A DNA stretch of 64,000 nt from Rhizomicrobium sp. (GTDB lineage Bacteria; Pseudomonadota; Alphaproteobacteria; Micropepsales; Micropepsaceae). Positions 1-64,000 of the stretch are shown one piece after another. The stretch covers positions 2,936 to 66,935 of the forward strand of contig DATJUS010000041.1 of NCBI GenBank assembly GCA_035502175.1. The letters are read 5' to 3'. The notes under the pieces were generated by a model. That model had not been told where the DNA came from, searched no databases, and worked only from the letters and a program-made list of their open reading frames with translations. Positions within the stretch are counted from its first letter, which is position 1; each line of letters starts with the position of its first letter. Both the position numbers and the translations under genes were made by a program.

Positions 1-884
1 CGCATCGCGCGCGCACGGCCGAGGAATTCGGCCCGATCATCGACCGGATGTTTCCGGATTCCGACCGCGAAGCCGCCTTGAAATCCTATCGGCCGCGCCC
101 GACGGACGTCATCATCTCGCCGTTCGGAAAATGCGGCACGACCTGGCTGCAACAGACCTTTCATTGCCTGCGCACGCGCGGCGATCTGGATTTCGACGAT
201 ATCTCGCGCGTCGTCCCATGGATCGAAACCAGCGTGACGCTCGGTCTCGATATCAACGGCGAACAGGTCACCGATCCGCGCGGCTACAAGAGCCACCTCC
301 CCTATGACGACCTGCCGAAAGGCGCACGCTATGTCGTCTCGCTACGCGATCCGAAGGACGCGCTCGTCTCCATGTACAAGTTCATGGAGGGCTGGTTCAT
401 GGAGCCCGGCACCGTCCCCATGGAGCATTTCGCCCACGGCTGGGCCGCGAACGGGCGTTACTGGCGACACCTCACAAGCTGGTGGGCGCAACGCGACAAC
501 CCGAATGTGCTGCTCTTTTCCTATGAGCACATGTGCGAGGACCCGAAGAGCCATGTGCAGCGTCTTGCACAGTTCTGCGATCTTCCGCTCGACGACGAAT
601 TGCTGCAGCTGACGCTCCAGTACAGCTCGATGCCCTTCATGCTGGCGCACAAGGACAAGTTCGACGATTTCCTGATGCGGCAGAAATCGGAAGAGCTGTG
701 CAACCTTCCCCCCGGAAGCGAGAGCGCCAAGGTGCGCCAGGGCGGCGCCGGTGGTCACCGCACCGCGCTGTCACCCGACGTCGTTGCCATGCTGGATGAG
801 GCATGGACGCGCCTCGCCGCGCCAGCGACAGGCTTTGCGGATTACGCCGCGTTCGAAGCGGCGCTGCGCGCACGACCCGCGTGA
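1..884 (+). CDS. Sulfotransferase domain protein (family 1-like), 5' partial
   Basis: Frame stays open to the window edge upstream of ATG 48; SPFGKCGTTW resembles the 5'-PAPS loop, plus KSHLP and RDPKDALVS (3'-PB) motifs. Confidence 0.85.
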   Translation, partial: HRARTAEEFGPIIDRMFPDSDREAALKSYRPRPTDVIISPFGKCGTTWLQQTFHCLRTRGDLDFDDISRVVPWIETSVTLGLDINGEQVTDPRGYKSHLPYDDLPKGARYVVSLRDPKDALVSMYKFMEGWFMEPGTVPMEHFAHGWAANGRYWRHLTSWWAQRDNPNVLLFSYEHMCEDPKSHVQRLAQFCDLPLDDELLQLTLQYSSMPFMLAHKDKFDDFLMRQKSEELCNLPPGSESAKVRQGGAGGHRTALSPDVVAMLDEAWTRLAAPATGFADYAAFEAALRARPA

Positions 885-891
885 AGAAAGC

Positions 892-2364
892 CTAGTTCCA
901 GCGGAACGAAAACACCTTGCCATCACCGGCGACATAGAAGCGTTTCTGCGTCGCCAGGATCGTCTGATAGTGATGCAGGCCGCTCATGCCCGTTCCCGTT
1001 CCGGGGAACACGACCGCACCGGTCTGCGCGTTGAAGCCGTGAAGCTCATTGTCGCCTTCAGCGCCGGGCACCCACACGATGGCATTGGCAGCGCCGTCCG
1101 TCGTCGTCACGATCGGGCCGCCATTGCTGCCGTTGTATTGCGCGCACCACGCAAACGAGATCGGCGCCTTTCCGCTCGGCGCGACGTTCAGCATCGTGAC
1201 GTTGCTGCCGGAGCAATGGCTGCTTCCGGAGTTCGTGAAAGCGACCATGGTGCTGGTGTCGGTTTCAAAGACCGCAGGTGCGGTGCGAATGGAGCCGTTT
1301 GCCGCCTGCACGACCTGAATCTGTCCGCCGATGCCACCCAAATTGTTGCGGTTTGCGAGATAGGCATTGCCGTCCTTGCCGAACGCGATGACGCGCTTGG
1401 ACGTGCGCTTGCCGTGAATGTCGATCGGCAACGCCTCCGTGCCGCCGAGATCCTCATCGCTGTTGTCGAGGCTCTTCCAGTTCGACGGTGTGAAGAAATC
1501 ATGCGTGTCATCGGAATGCACCAGACCCGGGTGAAGGCGAATTATCGCCTCGCCATCACGCCATTGGCTTCCACTGAATGTATTGCCGGTCGTGATGAAC
1601 AGATTTGTGCCGTCGCCCGCGATGCCGCCCTGCGCCCAGATGCCGCCGCCCGTATCGCGCGTCTGCCAGTTGGCATCGAGCGTCGCGCTGCCCGGATCGA
1701 TCTGCGCGACCGTGCCGCGATAGGCACCGCAATCGCCGAAATGACCGCCGTAGTTCACGTAGAGCTTGTTCTTGAAGAACAGCAGCGCGCTGCGTTCGCC
1801 ATGCACCGAGGAGTCGAACGTCGCACCCTGCCCGGTCAACAATGCCTGCATGTCCAGCGGCCAGCCGCTGACGATCGAACCATCTGCGAGCGACAGCGCG
1901 TAGACCATATGGCGCGCGCCATTGCTGGTCTTGGTCATGGCGTCGAGATAGAGCCGGCCGGATGCGGGGTCGATCACGGGCGTTCCGGTCACGCCCATCG
2001 GATCGATGTTTCCGCAAGGCAGCTGATTCAACGGCATCGGGTTCGCCAATGTTGTCCGCCAGACAATTTTTCCGGACGATTCATTGAGTGCATAGACGGT
2101 GTTGGATTCCGTGGCGACGATCACCAGGCCGCGCTTGGTGCCTTTCGGCTTCCAGAATAACGGTTGCGCGTAGACGTGCCCGCTGATCGTGCCGTCGAAT
2201 TTCGTGTCGCGCTGCATATTCGCGGCGGCAGACAGCGTCAGGCCGGGGATCGTGTAGGCGCCGTCCCGTTGGTTGGAGTTGTGATAGGTGACGACGCTAT
2301 CCGCCAGCGCGGCGATCGGCGTAAATCCGGCAAGAGCCGCCACCATCAAGAAACGCGTTTTCAT
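892..2364 (-). CDS. Secreted PQQ-like/BamB-like beta-propeller protein
   Basis: Signal peptide MKTRFLMVAALAGFTPIAALA; VYALNESSGKIVW and GVTGTPVIDP blade motifs. Confidence 0.75.
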   Translation of the reverse strand: MKTRFLMVAALAGFTPIAALADSVVTYHNSNQRDGAYTIPGLTLSAAANMQRDTKFDGTISGHVYAQPLFWKPKGTKRGLVIVATESNTVYALNESSGKIVWRTTLANPMPLNQLPCGNIDPMGVTGTPVIDPASGRLYLDAMTKTSNGARHMVYALSLADGSIVSGWPLDMQALLTGQGATFDSSVHGERSALLFFKNKLYVNYGGHFGDCGAYRGTVAQIDPGSATLDANWQTRDTGGGIWAQGGIAGDGTNLFITTGNTFSGSQWRDGEAIIRLHPGLVHSDDTHDFFTPSNWKSLDNSDEDLGGTEALPIDIHGKRTSKRVIAFGKDGNAYLANRNNLGGIGGQIQVVQAANGSIRTAPAVFETDTSTMVAFTNSGSSHCSGSNVTMLNVAPSGKAPISFAWCAQYNGSNGGPIVTTTDGAANAIVWVPGAEGDNELHGFNAQTGAVVFPGTGTGMSGLHHYQTILATQKRFYVAGDGKVFSFRWN

Positions 2365-2379
2365 CTCACTTCTCCATTC

Positions 2380-3849
2380 TCAGGGTCCGAACGCGAAGGC
2401 ATAAACCGTATTGTCTGCAGCAATGTAAAACCGCGACTGCGTCGCCACGATCGTCTGGAAACGGTGCAGGCCCGCCATCGCAGGCCCCGTATCCGTGAAC
2501 ACCGGCTGACCGGTCAGAGCATTGTAGCCGTGGAGCAGATTGTCGCCTTCGGCGCCCACCGCCCATACGATCGCATCGGATGCACCATCGGATGTCGTGA
2601 CGATCGGCGCACCCTGGCCGTTGAACAGTGCACACCATGCGACGCTGAGAGGTGTCGTGCTGGATGCGGCCACATTGAGCATTGTGATGTTCTTGCCGCC
2701 GCAACTGCCGCCGCCGCCCGAGGTGAACGCGACCATGGTCTGGGTGCTTGTCTGATAAACCGCCGGTGCCGTGCGGATCGGACCGTTGGCGACCGGCAAA
2801 GTCGCGATCTGGCCACCGATGCCGCCAAGCTTCTTGCGATCGGTCAGATATGCATTGCCTTCCTTGCCGAAAGCGATGAGACGGCCGATCCGCCTGCCAC
2901 CGGAGGCGATTGTGATCGGCAAAGCTTCGGTGCTACCGAGATCCTTGTCGGAACTGTCGAGAGCCTGCCAGTTCGCCGGAGCGAAATAGTCTTTTGACTT
3001 CGTGGAATGCGCGAGACCTGCATGAAGCCTGATAATAGCCTCGCCATCGCTCCAGCTCGATGCATGCGTATTGCCCGTCGTCACGAACAGCGAAATTCCA
3101 TCGCCCGCAATGCCGCCTTGCGCCCAAATCCCACCGCCGCGGGCGCGTGTCTGCCAGTTGGCGACAATCGACGGCGGCGCGGTCTGCACCTGAATGACGG
3201 TACCGCGATAGTTTCCGCAATCGCCCGCGCGACCGGCATAGTTCACATAAAGATTGTTGTCGAAGAACAGCAGCGCGCTGCGCTCGCCCTGTACCGATGA
3301 GTCGAATATCGCGCTTTGCGTGACGAGCGCCGCCTGAACATCCAGCGGCCAGTCCGGCAGAACCGAACCATCCGCGAGCGAGAGCGCATAGAGCATATGC
3401 CGGGGCCCATTCACCGTCGTGGTCAGGGCGTCGAGATAGAGTACACCGGCAGAGGGATCGATGACCGGCGTTCCGGTGATCCCCGCCGGATCGATATTGC
3501 CGCAGGGAAGTGCGCTGTCCGGCACCGATGCCGGAAGCTGCCGCTGCCACACGACGGCGCCCGTCGCCTCGTTGAGCGCATAGACGGCGTTGTTTTCCGT
3601 CGCGACGATCACGTAGCCGCGGTTCGCGCCTTGCGGCCGCCAGAACAGAGGCTGCGCATGAATGTTGCCGCTGACGGTCGCGCTGAACCTGCTGTCGCGA
3701 TGGACATTTGCAGCAGTCGCCAGGGTCAGGCCGTGAACGATGTAGGCGCCGTGGCGCAGGTTGGAATTGTGATAGGTGATGACATCCGCAAAAGCGGCGC
3801 CGGCGAAGGCAAGAACAAATGCGGCGGCCAGGAAAACCCGCTTGCCCAT
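2380..3849 (-). CDS. Secreted PQQ-like beta-propeller protein, tandem paralogue of 892-2364
   Basis: Colinear similarity (TYHNSNxRxGAY, CGNIDP, GERSALLFF, GGGIWAQGGIAGDG); start set at MGKRVF signal peptide. Confidence 0.75.
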   Translation of the reverse strand: MGKRVFLAAAFVLAFAGAAFADVITYHNSNLRHGAYIVHGLTLATAANVHRDSRFSATVSGNIHAQPLFWRPQGANRGYVIVATENNAVYALNEATGAVVWQRQLPASVPDSALPCGNIDPAGITGTPVIDPSAGVLYLDALTTTVNGPRHMLYALSLADGSVLPDWPLDVQAALVTQSAIFDSSVQGERSALLFFDNNLYVNYAGRAGDCGNYRGTVIQVQTAPPSIVANWQTRARGGGIWAQGGIAGDGISLFVTTGNTHASSWSDGEAIIRLHAGLAHSTKSKDYFAPANWQALDSSDKDLGSTEALPITIASGGRRIGRLIAFGKEGNAYLTDRKKLGGIGGQIATLPVANGPIRTAPAVYQTSTQTMVAFTSGGGGSCGGKNITMLNVAASSTTPLSVAWCALFNGQGAPIVTTSDGASDAIVWAVGAEGDNLLHGYNALTGQPVFTDTGPAMAGLHRFQTIVATQSRFYIAADNTVYAFAFGP

Positions 3850-4006
3850 AGAAATCTCCATGCGGCGCTCTCCCAGAACTCTAGCCGACCGCTCGCGGTT
3901 CCGCACCCGCAAATGCTCCCCACTCCCGCAAAAGGCCGTGTTCACGGCATGGCACCACGCTCCATTTGCCTTTCGCCCATGTTGTCCGTTATGGGAACCG
4001 CGACGG

Positions 4007-4082
4007 GCCGGCTTAGCTCAGCTGGTAGAGCACCTGATTTGTTATCATGGGGTCACAGGTTCGAGTCCTGTAGCCGGCACCA
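4007..4082 (+). tRNA. tRNA-Thr(UGU), atypical (U37; C-U mismatch in anticodon stem)
   Basis: 76-nt cloverleaf: acceptor GCCGGCT/AGCCGGC + ACCA, D stem GCTC/GAGC, T arm ACAGG-TTCGAGT-CCTGT, anticodon arm CCTGA-TTTGTTA-TCATG. Confidence 0.9.
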
Positions 4083-4191
4083 GTCACGTCCCGCGCGGGC
4101 CCTGCCAAATCGTTCGGCTAGTCATCGCGAAGGGTGGGAACTAAGCTCACCAAAGAGCTTATCCGAACACACCGAGCATCCATCGCATCCC

Positions 4192-6918
4192 ATGGCGCCA
4201 CCGTCAGACAACATCGACGCGCTGAGCTTGCGAGAACTCCGTGAAAGCGCTCGAGAACTCATGCGGCAAGCCCAGTTTGAGGACGCGGCCGCCTTGTGGA
4301 CACGCATTTCCACCGCAGCGCCGCAGGACATCGAGCCGCGCATGGCAATGGCGCGCATTCATCTGCGCGGCGGCAGGCCGCTCGACGCATTGGACATGCT
4401 TGCGGGCGTATTGCAGGACAAGCCCAATCACGCCGAAGCACGCAAGCTTCGCTCCCGCATCGCGCATGACCAGGTTTCGCGGATCGCGAACAGGCTCGAC
4501 TCCGGAAACGCAAGAGAGCTCGATCTGGCGCTGGAGGCATTGGCGTTGCGCCTTGGCGACGATCCATATCTGGAGCGCGTTCGATCCTACGGCGTCCTGA
4601 TCGCGGCGGCGGAAGAAGCGCCGAAGGAAAAAGAACCCCGCCAAAAAAGCCGCAGCGCCAATCCGCGTCCGACAAGTGATCACGACCTGCCGGCAATTGG
4701 TTTCCTGACTCGCTTGAACGAACTCGGCCGCGACGTGCCCGACAAGGTGCTCGACGATATTCGCCGCCAAGGTATGAGCTTGATGCGCGAAAATGTCTGG
4801 CTGGCACACGCCATTGCCGCATTTCACATCAAACGCGGCGATCTCGAGAGTGCGCGCGCCGCCTATTCCGACGCTCACACGGACGAAGTGGAATTCTGGC
4901 TCGAAGCCGCGGGTCGCGCAGCGGATTGGAAAGACGCCGATTCAGCGCTCGAATTCTGTACACGCGCGTCCCGATGCCCGGATATCGACCGTTCCATGCT
5001 CGGCACGATCTCCGAGAAACTGATCAATGCGAATGCCGCCGATGCAGCCGCTGTCCTGTGGCGCAGCCTGCCCGATTACCGAAACGATGTGACCATTGCG
5101 ATGGAGATCGTCGACCTGCTGGCGAAGACCGAACGGTTCGGCGAACTCGTGGAAGAATGCCGGCGTACGCTCGAATCGGCGGCGCCCTTCGTAGAATTGC
5201 GCGAACTGCAGATGCGCGCGCTCGTCGCGGTCGTCCGCATCCTGCGAAGAGTCGTGATGCGCGAGCGCATGGAGGAGCAGATTGCCCCGCTCTACGGCGT
5301 CGTTCTGGAACGCGACGACGGCTCGGCACTGGCGGCATGGGTTTCGGGTGCCATTGCCAGCGCGAGGATAGATCATGATGCCGCCATCAGGCACTTCGAA
5401 GATGCAAAGAGCCGTGGTCAGCTTCCGAAAAACTTGCGCGTGGATCTCGATGGAGAGATCGCGTTGCTCCACACGCGTCTGCACCGCTACGGCGACGCAC
5501 ACGTCGCGCTGCAACGGATGGCGCCCGACAACATACCATCCGGCGAATATACCGCGCGGCTGAAACGCGTCCGCGACATCGCCGAGTTCTGCGGTCCCGA
5601 TTCTAACCCGCTGTTCCCGGAAAACCTGATCGATATCGTTTTCGAAGAGGTTGCGAAGAAGAAACTGGAATACGAACCTCAGCACGGACACCTGCTGACA
5701 GTGAGTTCTTCGTTGCGGCAAGGCGGCAGCGAGCGACAGACCGTGACAGTTCTGGGCGGACTCGCGGCCGATGCGCGCGTTCGAAAGGCAATCCTGGCGC
5801 TGCGATCCACCGAGGGCGAAGATCGCGCACCCTTTCTTCGGCATGCCCGCGAACTGCCCATTGATCTGGTGTTCTATGGAGAGAATTGGCAGAAGAATTC
5901 CGATCTTCGCGTAGACCTTCCGCAATTGTCGGACCGGCCAAGGCTTGCGGCAGCGATCGATTTCATGCCGAGAATCCTGAAGGAAGATATCGTCCGGCTC
6001 AGCAAGCTCATCCTTTCCGAGCGACCGCAGGCCGTTCATCTGCGGCAAGACCTGTTCGCCGCGGCAATCGCGTGCGCCCTGACAGGCGTTCCCTGTTTTG
6101 CGATTCACCGTGGATCCCTTTCGCCCGATCTGTGGGGGCACGGGGAACTGGAGACAAATCTGCACCTGCGGCCGATGCAACACACCTATCGCCACCTTCT
6201 GGCGCTGCCGAATTTCCTGATGATCAACAATTCGTCGGCCGGGCTGGATACGGACAAGAACTGGACCGGCTCGATCGATAATTCGCGCTTTCGCGTGGTG
6301 CACAATGCGGTCGAATTCGAAAAGCTAGGAAGCAACGCGGAACGCAACAACGGCCTGCGCGCGTCTCTCGGGGTCGGGCCGGACGATTTCCTCATCGGCG
6401 GCGTTTTCCGCGTCACCGCGGTGAAGCGGCCCATGCTGTGGATCGAAACAGCGCGGATCGTCGCGGAATCACGAAGCGACGTTCACTTCGCCATACTTGG
6501 TGATGGCGATATGGGCGCTGCCATGCGCGACTACGCGCACACCCACGGGTTCGGCGACCGGCTTCACATGCCGGGTCTCGTGTCGGATGTTGGCGCGTGG
6601 TACCGCGCACTGGATATCAATCTTCTTACATCCGATCGCGAAGGGCTGCCCAACGTGCTGATCGAAGGACAGCATTTCGGCGTTCCGGCGGTATCTGCGG
6701 ATGTGGGAGGAGCATTCGAGACACTCGATGAAGGTGTGACCGGGTTTCTGATCCCGCCAGACGCCGGTGCGATGGCCTATTCGGACGCGATACTGCGCAT
6801 CCTCGGCGATACCGGGTGGCGGCAGGAAGCAAGAACGCATGGCCCGGCCTTCGTACACGCCAAGTTCGGAATGGAGCGCGCGGTGGACGCCGTGCTCGAG
6901 AGTCTCGGCATGGCCTGA
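4192..6918 (+). CDS. TPR-like repeat + GT4 glycosyltransferase fusion (~908 aa)
   Basis: Helical repeat N-terminus; GGSERQTV GT4 N-motif and EGLPNVLIEGQHFGVP (EX7E) motif; start moved from track 3316 to ATG 4192 because the extension overlaps the tRNA. Confidence 0.85.
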   Translation: MAPPSDNIDALSLRELRESARELMRQAQFEDAAALWTRISTAAPQDIEPRMAMARIHLRGGRPLDALDMLAGVLQDKPNHAEARKLRSRIAHDQVSRIANRLDSGNARELDLALEALALRLGDDPYLERVRSYGVLIAAAEEAPKEKEPRQKSRSANPRPTSDHDLPAIGFLTRLNELGRDVPDKVLDDIRRQGMSLMRENVWLAHAIAAFHIKRGDLESARAAYSDAHTDEVEFWLEAAGRAADWKDADSALEFCTRASRCPDIDRSMLGTISEKLINANAADAAAVLWRSLPDYRNDVTIAMEIVDLLAKTERFGELVEECRRTLESAAPFVELRELQMRALVAVVRILRRVVMRERMEEQIAPLYGVVLERDDGSALAAWVSGAIASARIDHDAAIRHFEDAKSRGQLPKNLRVDLDGEIALLHTRLHRYGDAHVALQRMAPDNIPSGEYTARLKRVRDIAEFCGPDSNPLFPENLIDIVFEEVAKKKLEYEPQHGHLLTVSSSLRQGGSERQTVTVLGGLAADARVRKAILALRSTEGEDRAPFLRHARELPIDLVFYGENWQKNSDLRVDLPQLSDRPRLAAAIDFMPRILKEDIVRLSKLILSERPQAVHLRQDLFAAAIACALTGVPCFAIHRGSLSPDLWGHGELETNLHLRPMQHTYRHLLALPNFLMINNSSAGLDTDKNWTGSIDNSRFRVVHNAVEFEKLGSNAERNNGLRASLGVGPDDFLIGGVFRVTAVKRPMLWIETARIVAESRSDVHFAILGDGDMGAAMRDYAHTHGFGDRLHMPGLVSDVGAWYRALDINLLTSDREGLPNVLIEGQHFGVPAVSADVGGAFETLDEGVTGFLIPPDAGAMAYSDAILRILGDTGWRQEARTHGPAFVHAKFGMERAVDAVLESLGMA

Positions 6919-7193
6919 GCGTTGCCGACGTGCAACTGCGCCACGCTCGTGCACGCTGACGAAGGCCCGACATTTCCGTTGGTTAATGCAAACCGGCCGT
7001 CACCTGTGCGCAAAGACTTGCGTCAAACTTCGGAAAATCGTCTGCAAGCGGAGTTCCCGGCCACAACCGTGCATTTGCATAACGCGCGACGTTTACTTCT
7101 TATCCCTTCAAATCAGGGCATGGCTGCGCTAGTAATCCGACTATTCCGAAGGCCAAACGTTTAATTCGTTAACGAGAGATAGAGCGGAGCCTG

Positions 7194-8195
7194 ATGACTT
7201 ATTTGGTGACCGGGGCAGCTGGCTTTATCGGCTTTCACACCGCCCGGCATCTGCTCGATGCGGGTGAGCAGGTGGTCGGCATCGACAACCTCAACGACTA
7301 TTATTCCGTTGCGTTGAAGACGAGCAGGCTTTCGGTTCTGCGCGAATATCCGAATTTTCGCTTTCACAAAGTCGATATCTCCGATTTCGATGCGTTGAGA
7401 AAAGCGCTCGGCAGCGAAAAAATTCGAAGGGTCGTGCATCTCGCCGCTCAGGCGGGGGTTCGCCACTCGATTCAAAATCCGCACGTTTATATGCAGGCCA
7501 ATCTCGTCGGGCACCTGAATATGCTCGAATTCTGCCGCCACCACGACGCCTTCGAGGCGATGGTCTATGCGTCCTCCAGTTCGGTCTATGGCGGCAACAC
7601 GAAGATGCCGTTTTCTGAAACCGATCGCGTGGATTCTCCGGTTTCGCTTTACGCCGCGACGAAGAAAGCCGACGAGCTGATCTCGCACACCTATTCGCAT
7701 CTCTACGGCATGCCGCTCATCGGCCTGCGCTTCTTCACGGTGTATGGACCGTGGGGGCGGCCCGACATGGCGATGTGGCTGTTCACGCAGGCGATCCTTT
7801 CCGGTAAACCGATACAGGTCTTCAATCACGGCAAGATGAAGCGCGATTTCACCTTCATCGACGACATCGTGAACGGCGTGCTGTTGATCGCCCGCGAACC
7901 GGAAAGAGGCCTGAAAGACGGTTTGAAGCATCGCGTCTACAACATCGGCAACAACAAGCCCGAAGATTTGATGCACATGATCGCCACGCTGGAGTCGGTG
8001 CTCGGCCGCGAAGCGAAAAAGGAAATGCTTCCGCTTCAACCCGGCGACGTTCCCGAAAGCTTTGCCGATATCGACGCCATCCGGCGCGACTACGGATTTC
8101 AACCGAAGACGCCGATTTCCGCCGGCATTCCGGCGTTCGTGGAATGGTATCGGCAATATGGCGCGCGCAGCCCGGAACCGGCCCGGCAGACATAG
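7194..8195 (+). CDS. NAD-dependent epimerase, UDP-glucuronate 4-epimerase-like
   Basis: GAAGFIG, VHLAAQAGVRHS, YAATKKA (YxxxK), RFFTVYGPWGRPDMA. Confidence 0.9.
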   Translation: MTYLVTGAAGFIGFHTARHLLDAGEQVVGIDNLNDYYSVALKTSRLSVLREYPNFRFHKVDISDFDALRKALGSEKIRRVVHLAAQAGVRHSIQNPHVYMQANLVGHLNMLEFCRHHDAFEAMVYASSSSVYGGNTKMPFSETDRVDSPVSLYAATKKADELISHTYSHLYGMPLIGLRFFTVYGPWGRPDMAMWLFTQAILSGKPIQVFNHGKMKRDFTFIDDIVNGVLLIAREPERGLKDGLKHRVYNIGNNKPEDLMHMIATLESVLGREAKKEMLPLQPGDVPESFADIDAIRRDYGFQPKTPISAGIPAFVEWYRQYGARSPEPARQT

Positions 8196-8197
8196 CA

Positions 8198-9847
8198 GTG
8201 TCCGACCTTCAAGAGTCCCTGCAGCGCGCGCGTCAGGCCTACGAAGGCGGAGATTTGGCTCTTTGCCGCCAGTTCCTCGACCAGGCCGCTGCGGTCGATC
8301 CCGAATCCCTGGGCCTCCTGCGATGGCGGGCGCGTCTTGCGCACCGCGAGGGCGACTGGCCCGTGCTTCAGGATGCGGCGCAGCGTTACTGCGAGGTCGA
8401 TCCGGACGACCGCGAAATGCGTCAGTTCCACGCGCGCGCCTGCAGCAACCTGAAGCTTTGGAATGAGGCGACGGAGGCGTGGCAACAGCTGATCGTTCTC
8501 AGGCCGGAATGGCCCGAAGCCTACTTCCAGCTTGCCAGGTCCCAGATCAGAAGTAATTTCGCTTCCGCAGCGAGTGCGACCATCGCGAAACTTGAAGCCC
8601 TCGGCGACAAGGACAGAACCGCATGGCAATTGGGTGGGCGGCTTGCCGTGGAAGCAGGCGACATCGCGCGCGCGATCCGCATGTTTTCGCGCCTGACGGA
8701 ACATGATGCCGCCCGGGTGGAAGACGAATTGCGGCTTTTCGAGAAAGCCAAAGATTATCGCGGTATGCTCGCGGCCGCGACGGCGATGCGTGCGCATGCA
8801 CCGTCTCAAGAGTGGGATGGAAAGATCGCTGCGGTGATGGCAGAGCTCACCAAAAGCGCGGCTCTGCATCAACGCGACGGTGATCTTGTGGATGCCTATC
8901 ACGAGTTTGCGGCCATCGCAGCAGCCTCGAATGACGATCGACTGGCGACCTCCGGCATGGACCGGATCATGTTGACGCTGCGAAACCAGGCCAAACGCTT
9001 TGTCGCGCAGGAAGAACCGCGCAAGGCAATTCACGCCTATCAGACGATCCTTCGCTGTGAGCCCGGGAACGATCGCGCGCTGGTAGGCATGGGTCGTCTT
9101 CTGATGGCGCTGCAGGACTGGCCCTCGGCGATGGGCGCATGGAGCGCAGTCCTCGACAAATCCCCACGGGATCGTGACGCGCTGGTCCAATATGCCCGGG
9201 CCGCCGAGCGGGCGCAGGACTTTCCCCACGCGTATGAGGCGTGGTCCCGCGTTCTGGCCGAAGCGCCCGGCGATCTTGAAGCCGAAGACGCGATCGCCAA
9301 ATTGCCCGCGCGCGCGATCCGCGCCGGCCGCAAGGCCGTCGATGAAAAGCAGCTTGTCGAGGCCGCGCGCCTCTTCGCGACCGTGCCGGAGAACCGCCCC
9401 GAATACGCCGACGCGCGGCGCCGGCTCGATCAGGTGGCGCGCTACCTCGTTCGCGACATGCGCGCGGCGTACAAGGAAAAGAAATTCGCGCAAGTGGTTT
9501 CGCTCGGGACAACAGCCTCCAAGATCGCACCGGAAAGCATAGACGTGCATCGCCTGCTGGCGCAGGCCGCCATGACCAGCCGCGACTACGCCGTCGCCGC
9601 GCATGCATGGAAACGGCTCGCGGTCCTGGTGCCGGAAGATTCGGGCGGGCACGCCCTGCAGATCGCGCGGTGCTATCTGCGCATGGGCAGAACCGAAGAC
9701 GGTCAGGCGATCTTGTCCGACCTGATTCAGCGCGAGCCGGAGAACGAGGCCGCGAAAGCTTTGGCGGCTCAATTCGCAGCGCGCGGCGAGGCAACCACTT
9801 TCATGGGACTGGGCATGGATGGCCCGGCCGATGGTGGGCTGCGCTAG
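8198..9847 (+). CDS. Multi-TPR repeat protein with no recognisable catalytic domain
   Basis: Repeated A..W...L...P helical units along the whole length; GTG start 3 nt after the epimerase stop. Confidence 0.75.
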   Translation: MSDLQESLQRARQAYEGGDLALCRQFLDQAAAVDPESLGLLRWRARLAHREGDWPVLQDAAQRYCEVDPDDREMRQFHARACSNLKLWNEATEAWQQLIVLRPEWPEAYFQLARSQIRSNFASAASATIAKLEALGDKDRTAWQLGGRLAVEAGDIARAIRMFSRLTEHDAARVEDELRLFEKAKDYRGMLAAATAMRAHAPSQEWDGKIAAVMAELTKSAALHQRDGDLVDAYHEFAAIAAASNDDRLATSGMDRIMLTLRNQAKRFVAQEEPRKAIHAYQTILRCEPGNDRALVGMGRLLMALQDWPSAMGAWSAVLDKSPRDRDALVQYARAAERAQDFPHAYEAWSRVLAEAPGDLEAEDAIAKLPARAIRAGRKAVDEKQLVEAARLFATVPENRPEYADARRRLDQVARYLVRDMRAAYKEKKFAQVVSLGTTASKIAPESIDVHRLLAQAAMTSRDYAVAAHAWKRLAVLVPEDSGGHALQIARCYLRMGRTEDGQAILSDLIQREPENEAAKALAAQFAARGEATTFMGLGMDGPADGGLR

Positions 9848-9932
9848 GCGATCCAATTGATACTGTCGCCGTAAACGGCGATCTTCTATGCTCCAACGTA
9901 ACTACCCCTGCAACCCGCGACGTGATCGTTCC

Positions 9933-11207
9933 ATGCCTTCCGCACTTTCTCCGTCGAAAAAGTCTACGCCGGCTTCCGACCGCGTGCCGCACGGGACTTT
10001 GCTGATGCGGGCGCGCCTGCGGCGCGACTTCGACGCTGTCGAGGAGATCGGAAACCGAATTCTTGCGGCAAATGCAGCGAACGATTTCGTTCAGCGCGCA
10101 CTTGCGCGCCAGTTCGACGAACTGGGAAATCCGGATAGGGCCGTTCCGCACTGGCAGACGTTGCGCGACAATAACCCGCGAGATTTCGAGGCCGCATTTC
10201 ATCTCGCGCGCGCGCGTTCGCGTGCAGGAGATACGCCCGACCTGGCCGCGGCAAAAGCAGCGCCCGAGGCATCTGGGTCCTTTCGTGGACATCTGCGTGC
10301 TGTTCTGGAGGAAGATACCGGCATCGAGTTCTGCGACAACGAGCGGAAGAATGTTGTCATCTGTGGCGTCTCCTATAGCGGCAGTACGCTGATTGACCGC
10401 CTACTTGGCGGCCTCCCGGAGACTGCAAGCATCGGCGAGTCCCATTGGCTGACAAAGGCGAAAGCAGCTAAAGGATATGGTCCAATAGATTTTGACACCG
10501 AGAATCCGGTGGGACTCGTACCCTGTACCGGCTGTGGTTCGAGTTGCAAAGTTTTGAATTTTACCTTTCGAAGACACCTCGCTGCCGATCACACGAATTG
10601 GTTCGATAGAATTGCACAGCAACTCGGCACAAGAAATCTGATTTCCGCCGACAAGAATCCGCCCAAGATCGTGGATAACGATCCGCGCTTGCGATTCGAC
10701 GGACTTGTGGTGTTCAAGAGCCTGCCCCAAGCTTGGCAATCGGAATTGAACAAGCGAAAAGCCGGGGAAAGCGAGAGCTATTACCTTGAGGAATGCAAAA
10801 AGTACGTGAACGTCTGGACGCAGAACTATCGCATGTTTCTTGAGGACTTTCGCCCGGAGGGCAATGTCGCCTTCCTCTTCTTCGATGAATTTGCACGCGA
10901 TCCGGCCAATACACTCCGAGCTGCGTGCAATACATTAGGTCTCCAGTTCGATGAAGGCGTGCTATCAAGAACCCGCCCGGGACACGCGATCGGTGGAAAT
11001 TCGCGCGCGTTGGGAAAACTAAAGAATGCCGATTACGCGCCCGAGATCACACCAGTAGAGTCATGTAATCTGCCGAAGTCCCATATCGACATCATCGCCG
11101 CCAGTACCGAAGCCACGCAATTGTTCGATCAATTGCAGGCAGCGTATCAGAAGACTATTCAGCATTCCGCCAGGCCGATCCCAGACCCCGCACGGTGTCA
11201 TGTCTAA
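9933..11207 (+). CDS. TPR + sulfotransferase-like (P-loop) protein
   Basis: N-terminal TPR; VICGVSYSGSTLIDRLLGG...IGESHW resembles the Sulfotransfer_3 5'-PSB region; CTGCGSSC cluster; start uncertain (9933 or 10004). Confidence 0.6.
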   Translation: MPSALSPSKKSTPASDRVPHGTLLMRARLRRDFDAVEEIGNRILAANAANDFVQRALARQFDELGNPDRAVPHWQTLRDNNPRDFEAAFHLARARSRAGDTPDLAAAKAAPEASGSFRGHLRAVLEEDTGIEFCDNERKNVVICGVSYSGSTLIDRLLGGLPETASIGESHWLTKAKAAKGYGPIDFDTENPVGLVPCTGCGSSCKVLNFTFRRHLAADHTNWFDRIAQQLGTRNLISADKNPPKIVDNDPRLRFDGLVVFKSLPQAWQSELNKRKAGESESYYLEECKKYVNVWTQNYRMFLEDFRPEGNVAFLFFDEFARDPANTLRAACNTLGLQFDEGVLSRTRPGHAIGGNSRALGKLKNADYAPEITPVESCNLPKSHIDIIAASTEATQLFDQLQAAYQKTIQHSARPIPDPARCHV

Positions 11208-11988
11208 TAGAATTACCCCTGAGCAAATTGCGACCATCAAACCCGAGCATCTCAAATGGATGTTTGGCGATTTTCACGAAATGATTCAGGCGCGAATCGA
11301 AGAACTCAGGCGCCTCAACCATGCTTTGAGCACGTCGACCGTGGCTTTTTTTGAATATCTGCTGCGCGAAGTCGATGCAGAGAAATTTGCGCGCATCCAA
11401 CGGACTTTCCTCAGCGCGGAAAGCCGTACCCAGAACGGGAACATGCTAAAATATATTGATCCCATCACATGGTTCGAAAGTAAGCTGAACAATGCGCGCT
11501 GGATTGGCCTGGATAACCAGCGCCCGCTCCGGATTCTTGATCTTGGGACCGGCCCGGGACACTTTCCCGTCGTCGCGCGCTTCTACGGACACCTCGTCGT
11601 AGGAACCGATCTTCCGGACAGATCACGCGGCTTAGTGCACGACGGTCACCTATACGATGCACTCTGTGATCTCTATCACGTGGAACGAATTAGCCACCGG
11701 ATATTCCCCTCTGAGCCCCTCGGAGAAGTCGGCGGTCGTTACGACTTGCTGACGGCATTTCTCGCGGCTTTCAATATAGATGAAGAGAAGCGCCCTTGGT
11801 CCGTGGATCAGTGGCGCTTCTTTCTTTTGGATTTGAAGGAAAACATACTTAACGATGGCGGCGTGCTTTGCATGACCTTGGACGACGCGAAGCTCACCCC
11901 AGATAGTTGGTCATTCCTCCGAAATCTGTCCGAAAAATGCGTTGAAAGGAAAAAACAGATACTAATCTCCGATTTTTCGAATCTCTGA
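11200..11988 (+). CDS. Class I SAM-dependent methyltransferase
   Basis: ILDLGTGPGHF motif I, VVGTD, YDLLTAF; overlaps upstream gene by 8 nt. Confidence 0.8.
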   Translation: MSNRITPEQIATIKPEHLKWMFGDFHEMIQARIEELRRLNHALSTSTVAFFEYLLREVDAEKFARIQRTFLSAESRTQNGNMLKYIDPITWFESKLNNARWIGLDNQRPLRILDLGTGPGHFPVVARFYGHLVVGTDLPDRSRGLVHDGHLYDALCDLYHVERISHRIFPSEPLGEVGGRYDLLTAFLAAFNIDEEKRPWSVDQWRFFLLDLKENILNDGGVLCMTLDDAKLTPDSWSFLRNLSEKCVERKKQILISDFSNL

Positions 11989-12050
11989 TTTGGCCAGGTA
12001 AATGTGGCCTGAGCATGTTATATTGCAGCGTGCGCCGGACAGAGGGATCA

Positions 12051-12311
12051 ATGCCCCGGAAAAAGAAAGCAACTGGGACTCAAGCGGAGACCCAACAAAT
12101 TTCCAAACCGGTCTTGAGCAAAGAAGATCGGGAAGAAGTAGAAAGGCTCAAGGCCACAATAGCTGAGTTGAAAGCGGAGATCACCCGCGATAGCGACATG
12201 GTCGCGGAATTGCGGGCAAATATCGCGCGCAATAAAGAAAAGCTCGGCATCTGTCTCGCGCGCAGGCAAGCACTTCTCAATTCCTCGGCGCCGCCAGATC
12301 GGTTAATTTGA
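12051..12311 (+). CDS. Small coiled-coil protein (86 aa)
   Basis: AGAGGGA RBS before ATG 12051; heptad pattern LKATIAELKAEITRDSDMVAELRANIARNKEKL. Confidence 0.55.
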   Translation: MPRKKKATGTQAETQQISKPVLSKEDREEVERLKATIAELKAEITRDSDMVAELRANIARNKEKLGICLARRQALLNSSAPPDRLI

Positions 12312-12318
12312 GTTCTGC

Positions 12319-13029
12319 CTAGTTCGTATCGATAGAGTTCACGTAGTTGTTCAGCGCTAGCCGTTCCATCACCTCGTCATAATTCACGATCGCAGCTCGC
12401 AAATCGTTCGGCGTCGCCTTGATGAACGGAACATCATAGGCCTTTTGTGGCATGTCCAGATACTCGCGCACGCGCCGCACGACAGCGTCAAGCGCTGAAT
12501 TGATCTCTTCGTATTCAATATCGAGCACCTCTTCGGGCGCGAACGCCGACATGAGCGCTTGATGCTGGCGTTCCATGATGCCGATGCGCTTGATCAGGAG
12601 ATCGGGGTCGAGGGCAGAGGGACCGGGCAGTTCCATGCCCTTCCTGATCGCCCACGGGCCTTCGCCGGTTTCGCGGCGGAGTTTTTCGGCGTGCGCTTCG
12701 GCGCGCATCTGTGACACCGCCGCCTTGACGAGGTTGTCGCGCCGGAGCCGCACGATGCGGACGCCCGCGCGCCGCAGCATGGCTGTCATCGCCGGCACAT
12801 CGCGAATAGCCATCATGGCCTGCTTGGAGCCGATGAATGCGCGCGAAGGCTGCGCGGCATCCTCTTCGTAGAATTCGCCAAACCAGGCAGCCTGTTCTTC
12901 CGCTGTACGGAGCGCGTTCAGATTCTCGTTGGCAAGCTTCATTGGCGCGGATTGGCGCAAGATGGAAACCAGGAGGTTGCTGCCTACGCGGCCCCAGGGC
13001 ATCAACAGCATGAAGCGAACTGTGCTCAT
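12319..13029 (-). CDS. Stf0-like sulfotransferase
   Basis: RVGSNLLVSIL (RSGSTLL-like) and IVRLRRDNLVKAAVSQ; ATGA overlap with the upstream GT4 stop. Confidence 0.65.
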   Translation of the reverse strand: MSTVRFMLLMPWGRVGSNLLVSILRQSAPMKLANENLNALRTAEEQAAWFGEFYEEDAAQPSRAFIGSKQAMMAIRDVPAMTAMLRRAGVRIVRLRRDNLVKAAVSQMRAEAHAEKLRRETGEGPWAIRKGMELPGPSALDPDLLIKRIGIMERQHQALMSAFAPEEVLDIEYEEINSALDAVVRRVREYLDMPQKAYDVPFIKATPNDLRAAIVNYDEVMERLALNNYVNSIDTN

Positions 13030-15236
13030 GCGGCTCTGTCCGGCGTTGTGAGCAGGATGTCCGTCAATTTTGTCACCATGCGCTCTGGCGAGAACCGGCG
13101 GCGCACAAAGTCTTCGCCCGCACGCGACGCCGCAGCCATCCATGCCGGATCTGCGAGAGCGCGCAGGATCGTATCGGCCAGAGATTGCAGCGTATTGTCT
13201 TCGACCAGCATGCCCGTCACCCCGTTGGACATCGTCTCCGAGATGCCGCCCACGCTTCGGGCGATGACGGGAACGCCGCAAGCCTGCGCTTCGAGCATCA
13301 CGTTGGGCAGCGCTTCCGACGCCGACGACAGGACAAAGAGGTCGAGCGCCGGCAGTCTTTGCGCGAGGTCCTGTACAAGACCGGGGAGGATGAAGTTCGC
13401 TTTCACACCCTTGGCCTCGATGTGGCGGCGCGTATCTTCCATGAGTTCGCCATCGCCGAACATGACAAAGCGGGCATCGGGCCTTTGCTTCAACACTTCG
13501 CACGCCGCATCCACCCAATGAAGCGGCTGTTTCTCCTGGCGGAACTTGAACGCCGTTCCAATCAGCGGCGCATAATCGGGGACGCCATACGGCGTGCGCA
13601 GCGCGCTTCGCGCGGCGGCATCGCGCACAGGCCGAAACACACCGGCATCGAAACCATTGTGCACGACGTGAAGATTGGAGGCATTTTCGAGATCGAGCCA
13701 TTGCTCGTAGTCGCGGATTGCCGCTCCCGCAACACCGACCAACGCCACATTCTTCCGCCCCAGCAACGCTTCATAGCAGCCGCGCCAGCGGCGGGGCGCC
13801 GCGAGCTCGGGGCGGAGCGCCGTGGGCCGCATGTTGTGCGTGTGCAGGACAATGCGCGGGACACCGGCGTGAAGCGCGGCGAGCCCTGCAAAGAGTGTAA
13901 GCGGCTCGAGCGATGCGTGCACAATCGCAGGCTTGTCTTCCTGCAGCCGATTGAAGATCGCCTGGGCCGTTGCCGCATTGTCCTGTGGCAGCCAGGCGAA
14001 GGGCGCCTCGATCGGGCCGGTGCGGTTCAGCACCACGATATCGGACGCCGCGGCCCCGACGAGCGGCAGGTAAAAATCAGTGCCGTTGTGCGGCGAGAGA
14101 TCGATCAGATAGAGCTTCACCCAATCGAAGCGGCCGCTCTCGTGCAGCGCGCGAAACGTGGTGGCAACGACGCGCTCCGCGCCGCCAGCCGTCAGAGAGT
14201 GGGCGATCATGACGAGGCCCGAGCCGGTTGCCACGTTCCGCGGACGCGCGGAGCCGGCCACAGTTTCGAATATGCTCTCCGGCGACATGATGTGCGAGAA
14301 GTCGTGGGACCGCGCCGCTTTCTCGATGGAGCCGCCAAAAGCCTCGAACAATGCTTCCGCCTGTGAAAGCCGCACGCGCAAGTCTGGCGCATCAGCCAGA
14401 AGCGAACGCACTGCCAGCAGGGACTTCGCATCGCGCCCCCAATAACCCTGGGCCAAAGCGAGCGCGGCCCGTTCCCTGAGCAGCTCGGAATCGGTGGGTC
14501 GGTCGGCCAAAGCGCTGTTCACCTCTGCGATCGCGGCCTCGAGATCATCTTCGCTGCGATACAATCTGGCGCGCCAGATCGCGCCTTCGGAGCCCGGCGG
14601 CAGATCCGTCAGCAAATGGGCCCGCGCGCTTTCGATCTCCGATCGCTCTTTCGAAAATCTCGCGATCGTGTTGTAGCACGCGAAAGAGGTCGCGGGATCG
14701 AGCGCAAAATCGAGCATGGCTTCGCGCGCTTCCTGCAAGGCCTCGTCACCGCGCCTCGCAGCCATCAACGTGTTGATCACACCCTTGCGGCGATCGCCAT
14801 CGAGAACTGCCGCACGTCTGTGCAGCCTAAGGCTCTCTTCGATATTGCCGTGCCCGAAATGCAATTCTGCGACGCGAGCCAGCAGCGCGGCGCTGGCATC
14901 GCTGGCATCTGCCAGAGGTTCGAGCACTTCGAGTGCGCGGGATTGCTTCCCCGCATTTGCAGAAGCGTTTGCCAGCAGCAACGCAATAGGACCGTTGGCC
15001 GGAAAGAGTGCGTGCGCGCGTTCAAGAAACTCGACGGCAGCATCGTTCGCACCGGCGCGCACCAACAACCGCGCCACGCGCGGCGCAGGATGTCCCTCGG
15101 GAGATTGGCAAGCCCAGTAAAGCGTAGCGGTCGTAAGCCTGCGGATCTGATCGACGTCGGTCGCGCCCTTTTTGTCGAGATCGGCTTCGGCGGCATCCAG
15201 CCGCGCGCGAAGCTCCGTCAGTGATAATTCCGGCAT
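13026..15236 (-). CDS. TPR + GT4 glycosyltransferase fusion (736 aa)
   Basis: TPR N-terminus; GGAERVVA and EALPNVMLEAQACGVP motifs. Confidence 0.85.
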   Translation of the reverse strand: MPELSLTELRARLDAAEADLDKKGATDVDQIRRLTTATLYWACQSPEGHPAPRVARLLVRAGANDAAVEFLERAHALFPANGPIALLLANASANAGKQSRALEVLEPLADASDASAALLARVAELHFGHGNIEESLRLHRRAAVLDGDRRKGVINTLMAARRGDEALQEAREAMLDFALDPATSFACYNTIARFSKERSEIESARAHLLTDLPPGSEGAIWRARLYRSEDDLEAAIAEVNSALADRPTDSELLRERAALALAQGYWGRDAKSLLAVRSLLADAPDLRVRLSQAEALFEAFGGSIEKAARSHDFSHIMSPESIFETVAGSARPRNVATGSGLVMIAHSLTAGGAERVVATTFRALHESGRFDWVKLYLIDLSPHNGTDFYLPLVGAAASDIVVLNRTGPIEAPFAWLPQDNAATAQAIFNRLQEDKPAIVHASLEPLTLFAGLAALHAGVPRIVLHTHNMRPTALRPELAAPRRWRGCYEALLGRKNVALVGVAGAAIRDYEQWLDLENASNLHVVHNGFDAGVFRPVRDAAARSALRTPYGVPDYAPLIGTAFKFRQEKQPLHWVDAACEVLKQRPDARFVMFGDGELMEDTRRHIEAKGVKANFILPGLVQDLAQRLPALDLFVLSSASEALPNVMLEAQACGVPVIARSVGGISETMSNGVTGMLVEDNTLQSLADTILRALADPAWMAAASRAGEDFVRRRFSPERMVTKLTDILLTTPDRAA

Positions 15237-15486
15237 GTCCTTAACAGCGGTCCTGAGAATGCTTTTGTGCTATGAACCGGCAAATGAAGTCGACTTATTA
15301 TGGGCTTCAATCTGCCGGACTGCATTCTCTGTTGCAACTTCGTCGGCAAAATTCGGTATACTTTGCGACAACCACAAATATTTGATCGCGAACTCTACCA
15401 ATGGTGGCGGCGTTCGCTTGTGGCTTGATGAAGCACAATTTAGTCTCTCCATCAATCGGCGAATAGTCTTCGCCGAGTTGGAGCGT

Positions 15487-16473
15487 ATGATGTCCGTACT
15501 GGTGACGGGCGGTGCCGGATACATCGGTAGCCATCTCGTCTGGCGTTTGGCCGAAGCCGGAGAAGATGTGATCGTGGTCGACGATCTATCGTCGGGGCGC
15601 CGCAATGCCGTGCATCCGGATGCTGCATTCTATCAGGGGAACGCTGGCGACCACGCCCTGATCGCCAGCCTGCTCGCGAGGCATGGGATCGATTCCGTCA
15701 TTCATCTGGCCGCATCAATCAGCGTTTCGGAGTCGATTGAGGATCCGCTCAAATATTATCGAAACAACAGTGGTGTTTCACGCCTTCTGATCGAATCCTG
15801 TATCCAAGCCGGCGTGCAGAGCTTCATTTTTGCATCCAGTGCGAGTGTATATGGCGACGCCTCCTTCGATGACGTTGATGAGTCCGCCACGCTTGATCCC
15901 ATCAGTCCCTACGGCCGTTCCAAGCATATCACCGAATGGATGCTGGCGGATGCCTATCGGGCGCACGGCATGCGTTACGCGTCCCTGCGCTACTTCAACG
16001 TGGCTGGCACTGCGCGCGCCGGAGCGGGGGGATGGAGCGTCCCAAGTACGACGCATCTCATCGGCTATGCGAACAAGGTCGCGCTGGGCCGCGAAAGTGT
16101 CCTGAATATTTTCGGCACCGACTATCCCACGCACGACGGCACGTGCATCCGGGACTACATCCATATCGAAGACCTGGGAGAGATACATCTCAGGATGCTC
16201 GACCATTTGAGAGCTGGCGGAATCTCCGGACCGCTCAATTGCGGTTATGGTCGAGGCTTCTCTGTTCGTGACGTGGTCTCAGCGGTAGAGCGTGTCAGCG
16301 GCAATCCCCTTCCGACAAAGCCGGGACTTCGACGCAAAGGCGATACGGCAAGAGTGGTGGCGGACTCGACCCGCCTCCGCTCCCTTCTCGACTGGACGCC
16401 GCGGCATGAGGACATCGACGTGATCATTCGTTCGGACTACGAACGGGAAAAAGCACGCAGCGCATCCCGCTGA
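15487..16473 (+). CDS. galE: UDP-glucose 4-epimerase
   Basis: VLVTGGAGYIGSH, YGRSK, RYFNVAG, DGTCIRDYIH. Confidence 0.9.
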   Translation: MMSVLVTGGAGYIGSHLVWRLAEAGEDVIVVDDLSSGRRNAVHPDAAFYQGNAGDHALIASLLARHGIDSVIHLAASISVSESIEDPLKYYRNNSGVSRLLIESCIQAGVQSFIFASSASVYGDASFDDVDESATLDPISPYGRSKHITEWMLADAYRAHGMRYASLRYFNVAGTARAGAGGWSVPSTTHLIGYANKVALGRESVLNIFGTDYPTHDGTCIRDYIHIEDLGEIHLRMLDHLRAGGISGPLNCGYGRGFSVRDVVSAVERVSGNPLPTKPGLRRKGDTARVVADSTRLRSLLDWTPRHEDIDVIIRSDYEREKARSASR

Positions 16474-16616
16474 GCGGGCACGCCGATTGGCAATGTAACG
16501 ACCTGTATCCCTCAGCTTTGCCACGACATCGCAACAACCCGCGCTGACACGGGACCGTCATCGCTTCGCGCTAGTCATGCCCCACCTTGAAACAATCCTA
16601 TGGCTGGCGGGGACAA

Positions 16617-17597
16617 ATGGCACACGCATCTTTTCGCAGCGCGTTTAGCGCTTTGGCAATTCTGATTCTGGCTGGTGGGCTTTCCAAGGGGAGGGCCGCC
16701 GACACCCATGCGCCCGGCGGCGTTACCCATCACATCAAGACCGTTTTCATTATCCTGATGGAAAATCACAACTGGACCGGCGATGGCGACAAGAGCATCG
16801 AAGGAAAACGCCGTGCTTCCTACATCAATGACACTCTGATCCCGATGGGCTCGCATGCGGAGCAATATTACAATCCGCCGGGCGTGCACCCGAGCCTTCC
16901 GAATTATCTGTGGCTCGAAGCCGGCACGAATTTCGGGATCCTTCACGACGGGTTGCCGAGAAAGTTCGGACAGGACACGACTGACCATCTCGTCAGCTAT
17001 CTCGACAAGGCCGGCGTCAACTGGAAAGCCTATCTCGAAAACGCGCCTCGCGCGCGCTGCCCACTGAAAAACGAGGGCGGCACCGATGCGAGCGGAAGCC
17101 CGAACTACGCCGTCCGGCACGAGCCGTTCGCCTATTTCAACGACGTGACGGACAATCACAACGAGTTCTCGGCCAAGTGCATCGCACATCTTCGGCCATT
17201 TCGCGAGCTAGCGCGGGATCTGCGGAAGAACAAGGTCGCCAGCTACAACTTCATCACGCCGAACCAATGTGACGACATGCATGATGGCTGCAAGACAGGA
17301 GCAGTCCGCAACGGTGATCAGTGGTTGGCGGCAAACGTGCCGATGATCCTGAACTCCAAGGCCTACAAAGATGGCGGCGCGCTGTTCATCACGTTCGATG
17401 AAGCCGACAAGGGCGACGGACCGATCCCCATGATCGTCATCTCCCCGTTCGCCAAAGGACATGGCTATTCGAACGATATTCCGTACACGCACGGATCGAC
17501 GTTGCGCACGATGCAGGAAATCTTCGGCGTGACGCCTCTGCTCGGTGACGCGGCCAACCAAACCGACCTGAGCGACCTGTTCACGACGTTCCCTTAG
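16617..17597 (+). CDS. Secreted phosphoesterase / acid phosphatase (AcpA/PLC-like family)
   Basis: Signal peptide; IILMENH, HPSLPNY, DDMHDG, ITFDE, HGSTLRT. Confidence 0.85.
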   Translation: MAHASFRSAFSALAILILAGGLSKGRAADTHAPGGVTHHIKTVFIILMENHNWTGDGDKSIEGKRRASYINDTLIPMGSHAEQYYNPPGVHPSLPNYLWLEAGTNFGILHDGLPRKFGQDTTDHLVSYLDKAGVNWKAYLENAPRARCPLKNEGGTDASGSPNYAVRHEPFAYFNDVTDNHNEFSAKCIAHLRPFRELARDLRKNKVASYNFITPNQCDDMHDGCKTGAVRNGDQWLAANVPMILNSKAYKDGGALFITFDEADKGDGPIPMIVISPFAKGHGYSNDIPYTHGSTLRTMQEIFGVTPLLGDAANQTDLSDLFTTFP

Positions 17598-17607
17598 GAC
17601 GCCATCC

Positions 17608-17633
17608 GGGAGCGCTCCGGTTGGGGCGCTCCC
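17608..17633. terminator. GC-rich hairpin between convergent genes, possible terminator
   Basis: GGGAGCGC / GCGCTCCC 8-bp arms 11 nt after the phosphoesterase stop; no clear U-tract. Confidence 0.4.
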
Positions 17634-17832
17634 GCGCTCGTTCATGGTAGTCTGGCCATGAACGAGATGCGGTTGCAGACCTCTAGCGGTTGGCGCGATG
17701 CGGAGCGCAGCGCACCGTGGCGGCGTGATACGCTGATTAGATTCTTCTCGGTCAGCAAGCCTTTTGCACGCGCGTGGCGCTGCGGCTCGTAGAAATTCCG
17801 TCCACGAACGGTCACGGCGCCGTACGCGGTGA

Positions 17833-18684
17833 CTATTCGGCGGGCAACGGAGCTGGAACAGCAGTCGCCTTGAGACGCGCCTGACGGCCATGCTCCCAAC
17901 GCATCAGAACCGTGACGGCAGCGATCGTGGCCACATAAGCAACAAGCTGTGCACCGTTCGGCGTGTCATTGTAGCCCACCAAAGTGTGCAACAGGCGTCC
18001 GACGATCGAGTCCTGCGACAGAATCCTCGACGTATCCCACACGGTGCTCATCAGCACCTGGAGATAGCCGGCTTGCTGCAGGAACAGCACGGCCTGTGCC
18101 GCCATACCGGCCGCGAGCAAGGTAATCAGACCGGATGTCACCCGAAAGAGCTTATGCGCCGGAATTGCGAGCAGGCCGTAATACATCAACGCCGACATCG
18201 CGATGCCGCCTACCACACCCAGCGAGCCGCCGAGCAAAAGAGACGCGGTGGTCGTCCCGGGCTGGGAAGCGATGCCGTAGAGAAAGAGAACGACTTCCGA
18301 ACCCTCGCGCAGCACTGCGACGCCGACCACGATGGCGAGCGCTGCGAGCGTACGTTCACCGGCAGCCACTTGGGCGCCGACTTCGCGCATTTCCCGTGCC
18401 ATCTGCCGGCCGTGACCGGCCATCCACACATTGTGCCAAGTGAGCATCACCACCGCGAGCAACAGCACAGAGGCGTTGAACAGCTCCTGGCCCGAACCCT
18501 GGAACATCGACTCAAGTTCGCCCGCAAACGCCGCGACGATACACGCGCCCAGCACACCGCCGGCCACACCATAGGCAACCCAGAGCGAGCGGCGTGGAAC
18601 GCCTTTGCTCGCCGCAAGCACAATGCCGACGATCAGACCGGCTTCGATGATCTCGCGGAAAACGATCAGGAGACTGGCGAGCAT
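17833..18684 (-). CDS. FTR1-family high-affinity iron permease (EfeU/FtrC-like)
   Basis: Two RExxE motifs (FREIIEA, LREGSE); about 7 TM segments. Confidence 0.92.
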   Translation of the reverse strand: MLASLLIVFREIIEAGLIVGIVLAASKGVPRRSLWVAYGVAGGVLGACIVAAFAGELESMFQGSGQELFNASVLLLAVVMLTWHNVWMAGHGRQMAREMREVGAQVAAGERTLAALAIVVGVAVLREGSEVVLFLYGIASQPGTTTASLLLGGSLGVVGGIAMSALMYYGLLAIPAHKLFRVTSGLITLLAAGMAAQAVLFLQQAGYLQVLMSTVWDTSRILSQDSIVGRLLHTLVGYNDTPNGAQLVAYVATIAAVTVLMRWEHGRQARLKATAVPAPLPAE

Positions 18685-18694
18685 GACTTTTTTA

Positions 18695-19018
18695 CTACTC
18701 GGCGATCACGACGCCTTGCGCCGTTGCGGAATGAAACTCGCCCATGAAGGGATAGCGCCCCGGTGCGAGCGGACGCAGGCGCACATTGCCGGTGGAGTTG
18801 CCGGCCACCACCTTTTCGACCTTAAGCGATGTCGAGTCGAACTCTTCCGCCGTTGTATCCTCATTGGTCATGGCGATCACATTCGGCTGATTGGCCTTCA
18901 CATGAATTTCGGCGGGAGTGAATTTGTGATCTTTCAGCTTCAGCGCAATCGCATCGTCCGCGGAAGCAGAGGTGCCAAATCCAATCGCCAAAACCGCGAT
19001 TATCAACGTCGTTTTCAT
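18695..19018 (-). CDS. Periplasmic cupredoxin-domain protein (FtrB / EfeO-N-like)
   Basis: Signal peptide; FTPAEIHV, EEFDS, LAPGRYPFMGEFH. Confidence 0.85.
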   Translation of the reverse strand: MKTTLIIAVLAIGFGTSASADDAIALKLKDHKFTPAEIHVKANQPNVIAMTNEDTTAEEFDSTSLKVEKVVAGNSTGNVRLRPLAPGRYPFMGEFHSATAQGVVIAE

Positions 19019-19055
19019 GCGAAATCCCGAGTTCCGTCGGACTTGTATAGTCTAG

Positions 19056-19072
19056 TTGCAAGTCAGTCGCAA
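19056..19072. promoter_or_regulatory. Putative alphaproteobacterial Fur-type iron box
   Basis: Pseudo-palindrome TTGCAAGTCAGTCGCAA 38-54 nt upstream of the cupredoxin start. Confidence 0.6.
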
Positions 19073-19087
19073 GTACATAGGTGGGAA

Positions 19088-19879
19088 CTACGTCCGGAGC
19101 CATAGCCCGACAGTAAATCCTTGCTCCACAAGGGAATTCTGGCCCGCTGGCGACATAAAGGCGCCGAGTTGCACAGACCAGCGCGTCGACACTCTTCGCA
19201 CGACCGACAATTCGATCTTGTGGGTGCGGAAGTAAGTGTCGGGCGGATCGGCGTCCCCGCCGCTCACCACGTTGAAGCTCTGCAACATCACCATCGTCCT
19301 TGCGCCGAACCAAAGGCCGCCAGTCATGTCGAGCAATGTCTCGTTCGGCCGCGGATGCGTGATGTCGCGCTCGGCGAGTTCGACATCGCCAAAGCCATTT
19401 CGTCCCCAGAGCGTGAAGTTGGTCCCGTAGAGGACTCGAAACTCCGCGATGCTCGCGGTATCGACGCTGCGCGAATTCGAGAGATCGAACGCCCCGGAAC
19501 TGCGATAGGACGCCTGCACAGAGAGCACGCCGAAGCTGTCTAGAACGCGATAGCGCGCACCCGCTTCGATCGAGAGCGCCTTTGCGACGACGGGCGATTT
19601 GTCAGCCCAGACCGATTCCGCGACGACATACTCCGGTGCCGCGAACAGCGTGAGCCTGCCGGTCCAGCCGTACTCGACGAGGTTGCGTGTGTTCAACTTG
19701 ACGAATCGGATCGGTGCCTTCGCTTCTCCCTTGCCGTCGTATCCGTCGAACGCGCGTGCGAAATCGACGGAGGTGATGATCTGCCAGTGATGCGCGTCCT
19801 GCGTCCAGGCGCCCGCGCATGCTGGCTCCGCGACAACCAGCAGAATGGCAGCCACGATGCCGCTGCAGAACCTATGCAT
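19088..19879 (-). CDS. Exported protein, probable outer-membrane beta-barrel
   Basis: Signal peptide ending ..ACAGAWTQ; alternating hydrophobic strands; C-terminal GFTVGLWLRT; 8-nt overlap with GT2. Confidence 0.5.
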   Translation of the reverse strand: MHRFCSGIVAAILLVVAEPACAGAWTQDAHHWQIITSVDFARAFDGYDGKGEAKAPIRFVKLNTRNLVEYGWTGRLTLFAAPEYVVAESVWADKSPVVAKALSIEAGARYRVLDSFGVLSVQASYRSSGAFDLSNSRSVDTASIAEFRVLYGTNFTLWGRNGFGDVELAERDITHPRPNETLLDMTGGLWFGARTMVMLQSFNVVSGGDADPPDTYFRTHKIELSVVRRVSTRWSVQLGAFMSPAGQNSLVEQGFTVGLWLRT

Positions 19880-21533
19880 GCGGGCCGCCTTCGTCGCTTA
19901 GGCCATGAGTCGTTTTCTCCCAGTGGAACGGCTTCGTGATGAGATGCCAGAGACCACGATAGGCCGCGACGGAGATCAGCAGCCAGTAAACCACGACTGT
20001 GAGCCCATACGGCGCGAGCTTCGGATCACCGCGCCGCGCCGGACCTGAAACCGCAAGATAGGTCAGCAGTCCATTGGAGCCGACCGCACCAACGGCCGAA
20101 GCGTAGCCAAGCGTATCGCTGAACGACCACCCGAACACGGAAAGCGGCAGTACGCACGACAGCGCGAAAAACAGCCACAGGATCGGGTTGACCAATGCGG
20201 AGAGCACGGCACCTCCGATGAACAGCTGAAACGCAAGAAAACCGCCAAGTCCAACCTGCCGGATCAATCGGCGAGCATTTCGGCTGTGCACAAGCCAGGT
20301 CTGCATATAGCCCTTGAGCCAACGCGATCGCTGCCTGATCCAGACATCGATACGTTCCGGCGCCTCTTCCCAGGTCGTGGAGTCGAGCATCGCCGTGCGA
20401 TAGCCAAGCTGGGCGAGACGCAGACCGATATCGGCATCTTCCGTGACGTTGAACGGATCCCAGGCGCCGATCTCGCGCAGCACGGCCGTGCGAAAATGAT
20501 TGGATGTGCCGCCGAGCGGCATCGGAACGTTCAGCCTTTCCAGGCCAGGCAGCAGAGATCCGAACCAGGTGAAATAATCGATGGAAAAACTTTTGGCCAA
20601 CCAGCGGGTTTGATTGTGAAATGCGAGACGAGCTTGGAGACACGCAATCTCACGCGGAGCGCGGCGGAAAGCAGCCACCGCTTTCAGAAGTTGATCTTTC
20701 TCGGGCCGGTCCTCGGCATCGTAGATAACGAGGTAATCTCCACGCGCATAGCGCAAGGCGAAATTTACCGCTTTTGGTTTCGTGCGCGGCAGACTCGGCG
20801 GGACGCGCACGATATCGAAGGGATGCGACCGCTCAAGCTCCTCACAAGCTGCGACGGTCTCGACATCGTCCGCTTCGACCACGATCTTGATGTCCAGTTT
20901 TGCTCGCGGATATGCGAGAGATGACAACGCGCGAAGTAAGTCCGGAACTATCCTTGCTTCGCGGTACAACGGCACAATGATCGAGTAGACGGGTAGTATC
21001 GGGTCATCGGAAGGCGGAACGACTACGCTCTTCCGCGGCAAACCGCCCAGCCACGAGAGCAGTACCCGAAAGAACGCCCCAGCGATGAAGATCGCGGTCA
21101 TCGCAACGACAAAAGCTGCGACAGCTGCAAGCGGGCTAACCAACAGCGCGCAGATCGCGGCAAAAGCGGCCATTACCAACCCACGGACTTGCCCCGACGA
21201 CACCACGCGCCGAGCGGAAAGTTCGGGCTGCTCCCGCGCCAATGCAAAAATCGCCCTGTCCGTCAGTTCCGCGCCGTAGCGCCGAGAGAGTTCGAGAAAC
21301 AATTCGGAACGGGGCACTTCGATGAAGGAAGCAGCGCCAAGCGCCGCCTCGATCCAACACTTGTTTTCCGCTGACGCGTCGGCGAGCGCGACGACCAACG
21401 CGTTGCCATCCCGGCGCAGAGGCAGGTAAAGCCGCCGCAGATATGACTCCACATTTGCGCCGTCAGCACACGACTCCTCTGCGTCGCACGCCCAATCGGG
21501 ACGCACGTCTTCGGCAGCGTGGAAATGAGACAT
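19872..21533 (-). CDS. Processive GT2 glycosyltransferase with N-terminal T2SSE_N-like region (NfrB-like architecture)
   Basis: VPLYRE, YDAED, TEDAD, QRSRW (D,D,D,QxxRW); several TM helices; LYLPLRRDGNALVVALAD N-region. Confidence 0.85.
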   Translation of the reverse strand: MSHFHAAEDVRPDWACDAEESCADGANVESYLRRLYLPLRRDGNALVVALADASAENKCWIEAALGAASFIEVPRSELFLELSRRYGAELTDRAIFALAREQPELSARRVVSSGQVRGLVMAAFAAICALLVSPLAAVAAFVVAMTAIFIAGAFFRVLLSWLGGLPRKSVVVPPSDDPILPVYSIIVPLYREARIVPDLLRALSSLAYPRAKLDIKIVVEADDVETVAACEELERSHPFDIVRVPPSLPRTKPKAVNFALRYARGDYLVIYDAEDRPEKDQLLKAVAAFRRAPREIACLQARLAFHNQTRWLAKSFSIDYFTWFGSLLPGLERLNVPMPLGGTSNHFRTAVLREIGAWDPFNVTEDADIGLRLAQLGYRTAMLDSTTWEEAPERIDVWIRQRSRWLKGYMQTWLVHSRNARRLIRQVGLGGFLAFQLFIGGAVLSALVNPILWLFFALSCVLPLSVFGWSFSDTLGYASAVGAVGSNGLLTYLAVSGPARRGDPKLAPYGLTVVVYWLLISVAAYRGLWHLITKPFHWEKTTHGLSDEGGPHA

Positions 21534-21681
21534 TCCGCCCTGAACGACATTTGACGATGAACTTGGACAAATGCGTCAGGCGTTATTCCCGCTGCCCGCC
21601 GCCACAAAGGCTGTCGATCCGCTACGCGACGGGCGACTCAAAACAAAATAGAAATGAAACAGCAATAAACTATAAGTTGTG

Positions 21682-22977
21682 TCACTCTGCCGCCGGCTTC
21701 GCCAAAGGATCGGTCAGCGGCACAGCACTGACTTCCGCAAACCGGCGTCCGGCTTCTTCCTGCTCGGGATCGGCGGGCTGCTGCGAGATCTGGCGGCCGA
21801 GGGCGATGACGTTGGGGATTTCGTCGTCCGTCATCTCTTTCATCTTTTGCTTCCGCGCGAACGCCTTCTCGATATAGGGCGCGAGATCTTCGTTCTTTTT
21901 GCGCTGACGCTCGGCTTCGTTCGCTTTGAACTCCGGCATGATGTCCTTGCCGAAGAGCTCGAGCGCTTCGCAGATGTGCTCATGCTTGTTGCGGCCACCT
22001 TGCTGGATGAACGCGACCTGATCGACGCCGGAGTCCGCGAATTTGCGTAGGTGCGCGCGCATCTCGTCCGGCGTTCCCATGCCGCCGCTGCCCGGATTGG
22101 CAGGCAGATGATCGCGCGCCGCTTCAAAGTTCTTCCAGATGTCGGTGCGGCCCGGCTTGTGCTCGCCGAAGATATAATGATGGCCAAGCGCGTAGCCGAA
22201 GAAGCGGAAACCGTCGAGGCCGCGGCGCAGCGCCTCCTCGCGATCGTTGTGCACCGAGAAGCCCGTCACCATCGCGATGTTGGCATTCACGGCATGGCCG
22301 ATCGGAACGCATTCTTCCTTGATGATGCGGTAGTAATCGTCGACCCATTGCTTGGCTTCCGCCGGATCGACGAATGCAAACGTCAAGGCGCCGATCCCAA
22401 GACGCGCGGCGAGTTTGATCGTCTCGCGATTGGAGCACGCAACCCACACCGGCGGGTGCGGCTTCTGCACGGGCTTGGGCACGATGTTGCGGCACGGCAT
22501 CTCGAAATATTCACCTTTGAACCCCGGATACGGATTCATCACCATCATGTTCAGGCACTGTTCGACGGTCTCGCGCCACATGTCGCGCTTCTTCTCGACT
22601 GGCACACGATAGCCGCCGAGTTCGAGCAGCGCGGAGGATTCACCCGTGCCGAATTCGACACGGCCATTGGAGACAAGATCGAGCGTCGCGATGCGTTCCG
22701 CCACGCGTGCGGGATGATTGTAGCCCGGCGGCATGAGCACGATGCCATGGCCGAGGCGAATATTCTTGGTACGCTGAGAACACGCGGCCAGGAACACTTC
22801 CGGCGCAGAGGAGTGCGAATATTCCTCGAGGAAGTGGTGCTCCACTTCCCACGCGTGATCGATGCCGAGCTTGTCGGCGAGCTCGACCTGGTCGAGGGCG
22901 TCCTGAAACAGCTTCAACTCATCGCCGTCATTCCAGGGACGCGGCAACTGGTGTTCGTAGAAGATACCGAATTTCAT
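21682..22977 (-). CDS. LLM-class flavin-dependent monooxygenase
   Basis: WEVEHHF, ERIATLDLVSNGRVEFGTG luciferase-like motifs. Confidence 0.88.
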   Translation of the reverse strand: MKFGIFYEHQLPRPWNDGDELKLFQDALDQVELADKLGIDHAWEVEHHFLEEYSHSSAPEVFLAACSQRTKNIRLGHGIVLMPPGYNHPARVAERIATLDLVSNGRVEFGTGESSALLELGGYRVPVEKKRDMWRETVEQCLNMMVMNPYPGFKGEYFEMPCRNIVPKPVQKPHPPVWVACSNRETIKLAARLGIGALTFAFVDPAEAKQWVDDYYRIIKEECVPIGHAVNANIAMVTGFSVHNDREEALRRGLDGFRFFGYALGHHYIFGEHKPGRTDIWKNFEAARDHLPANPGSGGMGTPDEMRAHLRKFADSGVDQVAFIQQGGRNKHEHICEALELFGKDIMPEFKANEAERQRKKNEDLAPYIEKAFARKQKMKEMTDDEIPNVIALGRQISQQPADPEQEEAGRRFAEVSAVPLTDPLAKPAAE

Positions 22978-22986
22978 GACGCGTCC

Positions 22987-23874
22987 TCAGTTCTGGGGCG
23001 TAAGCAAGGTGAGTGGGTTGTGATCCTTGACGCTCGTGAGCGACGGCGTATTTGCCGCCGCATCGAACGCGGCAAGGATCGCTTGGAAGCGCGCTTCCGC
23101 AAACGCCTTCATCGCCGGATGGGTGAAGACATAGAGTTCGCCGTTCTGCACGGCTTCGAGCACGCGGTTGCCGACGATATCGGGATCGATGCCGTTGAGT
23201 ACATTCTGCGCCGCCTGCTCACGCGTATCGCCGACGCCCGGATCGACATCGCCGACGCCGCCATATTTGTCCTGACGCGCGCGACCGCTTTCATGGATAC
23301 GCGTCTTCACGAAGCCCGGACACAGCACCGAGACACCGATATTCAGAGGCGCGAGTTGCCCGTGCCAGCCTTCGCTCATCGCCACGACGGCAAACTTGGT
23401 GGCGCAATAGGGCTCAAGGCCTGGCGGCGAGATCATGCCGGCCATTGAGGCTGTGTTGACGAAGTGTCCGCCTTCGCCGTGGCTCTTGATCAGCGGCGTG
23501 AAGACTTCGGTGCCGTAGACAACGCTTTTCAGATTGACGTCAATGATCCAGTCCCAGTCGCGGTCGCGCACCGTGCCAATCGGGCCGCCGACGGCCACGC
23601 CGGCATTGTTGCAGACGATATGCACCTTGCCGAAAGCGGCGATGGCTTCGAGCGCCGCTTCGCGCACCGCGCCGCGCTCGCTGACATCACAATGCACCGG
23701 CACAGCCTTGATCTGCTCCGACGCGAGACGCTCGGCGGCTTCCTTGGCCGCATTCGTGTCGATATCGGCGAGCACGACGTTCATGCCGGCGCGGCCGAAG
23801 GCGCGCGCCATCGAAAGTCCGAGGCCGCTGGCGCCGCCGGTGATGAATGCGGTTTTGCCCTTGAAATCCTTCAT
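22987..23874 (-). CDS. Short-chain dehydrogenase/reductase
   Basis: TGGASGLG, NNAGV, YCATK; TGATG coupling to upstream gene. Confidence 0.9.
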   Translation of the reverse strand: MKDFKGKTAFITGGASGLGLSMARAFGRAGMNVVLADIDTNAAKEAAERLASEQIKAVPVHCDVSERGAVREAALEAIAAFGKVHIVCNNAGVAVGGPIGTVRDRDWDWIIDVNLKSVVYGTEVFTPLIKSHGEGGHFVNTASMAGMISPPGLEPYCATKFAVVAMSEGWHGQLAPLNIGVSVLCPGFVKTRIHESGRARQDKYGGVGDVDPGVGDTREQAAQNVLNGIDPDIVGNRVLEAVQNGELYVFTHPAMKAFAEARFQAILAAFDAAANTPSLTSVKDHNPLTLLTPQN

Positions 23875-24896
23875 CACGCGGCTTCCTTCTGTTCGAGACT
23901 GTCGAAGCGGCGTTGCAGCGCGGCGCCATTCGGGCGCGCGCGGAACATGGCTTCGAATTCCTTGCGTGCCTGCGCGCGATCCCAATCGTTGTTGGTGACC
24001 GAATGCCAATGCACCATGCCGCGCCAAACCGGATCGATGAAGGCCGCGCCCTTCACACACTGACCGTCGACGGTCTTGAACGTGAAGCTGCGCAGCTCCG
24101 ACACGACAGCCGTCAGATAGCCGACATGCGGCGCTTCGTCAGCGCGGATGCGGTCGACGAGATCGGCAGCATGCAACGCGACGTCGCGGCGGCCGGCGAA
24201 GTTGCGCGGATCGCGCATCACTGCGGTGCAGAAGTTGAAGAACTTCTCCGCGCGCACTTCGATCATCAGGACGTTCATGAGCAGCAGGATCCAGCGCTCA
24301 TATTCCGGCGGGATTTGCGGCATCAGACGGCCGGTTTCGGGGCGCGACAACGTCTCCGGCACGTCTGCATGCGGATAAGCGTGCTTGCCGAACAGCATGT
24401 CGCGCACGGCGAACCACATCGCATCGTGACCGCCTAGCGTGCCGTCGCCGCCTTCGTCCAGTCCATGCGCGCGCAATAAGCCTTTGTTCAGATGCGCGGT
24501 CGCGGTTTCGGCGATGTCATCTTCGACGATGCTCTGGAAGTCCGGCGCTTCGGCTTCGGCGAGCATGCGGCCGCGGGCTTCGATCACGCCAGTGACGCTT
24601 AAGGAATCCCACAACGTCTGGCCGAAGCCTTCCTCCAGCAGAAGGCTTTGCTGCGCGACATTCGGGAACGAGCCGCGCGCATTCAGTTGTTGCGACGCAT
24701 CGACAAGATCATGGCCGCGTGCCGTCAACGCGTCGGACCATGCCCGGATCGCGGGCCAGCGGTTCAGCGTGCGTGGCGAGATGTAATTGCCGTCGGCATC
24801 GAAACCGCCGTGAAGGCGATAACCAGCTTCGACATGCGGCTTCGCATAAGGATGATCGGCGAGAATTTCGTCGCTGGTGTAGACGAGCTTCGACAT
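23874..24896 (-). CDS. Uncharacterised ferritin-like (putative di-iron) protein
   Basis: Ligand spacing IEARG ... HGLDEGG..GH ... IEVRAE ... DEAPH. Confidence 0.6.
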   Translation of the reverse strand: MSKLVYTSDEILADHPYAKPHVEAGYRLHGGFDADGNYISPRTLNRWPAIRAWSDALTARGHDLVDASQQLNARGSFPNVAQQSLLLEEGFGQTLWDSLSVTGVIEARGRMLAEAEAPDFQSIVEDDIAETATAHLNKGLLRAHGLDEGGDGTLGGHDAMWFAVRDMLFGKHAYPHADVPETLSRPETGRLMPQIPPEYERWILLLMNVLMIEVRAEKFFNFCTAVMRDPRNFAGRRDVALHAADLVDRIRADEAPHVGYLTAVVSELRSFTFKTVDGQCVKGAAFIDPVWRGMVHWHSVTNNDWDRAQARKEFEAMFRARPNGAALQRRFDSLEQKEAA

Positions 24897-24939
24897 CGCA
24901 ATTCCTCCGCGAGCGCGGTCTTTGTGCCGGTCTCGTCAG

Positions 24940-24973
24940 AACTGATAATTTGTCAGTTGCGGGTGATTGTCAA
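24940..24973 (-). promoter_or_regulatory. sigma70-like promoter with overlapping palindromic operator for the ferritin-like/SDR/LLM operon
   Basis: Minus strand TTGACA (24973-24968), 17 nt, AATTAT; inverted repeat AACTGATAA-T-TTGTCAGTT (24940-24958, 8/9) covers the -10. Confidence 0.6.
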
Positions 24974-25588
24974 TCAGGGCTTCAGTGCGCGCACCAGAAA
25001 GCGCGTGAGATTGTCGACCAGGTCCTGGCGTTTGCGGCCGGCTCTGTAACCTTCGGCACCCACTTGATGGATCGCGCCGAGGATCATCTGCCCCGCGATC
25101 TCCGGATTGTAGGCACGCGTCGCCGTCCCTGCAGCCATGGAGCGTTTCACGTGCTCGGCCCAATCGTAGCCCCACCTTACCAACAGCGGTGTCGCCTGCG
25201 CGCCTTCCGCGTCGATCACGGCTTCATCGGTCATTGCGGCACCGAGAACGCCGGGATGCGATTCCGAATAATCGTAGATCGCATTCAGCGATGCCGCGAT
25301 CGTGTGCTCCAGCGACCCGTCGCTGGCGGCGACGCGCGCATCGACATATTCCTGAAGCTCCAGCCGCGCGTCTTCCACGAACGCGAGGAAGCAAGCACGC
25401 TTGTCATCGTAGTGAAGATAGAACGTGCCATGGCCGAGACCCGCTTCGCGCGCGATATCCTGCGGCCGCGTCGCGTGATAGCCGCGCTCCACAAACAGCT
25501 TTCGCGCTGCTTTCTTGAGCTTTGCGAGGCTTTCGGGTTTGCGTCGCGCGGGCCGCGCGTCTGTTTTTGCGAGCGTGTCTGAGTCCAT
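24974..25588 (-). CDS. TetR/AcrR-family regulator
   Basis: AARKLFVERGYHATRPQDIAREAGLGHGTFYLHY HTH. Confidence 0.92.
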   Translation of the reverse strand: MDSDTLAKTDARPARRKPESLAKLKKAARKLFVERGYHATRPQDIAREAGLGHGTFYLHYDDKRACFLAFVEDARLELQEYVDARVAASDGSLEHTIAASLNAIYDYSESHPGVLGAAMTDEAVIDAEGAQATPLLVRWGYDWAEHVKRSMAAGTATRAYNPEIAGQMILGAIHQVGAEGYRAGRKRQDLVDNLTRFLVRALKP

Positions 25589-25687
25589 GTGTAACTTTCC
25601 ACTGTCCGTACACTGTAAGTCAAACCGGACCGATGGAACTCGCAAAGTCTTCGCGTTAGCATGGTTTCCAGAGCACAGGAGAACGCC

Positions 25688-26254
25688 ATGCGCAAACAGC
25701 TCTATCTCGCAGTTGCAGCAGCATTGTTCGTCACACCGGTCTTCGCCATGGGCGGTGGAGGCGGTGGCGGCTATGGCGGGTTCAACGCGACACCCCAGAT
25801 GACCTTCGACGACTATGCGACGGCAAAGCGGCTCATCAAGCATCAGGACTATGCGAAAGCGATCCCGCACCTCGAAGCCGCGCTGGAGAAGCGCCCGCAC
25901 GATGCCGACGTGCTCAACTATCTCGGCTACACCCATCGCATGGTCGGCGTCGGCGAAACCGATGCGTCGCGCGACAACGACTTCAGGATGTCGCTCAACT
26001 ACTACCAGCAGGCGCTCGCGATCGATCCCAAACACCGCGGCGTGCACGAATATCTGGGCGAGCTCTATCTTCAGATGAACGACTTGAACAGGGCGCATGA
26101 GGAGATGAACCAGCTCGTAACCCTTTGCCCAGACGGCTGCGATGAGCGCGACACGCTGAGCAAATCCCTGGCCGCCTATGTTCCGCCCGCCATATCGTCA
26201 GCGCCGCCCGCGCCTGCGGCACCAGCGGCGCCTGCGCCGGCCGTAACGCAATAG
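25688..26254 (+). CDS. Exported small TPR protein
   Basis: Signal peptide, Gly linker, TPR (DVLNYLGY; VHEYLGELY), CPDGC, Pro/Ala tail. Confidence 0.8.
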   Translation: MRKQLYLAVAAALFVTPVFAMGGGGGGGYGGFNATPQMTFDDYATAKRLIKHQDYAKAIPHLEAALEKRPHDADVLNYLGYTHRMVGVGETDASRDNDFRMSLNYYQQALAIDPKHRGVHEYLGELYLQMNDLNRAHEEMNQLVTLCPDGCDERDTLSKSLAAYVPPAISSAPPAPAAPAAPAPAVTQ

Positions 26255-26312
26255 CGGCACTTTTGCCGGCGGTGTACGTTGTGCCTTCGGAACCTCGAAG
26301 GGCACCACGATC

Positions 26313-26888
26313 ATGCGCCAATTTCTGCTCTCCACGCTGGCGGGAAGCCTGCTGTTAGCAAGCCCCGCATTGGCCATCGATTTCGCGGCGCCGCATGCGG
26401 ACCAGCGCGCGCGCGTGCAGTTCGATATCGGCGTCGATCTTGTCGAGCATCAGCACTTCGAGGAAGCAGCGGGCCCGCTGGAAGTCGCGCTGGAGCAATT
26501 TCCCGACGACACGCATATCCTCGGCTATCTCGGCTTCGCGCATCGCATGATCGCGCGCAACCGCGTCGGCACGGCGCATCTGACCGAACTGCGCATCGCC
26601 AACGACTACTACATGCGCGCGCTGGATATCGATCCGCGCCGCAAGGACTTCCTCGAATATATGGGTGAGCTCTATCTGGAGATGGACGATCCCGCGTCCG
26701 CGGATGCAAAGCTTGCGGCGCTGACGCGCGAATGCCCGAATGGCTGCGTGCAGCGCGACAATCTCGCGACCGCGATTGCCGCCTACAAGCCTTTGCCGCC
26801 GCCGACCGCGAATGGCGCGCCCGCTGCGGCGCAAGACGCGACGGCGGCACCAACGCCGCTCGAGCCGCCACCGGCGACGGATGACTGA
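26313..26888 (+). CDS. Exported small TPR protein, paralogue of 25688-26254
   Basis: Same layout: ILGYLGF, LEYMGELY, CPNGC, Pro/Ala tail. Confidence 0.8.
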   Translation: MRQFLLSTLAGSLLLASPALAIDFAAPHADQRARVQFDIGVDLVEHQHFEEAAGPLEVALEQFPDDTHILGYLGFAHRMIARNRVGTAHLTELRIANDYYMRALDIDPRRKDFLEYMGELYLEMDDPASADAKLAALTRECPNGCVQRDNLATAIAAYKPLPPPTANGAPAAAQDATAAPTPLEPPPATDD

Positions 26889-26993
26889 AGCGAAGCTGTT
26901 TCACGGCCTTTGATAGGAAATATTTCCGACAAACAGTCCGCCGCGGGAACCGGCCAGGCGCGAGCCCGTTAGCCTGAAAACAGGAAAACAGAC

Positions 26994-27170
26994 ATGCGCA
27001 AGTTTCTGATGATCATGACCGGCGTCTGCGCGTTCGCGGCGCTGTGGAAGGAAGAAGCGAAGGAAGACGGCGCCGCGATCGCGCTGTCGCCATTCCTTGG
27101 CGCGCTCGCGATCGAGGCCATCATCCTGCTTCTCACCAGCAAGCGGAACGCGATGCTGCAGCAGCAGTGA
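26994..27170 (+). CDS. Small membrane protein (58 aa), not in the ORF track
   Basis: CAGGAAA RBS; MRKFLMIMTGVCAFAALWKEEAKEDGAAIALSPFLGALAIEAIILLLTSKRNAMLQQQ with two hydrophobic segments; fills an otherwise empty gap. Confidence 0.55.
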   Translation: MRKFLMIMTGVCAFAALWKEEAKEDGAAIALSPFLGALAIEAIILLLTSKRNAMLQQQ

Positions 27171-27186
27171 ACTCCCAGTCCAGATC

Positions 27187-28086
27187 TTACTGTCCGCTCA
27201 GATCCTGTGACACGCGCCGCGCAATGTCGGCGCGCGCGATGGTGCCGAGCGCATCGGGCTGTGTCGCATAAAGTCCCTTCAGGAACGCGACATCGACATT
27301 GGTGATCGAATCCGGTGCGGGCTGTTTGCTGCAGGCCGAAGCCATCGCGTCGGCAACGCTGGGCAGCGCCGCGCAGCCGTCATTCGCCTGCACCTGCGAA
27401 AGCGCAAGCAGCGCGATGTAATCGGCGACGGTACCGACATCGTGGCCGGCGAGCTTTCCCGCGTCGGCGATGATCACGACGTTCTCGAGAACGCTGGCTT
27501 TCTTGGCGCCGAGCCGGCTGCCGTCGATCTTGCGGTTGTTGCCCATCACGCCGACGGGATCGGAGGGATCGTCGGTGCGCTGCTGACCGCTCGGATCCAC
27601 CGTCGCGGTCACGTACCATGCCTGGATCGGATGGCTGACGGTCGCGAGTTTGGCAGCACTCGTCGACAGTTTCGTCCCGAACAGCCACGGTGTTTTCTCC
27701 GCAACCTGGTTCGCCATCTTCTGGGTTTCGGGCGTGAACATCACTTCGATGTTCGGCTTGCACGACGCTTCATAGGGTGCGCCCACCTTGAGCGCGACCG
27801 CCTGAATGCGATCGGCAACGAATTTGTTGAACGCGGGCGGCAGCCCCTGCACCGACGGGCACACCGGCGCACGCCAGCGCGCGACCTGCTTGATGGGCGA
27901 CAGCGCGGTGCTGGCATCGACATATTGCGACGAGAGATTGTTCAGCGTCGCGGCATCGACTTTGCTCGCAGTCACCACCACCGTTTCGGCGGCGGTGTTG
28001 TCTGCCGCGAAAGCACCACCACAAACCGTCAATGCGGCAAGCGCGAAACCGCCCGCCAATGATTTGGAATATGCCGTTTTGCCCAT
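27187..28086 (-). CDS. Exported hypothetical protein
   Basis: Signal peptide, four Cys, host-like codon usage. Confidence 0.7.
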   Translation of the reverse strand: MGKTAYSKSLAGGFALAALTVCGGAFAADNTAAETVVVTASKVDAATLNNLSSQYVDASTALSPIKQVARWRAPVCPSVQGLPPAFNKFVADRIQAVALKVGAPYEASCKPNIEVMFTPETQKMANQVAEKTPWLFGTKLSTSAAKLATVSHPIQAWYVTATVDPSGQQRTDDPSDPVGVMGNNRKIDGSRLGAKKASVLENVVIIADAGKLAGHDVGTVADYIALLALSQVQANDGCAALPSVADAMASACSKQPAPDSITNVDVAFLKGLYATQPDALGTIARADIARRVSQDLSGQ

Positions 28087-28167
28087 GTCACTCTCCCCAA
28101 GACGCCCTGCCCAGCTTTGGCAGACATAGTGCGTTCTATGGGTTCGACAAGGATCGGTTGTGCAGGT

Positions 28168-30474
28168 TCACGCTTTCTTGTTTCGGATCGCGCGCCAGAC
28201 TTTTTCCGGTGTGGCGGGCATATCCAGGTGTTCTATGCCGATGGCGTCGCAGATTGCGCTGATGATCGCCGGTAGTGCGCCAACCGTTCCCGCTTCGCCG
28301 CACCCCTTTGCACCCATTGCATGGGTCTTGCACGGGATCTCTTCGTAGGAGAACTGAATGTCGGGCATGTCTTCGGCCCGCGGCATCGCGTAATCGGTGA
28401 AGCTCGCGGTCACGCATTGGCCGGTGTCGTCGTAGATCGCGTGCTCCATCAGCGCCTGGCCGAGACCCTGCACCACGCCGCCATGCACCTGACCTTGAAC
28501 GAGCATCGGATTGATGACGCGGCCGAAATCGTCGAGCACGCGATAGGATGCGACGGTGATGTGGCCGGTGTCCGGATCGATCTCGACTTCGCAGATGTGG
28601 CAACCGTTCGGGAACGTAGATGCCGCGCCCTTGAAAAGAGATTCGCTGTCGAGACCGTTTTCGAAACCGGGAAGTTTTTCGCGGCGCAGCGTGACCGCGA
28701 GTTCGCCAACGGTCATCGAACGCTCTTCGCCGGTAACACGAAAACGGCCGATGCCTTCGACGATATCGAACGCGACCTCTTTGCCGCCGGCCTGAAGAAC
28801 TTGTCCTGCAGCCGTCTTGCCTTTGGCAATCACTTCATCGGACGCACCGAGCAATGCACCGCCCGCCATATTCAGCGACCGCGAGCCGCCAGTGCCGCCG
28901 CCGGTAAACCAGTCGCTGTCGCCCTGCTTCACCTCGATGGATTCGAACGGCACGCCGAGTTTTTCCGCCACGACCTGCGCAAACGCGGTCTCGTGCCCCT
29001 GTCCGTTCGACTGTGTCCCGACATGCAGCTCGACGCCGCCATTGTCGGTGAAGCGCACGGCCGCGGGTTCGGCGCCAGCGGCGGCCGTGATCTCGACGTA
29101 ATAGGCGAGACCGAAACCGCGCAGCTTGCCTTTCGCTTCCGATTGCTTGCGGCGCGCTTCGAAGCCTGCGCGATCGGCACGCGCTACGCCTTCTTCGAGC
29201 AGGCGCGGATAGTCGCCGGAATCGAACGACACGCCCCACCAGTTCTTGTACGGCAACTCTTCCGGCGCGATCAGATTGCGCTTGCGAAGCTCGACGCGGT
29301 CGATGCCCATCCGCAGCGCGGCCACGTCCATCAGCCGCTCCATGTAGTACGCGGCTTCAGGACGGCCGGCGCCGCGATAGGCGTTGATCGGCGCGGTGTT
29401 GGAGAAATAGCATTTGATGTTGGTGTAGAAGACCGGCACGCGATAGACGCCGCCGAAAATCCGCGAGCCCGCAAGCGTCGGGATGAACGGCGCGAAGCCC
29501 GAAAGATAACCGCCGAGATTGGCGCTACCGGTGAAGCGAAGTGCGAGAATCTTTCCGTCCTTGTCAAACGCACCTTCAGCGCGCGTGAGCATGTCACGGC
29601 CATGATGATCGGCGAGATGCGCCTCGGTACGGTCCGCAGACCAGCGCACGGGACGGCCCGCGATCTTCGACGCGACTAGCACCGCGCATTGCTCGGGATA
29701 AAGCCCCGCCTTCATGCCGAAGCCGCCGCCGACATCAGACGAGACGACGCGCACCTTCTCCGGCGGCACGTCGAGAATACGCGCCACGTTGGCGCGCAGA
29801 CCGCCGGAGCCCTGATTGCCGGAATAGAGCGTGTAGTGATCTTTCGCCGCGTCGTAGTGACCGATGGCGTTGCGCGTCTCCATCGAATTCACGATGACGC
29901 GGTTCTGCACCATGTCGAGACTGACGACATGTGCCGCGCTGGCAAACGCCGCGTTTGTGTCCTCTTCCTTGCCGTCGCCATAGTCGAGGCAAAGATTGCC
30001 CGCGACTTCGCTCCAGATCTGCGTGCCGTCAGGCGCGTTCTCAAGCGTCGGCACGGCGTCGAGTGGTTCGTAATCGACCATCACCAGCTCGGCCGCATCG
30101 CGCGCTTCGGCGAGCGTCTCCGCGATCACCAGCACAACCGCTTCGCCGACAAACGTCACCTGATCCTTGGCAAGGAAATTCTTGGCCACACCTTGCACCG
30201 GCGAACCGTCGCGGCTTTTGACCGGTGTCTGCGTCGCCATGGGTTTCGCGCCGGCCGCTTCGAGATCTGACTGAGTCAGAACGGCGACGACGCCCGACGC
30301 CTCTTTCGCGCCTTCGGTGTCGATCGACAGGATTTTCGCGTGCGCATGCGGCGAGCGCAGGAACACGCCCTGCGCTTCGTTCGGCAGACGCAGATCATCC
30401 GTATACTGACCGTGACCGGTGATAAAGCGGATATCCTCCGTCCGGCGGACGGATTGGCCGGTGCCGAATTTCAT
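28168..30474 (-). CDS. Xanthine dehydrogenase-family molybdopterin-binding large subunit (form II CoxL-like)
   Basis: GGGFGMK, AYRGAGRPEA, GAKGCGEAG. Confidence 0.9.
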   Translation of the reverse strand: MKFGTGQSVRRTEDIRFITGHGQYTDDLRLPNEAQGVFLRSPHAHAKILSIDTEGAKEASGVVAVLTQSDLEAAGAKPMATQTPVKSRDGSPVQGVAKNFLAKDQVTFVGEAVVLVIAETLAEARDAAELVMVDYEPLDAVPTLENAPDGTQIWSEVAGNLCLDYGDGKEEDTNAAFASAAHVVSLDMVQNRVIVNSMETRNAIGHYDAAKDHYTLYSGNQGSGGLRANVARILDVPPEKVRVVSSDVGGGFGMKAGLYPEQCAVLVASKIAGRPVRWSADRTEAHLADHHGRDMLTRAEGAFDKDGKILALRFTGSANLGGYLSGFAPFIPTLAGSRIFGGVYRVPVFYTNIKCYFSNTAPINAYRGAGRPEAAYYMERLMDVAALRMGIDRVELRKRNLIAPEELPYKNWWGVSFDSGDYPRLLEEGVARADRAGFEARRKQSEAKGKLRGFGLAYYVEITAAAGAEPAAVRFTDNGGVELHVGTQSNGQGHETAFAQVVAEKLGVPFESIEVKQGDSDWFTGGGTGGSRSLNMAGGALLGASDEVIAKGKTAAGQVLQAGGKEVAFDIVEGIGRFRVTGEERSMTVGELAVTLRREKLPGFENGLDSESLFKGAASTFPNGCHICEVEIDPDTGHITVASYRVLDDFGRVINPMLVQGQVHGGVVQGLGQALMEHAIYDDTGQCVTASFTDYAMPRAEDMPDIQFSYEEIPCKTHAMGAKGCGEAGTVGALPAIISAICDAIGIEHLDMPATPEKVWRAIRNKKA

Positions 30475-30483
30475 GGCGCGCCC

Positions 30484-31287
30484 TTAGTGGCGATAGCTCG
30501 GGTCGATCCGGTCCAGCTTCCGCAGCAGCGCCGGCCAGGCGAGCGCGCCGACCAGACCTTCGAACGCCATCGCGCCCTGGGTCGCGGTCTTTTCCTCAAC
30601 GCCCTGATTGACCTTGTTCCACTTCACGCCGCCGGCCAGCGCCTTCACCTGCATCGTGCAGGCGCGCTCCAGATAGTACATGCGCATGAATGCGTCCGGG
30701 CACGACTTGCCGAGCGCCAGCGTGCCGTGGTTGCGCAGCATCATCACATGCTTGTTCGCGCCCAGATCGGCGACCAGACGCTCGCGCTCATCGAGATCGA
30801 GCGCGATGCCTTCATAATCGTGATAGGCAACGTCGCCGGTGATCATCATCGCATGCTGGTCGAGCGGCAGAAGCCCCTCTTCCTGCGCCGATACCGCCAC
30901 GCCATCATCCGTGTGCAGATGAATGACGCAATGCGCATCGTCGCGGTTCATGTGCAATGCGGAGTGGATGGTGAAGCCCGCCGGGTTCACCGGATAGGGG
31001 CTGTCCACGACCTTGTTGCCGTCCATGTCGATCTTCACGAGCGACGACGCCGTGATCTCTTCGAACAGCAGGCCATAAGGGTTGATCAGGAAGTGATGCT
31101 CCGGCCCCGGCACGCGCGCGGAGATATGCGTGAAGATCATGTCGTCCCAGCCATACATCGCGACCAGGCGATAGGTGGCGGCGAGATCGACGCGCAGCTG
31201 CCACTCCTCGGGCGAGACCTTGCCTTCGAGCGACTCGATGGCGTGCGCGGCGGGCACCTTCATCTCGAATTTTTCGCGCATGTTCAT
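30484..31287 (-). CDS. Class II aldolase/adducin family protein
   Basis: IFTHISAR, FTIHSALH, HLHT, LRNHG. Confidence 0.9.
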   Translation of the reverse strand: MNMREKFEMKVPAAHAIESLEGKVSPEEWQLRVDLAATYRLVAMYGWDDMIFTHISARVPGPEHHFLINPYGLLFEEITASSLVKIDMDGNKVVDSPYPVNPAGFTIHSALHMNRDDAHCVIHLHTDDGVAVSAQEEGLLPLDQHAMMITGDVAYHDYEGIALDLDERERLVADLGANKHVMMLRNHGTLALGKSCPDAFMRMYYLERACTMQVKALAGGVKWNKVNQGVEEKTATQGAMAFEGLVGALAWPALLRKLDRIDPSYRH

Positions 31288-31346
31288 GGGCGTAACTCCG
31301 TTCGGAAATGGCTGTCTTTATAGAGTGGTCCCGAGACTTTCCGGTG

Positions 31347-31757
31347 TCAAACCACCAGGCGAAACGCAGTCACCGCCCATGCATAGCTGGCCACCCGCCA
31401 TGCCGAGCCGTCTTCGACCAGCACAAAAGCCCAACCGCCATGTTCCTCAAAAGCTTTTCCGCGCGTCCGGCCGGTCCAGGTTGTCGGCAGAACGAAATAG
31501 GCGCGGTCGCCATCGCGGCTGAAATCCTGCGGCTCACCGAATTCCACTCTCAGGTCCGCCAATGTCGCCGCGTGATCGCGAAAGCCGGCACGCCATCGCG
31601 TCACGGCATCCGGCCCGCGGAACACGTAAGGCGCGAAGTTCTCGACGATGACGACGTCGTCTGCAAAGATTTTTTCGAGATGCGCGTCGTCGAGCGTCGC
31701 CATGAAGGCGGCGACGCCGTGGACGGGTTTCATCATGGACATGTCCGGCCCGATCAT
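31347..31757 (-). CDS. SnoaL/NTF2-like small protein
   Basis: [20 protein letters not shown]-x-V terminal strand; ATGA overlap with glpK. Confidence 0.65.
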
Positions 31758-33235
31758 GCCTGCGAACGCGTCCGGCCGACGGCCTTCAACCAACCGTCAT
31801 AAAGCGCATCGCGCGTGGTCGCGATCGTCGCGGGTTCAAAGCGGCGGTCGAGCGCCCAGCGTTTTGCGATATCGTCGGTGTTCTTGAACAACCCGCTCGC
31901 AAGACCTGCCAGATACGCGGCGCCCAACGCCGTCGTCTCCGTCACTTTCGGGCGGTCGACCGGCAGGCCGGTGAGATCGGCAAGGCGCTGACAGAACCAG
32001 TCGTTGCGCACCATGCCGCCATCGACTTTCAGCGCAGCTGGTGCATCGAGCCCTGCTGTTTTCATGTCGCGGCCCATGGCTTCGAGAAGATCGCGCGTCT
32101 GATAACACACGGAGTCAAGTGCGGCGCGCGCGATCTCCGCAGCGCCCACGTCGCGCGTGAGACCCATGATCGCGCCGCGCGCGTCGGGATCCCAATACGG
32201 CGCGCCGAGGCCGGTGAACGCGGGCACGAAATAGAGTCCCTCTGCGGGCTTCGCAGTCTTCGCCAGCGCCTCGATCTCTTCCGCGCTGCGGATCACGCCC
32301 AATGCATCGCGCAGCCATTGTACAACGGCGCCGGCGATGAAGATGCTGCCTTCGATGGCGTAGGCCATATCGCCCGCGATGCGATAACCGCTCGTCGCAA
32401 GCAGCCGGTTTGCGGATGACGGCATCGTCCCACCCGTGTTCACAAGCGCAAAACATCCCGTGCCATAGGTCGATTTCACATCGCCCGGCTTGAAGCAGGC
32501 CTGCCCGAACGCGGCCGCCTGCTGATCCCCTGCAACACCGCGAATGGGAATGCCGCCGAGCGCATCCGCCACGCCGAAATCGCCGGCACAATCACGCACC
32601 TCCGGCAGCATCGCGGCAGGCACGCCGAACAGCGCACACATCTCGTCATCCCATTCGAGCGATTTCAGATCGAGCAGCATGGTGCGCGAGGCATTGGTGA
32701 CGTCGGTCGCATGCACCTTGCCGCCTGTGAGCTTGTAGATCAGCCAGCTATCGATGGTGCCGAAACACAACTCGCCGCGCTCGGCGCGGGCCCGCGCACC
32801 CGGCACATGATCGAGAACCCATTGCAGCTTGGTCGCCGAAAAATAGGGATCGAGCAGCAGGCCGGTCTTCGCCGCCACCTTTTCTTCCCAGCCCAGCGCT
32901 TTCAACTCGCGGCAGCGATCCGCCGTGCGGCGGTCCTGCCAGACGATGGCGTTGTGGATCGGCACACCCGTCGCGCGATCCCACACGACGCTCGTCTCGC
33001 GCTGGTTGGTGATGCCGATGGTGGCAACATCGCCCCTGTCCTTCATCACGGCGCGGCAGCAGGCGAGCGTCGCCTGCCAGATCTCTTCTGCGTCATGCTC
33101 GACCCAGCCATTCGCCGGATAGATCTGCCGCAGTTCGACGGCGTGGGTCGCCACCGGCCGGGCATCGGCGTCGAAAAGGATCGCGCGCGTGGATGTTGTG
33201 CCCTGATCGATGGCGAGGATAAAGTCCTGAGCCAT
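31754..33235 (-). CDS. glpK: Glycerol kinase
   Basis: [39 protein letters not shown]. Confidence 0.95.
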
Positions 33236-33279
33236 GGGATATCCGAAATGACAGCAACACATTCTAACAGACAATCGGC

Positions 33280-34041
33280 ATGAAACGCATTTGCATCATT
33301 GGAGATTCACACGTGGCCGCGCTGAAAGCCGGCTGGCCGACGATCTCGCCGGAATATCCCGATGTGGAAATGACTTTTTTCGCGGGCAGCGCCCAGGCCA
33401 TGGAATCTCTTGAGCTTGACGGAAACGCTTTGGTCGCGACGACGGATGCTCTGCGCAAGCGGCTGAAGACAACGTCCAGCGGCCTTGCGTCGATTGCCAA
33501 TGACTACGATGCCTATGTGATCTGCGGTCTGGGATTGAACGGCCAGGCGGCCGGTCAGGTGCACAGAATCCTTCGCGCCGGAAAGAAAGGGAGCGAGTTG
33601 TCGCCGGACTATCAGAACAAAGAGCTTCCAGCCGCGCTCGCCGAGGCCGTCGGCCGGGTGAAAGCCATTCGGATATTGGACATGCTGCGCCGGATCACCG
33701 ACGCCAAGATACTTCTCATCGCCCAGCCGTTGCGGGCGGAGAGCGATGTTCCCGCCGAGAACGCACCTTCCAGAGGCATGCGCTGGATTCTGTCCGTGTT
33801 CCACTCGGCATGCGAACAACTGGCCAAGGCGCACAACGCGACGTTCATGCCGCAACCGCTTGAAACCTTGTCGGATGCTTCGGTGGCCACGAAGGCCAAA
33901 TTTCTGCCTTCGCAAGCCCGGTTGAGCCCCGATGAATCGAGAGAGGACCGGGCGCACATGAACGGCGAATATGGCGCGATTGTCCTGCGCCACGCGCTCG
34001 ATGTTCTTGCAACTGCGCCAAAGCAGGACGCCCCGCGGTAA
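33280..34041 (+). CDS. Hypothetical protein, possible SGNH/GDSL-like fold
   Basis: IIGDSH near the N-terminus and D-x-x-H (DRAHMN) near the C-terminus. Confidence 0.5.
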
Positions 34042-34055
34042 ACGCCGGAACTAGC

Positions 34056-34071
34056 TTAACACGCTGTTAAC
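34056..34071 (+). promoter_or_regulatory. CtrA-binding site
   Basis: TTAACACGCTGTTAAC is an exact TTAA-N7-TTAAC match, 50 nt upstream of the DUF2336 gene. Confidence 0.8.
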
Positions 34072-34121
34072 GCCAATTCGTTAGAAGTTCCCTTCGCTCT
34101 CGAAGGGGCGGACGGAGCATC

Positions 34122-35225
34122 ATGGTTACGGGGCAGGCTTTGGCACTTACGGCGCGCGACATGAGCGACATGGGCAGATTGGCCCAGCTTGCGGCAAACC
34201 CGCAGGGCACGACCCGCGAGGAAATCTTTCTGGCCGTCGCCTCGCTCTATCGCGTCCAAGGCTCCTATCTGAACGAACGCGAGCGCAGCCTGATGCGCGA
34301 AATCCTGCGCCGCCTTGCCGGCGACGTGGAGATGGCGATCCGCATCGCACTGGCAGAGCGTCTCGCCGACGACGCGGCCGCGCCACACGACCTCATTCTT
34401 CTTCTCGCCGACGACAAGATCGAAGTTGCGCGGCCTCTGATCCTGCGCAGCCCGCTTCTCACCGAAGACGATGTGCTGCATCTGATCGCCGAGTATGGCG
34501 AGGCGCATCACGTCGCCGTCGCCAGCCGCGCCAATATCGGCGAACCGGTCAGCGAAGCGCTGTCGAAGAGCGATGCCGAGCCCGTACTGACCGCGCTGGT
34601 GCGAAACGTCACGGCGAAGATCTCCTCGCATGTGTTCGAAACACTGATCGAGAAATCCAAGCAGATCGCCGCTCTTCAGGACCCGCTGGCGCACCGCGAA
34701 GATATGCCGCCCGTGCTCGCAACCAAGATGAGCGCGTTCGTCTCCGATGCGCTGAAGGCCTTCATCCATCAGAATTTCACGGTCGCACGGGAAAAGATCG
34801 ATACCGCTGTTGTCCAGGCGAACCAGGTTCTCAAGAGCGAACCTGCGGCACCCAAGACCGAACCGGGCGAAGGCTCGCAGAAGCTGGTCGACAAGCTTGC
34901 CGCTTCGGGACAATTGAAAGCCGGATTCCTCTTGCGCGTCCTGCATCAGGGGCAGATCGATCTCTTCGATCTCGCCTTCGCCAAATTGCTGAACCTTCCA
35001 GTCACAGAGCACCGCCGCAGATTTTATCAGGGTGGCCCCCGCGCCGTGGCACTCGCCTGCCGCGCCGTCGGCATCGACCGCTGCGTGTTCGCGACGGTGT
35101 TCAATCTGTCGCGCCAGGTGCACAGTTTGAAGCCGACCCTCTCGCAGGCCGAGTTGCATGACGTTCAGGAAGCCTTTGCAAGCTTCAGCAAGCCGGCTGC
35201 TCTCATCGAATTTCAGAAGCTCTAA
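34122..35225 (+). CDS. DUF2336 domain protein
   Basis: LAERLADDAAAPHDLILLLADDKIEVARPLILRSPLLTEDD pattern. Confidence 0.85.
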   Translation: MVTGQALALTARDMSDMGRLAQLAANPQGTTREEIFLAVASLYRVQGSYLNERERSLMREILRRLAGDVEMAIRIALAERLADDAAAPHDLILLLADDKIEVARPLILRSPLLTEDDVLHLIAEYGEAHHVAVASRANIGEPVSEALSKSDAEPVLTALVRNVTAKISSHVFETLIEKSKQIAALQDPLAHREDMPPVLATKMSAFVSDALKAFIHQNFTVAREKIDTAVVQANQVLKSEPAAPKTEPGEGSQKLVDKLAASGQLKAGFLLRVLHQGQIDLFDLAFAKLLNLPVTEHRRRFYQGGPRAVALACRAVGIDRCVFATVFNLSRQVHSLKPTLSQAELHDVQEAFASFSKPAALIEFQKL

Positions 35226-35267
35226 ACGGATATCGTGACTTCGCGCGGCACCTGCTAGACTGGGTGC

Positions 35268-36254
35268 ATGCAGGATCCGTTCGGCCGCCACATCACCTAT
35301 CTGCGCGTCTCGGTCACAGACCGCTGCGATTTCCGCTGCGCGTACTGCATGCCGGAGCACATGACGTTCCTGCCCAAGGCCGATCTTCTGACCCTGGAAG
35401 AACTGGAGCGCCTGTGCGGCGCCTTCATCGCCAAGGGCGTGGAGCGGCTGCGTATCACCGGCGGCGAGCCCCTTGTCCGCAAGGACGTCATGCGGCTCAT
35501 CGACGGGCTGGGCAGCCGCATCGGCAACGGTCTGAAAGAACTGACACTGACGACCAACGGCTCGCAGCTTGCACGCTACGCGCGCGATCTTGCAGCCGCG
35601 GGCATCCGGCGCATCAACGTCTCGCTGGACACCCGCGATCCTTTGGCGTTTCGCGCGATCACCCGCTGGGGCGATCTGGACAAGGTGCTGGCAGGAATCG
35701 ATGCAGCGCAGGACGCCGGCCTGAAGATCAAGATCAATACGGTCGCGCTACGCGGCACCAATGAAGACGAACTGCCCGATATGCTTGAATGGGCGCATGG
35801 CCGCGGCATGGATCTGACGCTCATCGAAACCATGCCGATGGGCGAGATCGACGGCGACCGCACGGCGCAATATCTTCCGCTCTCTCTTGTGCGCGCCAAT
35901 CTCGAACGCCGTTACACGCTGACCGACAGCGACCATCGGACCGGTGGGCCCGCGCGGTATGTGCATGTCGCGGAGACCGGTGGGCGACTCGGCTTCATCA
36001 CGCCGCTGACGCACAATTTCTGCGAAAGCTGCAATCGCGTGCGCGTGACCTGCACGGGCACGCTTTACATGTGCCTCGGCCAGAACGACGACGCCGATCT
36101 GCGCACGCCGTTGCGCCTGTCGCAGAATGACGATCTTCTGAACGCCGCGATCGATGCCGCCATCGCACGCAAACCCAAAGGCCACGATTTCATGATCGAC
36201 CGCCGCCACACACGCCCTGCACTGGCGCGCCCGATGTCTCTGACGGGCGGTTGA
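35268..36254 (+). CDS. moaA: GTP 3',8-cyclase
   Basis: CDFRCAYC radical-SAM motif; CESCNRVR...C; C-terminal GG. Confidence 0.97.
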
Positions 36255-37015
36255 TGAGCAAGGCCATCCACTTCGTCGCATCCGATGCACCCGACGCGCA
36301 GGCCGCGCTCAAGATCATGTGCGAGCGCTATCGCGACGCTGGCGTCGACAATTGCGACGTCATCGTCGCGCTCGGCGGCGACGGCTTCATGTTGCAGACG
36401 CTGCACACCTTTCTCGGCCGCGACAAGCCGATCTACGGCATGAACCTCGGCTCCGTTGGTTTCCTGATGAACGAGTTCCGGGAAGAGGCCCTTCAGGAAC
36501 GGCTCGACGCGGCAGAGTCGGCGAAGATCCATCCGCTGCGCATGAAGGCGACCAACAAGCATGGCACCGGGGAAGCGCTGGCGTTCAACGAAGTCTCGCT
36601 GCTGCGCCAGACGCGGCAGGCTGCCAAGATCCGCATTCTGGTCGACGACAAGGTGCGCACGCAGGAACTCATCTGTGACGGCATCCTCGTGTCCACGCCT
36701 GCCGGCAGCACCGCGTACAACCTCTCTGCGCATGGCCCGATCCTGCCGATCGATGCCGATCTGCTCGCCCTGACGCCGATCAGCGCGTTCCGGCCCCGGC
36801 GCTGGCGCGGCGCGCTCCTGTCGCATCGCGCGCGCGTGCGGTTTGAAATCCTCGAAGCCGGCAAGCGCCCGGTAAGCGCCGTGGCGGACGATCTGGAAGT
36901 CCGCGACGTCACCAGCGTCGATGTCGCCGAGGACCGCAGCATCGCCAGCACCATGCTGTTCGATGCCGGGCATAGCCTGGATGAACGCATCCTTGCCGAA
37001 CAATTTATCGATTAA
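36254..37015 (+). CDS. nadK: NAD kinase
   Basis: [31 protein letters not shown]. Confidence 0.95.
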
Positions 37016-37066
37016 TTGTCTCTTAGGCCTTAAGGCTTCACGCACTATTAAGTCACGTTAAGTAAC
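37012..37066. promoter_or_regulatory. Cluster of TTAA half-sites, possible CtrA-type control of the response regulator
   Basis: Four TTAA in 50 nt (37012, 37030, 37048, 37058), giving TTAA-N7-TTAG and TTAA-N6-TTAA. Confidence 0.4.
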
Positions 37067-37107
37067 TTTGCACCGAACAGCGCGGTCAACGCGCGAAGTT
37101 GGGCGGC

Positions 37108-37617
37108 ATGAGCGGTTACAGGTTCGACAGGCTGAAAGTTCTGGTGGTCGACGACAATGCGCATATGCGCAAGCTCGTCGTCACGATCCTGCAGGCGTTC
37201 GGCGCCCTGCAGATCTTCGAGGCCGCCGATGGCGAGCATGCTTTCACGCTGCTGCGCGACGCAAATCCCGATGTCGTCATCCTCGACTGGGTGATGGAAG
37301 GCATGTCGGGAATCGAATTCGCGCGCGAGGTGCGCACATCTCCCAACACGCCCAATCCGTTCGTGCCGATCATCATGCTGACCGGTCACACCGCAATCGA
37401 TCATGTGCGCCAGGCACGCGACGCCGGCGTCAACGAATTTCTTGCCAAGCCCGTGTCGGTGAAAGCGATCCTGACGCGGCTGATTGCCGTGATCGAGCAT
37501 CCTCGTCCCTACGTGCGCACCAAGGCCTATTTCGGCCCCTGCCGCCGCCGCAGAAGTCCCGAAGAATATCACGGCCCGGAACGCCGTGCGACGTCCGACG
37601 CGACGCCGGTGGAATAA
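37108..37617 (+). CDS. CheY-like response regulator
   Basis: VVDD, VILD (phospho-Asp), MLT, AKP all intact. Confidence 0.92.
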   Translation: MSGYRFDRLKVLVVDDNAHMRKLVVTILQAFGALQIFEAADGEHAFTLLRDANPDVVILDWVMEGMSGIEFAREVRTSPNTPNPFVPIIMLTGHTAIDHVRQARDAGVNEFLAKPVSVKAILTRLIAVIEHPRPYVRTKAYFGPCRRRRSPEEYHGPERRATSDATPVE

Positions 37618-37628
37618 GGAATGACGCG

Positions 37629-38120
37629 ATGAGCAAACAGCAACCCATCGAATTGTTCATGCCGCCCAACATGCTCAAGGCCAAGGTCGGCAGCAGTCAC
37701 GGCGCCATCGACATGGCCGCAGTCATGCGCGCCGAAGCGGCGATGGAAACGCTGAAGACGGAATTCACGGAGTGGTTTGCGAGCGATGTGGCGAGACTGA
37801 TCCAGTGCCGCGACGCATTCGCCGCAGGCAAGGACGACGCCACCCTCGCCGCGCTCGGCCGCGCCAGTGTCGATATCAAGGGACAGGCGACGACTTATGA
37901 ATTTCCGATGGTGTCGCGTGTTGCGGCGTCGCTGTGCCGCCTGATCAATGCGATGCCCTCGCCTGACGCTCTTCCGCTCAATCTCGTCGATGCCCATGTG
38001 GCCGCGATTCGGATCATCGTCCGCGACAAGATCATGGACACCACAAACCCGATGGCGCTTGAGCTGATCAAGGAACTCACCGCCCGCGTGACCGAGAAAA
38101 TCGAACCGGCAGCGGCCTAG
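37629..38120 (+). CDS. Hpt-like protein lacking the phosphoacceptor His
   Basis: RASVDIKGQATTYEFP where HDIKG is expected. Confidence 0.7.
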   Translation: MSKQQPIELFMPPNMLKAKVGSSHGAIDMAAVMRAEAAMETLKTEFTEWFASDVARLIQCRDAFAAGKDDATLAALGRASVDIKGQATTYEFPMVSRVAASLCRLINAMPSPDALPLNLVDAHVAAIRIIVRDKIMDTTNPMALELIKELTARVTEKIEPAAA

Positions 38121-38914
38121 AACGCGTCTTTCAGATTCGCATAGGTCTGCTCATAGCCCGCATCCTTGCGGATGTGCAGCTCTTTTCCGTTAGGCCCTTC
38201 TTCGACCCACGGCGTGACGGTGAGCGGAAGTTCAGCGCCCGCCGCGGCCATGGCATCCGCCACCGTGCGCGAATGCGCGAGCTTCATCAGATTGAGCTTG
38301 GTCGGAAACACGACGTTCCACGTCTTGCGGTCGGAGATCGCGCGCTCTGCCGTGATCCAGGTCGAATCCACCGATTCATGGCCGTCATGGCGGCCCGCGT
38401 GACCCACCGGCGACGGCGCGATGAAGAAATGCGTATCGAAACGCTTGGGCATGTGCTCCGGCGTGATCCAGTGGGCGAAGCGCACGAGCTGATCCAGCGC
38501 GAGCCTTAGATTCTCCTTGCGGAGCATGTCGGCGATGCCGATCTCATGCTTGTCCAGCGCCTGACGATAGGGCTCGAGCGCTGCGAGCCGCTCGTCATTC
38601 ACGAAGTGCCCGGTCGCGTGATCGCGTGCGAGCAGGATGCCGGATTCTTCGAACGCCTCACGGATCGCAGCCGCGCCAAGCGCACGCATCTCGTCCGACC
38701 AGTCCTCGCCGCCATCGACGAAATCCGCGAGTTCGGCATCGTTGTCGCGCTTGTCGACCTTACCCCCGGGAAACACCAGCGCACCGGAAATGAAGTCGAT
38801 TTGGTGATGGCGTTTCACCATGAACACTTCGACGCCATCCGCGCTGTCGCGCACCAGCAGGATCGTCGCTGCCGGCACCGGCGTGACGGACGGCTTCTTT
38901 TCTTGTTCAGACAT
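38117..38914 (-). CDS. NUDIX hydrolase
   Basis: VFPGGKVD, AAIREAFEESG, KRFDTHFF. Confidence 0.9.
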   Translation of the reverse strand: MSEQEKKPSVTPVPAATILLVRDSADGVEVFMVKRHHQIDFISGALVFPGGKVDKRDNDAELADFVDGGEDWSDEMRALGAAAIREAFEESGILLARDHATGHFVNDERLAALEPYRQALDKHEIGIADMLRKENLRLALDQLVRFAHWITPEHMPKRFDTHFFIAPSPVGHAGRHDGHESVDSTWITAERAISDRKTWNVVFPTKLNLMKLAHSRTVADAMAAAGAELPLTVTPWVEEGPNGKELHIRKDAGYEQTYANLKDAF

Positions 38915-38972
38915 GCGTTCCTCCGCGCACAAGCCTAGCGCGTGGAATCAGAAGCCGCCAAGACTTCAATAT

Positions 38973-39848
38973 TTACCTGTGGGAAGGCGCGACCTGCGCC
39001 ACCGACGACAGCACGTCCATCACGCCAGGTGTCAGCAGGAACGGCGTCGAAGGGACCGTGCTCGTGTCGCCGTCGTCATCGTCGTTGCCGAACGACATGC
39101 TCGACAGATGCGGGGTCCAATTCAGCACGCTCGAAAGCATCGAGGACGTATCCATGTCCGACGCGCTCGCGTTCGAAACAAGGCTGTGCGTCGCGGCGCG
39201 CGCGGTTTGCACCGGAATTGCTTTGTCGCCTGACTCCGGCTGCTTGAGCGCCCAGTTGTAGACATCGCGCACGGTCTTGGCGCTGCCGTCGGCGTGATAG
39301 AATACGCTGCGGTTCGCATCCGCCGCCGCGGGGAAAGCATCCGCCGCGCTGGCATTCGGATTCCTGGCGCTCATCTGGATGAGCTTGCAGGCAGCCTGCG
39401 GCCCCAGGAAATGCGCCGCATAGAGTTCGCCGTCGCAGACATTGCGGCCGAGCGAGCCTTCGAGCGTCGCCTTGGTCTTGTTGGCGAACTCGCCAGCCAT
39501 CAGGGAGGCGACCTTTGGGTCCTTGCGCAGGGCAAGAATTGCCTGGCGATCGGCGTCGTTGGCGACCTTAAAGTGCCCATCGCCGTCCTGGGTGATGGCG
39601 TTGGCATAGCTGCCGAGGCCGTACTTCGCGCCGGTTTCCTTGACCATGCCCAGCCAGGTCTGGCCGGTGAACTGGAACAGGCCACAGGCCGACGAAGTGC
39701 TTGATTGTGCTTGAGGTTTCAGGCTGCTCTCGCGCATCGCGGTGCCGAGCAGATAATGGAAATCCGACCCCGTCGCGGCGCTGGCCTGCTTCAGGACGGA
39801 TATGATCTGGGCCTTGTCGGCCGTGGAATTTGCGGCTTCTGCCAGCAT
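38973..39848 (-). CDS. Lytic transglycosylase (SLT-like) protein
   Basis: AMRESS catalytic Glu, GLFQF, LYAAHFLG. Confidence 0.85.
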   Translation of the reverse strand: MLAEAANSTADKAQIISVLKQASAATGSDFHYLLGTAMRESSLKPQAQSSTSSACGLFQFTGQTWLGMVKETGAKYGLGSYANAITQDGDGHFKVANDADRQAILALRKDPKVASLMAGEFANKTKATLEGSLGRNVCDGELYAAHFLGPQAACKLIQMSARNPNASAADAFPAAADANRSVFYHADGSAKTVRDVYNWALKQPESGDKAIPVQTARAATHSLVSNASASDMDTSSMLSSVLNWTPHLSSMSFGNDDDDGDTSTVPSTPFLLTPGVMDVLSSVAQVAPSHR

Positions 39849-39896
39849 GGTTCCGGTTCTCCTGCCTCACCAGGAGCAACCGCCGTGCCAGATTTG

Positions 39897-39912
39897 GTTA
39901 AAGCGCCTTAAC
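39897..39912 (-). promoter_or_regulatory. CtrA-like site upstream of the transglycosylase (non-canonical N6 spacing)
   Basis: Minus strand GTTAAGGCGCTTTAAC(C); overlaps the HIT stop codon. Confidence 0.35.
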
Positions 39913-40302
39913 GAGTTCGCCGACGAGGTTCTGCAGCGCTCCCGCCGCATAGAGCTCAGCGTTTCCCTGCCCCCACACCGGACCCGGCCAGGCCGCATCG
40001 CCGGAGTTGCGCGCGATGACGTGGATGTGGAGCTGCGGCACGAGATTGCCGAGCGCGCCGACATTGATCTTCGCGGCTTGCGAAAAATGCTTGAGGCGTT
40101 CGCCCGCCAGCGCGATCTCGGCCATCAGCATTTCGCGGTCTTCGGGACATAGCTCGAAGATCTCCGTCACGGCGTCGCGGCGCGGAACAAGGATGAGCCA
40201 CTGATAGCGCGCATCATTCATCAGCAGCACACGGCACAGCGTCCAGTCCATGACGAACGCGGTGTCGGCGGCCAGTCGTGGATGCAGTTCGAAATCGCGC
40301 AT
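39898..40302 (-). CDS. HIT-family protein
   Basis: LGNLVPQLHIHVIAR. Confidence 0.9.
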   Translation of the reverse strand: MRDFELHPRLAADTAFVMDWTLCRVLLMNDARYQWLILVPRRDAVTEIFELCPEDREMLMAEIALAGERLKHFSQAAKINVGALGNLVPQLHIHVIARNSGDAAWPGPVWGQGNAELYAAGALQNLVGELVKAL

Positions 40303-40362
40303 GGTCGGCCCCGGTTCAGCTTGGCATAGTGCCATGCGGGCGGTTCGCGCCAAGGGGGCAGT

Positions 40363-41553
40363 TTGCGCATCGGGATCATCGGCTGCGGGGTCGCGGGGCA
40401 GGCTTCGGCGATTGCACTCGCCCGCGCCGGTCACGACATCACCGTGTTCGAGCGCTTCGAGACCGCGCGGCCGTTGGGTGCGGGATTGTTGCTACAACCG
40501 TCAGGCCTTTCGGCGCTGGCGCGTCTCGGCTTGCGCGATCAGGCGGAGTCGTGGGGCGCGCGCGTTTCGGAACTCGACGGACGGATCGCATCCGGCAAAC
40601 GCGTGCTCGATCTTGCCTATGGCAACGGCGAATATGGTCTCGGCATTCACCGCGGCGCATTGTTTCAGGTGCTGCATGACGCACTGCTGGCGAGCGGCGC
40701 AAAGGTCCGCCTGAGCTTTGACGTGACAAGCGTCGAAAATTTCACAGCGCCCGTCATCGTATCGCGCAGCGGAGAACGCGAAGGGCCGTTCGATCTTGTG
40801 ATCGATTGCGCCGGCGCGCATGACGGCTTGCGCAGCACGCTCGGCATGCGCGTGCGTGCGCCGGTCTATCCGTGGGGCGCGTTCTGGACGACGTGTCCCG
40901 ACCGCACGGGCCAGTTCGAAGGCAAGCTGCGCCAGATGTATGCGCGCGCCTCCATCATGATGGGCGTGCTGCCGGTTGGGCGCGTGCCCGGCGGCTCGCA
41001 GGAATATCCGCTTGTGGCGTTTTTCTGGAGTCTGCGGCTCGACGATCAGGATGCGCAGCGCAAAGCCGGACTGGATCTCCTGAAAAGCCGCGCTATCGCG
41101 GCGTGGCCTGCCGCGGAACCGATCATTCGCGAGATCGCGCGGTTCGAGGATATGTCATTCGCGACCTATCGCGATGTTTCGCTCGGCGATTGGCGGCAAC
41201 GGCGCGTGCTCGTGATCGGCGACGCAGCGCACGGCACCAGCCCGCAGCTCGGACAAGGTGCGAACCTCGCGCTGATCGATTCCGTGATGCTGGCGCATCA
41301 TCTCGCGCGCGAGAGCGATGTCGATTCAGCACTCGGTGCATTTCATCGCGCGCGGCGTCCGCATATCCGGTTCTATCGCTGGGCGTCGTGCGCGCTGACA
41401 CCGGCCTTCCAGTCGGACAGCAGGATCATTCCCTGGCTGCGCGACACGTTCCTGCCTTATGCGAACCTGCTGCCGGGTGGACGCTATATGACGCGCACCA
41501 CGCTGTCGGGCGTGCGCAAATCCCCGTTCGGAAAATGGAAACTGCCGGATTAG
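40363..41553 (+). CDS. FAD-dependent monooxygenase (UbiH/salicylate hydroxylase-like)
   Basis: GCGVAG, IGDAAHGTSPQLGQGAN; TTG start. Confidence 0.88.
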   Translation: MRIGIIGCGVAGQASAIALARAGHDITVFERFETARPLGAGLLLQPSGLSALARLGLRDQAESWGARVSELDGRIASGKRVLDLAYGNGEYGLGIHRGALFQVLHDALLASGAKVRLSFDVTSVENFTAPVIVSRSGEREGPFDLVIDCAGAHDGLRSTLGMRVRAPVYPWGAFWTTCPDRTGQFEGKLRQMYARASIMMGVLPVGRVPGGSQEYPLVAFFWSLRLDDQDAQRKAGLDLLKSRAIAAWPAAEPIIREIARFEDMSFATYRDVSLGDWRQRRVLVIGDAAHGTSPQLGQGANLALIDSVMLAHHLARESDVDSALGAFHRARRPHIRFYRWASCALTPAFQSDSRIIPWLRDTFLPYANLLPGGRYMTRTTLSGVRKSPFGKWKLPD

Positions 41554-42539
41554 CTCAAGCCCACCATCGCAGGTGTCACCAATCCCTGACGCCAGGCGAG
41601 GAAGATCAGATAGCACGCATAGGACAGCACCAGCAGCGCACCGCGCGGACGCGTGAGCCGCCAGCTTGTGATCAGGAGTGGGAGCAACAGCGCGCTCGCC
41701 GCCGCCATCACCAGCAGATCGTTGCTGAGCACCGGATTGACCGAGAGCGGCACGAGCGCAGCTGTGACACCGATCGCGCCGAGCGAATTGAACACGTTCG
41801 AACCCACGAGATGGCCGATCGCGATCTGCGTCTGCCCCCGCGCCGCGGCCATCAACGTGACGAACAGTTCGGGGACCGACGAGCCGAATGCGACCACGGT
41901 CAAGCCGATCATCGCCTGGGAAAGCTGATACTCCCGCGCGACCGCGACGGCGCCGATCACGGCGAAATGCGCACCGACGGCGAGACCGACAAGCCCGAAC
42001 AGAAAGAAGAAGAGGCCCGCTGTGCCCGACAGGCCTTCGCTCTGCAGGCGCGCCAGCGCGCGCGCGCAAGGGACCGAATGCTCCGACGAGCGCCGCCAGT
42101 CGCTGAAGAAATGCACGATGACGTAGAGAGCGAAGGCGCCGAGCAGCGCATAGCCGTCGATCTTCCCGATCGTGCCGTCGCGCGTTATCAGCGCGAGCCC
42201 AAGCGCAGCAAGCAGCATCGCGGTGCCGTCACGCAGCACGACCTTCGGCGAACTCGGCAGCGGACGGATCACCGCCGCGAGGCCAAGGATCAGAAGCAGA
42301 TTGAGGATATTGCTGCCCACGACATTGGCGAGCGCGATATCCGGTGCACCGGCATAGGCAGCCTGTAGCGAGACGGCGAATTCCGGCGCCGACGTTCCCG
42401 CCGTGATGACCAGCAACCCGATCACAAGGGGCGGAAGATTGACGGCGCGCGCCATGGTGACGCCGCCGCGTACGACGGCTTCGCTGCCGAACAGCAGCAT
42501 CAGCAACCCGCCGCCCAGGAACCAGTACGCCATCGACAT
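41550..42539 (-). CDS. Ca2+/Na+ antiporter (YrbG-like)
   Basis: Two alpha repeats GTSAPE and GSSVPE, each followed by GSN. Confidence 0.9.
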   Translation of the reverse strand: MSMAYWFLGGGLLMLLFGSEAVVRGGVTMARAVNLPPLVIGLLVITAGTSAPEFAVSLQAAYAGAPDIALANVVGSNILNLLLILGLAAVIRPLPSSPKVVLRDGTAMLLAALGLALITRDGTIGKIDGYALLGAFALYVIVHFFSDWRRSSEHSVPCARALARLQSEGLSGTAGLFFFLFGLVGLAVGAHFAVIGAVAVAREYQLSQAMIGLTVVAFGSSVPELFVTLMAAARGQTQIAIGHLVGSNVFNSLGAIGVTAALVPLSVNPVLSNDLLVMAAASALLLPLLITSWRLTRPRGALLVLSYACYLIFLAWRQGLVTPAMVGLS

Positions 42540-42587
42540 AACTCAGAGCCCCAGCCCTGTGCCGGCTCGATAACGAACGGCGAAGAC

Positions 42588-43688
42588 CTAGACAAGCGAT
42601 CCGTGAAAGCGGCGCGGATCGAAGGCGGCAAAGTCTATCGTGCGTTCCAGAACGAGACCGGACAGCATTTCCGCCACCACCGGTGCAAAGAGAATGCCGT
42701 TCCGGTACTGCCCGGACGCCACAAAAAGCCCGTTTACCGCGGTCGGACCCAGCAGCGGCAATCCATCCGGCGAGCCGGGGCGAAGCCCTGCCCAATGCTC
42801 CGCGATCTTCCAATCCTTAAGGCTGGGCATGAGTGAGACAGCCTGATCGCTCAGCCAGTCTTCTGCGCCTTTGGTCAGTCCGGTATCGAAGCCCACATCT
42901 TCCAGCGTCGCACCGACCAGCAACCGGCCGCCGCGCGGAACAAGATAGACATCGTTGCCCCAGACAACATGCGTGGGAAGCGGCGTGCCCTCTGGCGGGA
43001 CGAGCGAGAGCATCTCGCCCTTCATCGGCTTCACTGCGGGGATGACCTCGGGTGGCAATCCGCCGATCAATCCGCTCCACGCACCGGCCGCGAGCACGAA
43101 GGCGTCGGCTTCATAGAATTTCGTCGACGTCAGCACGCCGACAGCGCGACCGTCGCGCGCTTCGACGCGCATCACGGGCTCGTTCAAGACAAGTATTCCG
43201 GCTGCCCGGACAAAGGCACGCGCCAGCGCTTGCCCCAATGCGCGATTGTCGACCTGCGCTTCGCGGGCGGCCCACAACGCGCCGGCAACGTCATGCGACA
43301 GCAGCGGCTCCATCGCGCGCGCATCGTCTGCGCTCAGGACTTGCAGATCGGGATCGGCGCCAGCACGCGCGGCATAGCCGTCCGCCTGACCGGCGTTCAT
43401 CGCCACCATCAACGAACCGCTTTGCGCGTAGCCGATCTTCATGCCGGATGCGTCTTCGATCTCGCGCGCAAAATCCGGCCACTGCACGAGCGCGCGATAG
43501 GCAAGCTCACCTTCCGGCGATTGTTTCTCGCCATGCTCCGCCGTCGCGGCCAGCATTCCGGCTGCGGCCCAGGTTGCGCCGTGTCCGGCCTGCGCCCGTT
43601 CCAGGACGGTCACATCGACGCCGGCTTGCCTGAGCCGCCATCCGATCGAAAGCCCGGCGACACCGGCGCCGATGACGACAACCTTCAC
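42588..43688 (-). CDS. thiO: Glycine oxidase
   Basis: GAGVAG, AAAGML, WAGLRP, GQYRNGIL; GTG start. Confidence 0.8.
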   Translation of the reverse strand: MKVVVIGAGVAGLSIGWRLRQAGVDVTVLERAQAGHGATWAAAGMLAATAEHGEKQSPEGELAYRALVQWPDFAREIEDASGMKIGYAQSGSLMVAMNAGQADGYAARAGADPDLQVLSADDARAMEPLLSHDVAGALWAAREAQVDNRALGQALARAFVRAAGILVLNEPVMRVEARDGRAVGVLTSTKFYEADAFVLAAGAWSGLIGGLPPEVIPAVKPMKGEMLSLVPPEGTPLPTHVVWGNDVYLVPRGGRLLVGATLEDVGFDTGLTKGAEDWLSDQAVSLMPSLKDWKIAEHWAGLRPGSPDGLPLLGPTAVNGLFVASGQYRNGILFAPVVAEMLSGLVLERTIDFAAFDPRRFHGSLV

Positions 43689-44218
43689 GCCGTGCTCCGC
43701 ATCAGAGCCAAAGCGACGCGCGCGCCGGCTGCGGCAAAGCAGGAAATCCCGAGCACATACGCGACAAGACTGAACCAGAGCGGAAACGCGCACATCAGCG
43801 CAAACGCAACGATGCAGGCCAAACGATCTGTTTCCGCGAGCGCGCGGTTGGCGTTGGCGACGAGCGAAGCCGCACCAAGCGCGATCAACCCGAACAGAAG
43901 AAACGAGGCCGCGACCGCACGGCTCGGATCGCCGAGCGCAAACCCGAATGGCACGCCGGCAAAGACAACGAGATCGAACGTCGCCGAAAGCGCTTTCACA
44001 CGCTCCGTCGCGGCGGTGCGGCCCAGCGCAGCGATCAGCAATCCGCCCAGCAGCACAGGAAGCGCGATCCAGCTGTGGCCCGTCGCCAGCAGGGGCGCCG
44101 CCGCCATCGCCACGACGAACCCGATCGCGATGAGCGCGAAATCGCCGACACCCGACGCATTCAGCCGCGCCGCCGTCGTCGCGCGCGTGTATTGGACGAA
44201 AGAGACCAGCCCGTGCAT
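43685..44218 (-). CDS. Membrane protein, degenerate CDP-alcohol phosphatidyltransferase (YnjF)-like
   Basis: DLVVFAGVPFGFALGDP resembles the YnjF region, but the DGxxAR catalytic motif is absent. Confidence 0.45.
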   Translation of the reverse strand: MHGLVSFVQYTRATTAARLNASGVGDFALIAIGFVVAMAAAPLLATGHSWIALPVLLGGLLIAALGRTAATERVKALSATFDLVVFAGVPFGFALGDPSRAVAASFLLFGLIALGAASLVANANRALAETDRLACIVAFALMCAFPLWFSLVAYVLGISCFAAAGARVALALMRSTA

Positions 44219-44387
44219 GAGCGACCGCTTAGGCGCAGCCACCTTACGCGTCAATCCATTCGCAAAAGGCCGCAGGTCCGGGCGCGGCTTTTTCGGCATC
44301 TACAGGTACAACATCCTGTTTTCACTCGCGTTTGCTCAATTCCGGTGGCCCCCTTAAGGTGCCTGCGGGATAGGAACGGGATTGCGG

Positions 44388-44954
44388 ATGTTGCGGCGGT
44401 TGGGAGTTTTGGCAGGCGCCGCGGCGCTGCTGTGGTCGGGCGCGGCAGAGGCCGGGCGCAGTCCGTGGTCCATGACGCTTTATGCCGGCCCGTCCTCGAC
44501 CGCCTTCGTCACCCAGATTCTGGACGGCAAGTTCGACGTGAATGGCGGCATGGTCGGCCTCGCCGTCGATCGCGGCCTGTGGCGGCTCGGCTCCGGGATT
44601 TCTCTCGCCGCCGAAATGCAGGTCACCGATTTCTTCGGCAAATACAGCTATCAGACGGGCGCATTCGGCCTCGGCCTCCGCTTCGACGAGTTTCCGTGGA
44701 GCGACAGCTTCCCCATGACCTTCGCGGTCTATACCGGCCCGTCCTACGCGCCGAACGCGCCGATCATCCTGGACCCGAAGCCGCATCCCGACCCGAAATT
44801 CCTGAACTTCGTGAGCCTCGAAGTGGGCTTCAGCATGAATCGCGATTGGGACATGGCGCTGCGCGCGTATCACCGATCCGGCGCATTCGGTCTCTACAGC
44901 AACACCGCCGACACCGGCAGCATGATCGGAATTGGATTCCGCCGGAAGTTCTGA
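44388..44954 (+). CDS. Small outer-membrane beta-barrel, PagL-like
   Basis: Signal peptide, amphipathic strands, YHRSG (H-x-S), terminal Phe. Confidence 0.5.
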   Translation: MLRRLGVLAGAAALLWSGAAEAGRSPWSMTLYAGPSSTAFVTQILDGKFDVNGGMVGLAVDRGLWRLGSGISLAAEMQVTDFFGKYSYQTGAFGLGLRFDEFPWSDSFPMTFAVYTGPSYAPNAPIILDPKPHPDPKFLNFVSLEVGFSMNRDWDMALRAYHRSGAFGLYSNTADTGSMIGIGFRRKF

Positions 44955-44956
44955 CG

Positions 44957-45571
44957 GTGACGTTGCCCGACGCGACCGACCTGCCCAGCCGCGCCGACGC
45001 CTTGCAGCAGCAATTGCGTGCCGCGGTCGATCCCGGCGAGAAACTCCTGTGGTCGGGCTTTCCGCGCCGGGGCCTGATGCTGCGCGCGCAGGACGCCTTC
45101 CTGATCCCGTTCAGTCTCCTGTGGGGCGGGTTCGCGATTTTCTGGGAATATTCCGTCATAACGGGCGAACGGGACGTGCCCGACCGGTTCGACTTTTGGG
45201 ACAAGGGCTTCGTGCTGTGGGGCGCGATGTTCGTCGTGGCAGGGCTCTACTTCATCTTCGGGCGGTTCTTCGCCGATTCCGCGCGCCGGGCGCGCACGAT
45301 TTACGCCGTAACCGACTGCCGCGTGATTATTTTGAGCGATTTCATGGGTCACAATAGCCGCAGCGTGACCCTTTCCGGACTGACCGATATCAATCTCGCA
45401 AAAAAAGCGAATGGCCGTGGAACGATTACCTTCGGTCCTGCGAACTATGGATACGACGTGCGCGGCTGGCCGACCACGATTCGCAACGTCGCTCCCCAAT
45501 TCGAGAGCATTGCGCGCGCCGAAGACGTTCTGAAAATCATCCGGGATGCGCAAATCGCACCCCGCGCCTGA
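44957..45571 (+). CDS. Membrane protein with bacterial PH-like domain
   Basis: GEKLLWSG, two TM helices, TIYAVTD.RVII, GTITF; GTG start. Confidence 0.7.
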   Translation: MTLPDATDLPSRADALQQQLRAAVDPGEKLLWSGFPRRGLMLRAQDAFLIPFSLLWGGFAIFWEYSVITGERDVPDRFDFWDKGFVLWGAMFVVAGLYFIFGRFFADSARRARTIYAVTDCRVIILSDFMGHNSRSVTLSGLTDINLAKKANGRGTITFGPANYGYDVRGWPTTIRNVAPQFESIARAEDVLKIIRDAQIAPRA

Positions 45572-45583
45572 AGGAGACTACAC

Positions 45584-46078
45584 ATGGAAAAAGCCACGTT
45601 CGGAGCCGGTTGCTTCTGGGGTGTCGAGCATTTCTTCGCCGAAGTGCCCGGCGTGCTCGATGCGGTGTCCGGCTATGAAGGCGGACACGCCGACAATCCC
45701 ACCTATCGCCAGGTCTGCAGCGGCACGACCAATCACGCCGAGGTCGTCGAGGTCACGTTCGATCCGGCGAAGGTGAGCTATGCCAGGCTCGTCGACCTGT
45801 TCTTCCGGATGCACAATCCCACCCAGCTCAACCGGCAGGGACCGGATGTCGGCACGCAATATCGCTCGGCCATCTTCGTCCACTCGCCGGAACAGGAGCG
45901 CATTGCACGCGAAGAATTGGAGAAAGCGAAATCTTCAGGCCGCTATTCGAGCCCGGTCGTCACCACGATCGAACCGGCGCAGACCTTCTGGAAGGCCGAG
46001 GACTATCACCAGGATTACTTCGAGAAGAACCACGGGCATTCGTGCCACGTGACCTACAAGGAGCTTGAGCACCAATGA
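45584..46078 (+). CDS. msrA: Peptide methionine sulfoxide reductase A
   Basis: GAGCFWG, GPDVGTQYRS, AEDYHQDY. Confidence 0.97.
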   Translation: MEKATFGAGCFWGVEHFFAEVPGVLDAVSGYEGGHADNPTYRQVCSGTTNHAEVVEVTFDPAKVSYARLVDLFFRMHNPTQLNRQGPDVGTQYRSAIFVHSPEQERIAREELEKAKSSGRYSSPVVTTIEPAQTFWKAEDYHQDYFEKNHGHSCHVTYKELEHQ

Positions 46079-47850
46079 GAGCATCGAGGGCGGTAGCAGG
46101 GGCACTGGTCATCATGGCGACGACAATCACGGCGAATGTGTCTTACGGCGAGATCGGACGCGGCGATCGCTATTCCGGCGCGCCGTGGGCAACGCGTTCG
46201 CCGGTGCTTGCCCAGCACGGCATGGTCGCGAGCGAGCAGCCATTGGCCTCTGAAGCCGCCGTCGAGGTGCTCAAGAAAGGCGGCAGCGCGGTCGATGCCG
46301 CGATTGCCGCCAACGCGATGATGGGATTGATGCAGCCGGTGCTCAACGGCATCGGCGGCGATCTGTTCGCCATCGTCTACGATCCAAAGACGAAAAAGCT
46401 CTACGGCTACAACGGCTCCGGCCGCGCCGCGATGGGCCGCGATCTCGCGAAGATGAAAGCGGAGGTCGAAGCCGCCTACACGAAAGCCGGCATGAAGCCG
46501 GTGCCGCACATTCCGCCGGTTGGTTCGCTGCCGATCACCGTGCCCGGCGCGGTGGATGCGTGGTTCGCGCTGCACGACAAGTTCGGCAAGCTGCCGATGA
46601 AGGACGTGCTCGCGCCCGCGATCCATTACGCGACCGACGGCTGGCCGGTGACGCAGCTCATTTCCGTTTACTGGAAAGGCAATATGGCCGCGTTCGAGAA
46701 GAACAAAGGCCTGATCGAAGAACTCGACAATGCGCGCCACACCTACATGCCCGATGGTCACACGCCGGCGGAAGGCGAGATCTTCAAGAACCCCGATCTC
46801 GCGCGCACTTACGGAATACTCGCGAAGGATGGCCGCGATGCCTATTACAAGGGTCCGATCGCGCACACGATCGACGCCTACTTCAAACGCATCGGCGGCG
46901 ATCTGCGCTACGAAGACTTCGCCAACCATCACGGCGAGTGGGTCGAGCCGCTGACCGTCAATTATCGCGGTTACGATGTGTACGAGTTGCCGCCGAACGG
47001 TCAGGGTGCAGCGGCACTGCAGATGCTGCTGATTCTCAAAGGCTACGATCTTAAAAAAATGGGCGTCGGCACGGCAGACACACTGACCGCGATGCTCGAA
47101 GCCAAGCGCCTCGCCTATGAAGACCTCGCAAAATGGTATGCCGATCCGGCGTTCGTGCACGTGCCGATGAAGGGATTGCTCTCCGATGCCTATGCCGATG
47201 AGCGCCGCAAGCTGATCGATCTGAAGCACGCCAATCCGAACATCGGTCCCGGCGAGCCCAAGCTGCATGACGGCGACACGATCTATCTCACCGCCGCCGA
47301 CAAGGACGGCATGATGGTCTCGCTGATCCAGTCGAACTATCGCGGCATGGGATCGGGGCTGGTCGCCGACGGCCTGGGCTTCATGTTCCAGGATCGCGGC
47401 GAGCTGTATTCGCTGCGCGATGGCGACGCGAACGTCTATGCGCCGGGCAAGCGTCCGTTCCAGACGATCATTCCGGGCTTCGTTATGAAAGATGGGCAAC
47501 CGTTCCTGTCGTTCGGCCTGATGGGCGGCGACATGCAGCCGCAGGGCCATGTGCAGGTGCTGACCAACATCATCGACTTCGGCATGAACGTGCAGGAGGC
47601 CGACGACGCCGCACGCTGGCGCCATTTCGGCGGAGCGGAACCGACCGGCGAACCCTCCACCGGCATAGGCACGGTCGAGATGGAATCGGGCTTCGATCCC
47701 AAGGTGAAGGAAGAACTCGCCCGCCGTGGGTACAAGATCGTGCCCGGTACAGGAGGCTTCGGCGGCTACCAGGCCATCATGCGCGCGCCCAACGGTGTCT
47801 ATTGGGGCGCCAGCGAGATGCGCAAGGACGGGGAAGTCATCGGATACTAG
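46075..47850 (+). CDS. ggt: Gamma-glutamyltransferase family protein (exported)
   Basis: GGSAVDAAIAAN, GIGGDLF, GDTIY (Thr nucleophile), PGKRPFQT, GGDMQPQG. Confidence 0.9.
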   Translation: MRASRAVAGALVIMATTITANVSYGEIGRGDRYSGAPWATRSPVLAQHGMVASEQPLASEAAVEVLKKGGSAVDAAIAANAMMGLMQPVLNGIGGDLFAIVYDPKTKKLYGYNGSGRAAMGRDLAKMKAEVEAAYTKAGMKPVPHIPPVGSLPITVPGAVDAWFALHDKFGKLPMKDVLAPAIHYATDGWPVTQLISVYWKGNMAAFEKNKGLIEELDNARHTYMPDGHTPAEGEIFKNPDLARTYGILAKDGRDAYYKGPIAHTIDAYFKRIGGDLRYEDFANHHGEWVEPLTVNYRGYDVYELPPNGQGAAALQMLLILKGYDLKKMGVGTADTLTAMLEAKRLAYEDLAKWYADPAFVHVPMKGLLSDAYADERRKLIDLKHANPNIGPGEPKLHDGDTIYLTAADKDGMMVSLIQSNYRGMGSGLVADGLGFMFQDRGELYSLRDGDANVYAPGKRPFQTIIPGFVMKDGQPFLSFGLMGGDMQPQGHVQVLTNIIDFGMNVQEADDAARWRHFGGAEPTGEPSTGIGTVEMESGFDPKVKEELARRGYKIVPGTGGFGGYQAIMRAPNGVYWGASEMRKDGEVIGY

Positions 47851-47893
47851 GCAAACCGCCGGATTCAACGCATCGCGCGCGACATCCTGATAC

Positions 47894-47917
47894 GAAGAAA
47901 ACTTTGAAGTTTCCTTC
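47894..47917. promoter_or_regulatory. Putative MarR operator
   Basis: GAAGAAAACTT-TG-AAGTTTCCTTC inverted repeat (10/11) 21 nt upstream of marR. Confidence 0.6.
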
Positions 47918-47938
47918 TTAGATGCCTATATCGGTCTC

Positions 47939-48370
47939 ATGACCGACCGGAGCACTGCCGCCCTTGCCGAAGCCCTGCGCGGGCTTATCGGCAATCTGAA
48001 GCGGCAGATGCGTGCGCAATCCCACGCCGGCGAACTCAGCTGGTCACAGCTGTCCATGCTCAGCCGGCTGGAACGCGACGGGCCCGCGACCGTCACCGCC
48101 GTGGCGCGGGTGGAGGGTGTCCGCCCGCAATCCATGGGCGCGACGATCCGCGAATTCGAGGCAGCGGGATATGTGACCGGTGCGCCCGATCCCAAGGATG
48201 GACGACAGACGCTTTGGTCCGTCACACCGGTGGCGCGCGATCTGGTGGAAGCCGCACGCGCCGCGCGGCAGGACTGGCTGCAGGCGACGCTCCAGAAAAA
48301 CTACACCCAGACAGAACGCGATGAGCTCACCCGTGCGGTGAACCTGCTCGAACGCATTTTTGAAAGCTGA
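47939..48370 (+). CDS. MarR-family regulator
   Basis: LSWSQLSMLSRL, winged HTH, DPKDGRQ. Confidence 0.92.
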   Translation: MTDRSTAALAEALRGLIGNLKRQMRAQSHAGELSWSQLSMLSRLERDGPATVTAVARVEGVRPQSMGATIREFEAAGYVTGAPDPKDGRQTLWSVTPVARDLVEAARAARQDWLQATLQKNYTQTERDELTRAVNLLERIFES

Positions 48371-48374
48371 GGCC

Positions 48375-48941
48375 ATGACCGTCACTACGCTCGATCCCAA
48401 AACTGCCCTCATCGTCGTCGATCTGCAGAAAGGCATCCTCACGCGCGTCAGCGCCGACGCGATTTCGGGCGTCGTGAAAAATGCGGTCGCGCTTCTGGAC
48501 GCGTTCCGCGCGCACAATCTTCCGGTCGTGCTCGTAAACGTGACAGGCGTGGCACCGGGGCGTAACGAGGGACCGCGCATGCCTGCAAGCTTTCCAGCGG
48601 AGTTTGCCGAACTCATTCCCGAACTCAAGCAGCAGCCGTCCGATCATCTCGTCACCAAGAGCACCTGGGGGGCCTTCACCAACACCGATCTCGACGCGTG
48701 GCTCAAGAAGAACGCCGTGACGCAGGTCGTTGTCTGCGGCGTCGCAACCAGCGCCGGAGTCGAATCCACCGCACGGTTCGCGCACGAGCTTGGTTACAAC
48801 GTTACGCTTGCCAGCGATGCCATGACCGACATGAGCCCGGAAGCACACGAGAACAGCATCAAGCGCATCTTTCCGAGAATGGGCGAAACAGGAACGACGG
48901 CAGAGATCGTCGCCATGATCGGCAAAGGAAGCGCACAATGA
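48375..48941 (+). CDS. Isochorismatase/cysteine hydrolase family protein
   Basis: LIVVDLQKG, TKSTWGAFTNTDL, GVATSAGVEST (Ala/Gly at the usual catalytic Cys position). Confidence 0.88.
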   Translation: MTVTTLDPKTALIVVDLQKGILTRVSADAISGVVKNAVALLDAFRAHNLPVVLVNVTGVAPGRNEGPRMPASFPAEFAELIPELKQQPSDHLVTKSTWGAFTNTDLDAWLKKNAVTQVVVCGVATSAGVESTARFAHELGYNVTLASDAMTDMSPEAHENSIKRIFPRMGETGTTAEIVAMIGKGSAQ

Positions 48942-49267
48942 ATTGGGGTCCCGAGATCTCATACTTCGTCGGCGGCGCGTTCCTTGCCAACGCCCTGCCC
49001 CATTTCATCAGCGGCATGATGGGTCGCGCTTTGCAATCGCCTTTTGCGAAGCCGCCGGGTCAGGGCTATTCGACATCGCTCATCAACGTGATCTGGGGTT
49101 TCGTGAATTTCGTCGTCGCTTACCTGCTTCTCGTCCGGATCGGCGATTTCGACATTCGCGATCCTGCCCACATCGGTGCCGCAGCTCTCGGCGCGCTTTT
49201 GATCGCGCTTCATCTCAGCCGCCATTTCGGCAAGTTCAACGGCGGCAATGCCGCGAAATTCTCTTGA
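48938..49267 (+). CDS. Small membrane protein
   Basis: ATGA coupling; NALPHFISG, three hydrophobic segments. Confidence 0.7.
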   Translation: MNWGPEISYFVGGAFLANALPHFISGMMGRALQSPFAKPPGQGYSTSLINVIWGFVNFVVAYLLLVRIGDFDIRDPAHIGAAALGALLIALHLSRHFGKFNGGNAAKFS

Positions 49268-50535
49268 GCGCGCTGCTCGGGACATTCCGCTCTCTACGAG
49301 TGTTCAATTACCGGCTCTGGGCCGCGGGCTCCGTCGTCTCCAATGTTGGAACGTGGATGCAACGCACCGCGCAGGACTGGCTGGTGCTGACGGAGCTCAC
49401 GCATCGAAACGCCACCGCCGTCGGCATCGTGATGGCATTGCAGTTCGGACCGCAGCTTCTGCTTCTGCCGTGGACAGGGTTCGCCGCGGATCACATGGAT
49501 CGACGCAGGCTCCTGCTCGCCACACAGGCAGGCATGGGTGCACTGGCGCTCATCCTCGGCGTCCTGACCGTCATGCGCGTCGTGCAGCTTTGGGAGGTTT
49601 ACGTCTTCGCCTTTCTCTTCGGCTGCGTCTCGGCCTTCGATGCGCCGGCGCGTCAGGTGTTCGTCAACGAGCTTGTCGGCGAAACCCATCTGTCGAACGC
49701 GGTGGGTCTGAACTCCACGTCGTTCAATGCCGGCCGCATGATCGGCCCTGCGGCGGCAGGCGTCACCATCGCGGCCATCGGAACAGGATGGGCGTTCATC
49801 CTGAACGGGTTATCCTTTGTGGCGGTTCTGACGTCGCTCACCTTCCTGCGGCTGCACGAACTTCACACGCAGGAACGCGCGGTGAAGAAACGCGGCGGCA
49901 TGGTCGAGGGCTTCCGCTATGTGTGGAATCGCGCGGATCTGCGCACGGCCTGCATCATGCTGTTCTTCATCGGCACGTTCGGCTTCAATTTCGCGATCTT
50001 CATTTCGACGATGGCGGTCAGCGTCTTTCACGCGGGCGCGAGCCAGTACGGCCTGCTCTCCTCGCTGATGGCGGTGGGCACGGTGTCCGGCGCACTGCTG
50101 GCGGCAGGACGCGAGAAAGCGACCTTCGCGCTTCTCTGCTACGGCGCGGCAGTGTTCGGCATCGGCTGCGCGCTGGCGGCAGTGATGCCGAATTACTGGC
50201 TGTTCGGCGGGATGCTGGTGATCTGCGGCATGGCGGCGCTCACCTTCGCCAATTCCAGCAACAGCCTCATGCAGCTTTCGACCGAGCCGGCGATGCGCGG
50301 CCGCGTAATGGCCATCCGGCTCGGCATCGCGCTTGGCGGAACGCCGATCGGCGCACCCATCGTGGGCTGGGTCGCCGACCATTTCGGACCGCGCTGGTCG
50401 ATCGGCGTGGCGGCAGCGTCCGGACTTATCGCAACAGCCATCGGCGTGCGCTATTTGATCGCGAGCGGCCGCGCGCAACCGGACATCGCCGGACATGCGA
50501 CGGAAATCTCCGCAAGCGGCGAAGTGATCCGCTGA
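49264..50535 (+). CDS. MFS transporter (DHA3/EntS-like)
   Basis: GSVVSNVGTWMQ, ADHMDRRRLL, FDAPARQ; TTG start overlapping the upstream stop. Confidence 0.92.
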   Translation: MSALLGTFRSLRVFNYRLWAAGSVVSNVGTWMQRTAQDWLVLTELTHRNATAVGIVMALQFGPQLLLLPWTGFAADHMDRRRLLLATQAGMGALALILGVLTVMRVVQLWEVYVFAFLFGCVSAFDAPARQVFVNELVGETHLSNAVGLNSTSFNAGRMIGPAAAGVTIAAIGTGWAFILNGLSFVAVLTSLTFLRLHELHTQERAVKKRGGMVEGFRYVWNRADLRTACIMLFFIGTFGFNFAIFISTMAVSVFHAGASQYGLLSSLMAVGTVSGALLAAGREKATFALLCYGAAVFGIGCALAAVMPNYWLFGGMLVICGMAALTFANSSNSLMQLSTEPAMRGRVMAIRLGIALGGTPIGAPIVGWVADHFGPRWSIGVAAASGLIATAIGVRYLIASGRAQPDIAGHATEISASGEVIR

Positions 50536-50588
50536 TCATCGAACTCCCTCTCCTTTGTGGGGAGAGAGAGTTCGCGCATTTCCGCTTG

Positions 50589-51842
50589 CTACTTCTTGGT
50601 AACGCTGAACACGACGCCGTTCGAGTTCGCGCCGCCTGAAGCCGTCATGCCGTAGAAGGCACGACCGCTCTTGACCAGACCGGCGGAATATCCTCCGCCA
50701 TCGCTGCCGGTGAAGGTGTGCAGTACCTTCGCTTTGCCCTTCGGCGTGATCTCATACACCGTGCCGCACTGGCATGTCGGGTCGCCGCCTTCGCTCGCCA
50801 CGCTGTAAAGATTCTTGCCGACGCGCAGCATATCGCCCTCCGGAGAGCTACCATCCTTGCCGCCCGTGAAGTTGTAAAGTGTGGTCAGAGTTCCGCCCGG
50901 CGTCAGTTTGAAGACCGTGCCGGCATCGTTCGCGCCGCCGTCAGCGGTGCTGCCGTAGACATTCCCGTCCTTGTCGATATCCAGCCCACCATAAAGAAAG
51001 CCGCCGTCCGTACCGCCGGTGAAGCTGTAGAGCGTACTGAACGTTCCATCCGCGGCGATCTTGAACACCGAGCCGTTGTCGTTCGCCCCGCCGAACGCGG
51101 TGACGCCGTAAAGATTGCCGTCCCTGTCGCGCACGACCCCATGTTCCGGAAATTCGCCATCGCTGCCGTTGAACGCGTGCAGAACGGTGAACTTTCCGTC
51201 GAAGCCATATTTGTAGACGGTGCCATCGGCATTGGCGCCGCCGAAGAGCGCCGTTCCATAGAGATTGCCTTGCTTGTCACGGACGAGATCGCCCCGCAGG
51301 AAGGAGCCGTCGGTGCTGCTGAAATCGTGCAGCACCTTGTACTTTCCCTTCGAATTGATCCTGAAAATTACGCCGTTGCCGCCGGCGCCGCCCGCGCTAC
51401 CGGTGCCATAGATCGTACCGTTCCCCAGCACAATCACACCGCCATCCGGTTCCGAGCCGTCGCTGCCGGCGAAAGCATGCAGGATCGTCTGCGTGCCGTC
51501 GGGCGCGAGCCGGAAAACAACGCCATCGTTGTGAGTCCCGCCGAAATCTGTGGTTCCATAGGTATTCCCGGCATCGTCGAGTGTGACGTTCGCGCCCGAA
51601 TCCGCACCGTCACTAGCGCCGCCGGCGAAATCGTGCAGGTCGGTGTAGGTCCCTTCCGCAGCGCTCAGACCTGAAGCGCCGCCTCTGCCAAGTGGCGCGG
51701 CCCGCGGATGGTTCCCTTCCAGCGCACGCGCGCGCTTCAAATCGAGACGCACACTGTTCGCACCGACAGCCGGGGACAAAGCCGCAATAGCAATCGCCGA
51801 ACCAAGAAGAGCACAACGAAACGCCGTGAAACCGTTACGCAT
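50589..51842 (-). CDS. Secreted seven-repeat beta-propeller (TIGR03803-type repeats)
   Basis: Signal peptide + seven LHxF..xDG..P...L..D..GNLYG...GG....GxVF repeats. Confidence 0.85.
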   Translation of the reverse strand: MRNGFTAFRCALLGSAIAIAALSPAVGANSVRLDLKRARALEGNHPRAAPLGRGGASGLSAAEGTYTDLHDFAGGASDGADSGANVTLDDAGNTYGTTDFGGTHNDGVVFRLAPDGTQTILHAFAGSDGSEPDGGVIVLGNGTIYGTGSAGGAGGNGVIFRINSKGKYKVLHDFSSTDGSFLRGDLVRDKQGNLYGTALFGGANADGTVYKYGFDGKFTVLHAFNGSDGEFPEHGVVRDRDGNLYGVTAFGGANDNGSVFKIAADGTFSTLYSFTGGTDGGFLYGGLDIDKDGNVYGSTADGGANDAGTVFKLTPGGTLTTLYNFTGGKDGSSPEGDMLRVGKNLYSVASEGGDPTCQCGTVYEITPKGKAKVLHTFTGSDGGGYSAGLVKSGRAFYGMTASGGANSNGVVFSVTKK

Positions 51843-51994
51843 CGAAACTCCTATCCTGCCTGTTGGGCATGCGAGCCCGGATGGACCCGCTGTTTGCCCA
51901 CGTGACAACGACGAAACATCGCCGGCTGCCATTGGTTTCGAGGCGCCACGTTTTTTCCGCGCCGCAGCGCAGCATCGGAACAATTTTCTGAAAA

Positions 51995-53299
51995 TCAGAT
52001 CCCGAACACGCGCGTGAAGATCGTGTCGACGTGTTTGAAATGGTATTCGAGGTCGAACAGCGCCTCCAGTTCCTTGGCGGACATCGCTTTCGTCACTTCG
52101 GGATCGGCCTTGAGCAGATCCAGCAGCGCGCCCTCGCCGTTCCAGGTGCGCATCGCGTTCTTCTGCACCAGACGATAGGAATCCTCGCGGCTGACACCTT
52201 TTTGCGTGAGCGCCAGCAGCACGCGCTGGCTGTGCACTAGGCCCTGCGTACGGTCGAGATTTTCCATCATGCGCTTGGGATAGACGACGAGCTTCTCGAC
52301 AACGCCGGCCATGCGCATGATTGCGAAGTCGAGCGTGATCGTCGCATCGGGCCCAATGTAGCGTTCGACCGAGGAGTGCGAGATATCGCGCTCATGCCAA
52401 AGCGCCACGTTTTCCATCGCCGGAATTGCGAAGGAGCGCACCATGCGCGCGAGACCCGTGACGTTTTCCGTCAGCACCGGATTGCGCTTGTGCGGCATCG
52501 CCGACGATCCCTTCTGGCCGGGCGAAAAATATTCCTCCGCTTCCAGAACCTCCGTGCGCTGTAAATGGCGGATTTCGGTGGCGAGGCGTTCGAGCGAACT
52601 GGCGACAACACCAAGCGCCGCAAAAAAAGCGGCGTGGCGGTCGCGTGGGATCACCTGCGTCGAAACCGGCTCGACGGTGAGCCCCATCTTCTTGGCGACA
52701 TGTTCCTCAACATAGGGATTGATATTGGCGAATGTGCCGATGGCGCCGGAAATCGCGCAGGTCGCAATCTCGTCGCGCGCCGTTACCAAACGCGCATGCG
52801 CACGCACGAACTCCGCATAGTAGCCGGCGAGCTTCACGCCGAACGTCGTGGGCTCGGCATGGATGCCGTGGCTGCGGCCGATGGTTGGCGTCAGCTTGTA
52901 TTCGAAGGCGCGCTTCTTCAGCGCCGCCAGTAGCGCATCGACATCGGCAATCAGGATATCGGCGGCGCGCTTCAATTGTACGGAAAGACACGTATCGAGC
53001 ACATCGGACGACGTCATGCCCTGATGCACGAAGCGCGCTTCCGGCCCGATGAATTCGCCGAGATGGGTGAGGAAGGCGATGACGTCGTGCTTGACCTCGC
53101 GCTCGATGGCGTCGATGGCATCGACGTCGAATTTCGCAGCGCCGCCCTTCTCCCAGATGATGCGCGCGGACTCCTTCGGAATGACGCCGAGTTCGGCGAG
53201 CGCGTCGGCGGCATGCGCCTCGATCTCGAACCAGATGCGGAATTTCGTCTCCGGCGACCAGATCGCCGTCATGTCGGGGCGGGAATAGCGGGGAATCAT
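51995..53299 (-). CDS. purB: Adenylosuccinate lyase
   Basis: MIPRYSR, GRSHGIHAEP, SSAMPHKRNP. Confidence 0.97.
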   Translation of the reverse strand: MIPRYSRPDMTAIWSPETKFRIWFEIEAHAADALAELGVIPKESARIIWEKGGAAKFDVDAIDAIEREVKHDVIAFLTHLGEFIGPEARFVHQGMTSSDVLDTCLSVQLKRAADILIADVDALLAALKKRAFEYKLTPTIGRSHGIHAEPTTFGVKLAGYYAEFVRAHARLVTARDEIATCAISGAIGTFANINPYVEEHVAKKMGLTVEPVSTQVIPRDRHAAFFAALGVVASSLERLATEIRHLQRTEVLEAEEYFSPGQKGSSAMPHKRNPVLTENVTGLARMVRSFAIPAMENVALWHERDISHSSVERYIGPDATITLDFAIMRMAGVVEKLVVYPKRMMENLDRTQGLVHSQRVLLALTQKGVSREDSYRLVQKNAMRTWNGEGALLDLLKADPEVTKAMSAKELEALFDLEYHFKHVDTIFTRVFGI

Positions 53300-53334
53300 C
53301 TAGGGAATCTGCCGGGGCTGCATTGCCGCCCCTT

Positions 53335-54915
53335 CTAGACCGCCCCCGGAGCCTGCGAAAGAGGCCGGATTGCCGCCGCTTCGACCAGCGCTTTTGTCGC
53401 GGATTCCTTGGGATTTGCGAGCAGATTGCGGATCTGCCCGCGCTCCACGACCCGGCCGCCTTCGAACACCATGGCCTCGTCCGCCAACGCTTGCGCCACG
53501 GCGAAATCGCTGGTGATGACGAGGAAGGCCGATTGCTGCTCAGCACGAAAATCCATCAGCAGATCGCAGGTCGTCGTCTGCGCCACGGCATCGAGCCCCC
53601 GCAGCGGTTCATCGACCACGACCAGAAGCGGCGCGGAGACAATCGCACGCGCGACCATCAGCCTGCGCCGGTCAAACGGCGAGAGAGACGCAACCGTGCG
53701 CCGTCCGTCATACGAGGCCAGACCCACACGCTTCAGCGCCGCGTCGCGGTAGCCGGCGGTCAGATCGCGTGAGAGCTGAAGATGGGCACGCAGCGGTTCA
53801 TCGACCGTGTCCCAGATCGTCATGCGCGGATCGAGTGCGTCGTCGTTGCTGGACACGAAGGCGACGCGGCGGCGCAGACGGGCAGTCATCGCTTCGGAGA
53901 GAAGGTTGAGGTCGACGGCATCGAACAGGATACGTCCCGGCTTGCGTTCAAGGCCCAGCACAGCGCGCATCAAGGCGCGGCGCCCGGAGCCATCCTCGCC
54001 GACCAGGGCCAGCGATGCACCACGCCGCAACTCGAAACTCAGCGCATCTTTCGCACGCACCGCTTTCTTCAGTGGTGTGTTCAGCCCAAGACCCTGCACC
54101 TGCAGCAGAGGCTCGCCGCGCGCCGACGATCTCTGCGGCTTGTCGACGACGGGCTGCGGCAGGGCCTTGAACAAGGCCTGCGTGTAGGCATGGGTTTGGC
54201 CGCCCAGGAGGTGCGCGGCGTCATTCTCTTCAACGATGCGGCCCTGACGCAGCACCAGCGTGCGTGCGCCGAGCCGCAGCGCAGATTGCGGTCCGCGTGC
54301 GGCATAGAGAATCGCGAAATTGAGCCGCTTCTGTTCCGCCAGCAACGCATCGGTCAACGTGTGCGCGACCGAGGGTGAAAGATCGAGAAACGGATGGTCG
54401 CAAAGCATCAACGCCGGCGCCGTGGCGCAGGCCGCGGCCAACAGCGCCCAGGTGAGCGAGACATCGTCAAGCCGTTCCGGCGGCGCGTCCAGCAACTCGA
54501 ACGACGGTGCACCAGCGAGGCGTGCGAGCGCGCCGCGGAATTCCGCGAGCGCCGCACCGCGCGGGCATTCAAGCTTCCGCGCGATCACGCGCGCAAGCTG
54601 CGAGACGGCGCTGATCCGCGGATTGAGCGGTCGCGACGCCGTGCCGGGAAGATAGGCGACGGTGAACGGCGGGCGCGGCTTGCGGGCGGCCTGCTTCGCA
54701 TCGCCTTCGTTGAAGCGGATCGTGCCGGAGAACTCGTCGCCCCGCGCCGAGAGCCCATCGAGGAAGCACAGCACAATATCCTTGCCGCTATCCGCATCGC
54801 CGAGCATGACCACGGTTTCGCCGGGATTGAGCGTCAGCGAGAAGCGGTCAAGCACGGGCAGCGCCGTGTCGGGCCGTACAACGCGCAGATCGTCGATCTC
54901 GAGCAGCGCGGTCAT
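53335..54915 (-). CDS. Fused double ABC ATPase (DppD/F-like) with degenerate catalytic motifs
   Basis: Two NBD folds with GRIVE motifs; Walker A GDADSGKD and GEDGSGRR; no LSGGQ, Q-loop or H-loop. Confidence 0.8.
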   Translation of the reverse strand: MTALLEIDDLRVVRPDTALPVLDRFSLTLNPGETVVMLGDADSGKDIVLCFLDGLSARGDEFSGTIRFNEGDAKQAARKPRPPFTVAYLPGTASRPLNPRISAVSQLARVIARKLECPRGAALAEFRGALARLAGAPSFELLDAPPERLDDVSLTWALLAAACATAPALMLCDHPFLDLSPSVAHTLTDALLAEQKRLNFAILYAARGPQSALRLGARTLVLRQGRIVEENDAAHLLGGQTHAYTQALFKALPQPVVDKPQRSSARGEPLLQVQGLGLNTPLKKAVRAKDALSFELRRGASLALVGEDGSGRRALMRAVLGLERKPGRILFDAVDLNLLSEAMTARLRRRVAFVSSNDDALDPRMTIWDTVDEPLRAHLQLSRDLTAGYRDAALKRVGLASYDGRRTVASLSPFDRRRLMVARAIVSAPLLVVVDEPLRGLDAVAQTTTCDLLMDFRAEQQSAFLVITSDFAVAQALADEAMVFEGGRVVERGQIRNLLANPKESATKALVEAAAIRPLSQAPGAV

Positions 54916-55715
54916 GCGCGTTCTCCTTCGTCGAGACCTGCGGCGAGGCGTGCGAGCAGAACGAGCACAAGAAGCGACAGCACAGGGAATGAAGCCGTCC
55001 ACCATGCCTGCACGTAGACCGGCTTTGCTGCCGCGATCATCAGACCGAAATCGCGGTGCGGCGGCACGGCGCCGAATCCCAGAAAGCTGACCGTCGAGAG
55101 AATGATCGTGACGGCAGCGAACGCACGCGCGGCGGTCACAAGAAGCGCGTCGCGGACTTCGTAAGCCAGATCGCGGCGCAGCAGCGCAGATGGTGCAATG
55201 CCGGTCGCGCGCGCATAGGCGGCGTGCGCGGAATTCGCGGACACGCGCGCGCGATCGAACACGCGTACGAACGCCAGCGGCGCCGCCGCGAGACCAGCGG
55301 CAGCCGCGGCATAATCGCGGTTGGTCAGACCGATCAGAAGGATCGCAAGAAGCAGCGAAGGAACCGCCGCGAACACGCCCATCGCCCAGCGCGTCGGCAG
55401 GCGTATCGGCGCCGGCAGGCGCGCGGCGACGAATCCGAACACGCTGCCGGCCGCAATCGCCAGGAACGCGGCCGGCAAGGCATGAATGACGGTGACGTTC
55501 AAGGCGTGCAGGGTCTCGCTCAGGATATCGCGCCCGAGCTGGTCGGTGCCGAACGGAAACAGCGAAGACGGCGGCGTCAGGATGGGCCCGACATGGCCCG
55601 CGCCCGCAGGCGCACGCGCGAGAAAATCACTGAGCACGACGGCGATCGCGACAAGGCCGAGGCCGGACCAGCCCACCGCGATCAGAAACTTCCGCAGCAG
55701 CGGAGCGGGACTCAT
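54912..55715 (-). CDS. DppC/OppC-like ABC permease, divergent
   Basis: FPFGTDQLGRDILSE; LSTVSFLGFG; diverged EAA loop; ATGA overlaps. Confidence 0.8.
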   Translation of the reverse strand: MSPAPLLRKFLIAVGWSGLGLVAIAVVLSDFLARAPAGAGHVGPILTPPSSLFPFGTDQLGRDILSETLHALNVTVIHALPAAFLAIAAGSVFGFVAARLPAPIRLPTRWAMGVFAAVPSLLLAILLIGLTNRDYAAAAAGLAAAPLAFVRVFDRARVSANSAHAAYARATGIAPSALLRRDLAYEVRDALLVTAARAFAAVTIILSTVSFLGFGAVPPHRDFGLMIAAAKPVYVQAWWTASFPVLSLLVLVLLARLAAGLDEGERA

Positions 55716-56593
55716 GCCGAACGTCCCACGCTGACAATCGCTTCGGAGACGAGCCGCCCGAAAAAATTCGCAAACAGCACGATCGATGCGAAGAAGAACA
55801 GGATGAGTGCCGCGACATTCCAATCATGCAGCGCCACCGATTTTACGAACAGGTCGGCCGCACCGGGACATTTGAACACCCATTCCGAAACCACGGCGGC
55901 GGACAGCAGGGCGGCGACGACTTCGCCAAAGCTCTGGAACAGGCCCGCGAACACCATCGGCGCCACATAAGCGCGGTCGATCTCCAGCGCCGAGAGGCCC
56001 AGGCGCCGCAATCCTTCGCGGAACGGTTCGCCTTGCGCTTCCGATGCGGAGCGGCGGAGCGCCACCTGGATGGCCGCCATGCCGGCAAGACCGACCGTCA
56101 GGGCGGGCATCATCACCAGACGCAGCGCGGACTGGTCGGGATGGAGAACCTGCTGCACCGGCGGGAATTCGCCGTTGCCGGGCGCCCAGCCAAGAAACTT
56201 CCTGGCGACGAAGGCGAGGGCAAGGCCGGCGCAAAAGACCGGCGCCGCTGAAACGACCTGGATGACGGGTGCGGTGGCGCGGCGCACCGGTGCTGAACTC
56301 AGCAGCAGCCCGAACGGGGCACCCAAAACGATCGCAAGCGCGAGGCCGAGAAAAATAAGGGTCAGGGTGACCGGTGCATGTGCCGCCAATTCCTGCGCCG
56401 CGTCCGCGCCACTGATCGCGCTGGCGCCAAAATCGAGGCGGAGGAATGCGAACAGCCGTGTCACGATCGCAGCAAGGTCCGCGATGAGACCGTGGCTACT
56501 GGACGTCAGCGACGCGATGGCCGCCGCCATCAATAGCGCCCCGAAAAGCCCGAGCACGAACCGCCCGCTCTCTCTCAGCGCAAACCGCCACAT
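55712..56593 (-). CDS. DppB/OppB-like ABC permease, divergent
   Basis: LDFGASAISG, PVTLTL, EWVFKCPG, DWNV. Confidence 0.75.
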   Translation of the reverse strand: MWRFALRESGRFVLGLFGALLMAAAIASLTSSSHGLIADLAAIVTRLFAFLRLDFGASAISGADAAQELAAHAPVTLTLIFLGLALAIVLGAPFGLLLSSAPVRRATAPVIQVVSAAPVFCAGLALAFVARKFLGWAPGNGEFPPVQQVLHPDQSALRLVMMPALTVGLAGMAAIQVALRRSASEAQGEPFREGLRRLGLSALEIDRAYVAPMVFAGLFQSFGEVVAALLSAAVVSEWVFKCPGAADLFVKSVALHDWNVAALILFFFASIVLFANFFGRLVSEAIVSVGRSA

Positions 56594-56659
56594 GTCTGCT
56601 TCCCCGCACGCCGGGCGCGACTATATCAGGCCCCGCCGCCGCACAGGCAACCCAAATAT

Positions 56660-57421
56660 TCAAAGCAATCCAAGGGATTTGAAACTGGCATGGCCACTGC
56701 GGCCGATCACGAGATGGTCGTGAACGGCGATGCCCAGCGGCTTGGACGCTGCCACGATATCGCGCGTCATTTCGATATCGGCGCGCGACGGCGTCGGATC
56801 GCCACTCGGATGGTTATGCGCCAGGATCAGCGCCGATGCTCCGAGTTCAAGCGCACGCTTGACGATCTCTCGGGGATAAACGGGCGTATGATCGATGGTG
56901 CCGGAGCCCTGAACCTCATCGGCGATGAGGATGTTCTTGCGGTCCAGAAACAGCACGCGGAATTCTTCGCGCTGCGCACGCGCCATCGCCGCTTTGCAGT
57001 AGTCGAGGAGCGCCTGCCACGAACTGAGCGCCGGCTTCCCGATCAGGCTGCTTTTCGACAACCGCAGCGCCGCAGCCTCGACGAGTTTTAGCTGAACGAC
57101 GACAGCGTCTCCGAGACCGTCGATCTCCAGCAGCCTTTCGCGCGGCGCGGCGATGACGTCTGCGAAACTTCCGAAGTGCGAAATCAGATGTTTCGCCAGC
57201 GGCTTCACATCGCGCCGCGGGATTCCCGCAAACAGGACCAGCTCCAGCATCTCGTAATCCGGCAACGCGTCGGCGCCACCCGTCACGAACCGTTCCCGCA
57301 ACCGTTCGCGGTGACCGGGTTGGACGCCCGTAGGCACATCTTCGAAGGCCTTATGGACGTCACTGACGCCGGCTGGCTTTGGGCGCGGCGCAACGCCGGT
57401 ACGGTTGGTCTTGGGTGGCAT
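56660..57421 (-). CDS. radC: RadC (JAB domain) family protein
   Basis: [35 protein letters not shown]. Confidence 0.95.
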
Positions 57422-57437
57422 GCATCCACGAATTGTT

Positions 57438-57464
57438 TTTTCGCATACTATACTTATGCGAGAA
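57438..57464. promoter_or_regulatory. AT-rich inverted repeat upstream of radC, candidate operator
   Basis: TTTTCGCATA-N7-TATGCGAGAA (9/10); T-tract on the wrong side for a terminator. Confidence 0.45.
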
Positions 57465-57531
57465 TCGCTCCATGGCAACCGGCTGCGGGCCCAATCGAAT
57501 TAAAGGAATGCAATTCAGGGGGCCTTCGGTC

Positions 57532-58362
57532 TCAGACGTAAGGCTTGTCGAGCCCCTTGGGCGAGAGCGTGAAAATCTCCACGCCGGTCTCGGTGACGCC
57601 CACGGTATGTTCGAACTGCGCGGTCAAGGACCGGTCGCGCGTCACGGCGGTCCAGCCGTCGTTCAGAATCTTCACGCCGTAGCCGCCGAGATTGATCATC
57701 GGCTCGATGGTGAAGAACATGCCGGGCTTGAGCGCGATGCCGTGCCCCGCCTTGCCGTAATGGACGATGTTCGGCATCGCGTGGAACACCTTGCCGACGC
57801 CGTGGCCGCAGAAATCGCGCACGACGGAGCAGCGCTCCTCACCCTCGGCATAGGACTGGATCGCGTGTCCAATGTCGCCGGTGGTCGCGCCGGGCTTCAC
57901 TACGGCGATGCCGCGCATCATGCAGTCATAGGTGATGTCGACGAGGCGGCGGGCCTTCAGCTTCACATCGCCCACGAGATACATGCGCGAGGTATCGCCA
58001 TGATAGCCGTCGACAATCACGGTCACGTCGATATTGACGATATCGCCATCACGCAGCGACTTGTCGTTGGGGATCCCGTGACAGACGACGTGATTGATCG
58101 AGGTGCAGAGCGTGTGGCGATAGCCGCGATAGCCGAGACAGGCCGGCAGTGCGCCGTGGCTGACAACGTAGTCGTATGCGAGCTTGTCGAGATGCGCGGT
58201 CGTGACGCCAGGCTTCACTTCCGGCGCTAACAGGTCGAGTACCTCGGCCGCGAGCCGTCCGGCACGGCGCATGCCTTCGAAATCCTCCGGCCCGTGCAGG
58301 GCAATGGAGAAATGGGCTTTCCTAGTGGCTTCGAACGTATCGGCGTCGGCGAGGGACATCAT
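57532..58362 (-). CDS. map: Type I methionine aminopeptidase
   Basis: CHGIP, NIDVT, GHGVG, IEPMIN, AQFEHT. Confidence 0.97.
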   Translation of the reverse strand: MMSLADADTFEATRKAHFSIALHGPEDFEGMRRAGRLAAEVLDLLAPEVKPGVTTAHLDKLAYDYVVSHGALPACLGYRGYRHTLCTSINHVVCHGIPNDKSLRDGDIVNIDVTVIVDGYHGDTSRMYLVGDVKLKARRLVDITYDCMMRGIAVVKPGATTGDIGHAIQSYAEGEERCSVVRDFCGHGVGKVFHAMPNIVHYGKAGHGIALKPGMFFTIEPMINLGGYGVKILNDGWTAVTRDRSLTAQFEHTVGVTETGVEIFTLSPKGLDKPYV

Positions 58363-58434
58363 GGGACCGATATAGTCCCACGGTGAGATTTCTCAATCGT
58401 TTTCTCGGAACAGCCCGGAAAACGCAGGTTTTTC

Positions 58435-58875
58435 CTAGTCGCTGACGCCGACATGGTGGGTGTAGACCATCTCCCAGCCCTTCCAGCCGTTGAACACCAG
58501 CAGCAGGACCGCAACCAGCGACATCCAGACATAGTCGCTGGAGCCGGCAACGAAGCCTTCTTCATAACGCAGGAACCAATCCACGATCGATACGGCCGAC
58601 AGCAGGATATTCCCGCCGAGATGCCACCATGCGGCACTGAGATCGCGAATCCGGGGCTCGAGGATGAAATCCAGAAATCCGATCGTTGCAGCCAACGCGG
58701 ACATCACGATGCCTGATCCGATCAGCCAGATTGCGGCGCGGGCCCAGAACGGGTCGCCGGTCACTGCGAAGCCGACATCCGACAGGAACGCGCCGGTGTA
58801 GAAACCGATGACAAACGGCACCAGCGTCACATGGACGGGATGGCCGGCGATGGAAATTGTGGAGCGCGGATTCAT
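58435..58875 (-). CDS. DUF2231-like membrane protein
   Basis: GHPVHVTLVPF, AWWHLGGN, GWKGWEMVY. Confidence 0.8.
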   Translation of the reverse strand: MNPRSTISIAGHPVHVTLVPFVIGFYTGAFLSDVGFAVTGDPFWARAAIWLIGSGIVMSALAATIGFLDFILEPRIRDLSAAWWHLGGNILLSAVSIVDWFLRYEEGFVAGSSDYVWMSLVAVLLLVFNGWKGWEMVYTHHVGVSD

Positions 58876-58967
58876 GGCGGGCTGATGAAAACGGTGTTGG
58901 CGAATTTGAGAACGCGTCGCGCTGGCGCCCGTTCCGGGAAAAGCGAATTCGGTGTTAGAAAACGGAT

Positions 58968-59720
58968 ATGAGTTCCAATCCCACAGCCGCGGTCCTTGTC
59001 ATCGGCGACGAGATTCTCTCGGGCCGGACGCACGACACCAACACGAACTACATCGCCAAGTTCCTCAACTCACTCGGAATTGATCTGAAGGAAGCGCGCG
59101 TGGTTCCCGACGTGGAAGATGAGATCGTCGCGGCGCTGAATGCGCTCCGCGCGCGCTACACCTATGTATTCACCACCGGCGGCATCGGCCCCACGCATGA
59201 CGACATCACGGCAGACGCAGTGGCGAAGGCTTTCGGCGTCGGGATCGACTACCATCCCGAAGCGCTGGCGATGCTCGCGGCGCGCTTCAAGAACCCCGCC
59301 GACTTCAACGATATGCGCAAACGCATGGCGCGCATTCCGCTGGGCGCGGAACTCGTGCGCAACTCGGCGTCGGTCGCACCCGGCATCCATATCGGCAACG
59401 TGTTCGTGATGGCGGGCGTGCCGATGATCATGCGCGCGATGCTGGAAGACATCGAACCGCGTCTTCAGCGCGGCGCCCTGGTGCACGCACAAACGGTTCA
59501 GGCGCGCATCGGCGAAGGCAAGATCGCCGCCGGTCTGCAAACCATTCAGAAAAATTTTCCCGATCTCGCCATTGGTTCTTATCCGTATTACCGGGAAGAT
59601 GGCTTTGGCGTTCAATTGGTCGCACGCGGGCGCGATGTCGAGCGGGTCGAAGCCGCAGCAAAGGCCATCGAATCGTTAATCCGAGCCGAGGGCGCGGAAC
59701 CCGAGCGCATTTCGTCTTAA
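58968..59720 (+). CDS. CinA-like molybdopterin-binding domain protein
   Basis: IGDEILSGRTHDTN, TTGGIGPTHDDIT. Confidence 0.92.
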   Translation: MSSNPTAAVLVIGDEILSGRTHDTNTNYIAKFLNSLGIDLKEARVVPDVEDEIVAALNALRARYTYVFTTGGIGPTHDDITADAVAKAFGVGIDYHPEALAMLAARFKNPADFNDMRKRMARIPLGAELVRNSASVAPGIHIGNVFVMAGVPMIMRAMLEDIEPRLQRGALVHAQTVQARIGEGKIAAGLQTIQKNFPDLAIGSYPYYREDGFGVQLVARGRDVERVEAAAKAIESLIRAEGAEPERISS

Positions 59721-59730
59721 ATAGTTTACA

Positions 59731-59819
59731 GTGACAGCGGCACGCATTCGTGTATCCTGAACCGGGGTCAGGGGCGCATCGCGATGTACGATGCCCCGGC
59801 TGGGTGTGTGGAGTGTCAC
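59731..59819 (+). other. Candidate structured RNA leader
   Basis: Nested pairings GTGACA/TGTCAC, CACGCA/TGTGTG, CCTGA/TCAGG, GCATCG/CGATGC plus possible pseudoknot CCGGG/CCCGG flanking the GGAG RBS. Confidence 0.3.
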
Positions 59820-59820
59820 G

Positions 59821-60093
59821 ATGAAGATGACCAGCATTCTTGGCGCAGCTGTCGCGTGCGTGATCGTCGCGGCCGGCGTCGCGGTTGCCGGCAACTTCTC
59901 TTCGAGCGCGCAAATCGATTTCGACGCGGCGGGAACGCACCAGTTCTATGTCTGGTGCGCCGAAGGCCACGATTATACCGCGACCGAATATGGCAGCACC
60001 GCCAGCGACGCACAGATGAAGCTCTACGAAAAAGCCAAGGCCGCGGGAAAGTCTACTTGCTGGCCGGTGTGGCAGGGCCGCCTGAAGAGCTAA
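59821..60093 (+). CDS. Small secreted protein (90 aa, two Cys)
   Basis: GGAG RBS; signal peptide; WC...CW. Confidence 0.7.
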   Translation: MKMTSILGAAVACVIVAAGVAVAGNFSSSAQIDFDAAGTHQFYVWCAEGHDYTATEYGSTASDAQMKLYEKAKAAGKSTCWPVWQGRLKS

Positions 60094-60738
60094 CTACTTC
60101 TTCTCCGCGCGCGACAGCGCGGCGATTCGCATTTCCAATTCCCGACGATACGGCGCATTCGGCGGCGCGTCATCGGCAAGACTTTGCCAGAGCGCGATGG
60201 CTTTCGCCTTTTCGCCGCGCGCGACGTATGCGAAGCCAAGATAGTACCGGGCCGCCTGATCCTTCGGCGCAAGTGTGAGCGCCTTGTCGAAGGCGGCTTC
60301 CGCTTCGGGCGGCACCGCGCCACCGGATTGCGCGACCAGCGCTTCGCCATAGGCGGAATAGAGTTCGGCATTGCTCCCGTCGAGCGCGATCGCGCGAGCG
60401 AAGGCGCGCGCTGCATCGTTGCTGTCGCCGAGCGTGACATAGGCCTTCCCAAGAAAAGTCCAGGCGCGCAGATCGCCAGGCATCTGATGCACGCGCTTCA
60501 CCAACAGCGTGACCAGCCCCCCCAAATCGCGCGTGTCCGTCCCTTCCAACGTGCGGACCCCGAGCGCCGGACGCCCCAGCGTGAGATAGGTCCCGGCGCC
60601 AACACCCACAACGAAAAGCATTATGGCGGCCGCAAGGACGAACCGTCCTCGCCCCATGCCACGCAACACAGGCCAAACCGCAAACGCTGCAGCAGCGAAC
60701 GCGATCAGCGCAAGGATCACCACGAACAGCGTGTTCAC
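60094..60738 (-). CDS. CcmI/CycH-like TPR membrane protein
   Basis: Two TM helices, YLTLGRP, AWTFLGKAY, YGEALVAQSGG, ARYYLG. Confidence 0.75.
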   Translation of the reverse strand: MNTLFVVILALIAFAAAAFAVWPVLRGMGRGRFVLAAAIMLFVVGVGAGTYLTLGRPALGVRTLEGTDTRDLGGLVTLLVKRVHQMPGDLRAWTFLGKAYVTLGDSNDAARAFARAIALDGSNAELYSAYGEALVAQSGGAVPPEAEAAFDKALTLAPKDQAARYYLGFAYVARGEKAKAIALWQSLADDAPPNAPYRRELEMRIAALSRAEKK

Positions 60739-61478
60739 GATTTCCTCACCCGATGCTTGCCGCGCGTCAGCGCCACGATCATGCCGCGCAGGGTCTGCGT
60801 CTCCTGATAGGTCAGATGCGCGCGATGCAGCGTCGCGCGGATGGCGCGGATCATCGAAGACGCCTTGTCCGGCGGGAACAGGAAGCCACTGACCAGAAGC
60901 TCATTCTCGAGGTGCTCGAAGAGCTGGAACATTTCGGTACGCGTCGGCTTGCGATGGACCGCCGCGTGTTCGATGCGCGCCGATGGCGTCTCGTCTCCGC
61001 TGCGAAACCACTCATATCCGAGGAGCAGGACCGCCTGCCCGAGATTGAGCGATGAGAATTCCGAGGTTGGGATCGTAACTACCGCGTCCGCCAGCGAAAT
61101 CTCCTCATTGTCGAGACCGGCGCGTTCGTTCCCGAACAGGATGCCGGTCCTCTCACCGCGCGCGGAAGCATCGCGCAACCGCCGTGCCGCCTCGGCGGGC
61201 GTCAGCACTTCCTTGGTCGTGCCCCGGTCGCGCGCGGTGGTCGCATAAACCCGATGCAGATCGCCGAGCGCCGATTTCAGATCGCCATAGACTTCCGCGC
61301 CGCTCAGGACATCCGCGGCACCCACCGCCATGGCATCCGCCTTCGGGTTCGGAAAGGCCACGCGCGGGCTCACAAGACGCAAATCCGCCAGCGCAAAGTT
61401 CTTCATTGCCCGCGCCGTCGCACCGATGTTCTCGGCCAGTTGTGGGAACGACAGAATAATGGCTGGGGCGCTGCTCAC
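60735..61478 (-). CDS. trmJ: TrmJ/LasT-family SPOUT RNA methyltransferase
   Basis: ENIGATARAMKNF, FGNERAGL, SLNLGQAV. Confidence 0.88.
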   Translation of the reverse strand: MSSAPAIILSFPQLAENIGATARAMKNFALADLRLVSPRVAFPNPKADAMAVGAADVLSGAEVYGDLKSALGDLHRVYATTARDRGTTKEVLTPAEAARRLRDASARGERTGILFGNERAGLDNEEISLADAVVTIPTSEFSSLNLGQAVLLLGYEWFRSGDETPSARIEHAAVHRKPTRTEMFQLFEHLENELLVSGFLFPPDKASSMIRAIRATLHRAHLTYQETQTLRGMIVALTRGKHRVRKS

Positions 61479-62032
61479 TGCGTCGATTGCCTGCGCGTGA
61501 ATATGGCGCGTGTCCCGATAACGATCATCGCGAGACCCGTCAACGCGATGAGCCAGGTGGTCGCAAGAAGAATCACGTTTCTTGGTTCACCGGCGGGGCC
61601 GGGAGCTATCAGGAGAAGGGCGCCGAACGGAGTGACAACGAACAGCCCCAATAGGCCGACAATCGCTCCGGCAACTCTGCGCCAGTTGCCGCTCATAGCA
61701 CCCACCCAAAGAATAGCTGCGAACGCGAGGAGAAGGTCAGGTAGCGCAATGCCCAGAAGTACAGCTACCGGCCGTGACACACCGTCACGAGGATAGAGAC
61801 CGCTTATGGATGCGGATGCGGCTGTACATGGCGCGTGGACACACACCATATCGTAGACAGAGAAGAACCATACCCTTAGCGGCTCAGTCCGGACGGTGTG
61901 CGTTTCGGTGTAGGTGTGCACGGCGCTTACTCGTGTAACGACATGGTCTGTGGCCCACCGGACGAGCGCAAGATTGAGAACGATCGCCAGAGCGACCATG
62001 ACAACTGCGGCCTTCCAGCTTTTGCTGCGCAT
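61475..62032 (-). CDS. Hypothetical membrane protein with atypical codon usage
   Basis: About four TM helices; many A/T-ending codons; GTGA overlap with trmJ. Confidence 0.55.
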
Positions 62033-62040
62033 TCTTGCTA

Positions 62041-62095
62041 TTCCGCTGGCGCTTTGACGGCCTCCGACAGGACCGTTATACCCCCGCCAGCGAAA
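62041..62095 (+). promoter_or_regulatory. sigma70-like icd promoter bracketed by an inverted repeat
   Basis: TTGACG(62054)-17nt-TATACC(62077); arms TTCCGCTGGCG / CGCCAGCGAAA (10/11). Confidence 0.55.
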
Positions 62096-62109
62096 AAACC
62101 GAGGCCCAA

Positions 62110-63321
62110 ATGGACAAGATCAAGGTTGCAAACCCGGTCGTCGAGCTCGACGGCGACGAGATGACCCGCATCATCTGGGACCTCATCAAGAAGAAGCTGA
62201 TCCTCCCCTATCTCGACATCACGCTCGAATATTACGACCTCGGCGTCGAGCATCGCGACGCGACCAAGGACCAGGTCACGGTCGATGCGGCGCACGCGAT
62301 TCAGAAGCATGGCGTCGGCGTCAAATGCGCAACCATCACGCCGGACGAAGCGCGCGTGAAGGAGTTCAACCTTCATGAGATGTGGAAGTCGCCCAATGGC
62401 ACGATCCGCAACATCCTGGGCGGCGTGATCTTCCGCGAGCCGATTATCTGCAAGAACGTGCCGCGGCTCGTGCCCGGCTGGACGAAGCCGATCGTCGTCG
62501 GCCGTCATGCCTTCGGCGACCAGTATCGCGCGACCGATTTTCGCTTCCCCGGCAAGGGCGTGCTGACGATCAAGTTCGTCGGCGAAGACGGCAAAATCAT
62601 CGAGAAGGAAGTGTTCAAGGCGCCGGGTTCGGGCGTCGCGATGGCGATGTACAACCTCGACGATTCGATCCGCGATTTCGCGCGCGCCTCGATGAATTAC
62701 GGCCTCGCGCGCAACTATCCCGTCTATCTCTCGACCAAGAACACGATTCTCAAGGCCTATGACGGCCGCTTCAAGGACATCTTCCAGGAAGTCTTCGACG
62801 CGGAATTCGCCGACAAGTTCAAGGCCGCCGGAATCATCTACGAACACCGCCTGATCGACGACATGGTCGCCTCCGCACTCAAATGGGAAGGCGGCTATGT
62901 GTGGGCGTGCAAAAACTACGACGGCGACGTGCAGTCCGACACAGTGGCGCAGGGCTTCGGTTCGCTCGGCCTGATGACGTCCGTGCTCACAACGCCGGAC
63001 GGCAAGATCGTGGAAGCCGAGGCCGCGCACGGCACGGTGACGCGCCACTATCGCGAGCACCAGAAAGGCAAGGCGACCTCGACCAATTCCATCGCCTCGA
63101 TCTTCGCGTGGACGCGCGGCCTCGCGCACCGCGCCAAGCTCGACGGCAATGCCGCGCTCGATAAGTTCGCGCATACGCTCGAGAAGGTTTGCGTCGATAC
63201 CGTCGAAAGCGGTTTCATGACCAAGGACCTTGCCCTGCTCGTCGGCCCCGATCAGAAGTGGCTGACGACCGAAGGCTTCCTCGACAAGGTCGATGAGAAC
63301 CTGAAGAAGGCGATGGGATAG
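62110..63321 (+). CDS. icd: NADP-dependent isocitrate dehydrogenase
   Basis: [44 protein letters not shown]. Confidence 0.98.
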
Positions 63322-64000
63322 TTGTCAGACGTACGGCGACACTTTCCGCATCTACTCGAGGTGCTGCCCAACGAGGGCGATGTTACTCGCGAAACGCTGG
63401 AATTGCTGTGGCGAGCGGCTCCGGAACAGGTATCGGAATTGGAGCGAGTGCTCGCTGACGGTGTCCAAGCGAGGTTGTTGAAGGGTCAGTCTCCAGTCCT
63501 CGGAGTTACATATAACGTCCTGCAGATACCTGAAGAAGTGCTGCGCCAGATCTGGCTACTAGCTCACGCTGCTTGGCATGACTTTTCGAACTTTGATGAG
63601 TTGAAAGAAAAAGGAATCGATACTCCGATCGATTCGTCACTGATCGAGGCTGCTTACACTACAGCAAAAGCCATCGCTAAGGGCTCGCAGTTTGAGTGGC
63701 CATCTGCGATTCCACGGTTTCGAGAAATTAAAGAGGGGGTCGAGGCAAAAGCAATCCGAGAGATTTTTGCTATGTCATGTGCGTGGGCAATTCTGCACGA
63801 ATTTCGCCACGCGCAATATCTGGACGATCCAGAACGACCCACCAACTCCTTTGAAGAAGAACTTGCTTGCGATCGCTACGCTGCCACTTTTTTACTATCA
63901 GAAATTTCTGCTTACTGCGCTCTTTCTAACGAAGATGAGAGTGAGGTCAGAGCAAAAAGGGCAATGGGCGCACTCGTTGGTCTTTACTTTGTCGCGCGTT
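63322..64000 (+). CDS. Lit-family (peptidase U49) phage-exclusion metalloprotease homologue, 3' partial; absent from the ORF track
   Basis: Stop-free for 226 codons from TTG 63322 (alternative GTG 63361); EIFAMSCAWAILHEFRH (HExxH at 63796-63810), EEELACDRYA, KRAMG; lower GC than icd. Confidence 0.8.
   Translation, partial: MSDVRRHFPHLLEVLPNEGDVTRETLELLWRAAPEQVSELERVLADGVQARLLKGQSPVLGVTYNVLQIPEEVLRQIWLLAHAAWHDFSNFDELKEKGIDTPIDSSLIEAAYTTAKAIAKGSQFEWPSAIPRFREIKEGVEAKAIREIFAMSCAWAILHEFRHAQYLDDPERPTNSFEEELACDRYAATFLLSEISAYCALSNEDESEVRAKRAMGALVGLYFVAR

Follow-up and report, generated by a model that had tools for sequence, protein, structure and literature searches.

ABC importers are ATP-driven pumps, and natural examples in which a single site has degenerated are well studied. 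The described systems closest to the locus reported here are DppABCD and OppABCD of Mycobacterium tuberculosis (PDB 8wd9/8wda/8wdb and 8j5q–8j5t), which likewise combine two BPD_transp_1 permeases with one polypeptide carrying both nucleotide-binding domains (NBDs). DppD and OppD are the best matches of the module's NBD protein in sequence (E 1.7e-50) as well as in fold (TM 0.80–0.82), and the same structures also match one of its permeases, PermC, well. Identity to the module amounts to 24–29%. Whereas the mycobacterial transporters carry canonical Walker A/B, Q-loop, LSGGQ and H-loop motifs, hydrolyse ATP and require the substrate-binding proteins (SBPs) DppA or OppA, the module has altered motifs and no SBP.

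Among NCBIfam models, YejF (NF011713) of the Escherichia coli YejABEF system fits the fused NBD protein best, with a score of 212 bits where the cut-off is 834 bits. The genome itself encodes a YejF-like paralogue on another contig (C105), which shares the NBD fusion and 27% identity with the module protein, but possesses GESGSGKS, LSGGL, DEP and SHD motifs and two adjacent family-5 SBP (SBP5) genes. For the permeases, the best models belong to the nickel, cobalt and opine importers NikBCDE, Opp1/Opp2 and CntBCDF (Opp2B, NikB, Opp2C, Opp1C and NikC), and for NBD2 alone they are CntD, CntF and NikE; relative to these systems, the module scores 4- to 5-fold under the equivalog cut-offs. It also differs from the Nik and Cnt importers in having no NikA/CntA-type SBP and, as judged from its sequence, dead ATP sites. 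The ancestor may nonetheless have been an importer of the Nik/Cnt/opine subtype.

Several heterodimeric ABC transporters, namely TM287/288, BmrCD, TAP, CFTR and MRP1, contain one degenerate nucleotide-binding site (PMC7756269) and, like the module, have lost the catalytic Glu, the H-loop His and signature residues from an NBD that is retained and functional. These are, however, type IV exporters in which one consensus site still hydrolyses ATP and the degenerate one still binds it, whereas the module is of the type I importer class, with both composite sites degenerate and both A-loops lost. Precedents for control functions of the ABC fold are SapD (TrkE), a PepT-family NBD said to make Trk K+ uptake ATP-dependent (Harms et al. 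2001, as cited in PMC9898762), and the SUR subunits of KATP channels, which control another process instead of pumping (PMC9106677). As far as these accounts go, both still bind ATP through intact motifs, unlike the module, which moreover has no adjoining partner channel gene. Full-text literature searches turned up no type I importer that has conserved its two permeases and two NBDs yet has no SBP and has lost all ATP motifs at both sites; nor was the module family described in the work retrieved on bacterial ABC pseudoenzymes, ABC transporters with two degenerate sites or Rhizomicrobium/Micropepsaceae.

In the window, that is, the entire 64,000-nt stretch of DNA from the soil alphaproteobacterium Rhizomicrobium sp. 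that was analysed, the module comprises three intact minus-strand ORFs: permB (55712–56593; 293 aa), permC (54912–55715; 267 aa) and a fused double-NBD gene (53335–54915; 526 aa). ATGA start/stop overlaps join permB to permC (55712–55715) and permC to the NBD gene (54912–54915); the two downstream genes truly start at the ATGs at 55715 and 54915, and longer TTG/ATG ORFs of the raw list were set aside. Codon use resembles that of radC and other neighbours (GC3 0.75–0.77; CAI-like index 0.60–0.66). The ORF check and codon indices thus agree with a preliminary description of this DNA, which had reported full-length frames, ATGA overlaps and host-like codons. Its remark that no SBP gene lies next to the module likewise holds, both for the window and for about 58 related loci. 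In some relatives, inserts of ~2 kb and ~1.5 kb split radC from permB or the NBD gene from purB; no hidden SBP was found there, the inserts encoding, by reading of their sequences, a multicopper oxidase and an aldehyde dehydrogenase, both of them putative. Comparison of the related loci revealed no conserved partner gene in the neighborhood, and PADLOC yielded nothing for the permeases and otherwise just a weak hit of generic ABC type (mad3, E 7e-7). Automated annotation names the module genes "peptide/nickel transport system ATP-binding protein" or "ATP-binding cassette domain-containing protein".

PermB is a DppB/NikB-like permease (Pfam BPD_transp_1, PF00528, E 5e-11) that resembles the NCBIfam Opp2B and NikB models far under their cut-offs and aligns to M. 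tuberculosis OppB and E. coli DppB. Its partner, the DppC/NikC-like PermC (NCBIfam Opp2C/NikC-like, E 1e-27, below cut-off), matches the NikC, Opp2C and DppC models solely at scores far under theirs. With best permease scores of 74 against 350 bits (Opp2B) and 97 against 300 bits (Opp2C), and that given above for YejF, no named NCBIfam equivalog was reached. Both permeases nevertheless align to solved Opp/Dpp permeases and belong to the BPD_transp_1 (DppB–DppC) fold; the AF2 model of PermC (pLDDT 88) superimposes on E. coli DppC (8z1w_B) with a TM of 0.86 and an rmsd of 2.3 Å. The YejF/DppD-like NBD protein (ABC_tran, E 2e-23) was modelled with a pLDDT of 87 and a pTM of 0.84, and an oligo_HPY match (PF08352; 23.6 bits, under the 27.1-bit cut-off) follows NBD1 only. 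Its predicted NBD arrangement lies nearer to the resting/open M. tuberculosis states than to the ATP-closed one (TM 0.73), which, being drawn from a single-chain model, is weak evidence; the fold comparison leans slightly towards an open arrangement and away from an NBD dimer held permanently in an ATP-like closed state by salt bridges.

The EAA loops of both permeases had been described as eroded, which is only partly right. PermB has indeed diverged from the EAA consensus, and PermC of the window carries Ala at the Glu position. Within the family, however, these regions are well conserved: PermB reads PYRxGL[RK]x[ML]GL, PermC contains E-Y-A-R-A-T-G, with the canonical E-x-A-x-x-x-G spacing, in 40 of 52 members, and the EAA Gly is invariant in both. 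The coupling regions (in PermC, EYARATG...LLRRDLxYE) rank among the best-conserved parts of the permeases, and PermC also retains a conserved periplasmic GTDxLGRD motif.

The two halves of the NBD protein have diverged from canonical ATPases in different ways. In NBD1 (residues 1–262; 54130–54915, minus strand), residue-by-residue alignment with M. tuberculosis DppD/OppD and the in-genome YejF-like protein bore out the motif losses listed in the preliminary description: Walker A reads GDADSGKD (residues 39–46; 54778–54801, minus strand) for canonical GESGSGKS, the Q-loop Gln is replaced by Gly (YLPG), the signature is LDDVS for LSGGx, Walker B is LMLCDH for LLIADE with the catalytic Glu gone, and the H-loop His is Arg. 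To these can be added deletion of the A-loop aromatic residue. Across 58 family sequences, the Walker A Lys (K45) is kept in 48 and position 46 is Asp or Glu in 50, while the signature and H-loop are variable; the motif positions of NBD1 drift, and its dN/dS against the closest relative is 0.065 compared to 0.025 for NBD2, marking NBD1 as the relaxed, putatively structural half.

NBD2 (residues 263–526 plus stop codon; 53335–54129, minus strand), by comparison, appears remodelled and highly constrained. Alignment again agreed with the losses reported earlier. The Walker A-derived loop GEDGSGRR (residues 306–313; 53977–54000, minus strand) corresponds to GESGSGKS of M. tuberculosis DppD and GESGCGKS of the in-genome canonical paralogue, with Lys replaced by Arg in all 58 sequences and Ser/Thr by Arg (45) or His (13). 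The Q-loop Gln is Ser, the H-loop is ITSD for ISHD, and the signature-derived LSPFDRRR (residues 411–418; 53662–53685, minus strand) aligns to LSGGQRQR, its LSPFD facing FSGGQ in the paralogue; the family consensus is L-S-[PA]-F-D-[KR]-R-R with L, D, R and R invariant. Here, too, the A-loop position is non-aromatic, a loss not previously noted. The Walker B DE is retained in the window protein, within VVVDEPLRGLD (residues 432–442; 53590–53622, minus strand), in which E436, P437, L438, L441 and D442 are invariant and D435 occurs in 56 of 58 sequences, the two loci that diverge most carrying Phe or Tyr instead; this Walker B Asp is also lost in divergent representatives (P0125–P0128). The replaced residues R312, R/H313, D415, R417, R418, E436, P437, L438 and T468 are the same in all 58 sequences and form an arginine-rich set (GExGSGR[RH], LSxFD[KR]RR, DEPLRGLD, IT[SA]D), and the helical subdomain is strongly conserved.

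Both NBDs, in sum, deviate at the A-loop, Walker A, Q-loop, signature and H-loop, and NBD1 has additionally lost the catalytic Glu. Each composite site pairs Walker A/B of one NBD with the signature of the other, and both sites fall short of consensus; the functional ATP sites of a PepT-type importer are missing, and no cognate family-5 SBP gene adjoins the module. With the two domains taken together, none of the seven nucleotide-site motifs is unaffected, which argues strongly that the module does not pump. Residual nucleotide binding may persist, as the P-loop glycines and Walker B Asp-Glu of NBD2 are mostly kept and so is the NBD1 Lys.

The module has long been kept, under strong purifying selection. 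It occurs intact at map-radC-[B-C-D]-purB in about 58 Rhizomicrobium/Micropepsaceae species, so that the synteny with radC and purB by which orthologues had been proposed to be recognised extends to species-level genomes; the motif losses are common to the whole family. Against the closest relative, dN/dS is 0.075 for permB, 0.068 for permC and 0.044 for the NBD gene, a range shared with map (0.059) and radC (0.079; purB, 0.018) and nowhere near 1. A decaying operon that by chance is still open could be suspected from the very low scores against curated family models and from absence of the module from two thirds of the sampled genomes in the order. Such recent pseudogenisation deserves practically no credence and is already refuted by low dN/dS, by frames that stay open in >50 species while amino-acid identity falls to 40%, by the invariance of the substituted NBD2 residues and by confidently predicted AF2 folds, all in keeping with the earlier view that the operon is retained rather than decaying. 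Five genomes were flagged for internal stops, yet in the two that were checked the aligned part of the gene is stop-free, and the counted stop is presumably the regular one at the C-terminus, which the search read through.

As an accessory trait carried by 52 of 151 genomes of the order, the module is dispensable. It forms a small isolated family, whose eight near-full-length clusters (50% identity) score 435–698 bits; below these, after short fragments, canonical proteins begin at ≤290 bits. The nearest hit outside the family is fully canonical, and transitional, half-degenerate relatives were absent among the next-best hits (Acetobacteraceae L061; P0133, P0134, P0137 and P0143), all of them likewise canonical. 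The four most divergent representatives within the family (P0125–P0128) are degenerate to at least an equal degree. In a purB tree with unresolved deep branches, module-present and module-absent genomes interleave, which points to one loss at a minimum, or else to a patchy distribution, and to no more than that.

With the ATP-handling motifs lost in both motor domains and no binding protein, the module has probably been repurposed for a task without ATP use. The reading that we favor, and consider moderately probable, is that of a long-retained ABC importer complex without ATP hydrolysis, acting as an energy-independent gate (facilitator) or as a transmembrane sensor. A PermB–PermC heterodimer and one fused NBD1–NBD2 protein would constitute a stoichiometric inner-membrane complex derived from a peptide/opine/nickel-type (PepT, Opp/Dpp/Nik; TC 3.A.1.5) type I importer. 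ATP hydrolysis, and very probably ATP binding too, would have been lost in the ancestor of one Micropepsaceae lineage and the complex maintained by purifying selection ever since. NBD1 would be a structural partner only, and NBD2 the functional cytoplasmic module, whose remodelled pocket may bind a non-adenine anionic ligand or form a fixed interface. The NBD–permease interface has stayed conserved, so the permeases presumably still respond to the state of the pseudo-NBDs, which in turn suggests a ligand-controlled gate or sensor and not a pump. A more specific and tentative version, possible though rather doubtful, has the arginine-rich NBD2 pocket (G-E-x-G-S-G-R-R/H, F-D-K/R-R-R and R439) replace ATP in opening and closing the NBD dimer, giving an ATP-independent machine of type I importer fold. 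The pocket could take a non-adenine anionic metabolite or a second messenger as its ligand, or else pair with acidic residues that have come to occupy motif positions of NBD1 (Asp/Glu46 and 150–152, mostly acidic). With no input of energy, a signal from the cytoplasm would in this way gate a DppBC-type pore, or one from the periplasm would be read out on the cytoplasmic side. If true, this would be a bacterial importer counterpart to the eukaryotic channel/regulator ABC proteins.

An inert scaffold is the first alternative; a scaffold role had, beside sensing, been suggested in the preliminary description. The complex might be locked, probably in the inward-facing resting state, and serve as a membrane anchor or assembly platform that conducts neither signal nor solute, as the AF2 arrangement (more like resting or pre-translocation than ATP-closed states), the disappearance of every nucleotide motif including both A-loops and the drift of NBD1 site residues would allow. 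But the ex-catalytic positions of NBD2 are invariant beyond mere tolerance, coupling helices and GTDxLGRD are strongly conserved, and no partner gene is conserved nearby; retained allostery fits the first two observations better than a passive anchor, which we regard as unlikely. Improbable, by some distance, is a transporter that is still energised, be it through unorthodox chemistry, with Arg for the Walker A Lys, or through an active ATPase borrowed from elsewhere. Persistence of the P-loop glycines and Walker B Asp-Glu in NBD2 of 56 of 58 sequences, and of the NBD1 Lys, would speak for it; against it, both NBDs are without the A-loop aromatic, the Mg-coordinating Ser/Thr, the Q-loop Gln, LSGGQ and the H-loop His, the most divergent members have given up the NBD2 Walker B Asp as well, the fused, translationally coupled pseudo-NBD would fill both docking sites, and some carriers encode no intact canonical Opp/Dpp-type ATPase to borrow.

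The same distribution bears on a role proposed in the preliminary description, that of a regulatory partner of another Dpp/Opp system, or, in broader form, of a module that is accessory to a canonical Opp/Dpp/Yej system or receives an orphan family-5 SBP encoded elsewhere. This genome would accommodate such a role, with one canonical YejABEF-like operon including its two SBP5 genes (C105) and a further SBP5 gene on contig C47, and PermC retains the GTDxLGRD motif typical of DppC/OppC. In 10 of the 52 module-bearing genomes, however, no family-5 SBP (PF00496) was matched, oligo_HPY matched only inside the degenerate NBD gene and two stop-interrupted relics, and an intact canonical Opp/Dpp ATPase was missing as well. 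One of these, G057, is a closed single-contig 4.26-Mb genome with an intact module. Carriers of this kind contradict the proposal, which the distribution largely refutes and which we hold to be highly improbable.

If the complex assumed here to be a gate or sensor is functional, as purifying selection in >50 species indicates, it shows that the DppBC/NBD scaffold can be used without ATP, for gating, sensing or scaffolding. It would also represent a natural experiment separating NBD residues needed for structure and coupling from those needed for catalysis. For Micropepsaceae MAGs from peat and soil, the transporter names assigned by automated annotation overstate the transport capacity that can be inferred.

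Upstream of permB, alignment revealed a conserved, putative σ70-like promoter element. The block CTGATATAGTC (56619–56629, minus strand), 36 nt upstream of the permB ATG, is invariant across six aligned relatives and accompanied by a –35-like TTGCCT at 56645–56650. Of 55 loci examined, 15 have its 9-mer form TGATATAGT 31–41 nt ahead of the start, and in many others the printed upstream sequences read as GCTATAGTC-type variants. Only three copies of CTGATATAGTC exist in the genome, one of which precedes, again by 36 nt, an unrelated gene for a secreted protein on contig C113. The 11-mer is therefore best read as a generic –10 element and not as a dedicated operator or regulon mark.

Three minus-strand genes between radC and purB make up the module: permB (55712–56593; 293 aa), permC (ATG at 55715, stop at 54912; 267 aa) and a gene for a fused double nucleotide-binding domain (NBD) protein (ATG at 54915, stop at 53335; 526 aa), in which NBD1 spans residues 1–262 and NBD2 residues 263–526. 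ATGA overlaps occur at both the permB/permC and the permC/NBD gene junction, and codon usage resembles that of the neighboring genes. Upstream lies radC (TIGR00608), preceded by map; downstream follow purB (TIGR00928) and a GloVer-repeat protein. The latter, directly downstream of purB (50589–51983, minus strand; ~420–460 aa), contains seven tandem repeats (TIGR03803, 303 bits) and occupies the same place beside purB in two relatives, L002 and L003. PermB matched Pfam BPD_transp_1 (E 5e-11), and the NBD protein matched ABC_tran, its best model being fused YejF at 212 bits vs. a cut-off of 834. PermC had no match to Pfam; the NCBIfam models NikC/Opp2C/DppC matched with scores far under their cut-offs.

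Alignment of the NBD protein to M. tuberculosis DppD/OppD and to a canonical YejF-like protein of the same genome (contig C105) placed each motif substitution listed in the preliminary description at the homologous position. NBD1 carries GDADSGKD as Walker A, LDDVS as signature, a Walker B ending in CDH from which the catalytic Glu is lost, and Gly and Arg instead of the Q-loop Gln and H-loop His, respectively; NBD2 carries GEDGSGRR, LSPFD and Ser at both the Q-loop and H-loop positions, and keeps its Walker B (VVVDE). The corresponding Walker A, signature, Walker B and H-loop sequences of the comparator are GESGSGKS, LSGGL, LLIADEP and SHD in NBD1, and GESGCGKS, FSGGQ, VICDEA and SHD in NBD2. 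The adenine-stacking A-loop aromatic has been deleted from NBD1, where 58 of 58 family sequences show a gap, and its position in NBD2 is filled by variable non-aromatic residues across the family alignment. Motif and A-loop losses in the two domains therefore leave both composite sites degenerate. Judging from these sequences, ATP binding by the NBD protein looks unlikely, and we infer that the complex is incapable of ATP hydrolysis, probably without binding ATP at all. Residual ATP use of an unorthodox kind, with the NBD2 Walker B kept beside these losses, seems improbable.

A word-index search returned >120 homologues at 55–93% identity, and scanning a single genome for each GTDB species yielded 59 loci at 40–80% identity, beyond which identity fell sharply to canonical proteins (≤35%). 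All 59 loci stem from metagenome-assembled genomes; most of these bear the label Rhizomicrobium or Alphaproteobacteria, and a few are labeled generically or inconsistently. The gene order map-radC-permB-permC-nbd-purB is kept across these loci, and nearly all module copies are single full-length open frames. In L013, L016, L048 and L057, permC or the NBD gene is split and aligns as two or three separate pieces; contig names of these assemblies suggest long reads, and the splits could represent homopolymer indel errors or genuine frameshifts. Relative to the closest relative (L079; dS about 0.9–1.2), dN/dS was 0.075 for permB, 0.068 for permC and 0.044 for the NBD gene (0.065 and 0.025 for its NBD1 and NBD2 halves), with values of 0.018, 0.059 and 0.079 for the neighbors purB, map and radC; at larger distances dS becomes saturated and dN/dS goes up, which leaves the closest pair as the sole informative one. 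The orthologue collection and selection analysis thus bear out the proposal that the module is retained rather than decaying, with intact frames, syntenic loci and dN/dS of 0.044–0.075 for its genes.

When 1.84 billion cluster representatives were searched exhaustively with HMMER, the near-full-length matches amounted to just eight clusters at 50% identity (435–698 bits), followed by short fragments and then, from at most 290 bits, by canonical proteins. Divergent family members are at least as degenerate, e.g. with the NBD2 Walker B replaced by VVLFEP or LVLLEP, and the nearest proteins outside the family are fully canonical. The simplest history is one ancient degeneration followed by long retention; decay has, in our estimation, virtually no chance of being the correct account.

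Constraint falls unevenly on the two domains. In NBD1, the former motif positions drift across 58 sequences (K45 is found in 48, signature and H-loop are variable), leaving D173 as the sole invariant one. The residues substituted in NBD2 are fixed in their turn: G306, G311 and R312 of the Walker A region, L411, D415, R417 and R418 of the signature region, as well as E436, P437, L438, L441, D442 and T468 occur in 58 of 58 sequences, and position 313 is Arg in 45 and His in 13. Within the NBD protein, conservation peaks in the helical subdomain of NBD2, ALDPRMT[LI]WDTVDEPLRAHL, which in canonical transporters touches the permease coupling helix. This is matched on the permease side, where the EAA/coupling regions, previously described as eroded, rank among the best-conserved parts of both proteins; that point had to be corrected, the observation being otherwise confirmed. 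The PermB region reads PYRxGL[RK]x[ML]GL (invariant L195, G199, L200) and that of PermC (E)YARATG...LLRRDLxYE (invariant A168, G172, L178, R181, D182, E186). PermC also keeps GTDxLGRD, a motif typical of DppC/OppC and taken to be periplasmic because of where it lies in the predicted model.

AlphaFold2 models of the NBD protein (pLDDT 87, pTM 0.84) and PermC (pLDDT 88) are confident. The former is predicted to lie closest to the resting or pre-translocation states of M. tuberculosis OppD/DppD (TM 0.80–0.82), with lower similarity to the ATP-closed state (TM 0.73), and the latter reached TM 0.86 to E. coli DppC. Conserved coupling regions and predicted folds together suggest a complex preserved along with its internal interface, replacement being confined to nucleotide-site chemistry.

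Among sampled genomes of the order, 52 of 151, in two of eight genera, harbor the module. In a non-carrier (G020), map-radC-purB are directly adjacent, and carriers and non-carriers are intermixed on the poorly resolved purB tree; the module is accessory. None of the loci contains a substrate-binding protein (SBP) gene next to it. A partnership with another Opp/Dpp system, as suggested in the preliminary description, runs counter to ten of the 52 carriers, in which a profile search found no PF00496 (family-5 SBP) and, bar two stop-interrupted relics, oligo_HPY (PF08352) only within the degenerate NBD gene. One of them, G057, whose 4.26-Mb genome consists of a single contig, has an intact module at the usual site. 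Dependence on a family-5 SBP is thereby strongly argued against, and the partner role appears very improbable. The stop-interrupted sequences, weak oligo_HPY matches with one to three stop codons in genomes otherwise devoid of Opp/Dpp systems (G057:C1:3530133–3530294, G083:C16:396706–396804), may be remnants of a canonical transporter since lost. The window's own genome encodes a single canonical peptide-type (Opp/Dpp/Nik) system (C105:12375–21016, minus strand), in which two SBP5 genes accompany a fused YejF-like ATPase of 599 aa, its motifs intact; an ORF of 648 aa upstream may encode a fused YejB/YejE permease.

The locus thus encodes a translationally coupled PermB-PermC-pseudoNBD module that has lost its ATP-site motifs, conserves its coupling regions and is under strong purifying selection, with the folds of PermC and the NBD protein predicted to be preserved. 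We consider it very probable that this is a retained, non-hydrolysing derivative of an ABC importer. NBD1 would serve as a structural partner, and the invariant arginine-rich pocket of NBD2 may have taken on a new role in anionic-ligand binding or as an interface. Since the coupling elements are conserved, the complex could still pass conformational information across the membrane, possibly as an energy-independent gated facilitator or sensor. This specific part, favored on account of the NBD2 pocket and coupling conservation, is tentative; general and specific statements combined appear somewhat probable. An inert scaffold, ranked next, would accord with the resting-like model of the NBD protein and the lost ATP-site motifs, and seems unlikely beside the pattern of constraint just described.

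The module resembles, and descends from, fused-NBD peptide-type importers such as M. tuberculosis DppABCD/OppABCD and YejABEF, and at the permease level resembles Nik/Opp2/Cnt. It departs from them in three defining features: its ATP sites do not look functional, it has no cognate SBP and its scores stay below the curated model cut-offs. Transporters with a single degenerate site keep one consensus site (PMC7756269), whereas the module has none. Precedents for non-pumping ABC proteins are SapD/TrkE, which confers ATP dependence on Trk according to the passage citing it in PMC9898762, and SUR (PMC9106677); both keep ATP binding, in contrast to the module with its lost ATP-site motifs. Full-text literature searches returned no account of a type I importer that lacks an SBP and is dead at both ATP sites. 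The module is restricted to one largely uncultured lineage.

In some relatives, extra DNA at the radC-permB border encodes a putative multicopper oxidase (L002:2243–4288), and an insert separating the NBD gene from purB encodes a putative aldehyde dehydrogenase (L027:7616–9082). Each insert is a single gene whose product was assigned by reading its sequence. The borders are tolerated insertion points; as these inserts carry other genes, permB-permC-nbd represents the conserved unit. The 66-bp radC-permB gap contains a promoter-like element (56619–56650, minus strand; TTGCCT, 15 nt, CTGATATAGTC). In related loci, CTGATATAGTC or GCTATAGTC-type variants lie 31–41 nt before permB with an upstream TTGCC box; an alignment of six relatives shows no change in the 11-mer CTGATATAGTC, and many further loci have GCTATAGTC-type variants. 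These data point to a promoter of the module's own, independent of radC. The same 11-mer recurs at C113:769 (minus strand) in the window's own genome, where it precedes the start of a protein with a signal peptide by 36 nt. Its presence before this unrelated gene, at the same spacing as at permB, marks it as a generic –10 element and fits a strong –10 sequence shared by the two genes.

What the first reader, a model, noticed from the sequence alone, without database searches (positions are those of the whole stretch)
63322..64000. Unannotated Lit-like anti-phage protease immediately after icd, echoing the e14 prophage arrangement
Seen: the icd frame continues stop-free for 226 codons to the window end, starting at TTG/GTG, which is why the track missed it. 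It reads ...APEQVSEL...IPEEVLRQIWLLAHAAW...EWPSAIP...EIFAMSCAWAILHEFRH...EEELACDRYAATFLL...KRAMG. GC drops abruptly from the icd level (43-48% in two 60-nt lines I counted, 62% in another). Established: E. coli Lit (peptidase U49) is an HExxH metalloprotease that cleaves EF-Tu when triggered by the T4 Gol peptide, and its prophage e14 integrates in icd. From memory, Lit has colinear segments (APEKEQDL, LEYIWAF, EIFLCAIAWILHHEISH, EEREADSHA, KRALG), and a GTG 63361 start would place APE at about the same position. Inference: this is the first cargo gene of an icd-targeting island carrying an abortive-infection protease in an alphaproteobacterium, with an unknown trigger and possibly an unknown substrate.
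Basis: partly seen in the sequence, partly recalled or inferred. Interest (0 to 1): 0.88.

Follow-up and report, generated by a model that had tools for sequence, protein, structure and literature searches.

The report
Lone Lit-family protease gene after icd
Directly after the isocitrate dehydrogenase gene of a Rhizomicrobium-like soil bacterium lies a distant relative of the E. coli anti-phage protease Lit, but it is a single inserted gene wired into the icd operon, not the first gene of a prophage-like island.

Summary
Window 63322-64000 is the first 226 codons of a 305-codon ORF that starts at a TTG abutting the icd stop codon. GC3 is 0.50, against 0.85 for icd. The product is a real but distant member of the Lit / Peptidase U49 family. 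It passes the Pfam cut-off, hits the PADLOC Lit model at 1e-15, is 28% identical to E. coli Lit, and keeps HExxH aligned. It falls far below the NCBIfam equivalog cut-off.

The island reading fails. The window and the 10 kb after icd hold no integrase, no tRNA gene, no duplicated icd 3' fragment and no mosaic icd end. The low-GC patch is this one 0.92-kb ORF, wedged between icd and a conserved GNAT-GFA pair that leads on to alaS-recA.

The closest icd relative (99% aa) has icd followed directly by GNAT, an empty site. Other relatives carry unrelated orphan ORFs there.

All six independent loci of this rare subfamily with upstream DNA have the gene 0-25 nt after icd. The next-nearest U49 relatives do not.

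Best reading: a single-gene, latent abortive-infection-type zinc protease in a variable slot, expressed by coupling to icd. Trigger and substrate are unknown.

The parts
62110..63321 (+). icd, NADP-dependent isocitrate dehydrogenase (403 aa). It is the conserved 5' flank of the slot, and its 3' end abuts the Lit-like start codon.
   Evidence: PF00180 hit in the gene table. Relatives at 92-99% aa identity are named as Rhizomicrobium NADP-IDH. Only 25% identical to E. coli icd over 145 aa.
63319..63324 (+). Stop-start junction TAG|TTG: the icd stop codon followed at once by the proposed TTG start of the Lit-like gene. No intergenic DNA, promoter or terminator lies between them.
   Evidence: Sequence. 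The same TAA|TTGTCAGA junction occurs in L003, and TGA|TTG precedes the unrelated occupant in L009. No terminator-like site between the genes. The conserved FPHLLE segment can only be included from this start.
63322..64000 (+). Lit-family (Peptidase U49) protein gene, codons 1-226 of 305. It continues past the window end to the equivalent of position 64239 (L001 11213-12130).
   Evidence: GC3 is 0.50 against 0.85 for icd. dN/dS is 0.06 against L015.
63448..63450 (+). GTG used as the start by the metagenome gene caller (263-aa product, P0001). It is probably too far downstream.
   Evidence: In the alignment of the 10 full-length subfamily members (A2), invariant residues L12, E13, G19, D20, T22, E27-L29, P34 and E35 lie upstream of it.
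63796..63810 (+). HEFRH, the HExxH zinc-binding and catalytic motif (H159, E160, H163). It aligns with Lit H160, E161 and H164.
   Evidence: BLASTP alignment. Invariant in all 12 aligned sequences, E. coli Lit included.
63856..63873 (+). EE-x3-D motif (E179, E180, D184). It is invariant between this subfamily and E. coli Lit (EEREAD) and is a candidate for the third metal ligand or for substrate binding.
   Evidence: Invariant columns in alignment A1. The functional role is inference.
63955..63960 (+). KR motif (K212, R213), invariant across this subfamily and E. coli Lit.

Best explanation
The ORF encodes a divergent Lit-family (Peptidase U49) HExxH zinc metalloprotease. It is not part of a prophage or an integrase-borne island. 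It is a bare 0.92-kb ORF occupying a variable slot between the stop codon of icd and a conserved GNAT-GFA gene pair in Rhizomicrobium-like (Micropepsales) alphaproteobacteria.

Shown here:
- Family membership and intact catalytic motifs.
- Strong purifying selection.
- An empty site in the closest relative, and other occupants of the same slot in further relatives.
- Absence of mobility genes and of att duplication.
- Adjacency to the icd 3' end in every locus of this subfamily that could be inspected.

Inferred:
- With no intergenic DNA, a TTG start abutting the icd stop, and its own stop overlapping the GNAT start, the gene is co-transcribed with icd. It is probably translated at a low constitutive level by termination-reinitiation coupling.
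- By analogy with E. coli Lit, the protein is a latent protease. A phage late protein bound to a host translation factor would activate it, and it would then cut that factor (EF-Tu in the E. coli paradigm) and abort the infection.

Unknown: the trigger, and whether the substrate is EF-Tu.
For: Family membership:
- PF10463 scores 29.2 and 31.3 bits, above the gathering score of 23.9.
- The PADLOC Lit model gives 1.1e-15, covering positions 16-256 of 290.
- The NCBIfam Lit model gives 4e-22.
- BLASTP against K-12 Lit gives 28% identity over 123 aa, E = 3e-7, with HExxH, EE..D, KR and HP....R aligned and invariant.
- NCBI names the Rhizomicrobium homologue P0012 'phage exclusion protein Lit family protein'.

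A functional gene: dN/dS is 0.06. The AF2 model has pLDDT 89.5.

A single-gene insert:
- The GC dip is confined to L001 11213-12130.
- blastn homology to L008 stops 5 nt before the icd stop and resumes about 50 nt into GNAT.
- Empty site: in the 99%-identical icd relative, GNAT starts on the base after the icd stop (icd ends 1322, GNAT starts 1323).
- Other occupants of the slot are orphans of 125, 78 and 216 aa.

No mobility signature.

icd adjacency: L001, L003, L004, L005, L006 (identical to L011) and L010 all have the gene 0-25 nt after icd on the same strand. Their downstream genes differ: GNAT, GFA, GGDEF, Rce1-like.

Coupling: the TAG|TTG junction, no terminator, and the overlapping GTGAATGA with GNAT.

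Lit mechanism from the literature: Gol-bound EF-Tu is cut at Gly59-Ile60 by an HExxH zinc protease (PMC3014915). Lit is listed among defence systems that sense a capsid motif and cleave EF-Tu (PMC13581612).

Other U49 members sit in accessory slots of conjugative plasmids and in a P2-type phage Z-region.
Against: - No experiment bears on the function. Identity to Lit is only 28% and the NCBIfam score of 78.8 is far below the equivalog cut-off of 274, so substrate and trigger may differ.
- No neighbouring defence genes, and the alternative slot occupants match no defence model.
- The subfamily was not found in viral contigs. Phage and plasmid databases hold only distant relatives.
- Fixed position, tight operon packing, and a divergence similar to the neighbouring GNAT (dN 0.148 against 0.186) also fit an old, vertically inherited operon member with a non-defence role.
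- Co-transcription and translational coupling are inferred from sequence only.
Confidence: 0.6

Rival explanations
1. The gene is the first cargo gene of an integrase-borne island or cryptic prophage that targets icd, as e14 does in E. coli. An attR (a duplicated icd 3' fragment) and an integrase would lie beyond the window end.
For: A Lit homologue next to icd recalls e14, where the order is icd, ymfD, ymfE, lit, intE and so on to icdC (PMC6379469). GC drops abruptly at the icd stop. An empty site exists in a close relative.
Against: - The low-GC tract ends with this ORF.
- The downstream GNAT-GFA...alaS-recA block is present in relatives that lack the Lit-like gene.
- No integrase or excisionase in the 10 kb on either side of icd.
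- No tRNA gene.
- No icd 3' repeat in the window or in L001.
- No mosaic icd 3' end.
- This icd is only 25% identical to E. coli icd.
- No relatives in IMG/VR viral contigs.
Confidence: 0.04
2. An old, vertically inherited member of the icd operon in Micropepsales, lost or replaced in most lineages. Its job would be a housekeeping or regulatory proteolytic function, for example processing a host protein, possibly linked to central metabolism, and not phage defence.
For: - Same position in six independent genomes whose icd third-codon positions are only 55-74% identical to one another.
- Tight stop-start packing at both ends with no leftover foreign non-coding DNA.
- No mobility genes.
- Between L001 and L015 the Lit-like gene has diverged about as much as the adjacent GNAT (dN 0.148 against 0.186).
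- Strong purifying selection.
Against: - Absent from the closest relative, and replaced by unrelated orphans in others.
- GC3 stays near 0.50 in hosts whose genes have GC3 of 0.67-0.89, which long residence should have erased.
- Pairwise Lit identity does not track icd divergence (rho -0.19, 15 pairs, weak test).
- It diverges faster than most neighbours: 43-60% identity against 57-87%.
- Every characterised or named relative is a phage-exclusion protein.
Confidence: 0.2
3. A decaying or silent remnant: a horizontally acquired ORF that is not expressed, or that is translated only from the internal GTG 63448, and has no current function.
For: - Atypical codon usage.
- Non-ATG start.
- The gene caller chose an internal start.
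- The closest homologue, on contig L015, has two in-frame stop codons in its first 22 codons.
Against: - The 305-codon frame is intact here, and full-length frames exist in five other loci.
- dN/dS is 0.06.
- Catalytic and N-terminal motifs are invariant across 43-60% identical sequences.
- The AF2 fold is confident.
- The L015 contig has 2.5x coverage, so its stop codons may be sequencing errors.
Confidence: 0.06

Closest known systems
E. coli K-12 Lit (cell death peptidase, MEROPS U49 / Pfam PF10463; PADLOC and NCBIfam 'Lit'), carried by cryptic prophage e14
   Same: Similar length (305 against 297 aa). Colinear motifs: APE, W...W, WP, W-x3-HExxH, EE-x3-D, KR and HP-x4-R. The match passes the Pfam gathering score. 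It is a single-gene system. GC is lower than the host's. It lies on the 3' side of a gene called icd, on the same strand.
   Different: - Only 28% identity over the 123-aa core. The NCBIfam score is 78.8 bits against an equivalog cut-off of 274.
- Not in a prophage: no int/xis, no att duplication.
- It abuts the icd stop codon, whereas e14 lit lies 2.3 kb inside a 15-kb element.
- The two icd genes belong to different IDH subfamilies (25% identity).
- The trigger (T4 Gol peptide) and substrate site (EF-Tu Gly59-Ile60) are untested here.
Lit-family genes on enterobacterial conjugative plasmids and in the Z-region ('lysogenic conversion' slot) of P2-type phage P2-EC46
   Same: Members of the U49 family that sit as single accessory genes in variable slots of a conserved backbone.
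   Different: 25-31% identity. Those backbones are mobile elements. Here the backbone is a chromosomal housekeeping operon.
Integrase-free chromosomal variable slots ('defence hotspots') flanked by conserved core genes, as described in Pseudomonas, Vibrio and E. coli pan-genomes (cited from my own knowledge, not checked here)
   Same: Conserved flanks (icd on one side, GNAT-GFA on the other) with alternative, unrelated, often low-GC occupants and an empty allele among close relatives.
   Different: The slot holds only one short ORF, not multi-gene systems. Only one occupant (Lit-like) matches a known defence family. Occupants are packed stop-to-start against icd, which suggests translational coupling, not self-contained cassettes.

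Membership tests
Lit / Peptidase U49 (PF10463) | Significant match to the family profile above the curated threshold | tested here: met
   PF10463 scores 29.2 bits (window fragment) and 31.3 bits (full length) against a gathering score of 23.9. The PADLOC Lit model gives 1.1e-15 over model positions 16-256 of 290.
Lit / Peptidase U49 (PF10463) | HExxH zinc-metalloprotease motif at the position of Lit H160-E161-x-x-H164 | tested here: met
   H159-E160-F-R-H163 (window 63796-63810) aligns with HEISH of K-12 Lit and is invariant in all 12 aligned sequences.
Lit / Peptidase U49 (PF10463) | Orthology-level similarity to E. coli Lit (NCBIfam equivalog NF007238, cut-off 274 bits) | tested here: not met
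   61.1 bits (fragment) and 78.8 bits (full length). It is a distant family member, not an equivalog.
Lit / Peptidase U49 (PF10463) | Cleaves EF-Tu (Gly59-Ile60) only when a phage capsid peptide (Gol) is bound, which aborts the infection | not testable with these tools
   The mechanism is known from the literature (PMC3014915). No tuf gene lies in the window. This needs biochemistry and phage assays.
Lit / Peptidase U49 (PF10463) | Fold shared with a solved Lit-family structure | tested here: inconclusive
   The AF2 model is confident (pLDDT 89.5). No PDB chain matches by sequence or by Foldseek at E <= 1e-3, and none does in BFVD. No reference structure is available for comparison.
e14-like icd-integrating prophage or island | Integrase and excisionase at one end of the element | tested here: not met
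   No recombinase domain among the called genes in the 10 kb on either side of icd. Downstream genes are GNAT, GFA, glyoxalase, MarR, SnoaL, MerR, an ion channel, alaS and recA.
e14-like icd-integrating prophage or island | Duplicated icd 3' fragment (attR, the icdC pseudogene) and a phage-derived replacement 3' end of icd (attL) | tested here: not met
   No second copy of the last 400 nt of icd in the 64-kb window or the 21-kb L001. icd nucleotide identity to relatives shows no sharp break near the 3' end (0.88-0.95 per window against L008).
e14-like icd-integrating prophage or island | A multi-gene block of foreign composition, absent from an empty-site relative | tested here: not met
   Only one ORF (0.92 kb) is low in GC. 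The empty-site relative differs by that ORF alone, with icd|GNAT|GFA retained.
Chromosomal variable slot (hotspot) between conserved core genes | Conserved flanks, with alternative unrelated occupants and an empty allele among close relatives | tested here: met
   Occupants seen: Lit-like (L001, L015), a 125-aa orphan (L008), a 78-aa orphan (JGI 3300067032), a 216-aa orphan (L009), and empty (JGI 3300056388).
Chromosomal variable slot (hotspot) between conserved core genes | Occupants are predominantly defence genes | tested here: inconclusive
   Only the Lit-like gene matches a defence model. The orphans have no significant hit in Pfam, NCBIfam, PADLOC or PHROGs.

The most novel reading that the evidence does not exclude
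The 3' end of icd is a conserved, integrase-free landing and expression platform. Its C-terminal coding sequence and stop codon would serve as a ready-made translation-reinitiation site, so short foreign ORFs, among them a whole Lit subfamily found (as far as could be checked) only at this position, are repeatedly captured or swapped there and expressed by coupling to a constitutive housekeeping gene. A stronger version holds that the link between Lit-family proteases and icd, seen independently in E. coli e14 and here with a different IDH subfamily, is functional and not coincidental. For example, icd read-through could set the low constitutive dose that a latent suicide protease needs.
Probability: 0.15. 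Interest if true: 0.65.

Novelty: new member of a known kind. Interest (0 to 1): 0.4.

Why it matters
Lit is one of the oldest abortive-infection paradigms, yet it has been studied almost only in E. coli and e14.

This locus shows that a divergent Lit subfamily lives in soil alphaproteobacteria with no mobile element. It sits as a single ORF packed stop-to-start behind a housekeeping gene. That offers a simple natural system for two questions: how a potentially lethal protease is kept at a safe dose, here by coupling to icd, a non-ATG start and poor codons; and whether Lit relatives outside enterobacteria still target EF-Tu and sense capsid proteins.

It is also a clean example of a one-gene variable slot with empty and alternative alleles, which is useful for studying integrase-free gene turnover.

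For annotation, the gene start should be moved to the TTG at 63322. The e14 analogy should not be used to infer a prophage here.

Tried and rejected
1. Search for island signatures. tRNA scan, direct and inverted repeats in L001 9900-17700, and blastn-short of the last 400 nt of icd against the window and L001 found nothing beyond chance matches of 13-17 nt.
2. Mosaic icd 3' end. Windowed identity to four relatives shows no break.
3. Stop-codon read-through or an IDH-Lit fusion. The ORF is in frame with icd in L001, L003 and L006, but out of frame in L004, L005 and L010, so this was rejected.
4. Structure. PDB sequence search and Foldseek against PDB and BFVD gave no match at E <= 1e-3 despite a confident model. 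They say nothing about function.
5. Viral origin. The IMG/VR scan with the subfamily alignment found no relatives. The phage database gave one weak partial hit, P2-EC46.
6. Vertical versus horizontal history. The correlation of Lit identity with icd third-position identity was rho = -0.19, p = 0.49. Synonymous sites of the Lit-like genes are saturated, so the test is uninformative.
7. Rfam scan of icd to GFA: nothing. The promoter and terminator scan found no more than the shuffled controls did.
8. Family assignment of the alternative slot occupants (125-aa and 216-aa ORFs): no significant hits in four libraries.
9. A tuf gene in the window, to inspect the Lit cleavage site: none present.
The structure therefore covers residues 43-305 (P0001).

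Full report
**1. What is in the sequence**

icd occupies window 62110-63321 (403 aa, PF00180) and ends in TAG. From 63322 the same frame stays open for 226 codons to the window end. The window is part of a 112-kb metagenome contig (ENA ERZ27256462 k141_473407), fetched as L001; window coordinate = L001 coordinate + 52109. There the ORF is complete: 305 codons, L001 11213-12130, equivalent to window 63322-64239.

GC falls from 0.60-0.65 in icd to 0.48-0.52. Over the whole genes, GC3 is 0.503 against 0.851 for icd.

**2. Is it Lit-like?**

Yes, at family level.
- Pfam Peptidase_U49 (PF10463) scores 29.2 bits for the window fragment and 31.3 bits for the full protein. The gathering score is 23.9.
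- The PADLOC Lit model matches at 1.1e-15 over model positions 16-256 of 290.
- The NCBIfam 'phage exclusion protein Lit' model matches at 4e-22. Its 78.8 bits fall far short of the equivalog cut-off of 274.
- I fetched authentic K-12 Lit from NC_000913. BLASTP gives 28% identity over 123 residues, E = 3e-7. HEFRH (H159, E160, H163; window 63796-63810) aligns with Lit HEISH (H160, E161, H164).

In a 12-sequence alignment that includes E. coli Lit, the invariant columns are P34, E35, W78, W85, W126, P127, W155, H159, E160, H163, E179, E180, D184, K212, R213, H237, P238 and R243.

An AlphaFold2 model of residues 43-305 is confident (pLDDT 89.5, mostly helical). It has no match in the PDB or BFVD, so structure adds nothing on function.

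**3. The start codon**

Homologues conserve FPHLLE (residues 8-13) and GD.T..ELL (19-29) upstream of both. The only canonical start upstream of FPHLLE is the TTG at 63322, the codon directly after the icd stop.

The Rhizomicrobium homologue has the same TAA|TTGTCAGA junction. In other loci the start overlaps the icd stop (L005, GTGA) or follows it by 2-12 nt.

The frame relative to icd varies between loci. This argues against read-through fusion and for stop-start coupling.

**4. Is it an island?**

No.
- The low-GC tract ends with the ORF.
- Its stop overlaps the start of a GNAT acetyltransferase gene (GTGAATGA), and the GNAT stop in turn overlaps the start of a GFA-family gene.
- Downstream come an orphan gene, then genes for glyoxalase, MarR, SnoaL, MerR, another glyoxalase, a cNMP-gated channel, alaS and recA.
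- There is no integrase, excisionase or phage gene and no tRNA gene. There is no repeat of the icd 3' end in the 64-kb window or in L001, and no Rfam element.
- icd identity to relatives shows no 3' mosaic.
- This icd is only 25% identical to E. coli icd over 145 aa. The e14 attachment site lies within the last ~165 nt of E. coli icd (PMC6379469) and has no counterpart here.

**5. Relatives: an empty site and a variable slot**

icd has more than 100 relatives at 92-99% aa identity, many of them named Rhizomicrobium (lineage Micropepsales). The contexts I could retrieve are listed below.

| Locus | icd aa identity to window | Between icd and the next conserved gene |
|---|---|---|
| JGI 3300056388 (P0017) | 99% | nothing: GNAT starts on the base after the icd stop (1322, 1323), then GFA |
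| L008 | 98% | 125-aa low-GC orphan, then GNAT |
| JGI 3300067032 | 98% | 78-aa orphan, then GNAT-GFA...alaS-recA |
| L009 | 97% (tblastn 96.5%) | 216-aa orphan starting TGA\|TTG, then GNAT |

blastn of L001 against L008 loses homology 5 nt before the icd stop and regains it about 50 nt into GNAT. The Lit-like gene is therefore one allele of a one-gene variable slot.

**6. The subfamily and its fixed address**

The subfamily is rare.
- Only 15 proteins in a 5.8-billion-protein collection match the query (46-79% identity).
- There are 2 loci among 185,579 species genomes, 2 in JGI metagenome contigs, and none in IMG/VR.

Every locus with upstream DNA has icd immediately 5' on the same strand. 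These are L001; L003 (= L007, a Rhizomicrobium MAG); L004; L005; L006 (= L011, a palsa MAG); and L010. That makes six independent loci. L015, the closest homologue at 79%, is cut off at its 5' end but is followed by GNAT.

The downstream genes differ among these loci: GNAT, GFA, a convergent GGDEF gene, a convergent Rce1-like gene.

A profile search of 1.84 billion representatives finds 443 U49 relatives. The next-nearest ones I could place (P0137, P0138, P0141; 30-35% identity) are not beside icd. Other U49 members sit on enterobacterial plasmids and in a P2-type phage Z-region.

**7. History: unresolved**

For old residence followed by losses:
- The address is constant across genomes whose icd third-codon positions are only 55-74% identical.
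- The packing is tight at both ends.
- Between L001 and L015 the Lit-like gene and the neighbouring GNAT have diverged to a similar degree (dN 0.148 against 0.186).

For turnover:
- The empty and alternative alleles occur in the closest relatives.
- GC3 stays at 0.49-0.57 in every copy, against 0.67-0.89 for neighbouring genes.
- Lit identity does not correlate with icd divergence (a weak test).

The persistently low GC3 could instead reflect selection to limit the dose of a dangerous enzyme. E. coli lit also has a low GC3 of 0.275.

**8. Mechanism**

Shown: an intact gene for a U49-family HExxH protein under strong purifying selection (dN/dS 0.06).

Inferred from anatomy: co-transcription with icd and weak constitutive translation from a stop-adjacent TTG. 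No terminator-like site lies between the genes.

Inferred from the family: a latent zinc protease that a phage late protein activates and that cuts a translation factor to abort infection. For Lit, Gol-bound EF-Tu is cleaved at Gly59-Ile60 (PMC3014915; PMC13581612). Given only 28% identity, I put the EF-Tu substrate at roughly one chance in three and a defence role at somewhat better than even.

**9. How surprising is the icd coincidence?**

For a single ancestral insertion, landing next to icd is roughly a 1-in-1000 event. With hundreds of U49 lineages in varied contexts, one landing there by chance is not extraordinary; my rough estimate is several per cent. The two icd genes belong to different subfamilies, and e14 lit is 2.3 kb from the junction. 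I therefore treat a functional Lit-icd link as a low-probability but interesting possibility.

**10. Verdict**

- The family assignment is confirmed, as a distant member and not an equivalog.
- The island, integrase and att interpretation is refuted.
- What remains is a new member of a known kind in an unusual, integrase-free setting coupled to icd. Interest is moderate.

Noticed in passing
L015 1-70 (ENA ERZ1505408 NODE_101266, closest Lit-like homologue, 79% aa): The N-terminal region reads RHFPHLLEVLPNEGDVTR*TL*LVWRAAPEQ, with two in-frame stop codons where this window has GAA (E24, E27). The rest of the gene is intact and under purifying selection. This could be sequencing error (coverage 2.5x), an N-terminally shortened variant starting at the GTG, or early decay.
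   Followed up: partly
L008 9249-9626; L009 9213-9863; JGI 3300067032 contig 7604-7840 (no DNA): In close relatives the slot between icd and GNAT holds unrelated orphan ORFs of 125 aa (GC 0.51, low like the Lit-like gene), 216 aa (GC 0.64, start TTG directly after the icd TGA) and 78 aa. None matches Pfam, NCBIfam, PADLOC or PHROGs.
   Followed up: partly
window 61475-62032 (- strand): A 185-aa ORF with no Pfam hit, whose hydrophobic sequence looks like a membrane protein, lies between the SpoU-type methylase gene and icd. The 5' side of icd also varies among relatives: a 167-aa or 172-aa + strand ORF in L008 and the JGI contig, PNPOx or TraB-like genes in L005 and L009, and nothing in L003.
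   Followed up: no
L001 13008-13910 (beyond the window end): A 300-aa ORF with a hydrophobic N-terminus that looks like a signal peptide, and no family hit, lies between GFA and the glyoxalase gene. Relatives have a different ~250-aa gene on the opposite strand there, so this is a second variable spot in the icd-alaS interval.
   Followed up: no
L012, L013, L014 (more distant U49 relatives) and L002 4196-5089 (E. coli lit): In the loci checked here outside E. coli (hosts of 33-64% GC), U49 genes keep a mid-to-low GC3 of 0.40-0.57 whatever the host's GC. In the 33%-GC contig L013 the gene is richer in GC than its surroundings. E. coli lit is lower still at GC3 0.275. Composition may be constrained, or the genes may turn over quickly.
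   Followed up: partly
L016 294-1295 (phage P2-EC46 Z-region ORF1, AJ512680): A 'putative lysogenic conversion protein' in the variable Z-region of a P2-type phage shares the Lit core (31% identity over residues 143-245 of the query). It is another U49 relative in a swap-slot of a conserved backbone.
   Followed up: no
model m9a184cd772ae (residues 43-305 of the ORF): A high-confidence AF2 model (pLDDT 89.5, pTM 0.87), mostly helical with a small N-terminal sheet, has no Foldseek match at E <= 1e-3 in the PDB or BFVD. The U49 fold seems to have no solved representative.
   Followed up: partly
L003 4783-5082: In the Rhizomicrobium MAG a BrnT-type toxin gene sits between purB and radC, a position that is empty in the window's contig. 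It is a small accessory insertion in the same syntenic block.
   Followed up: no
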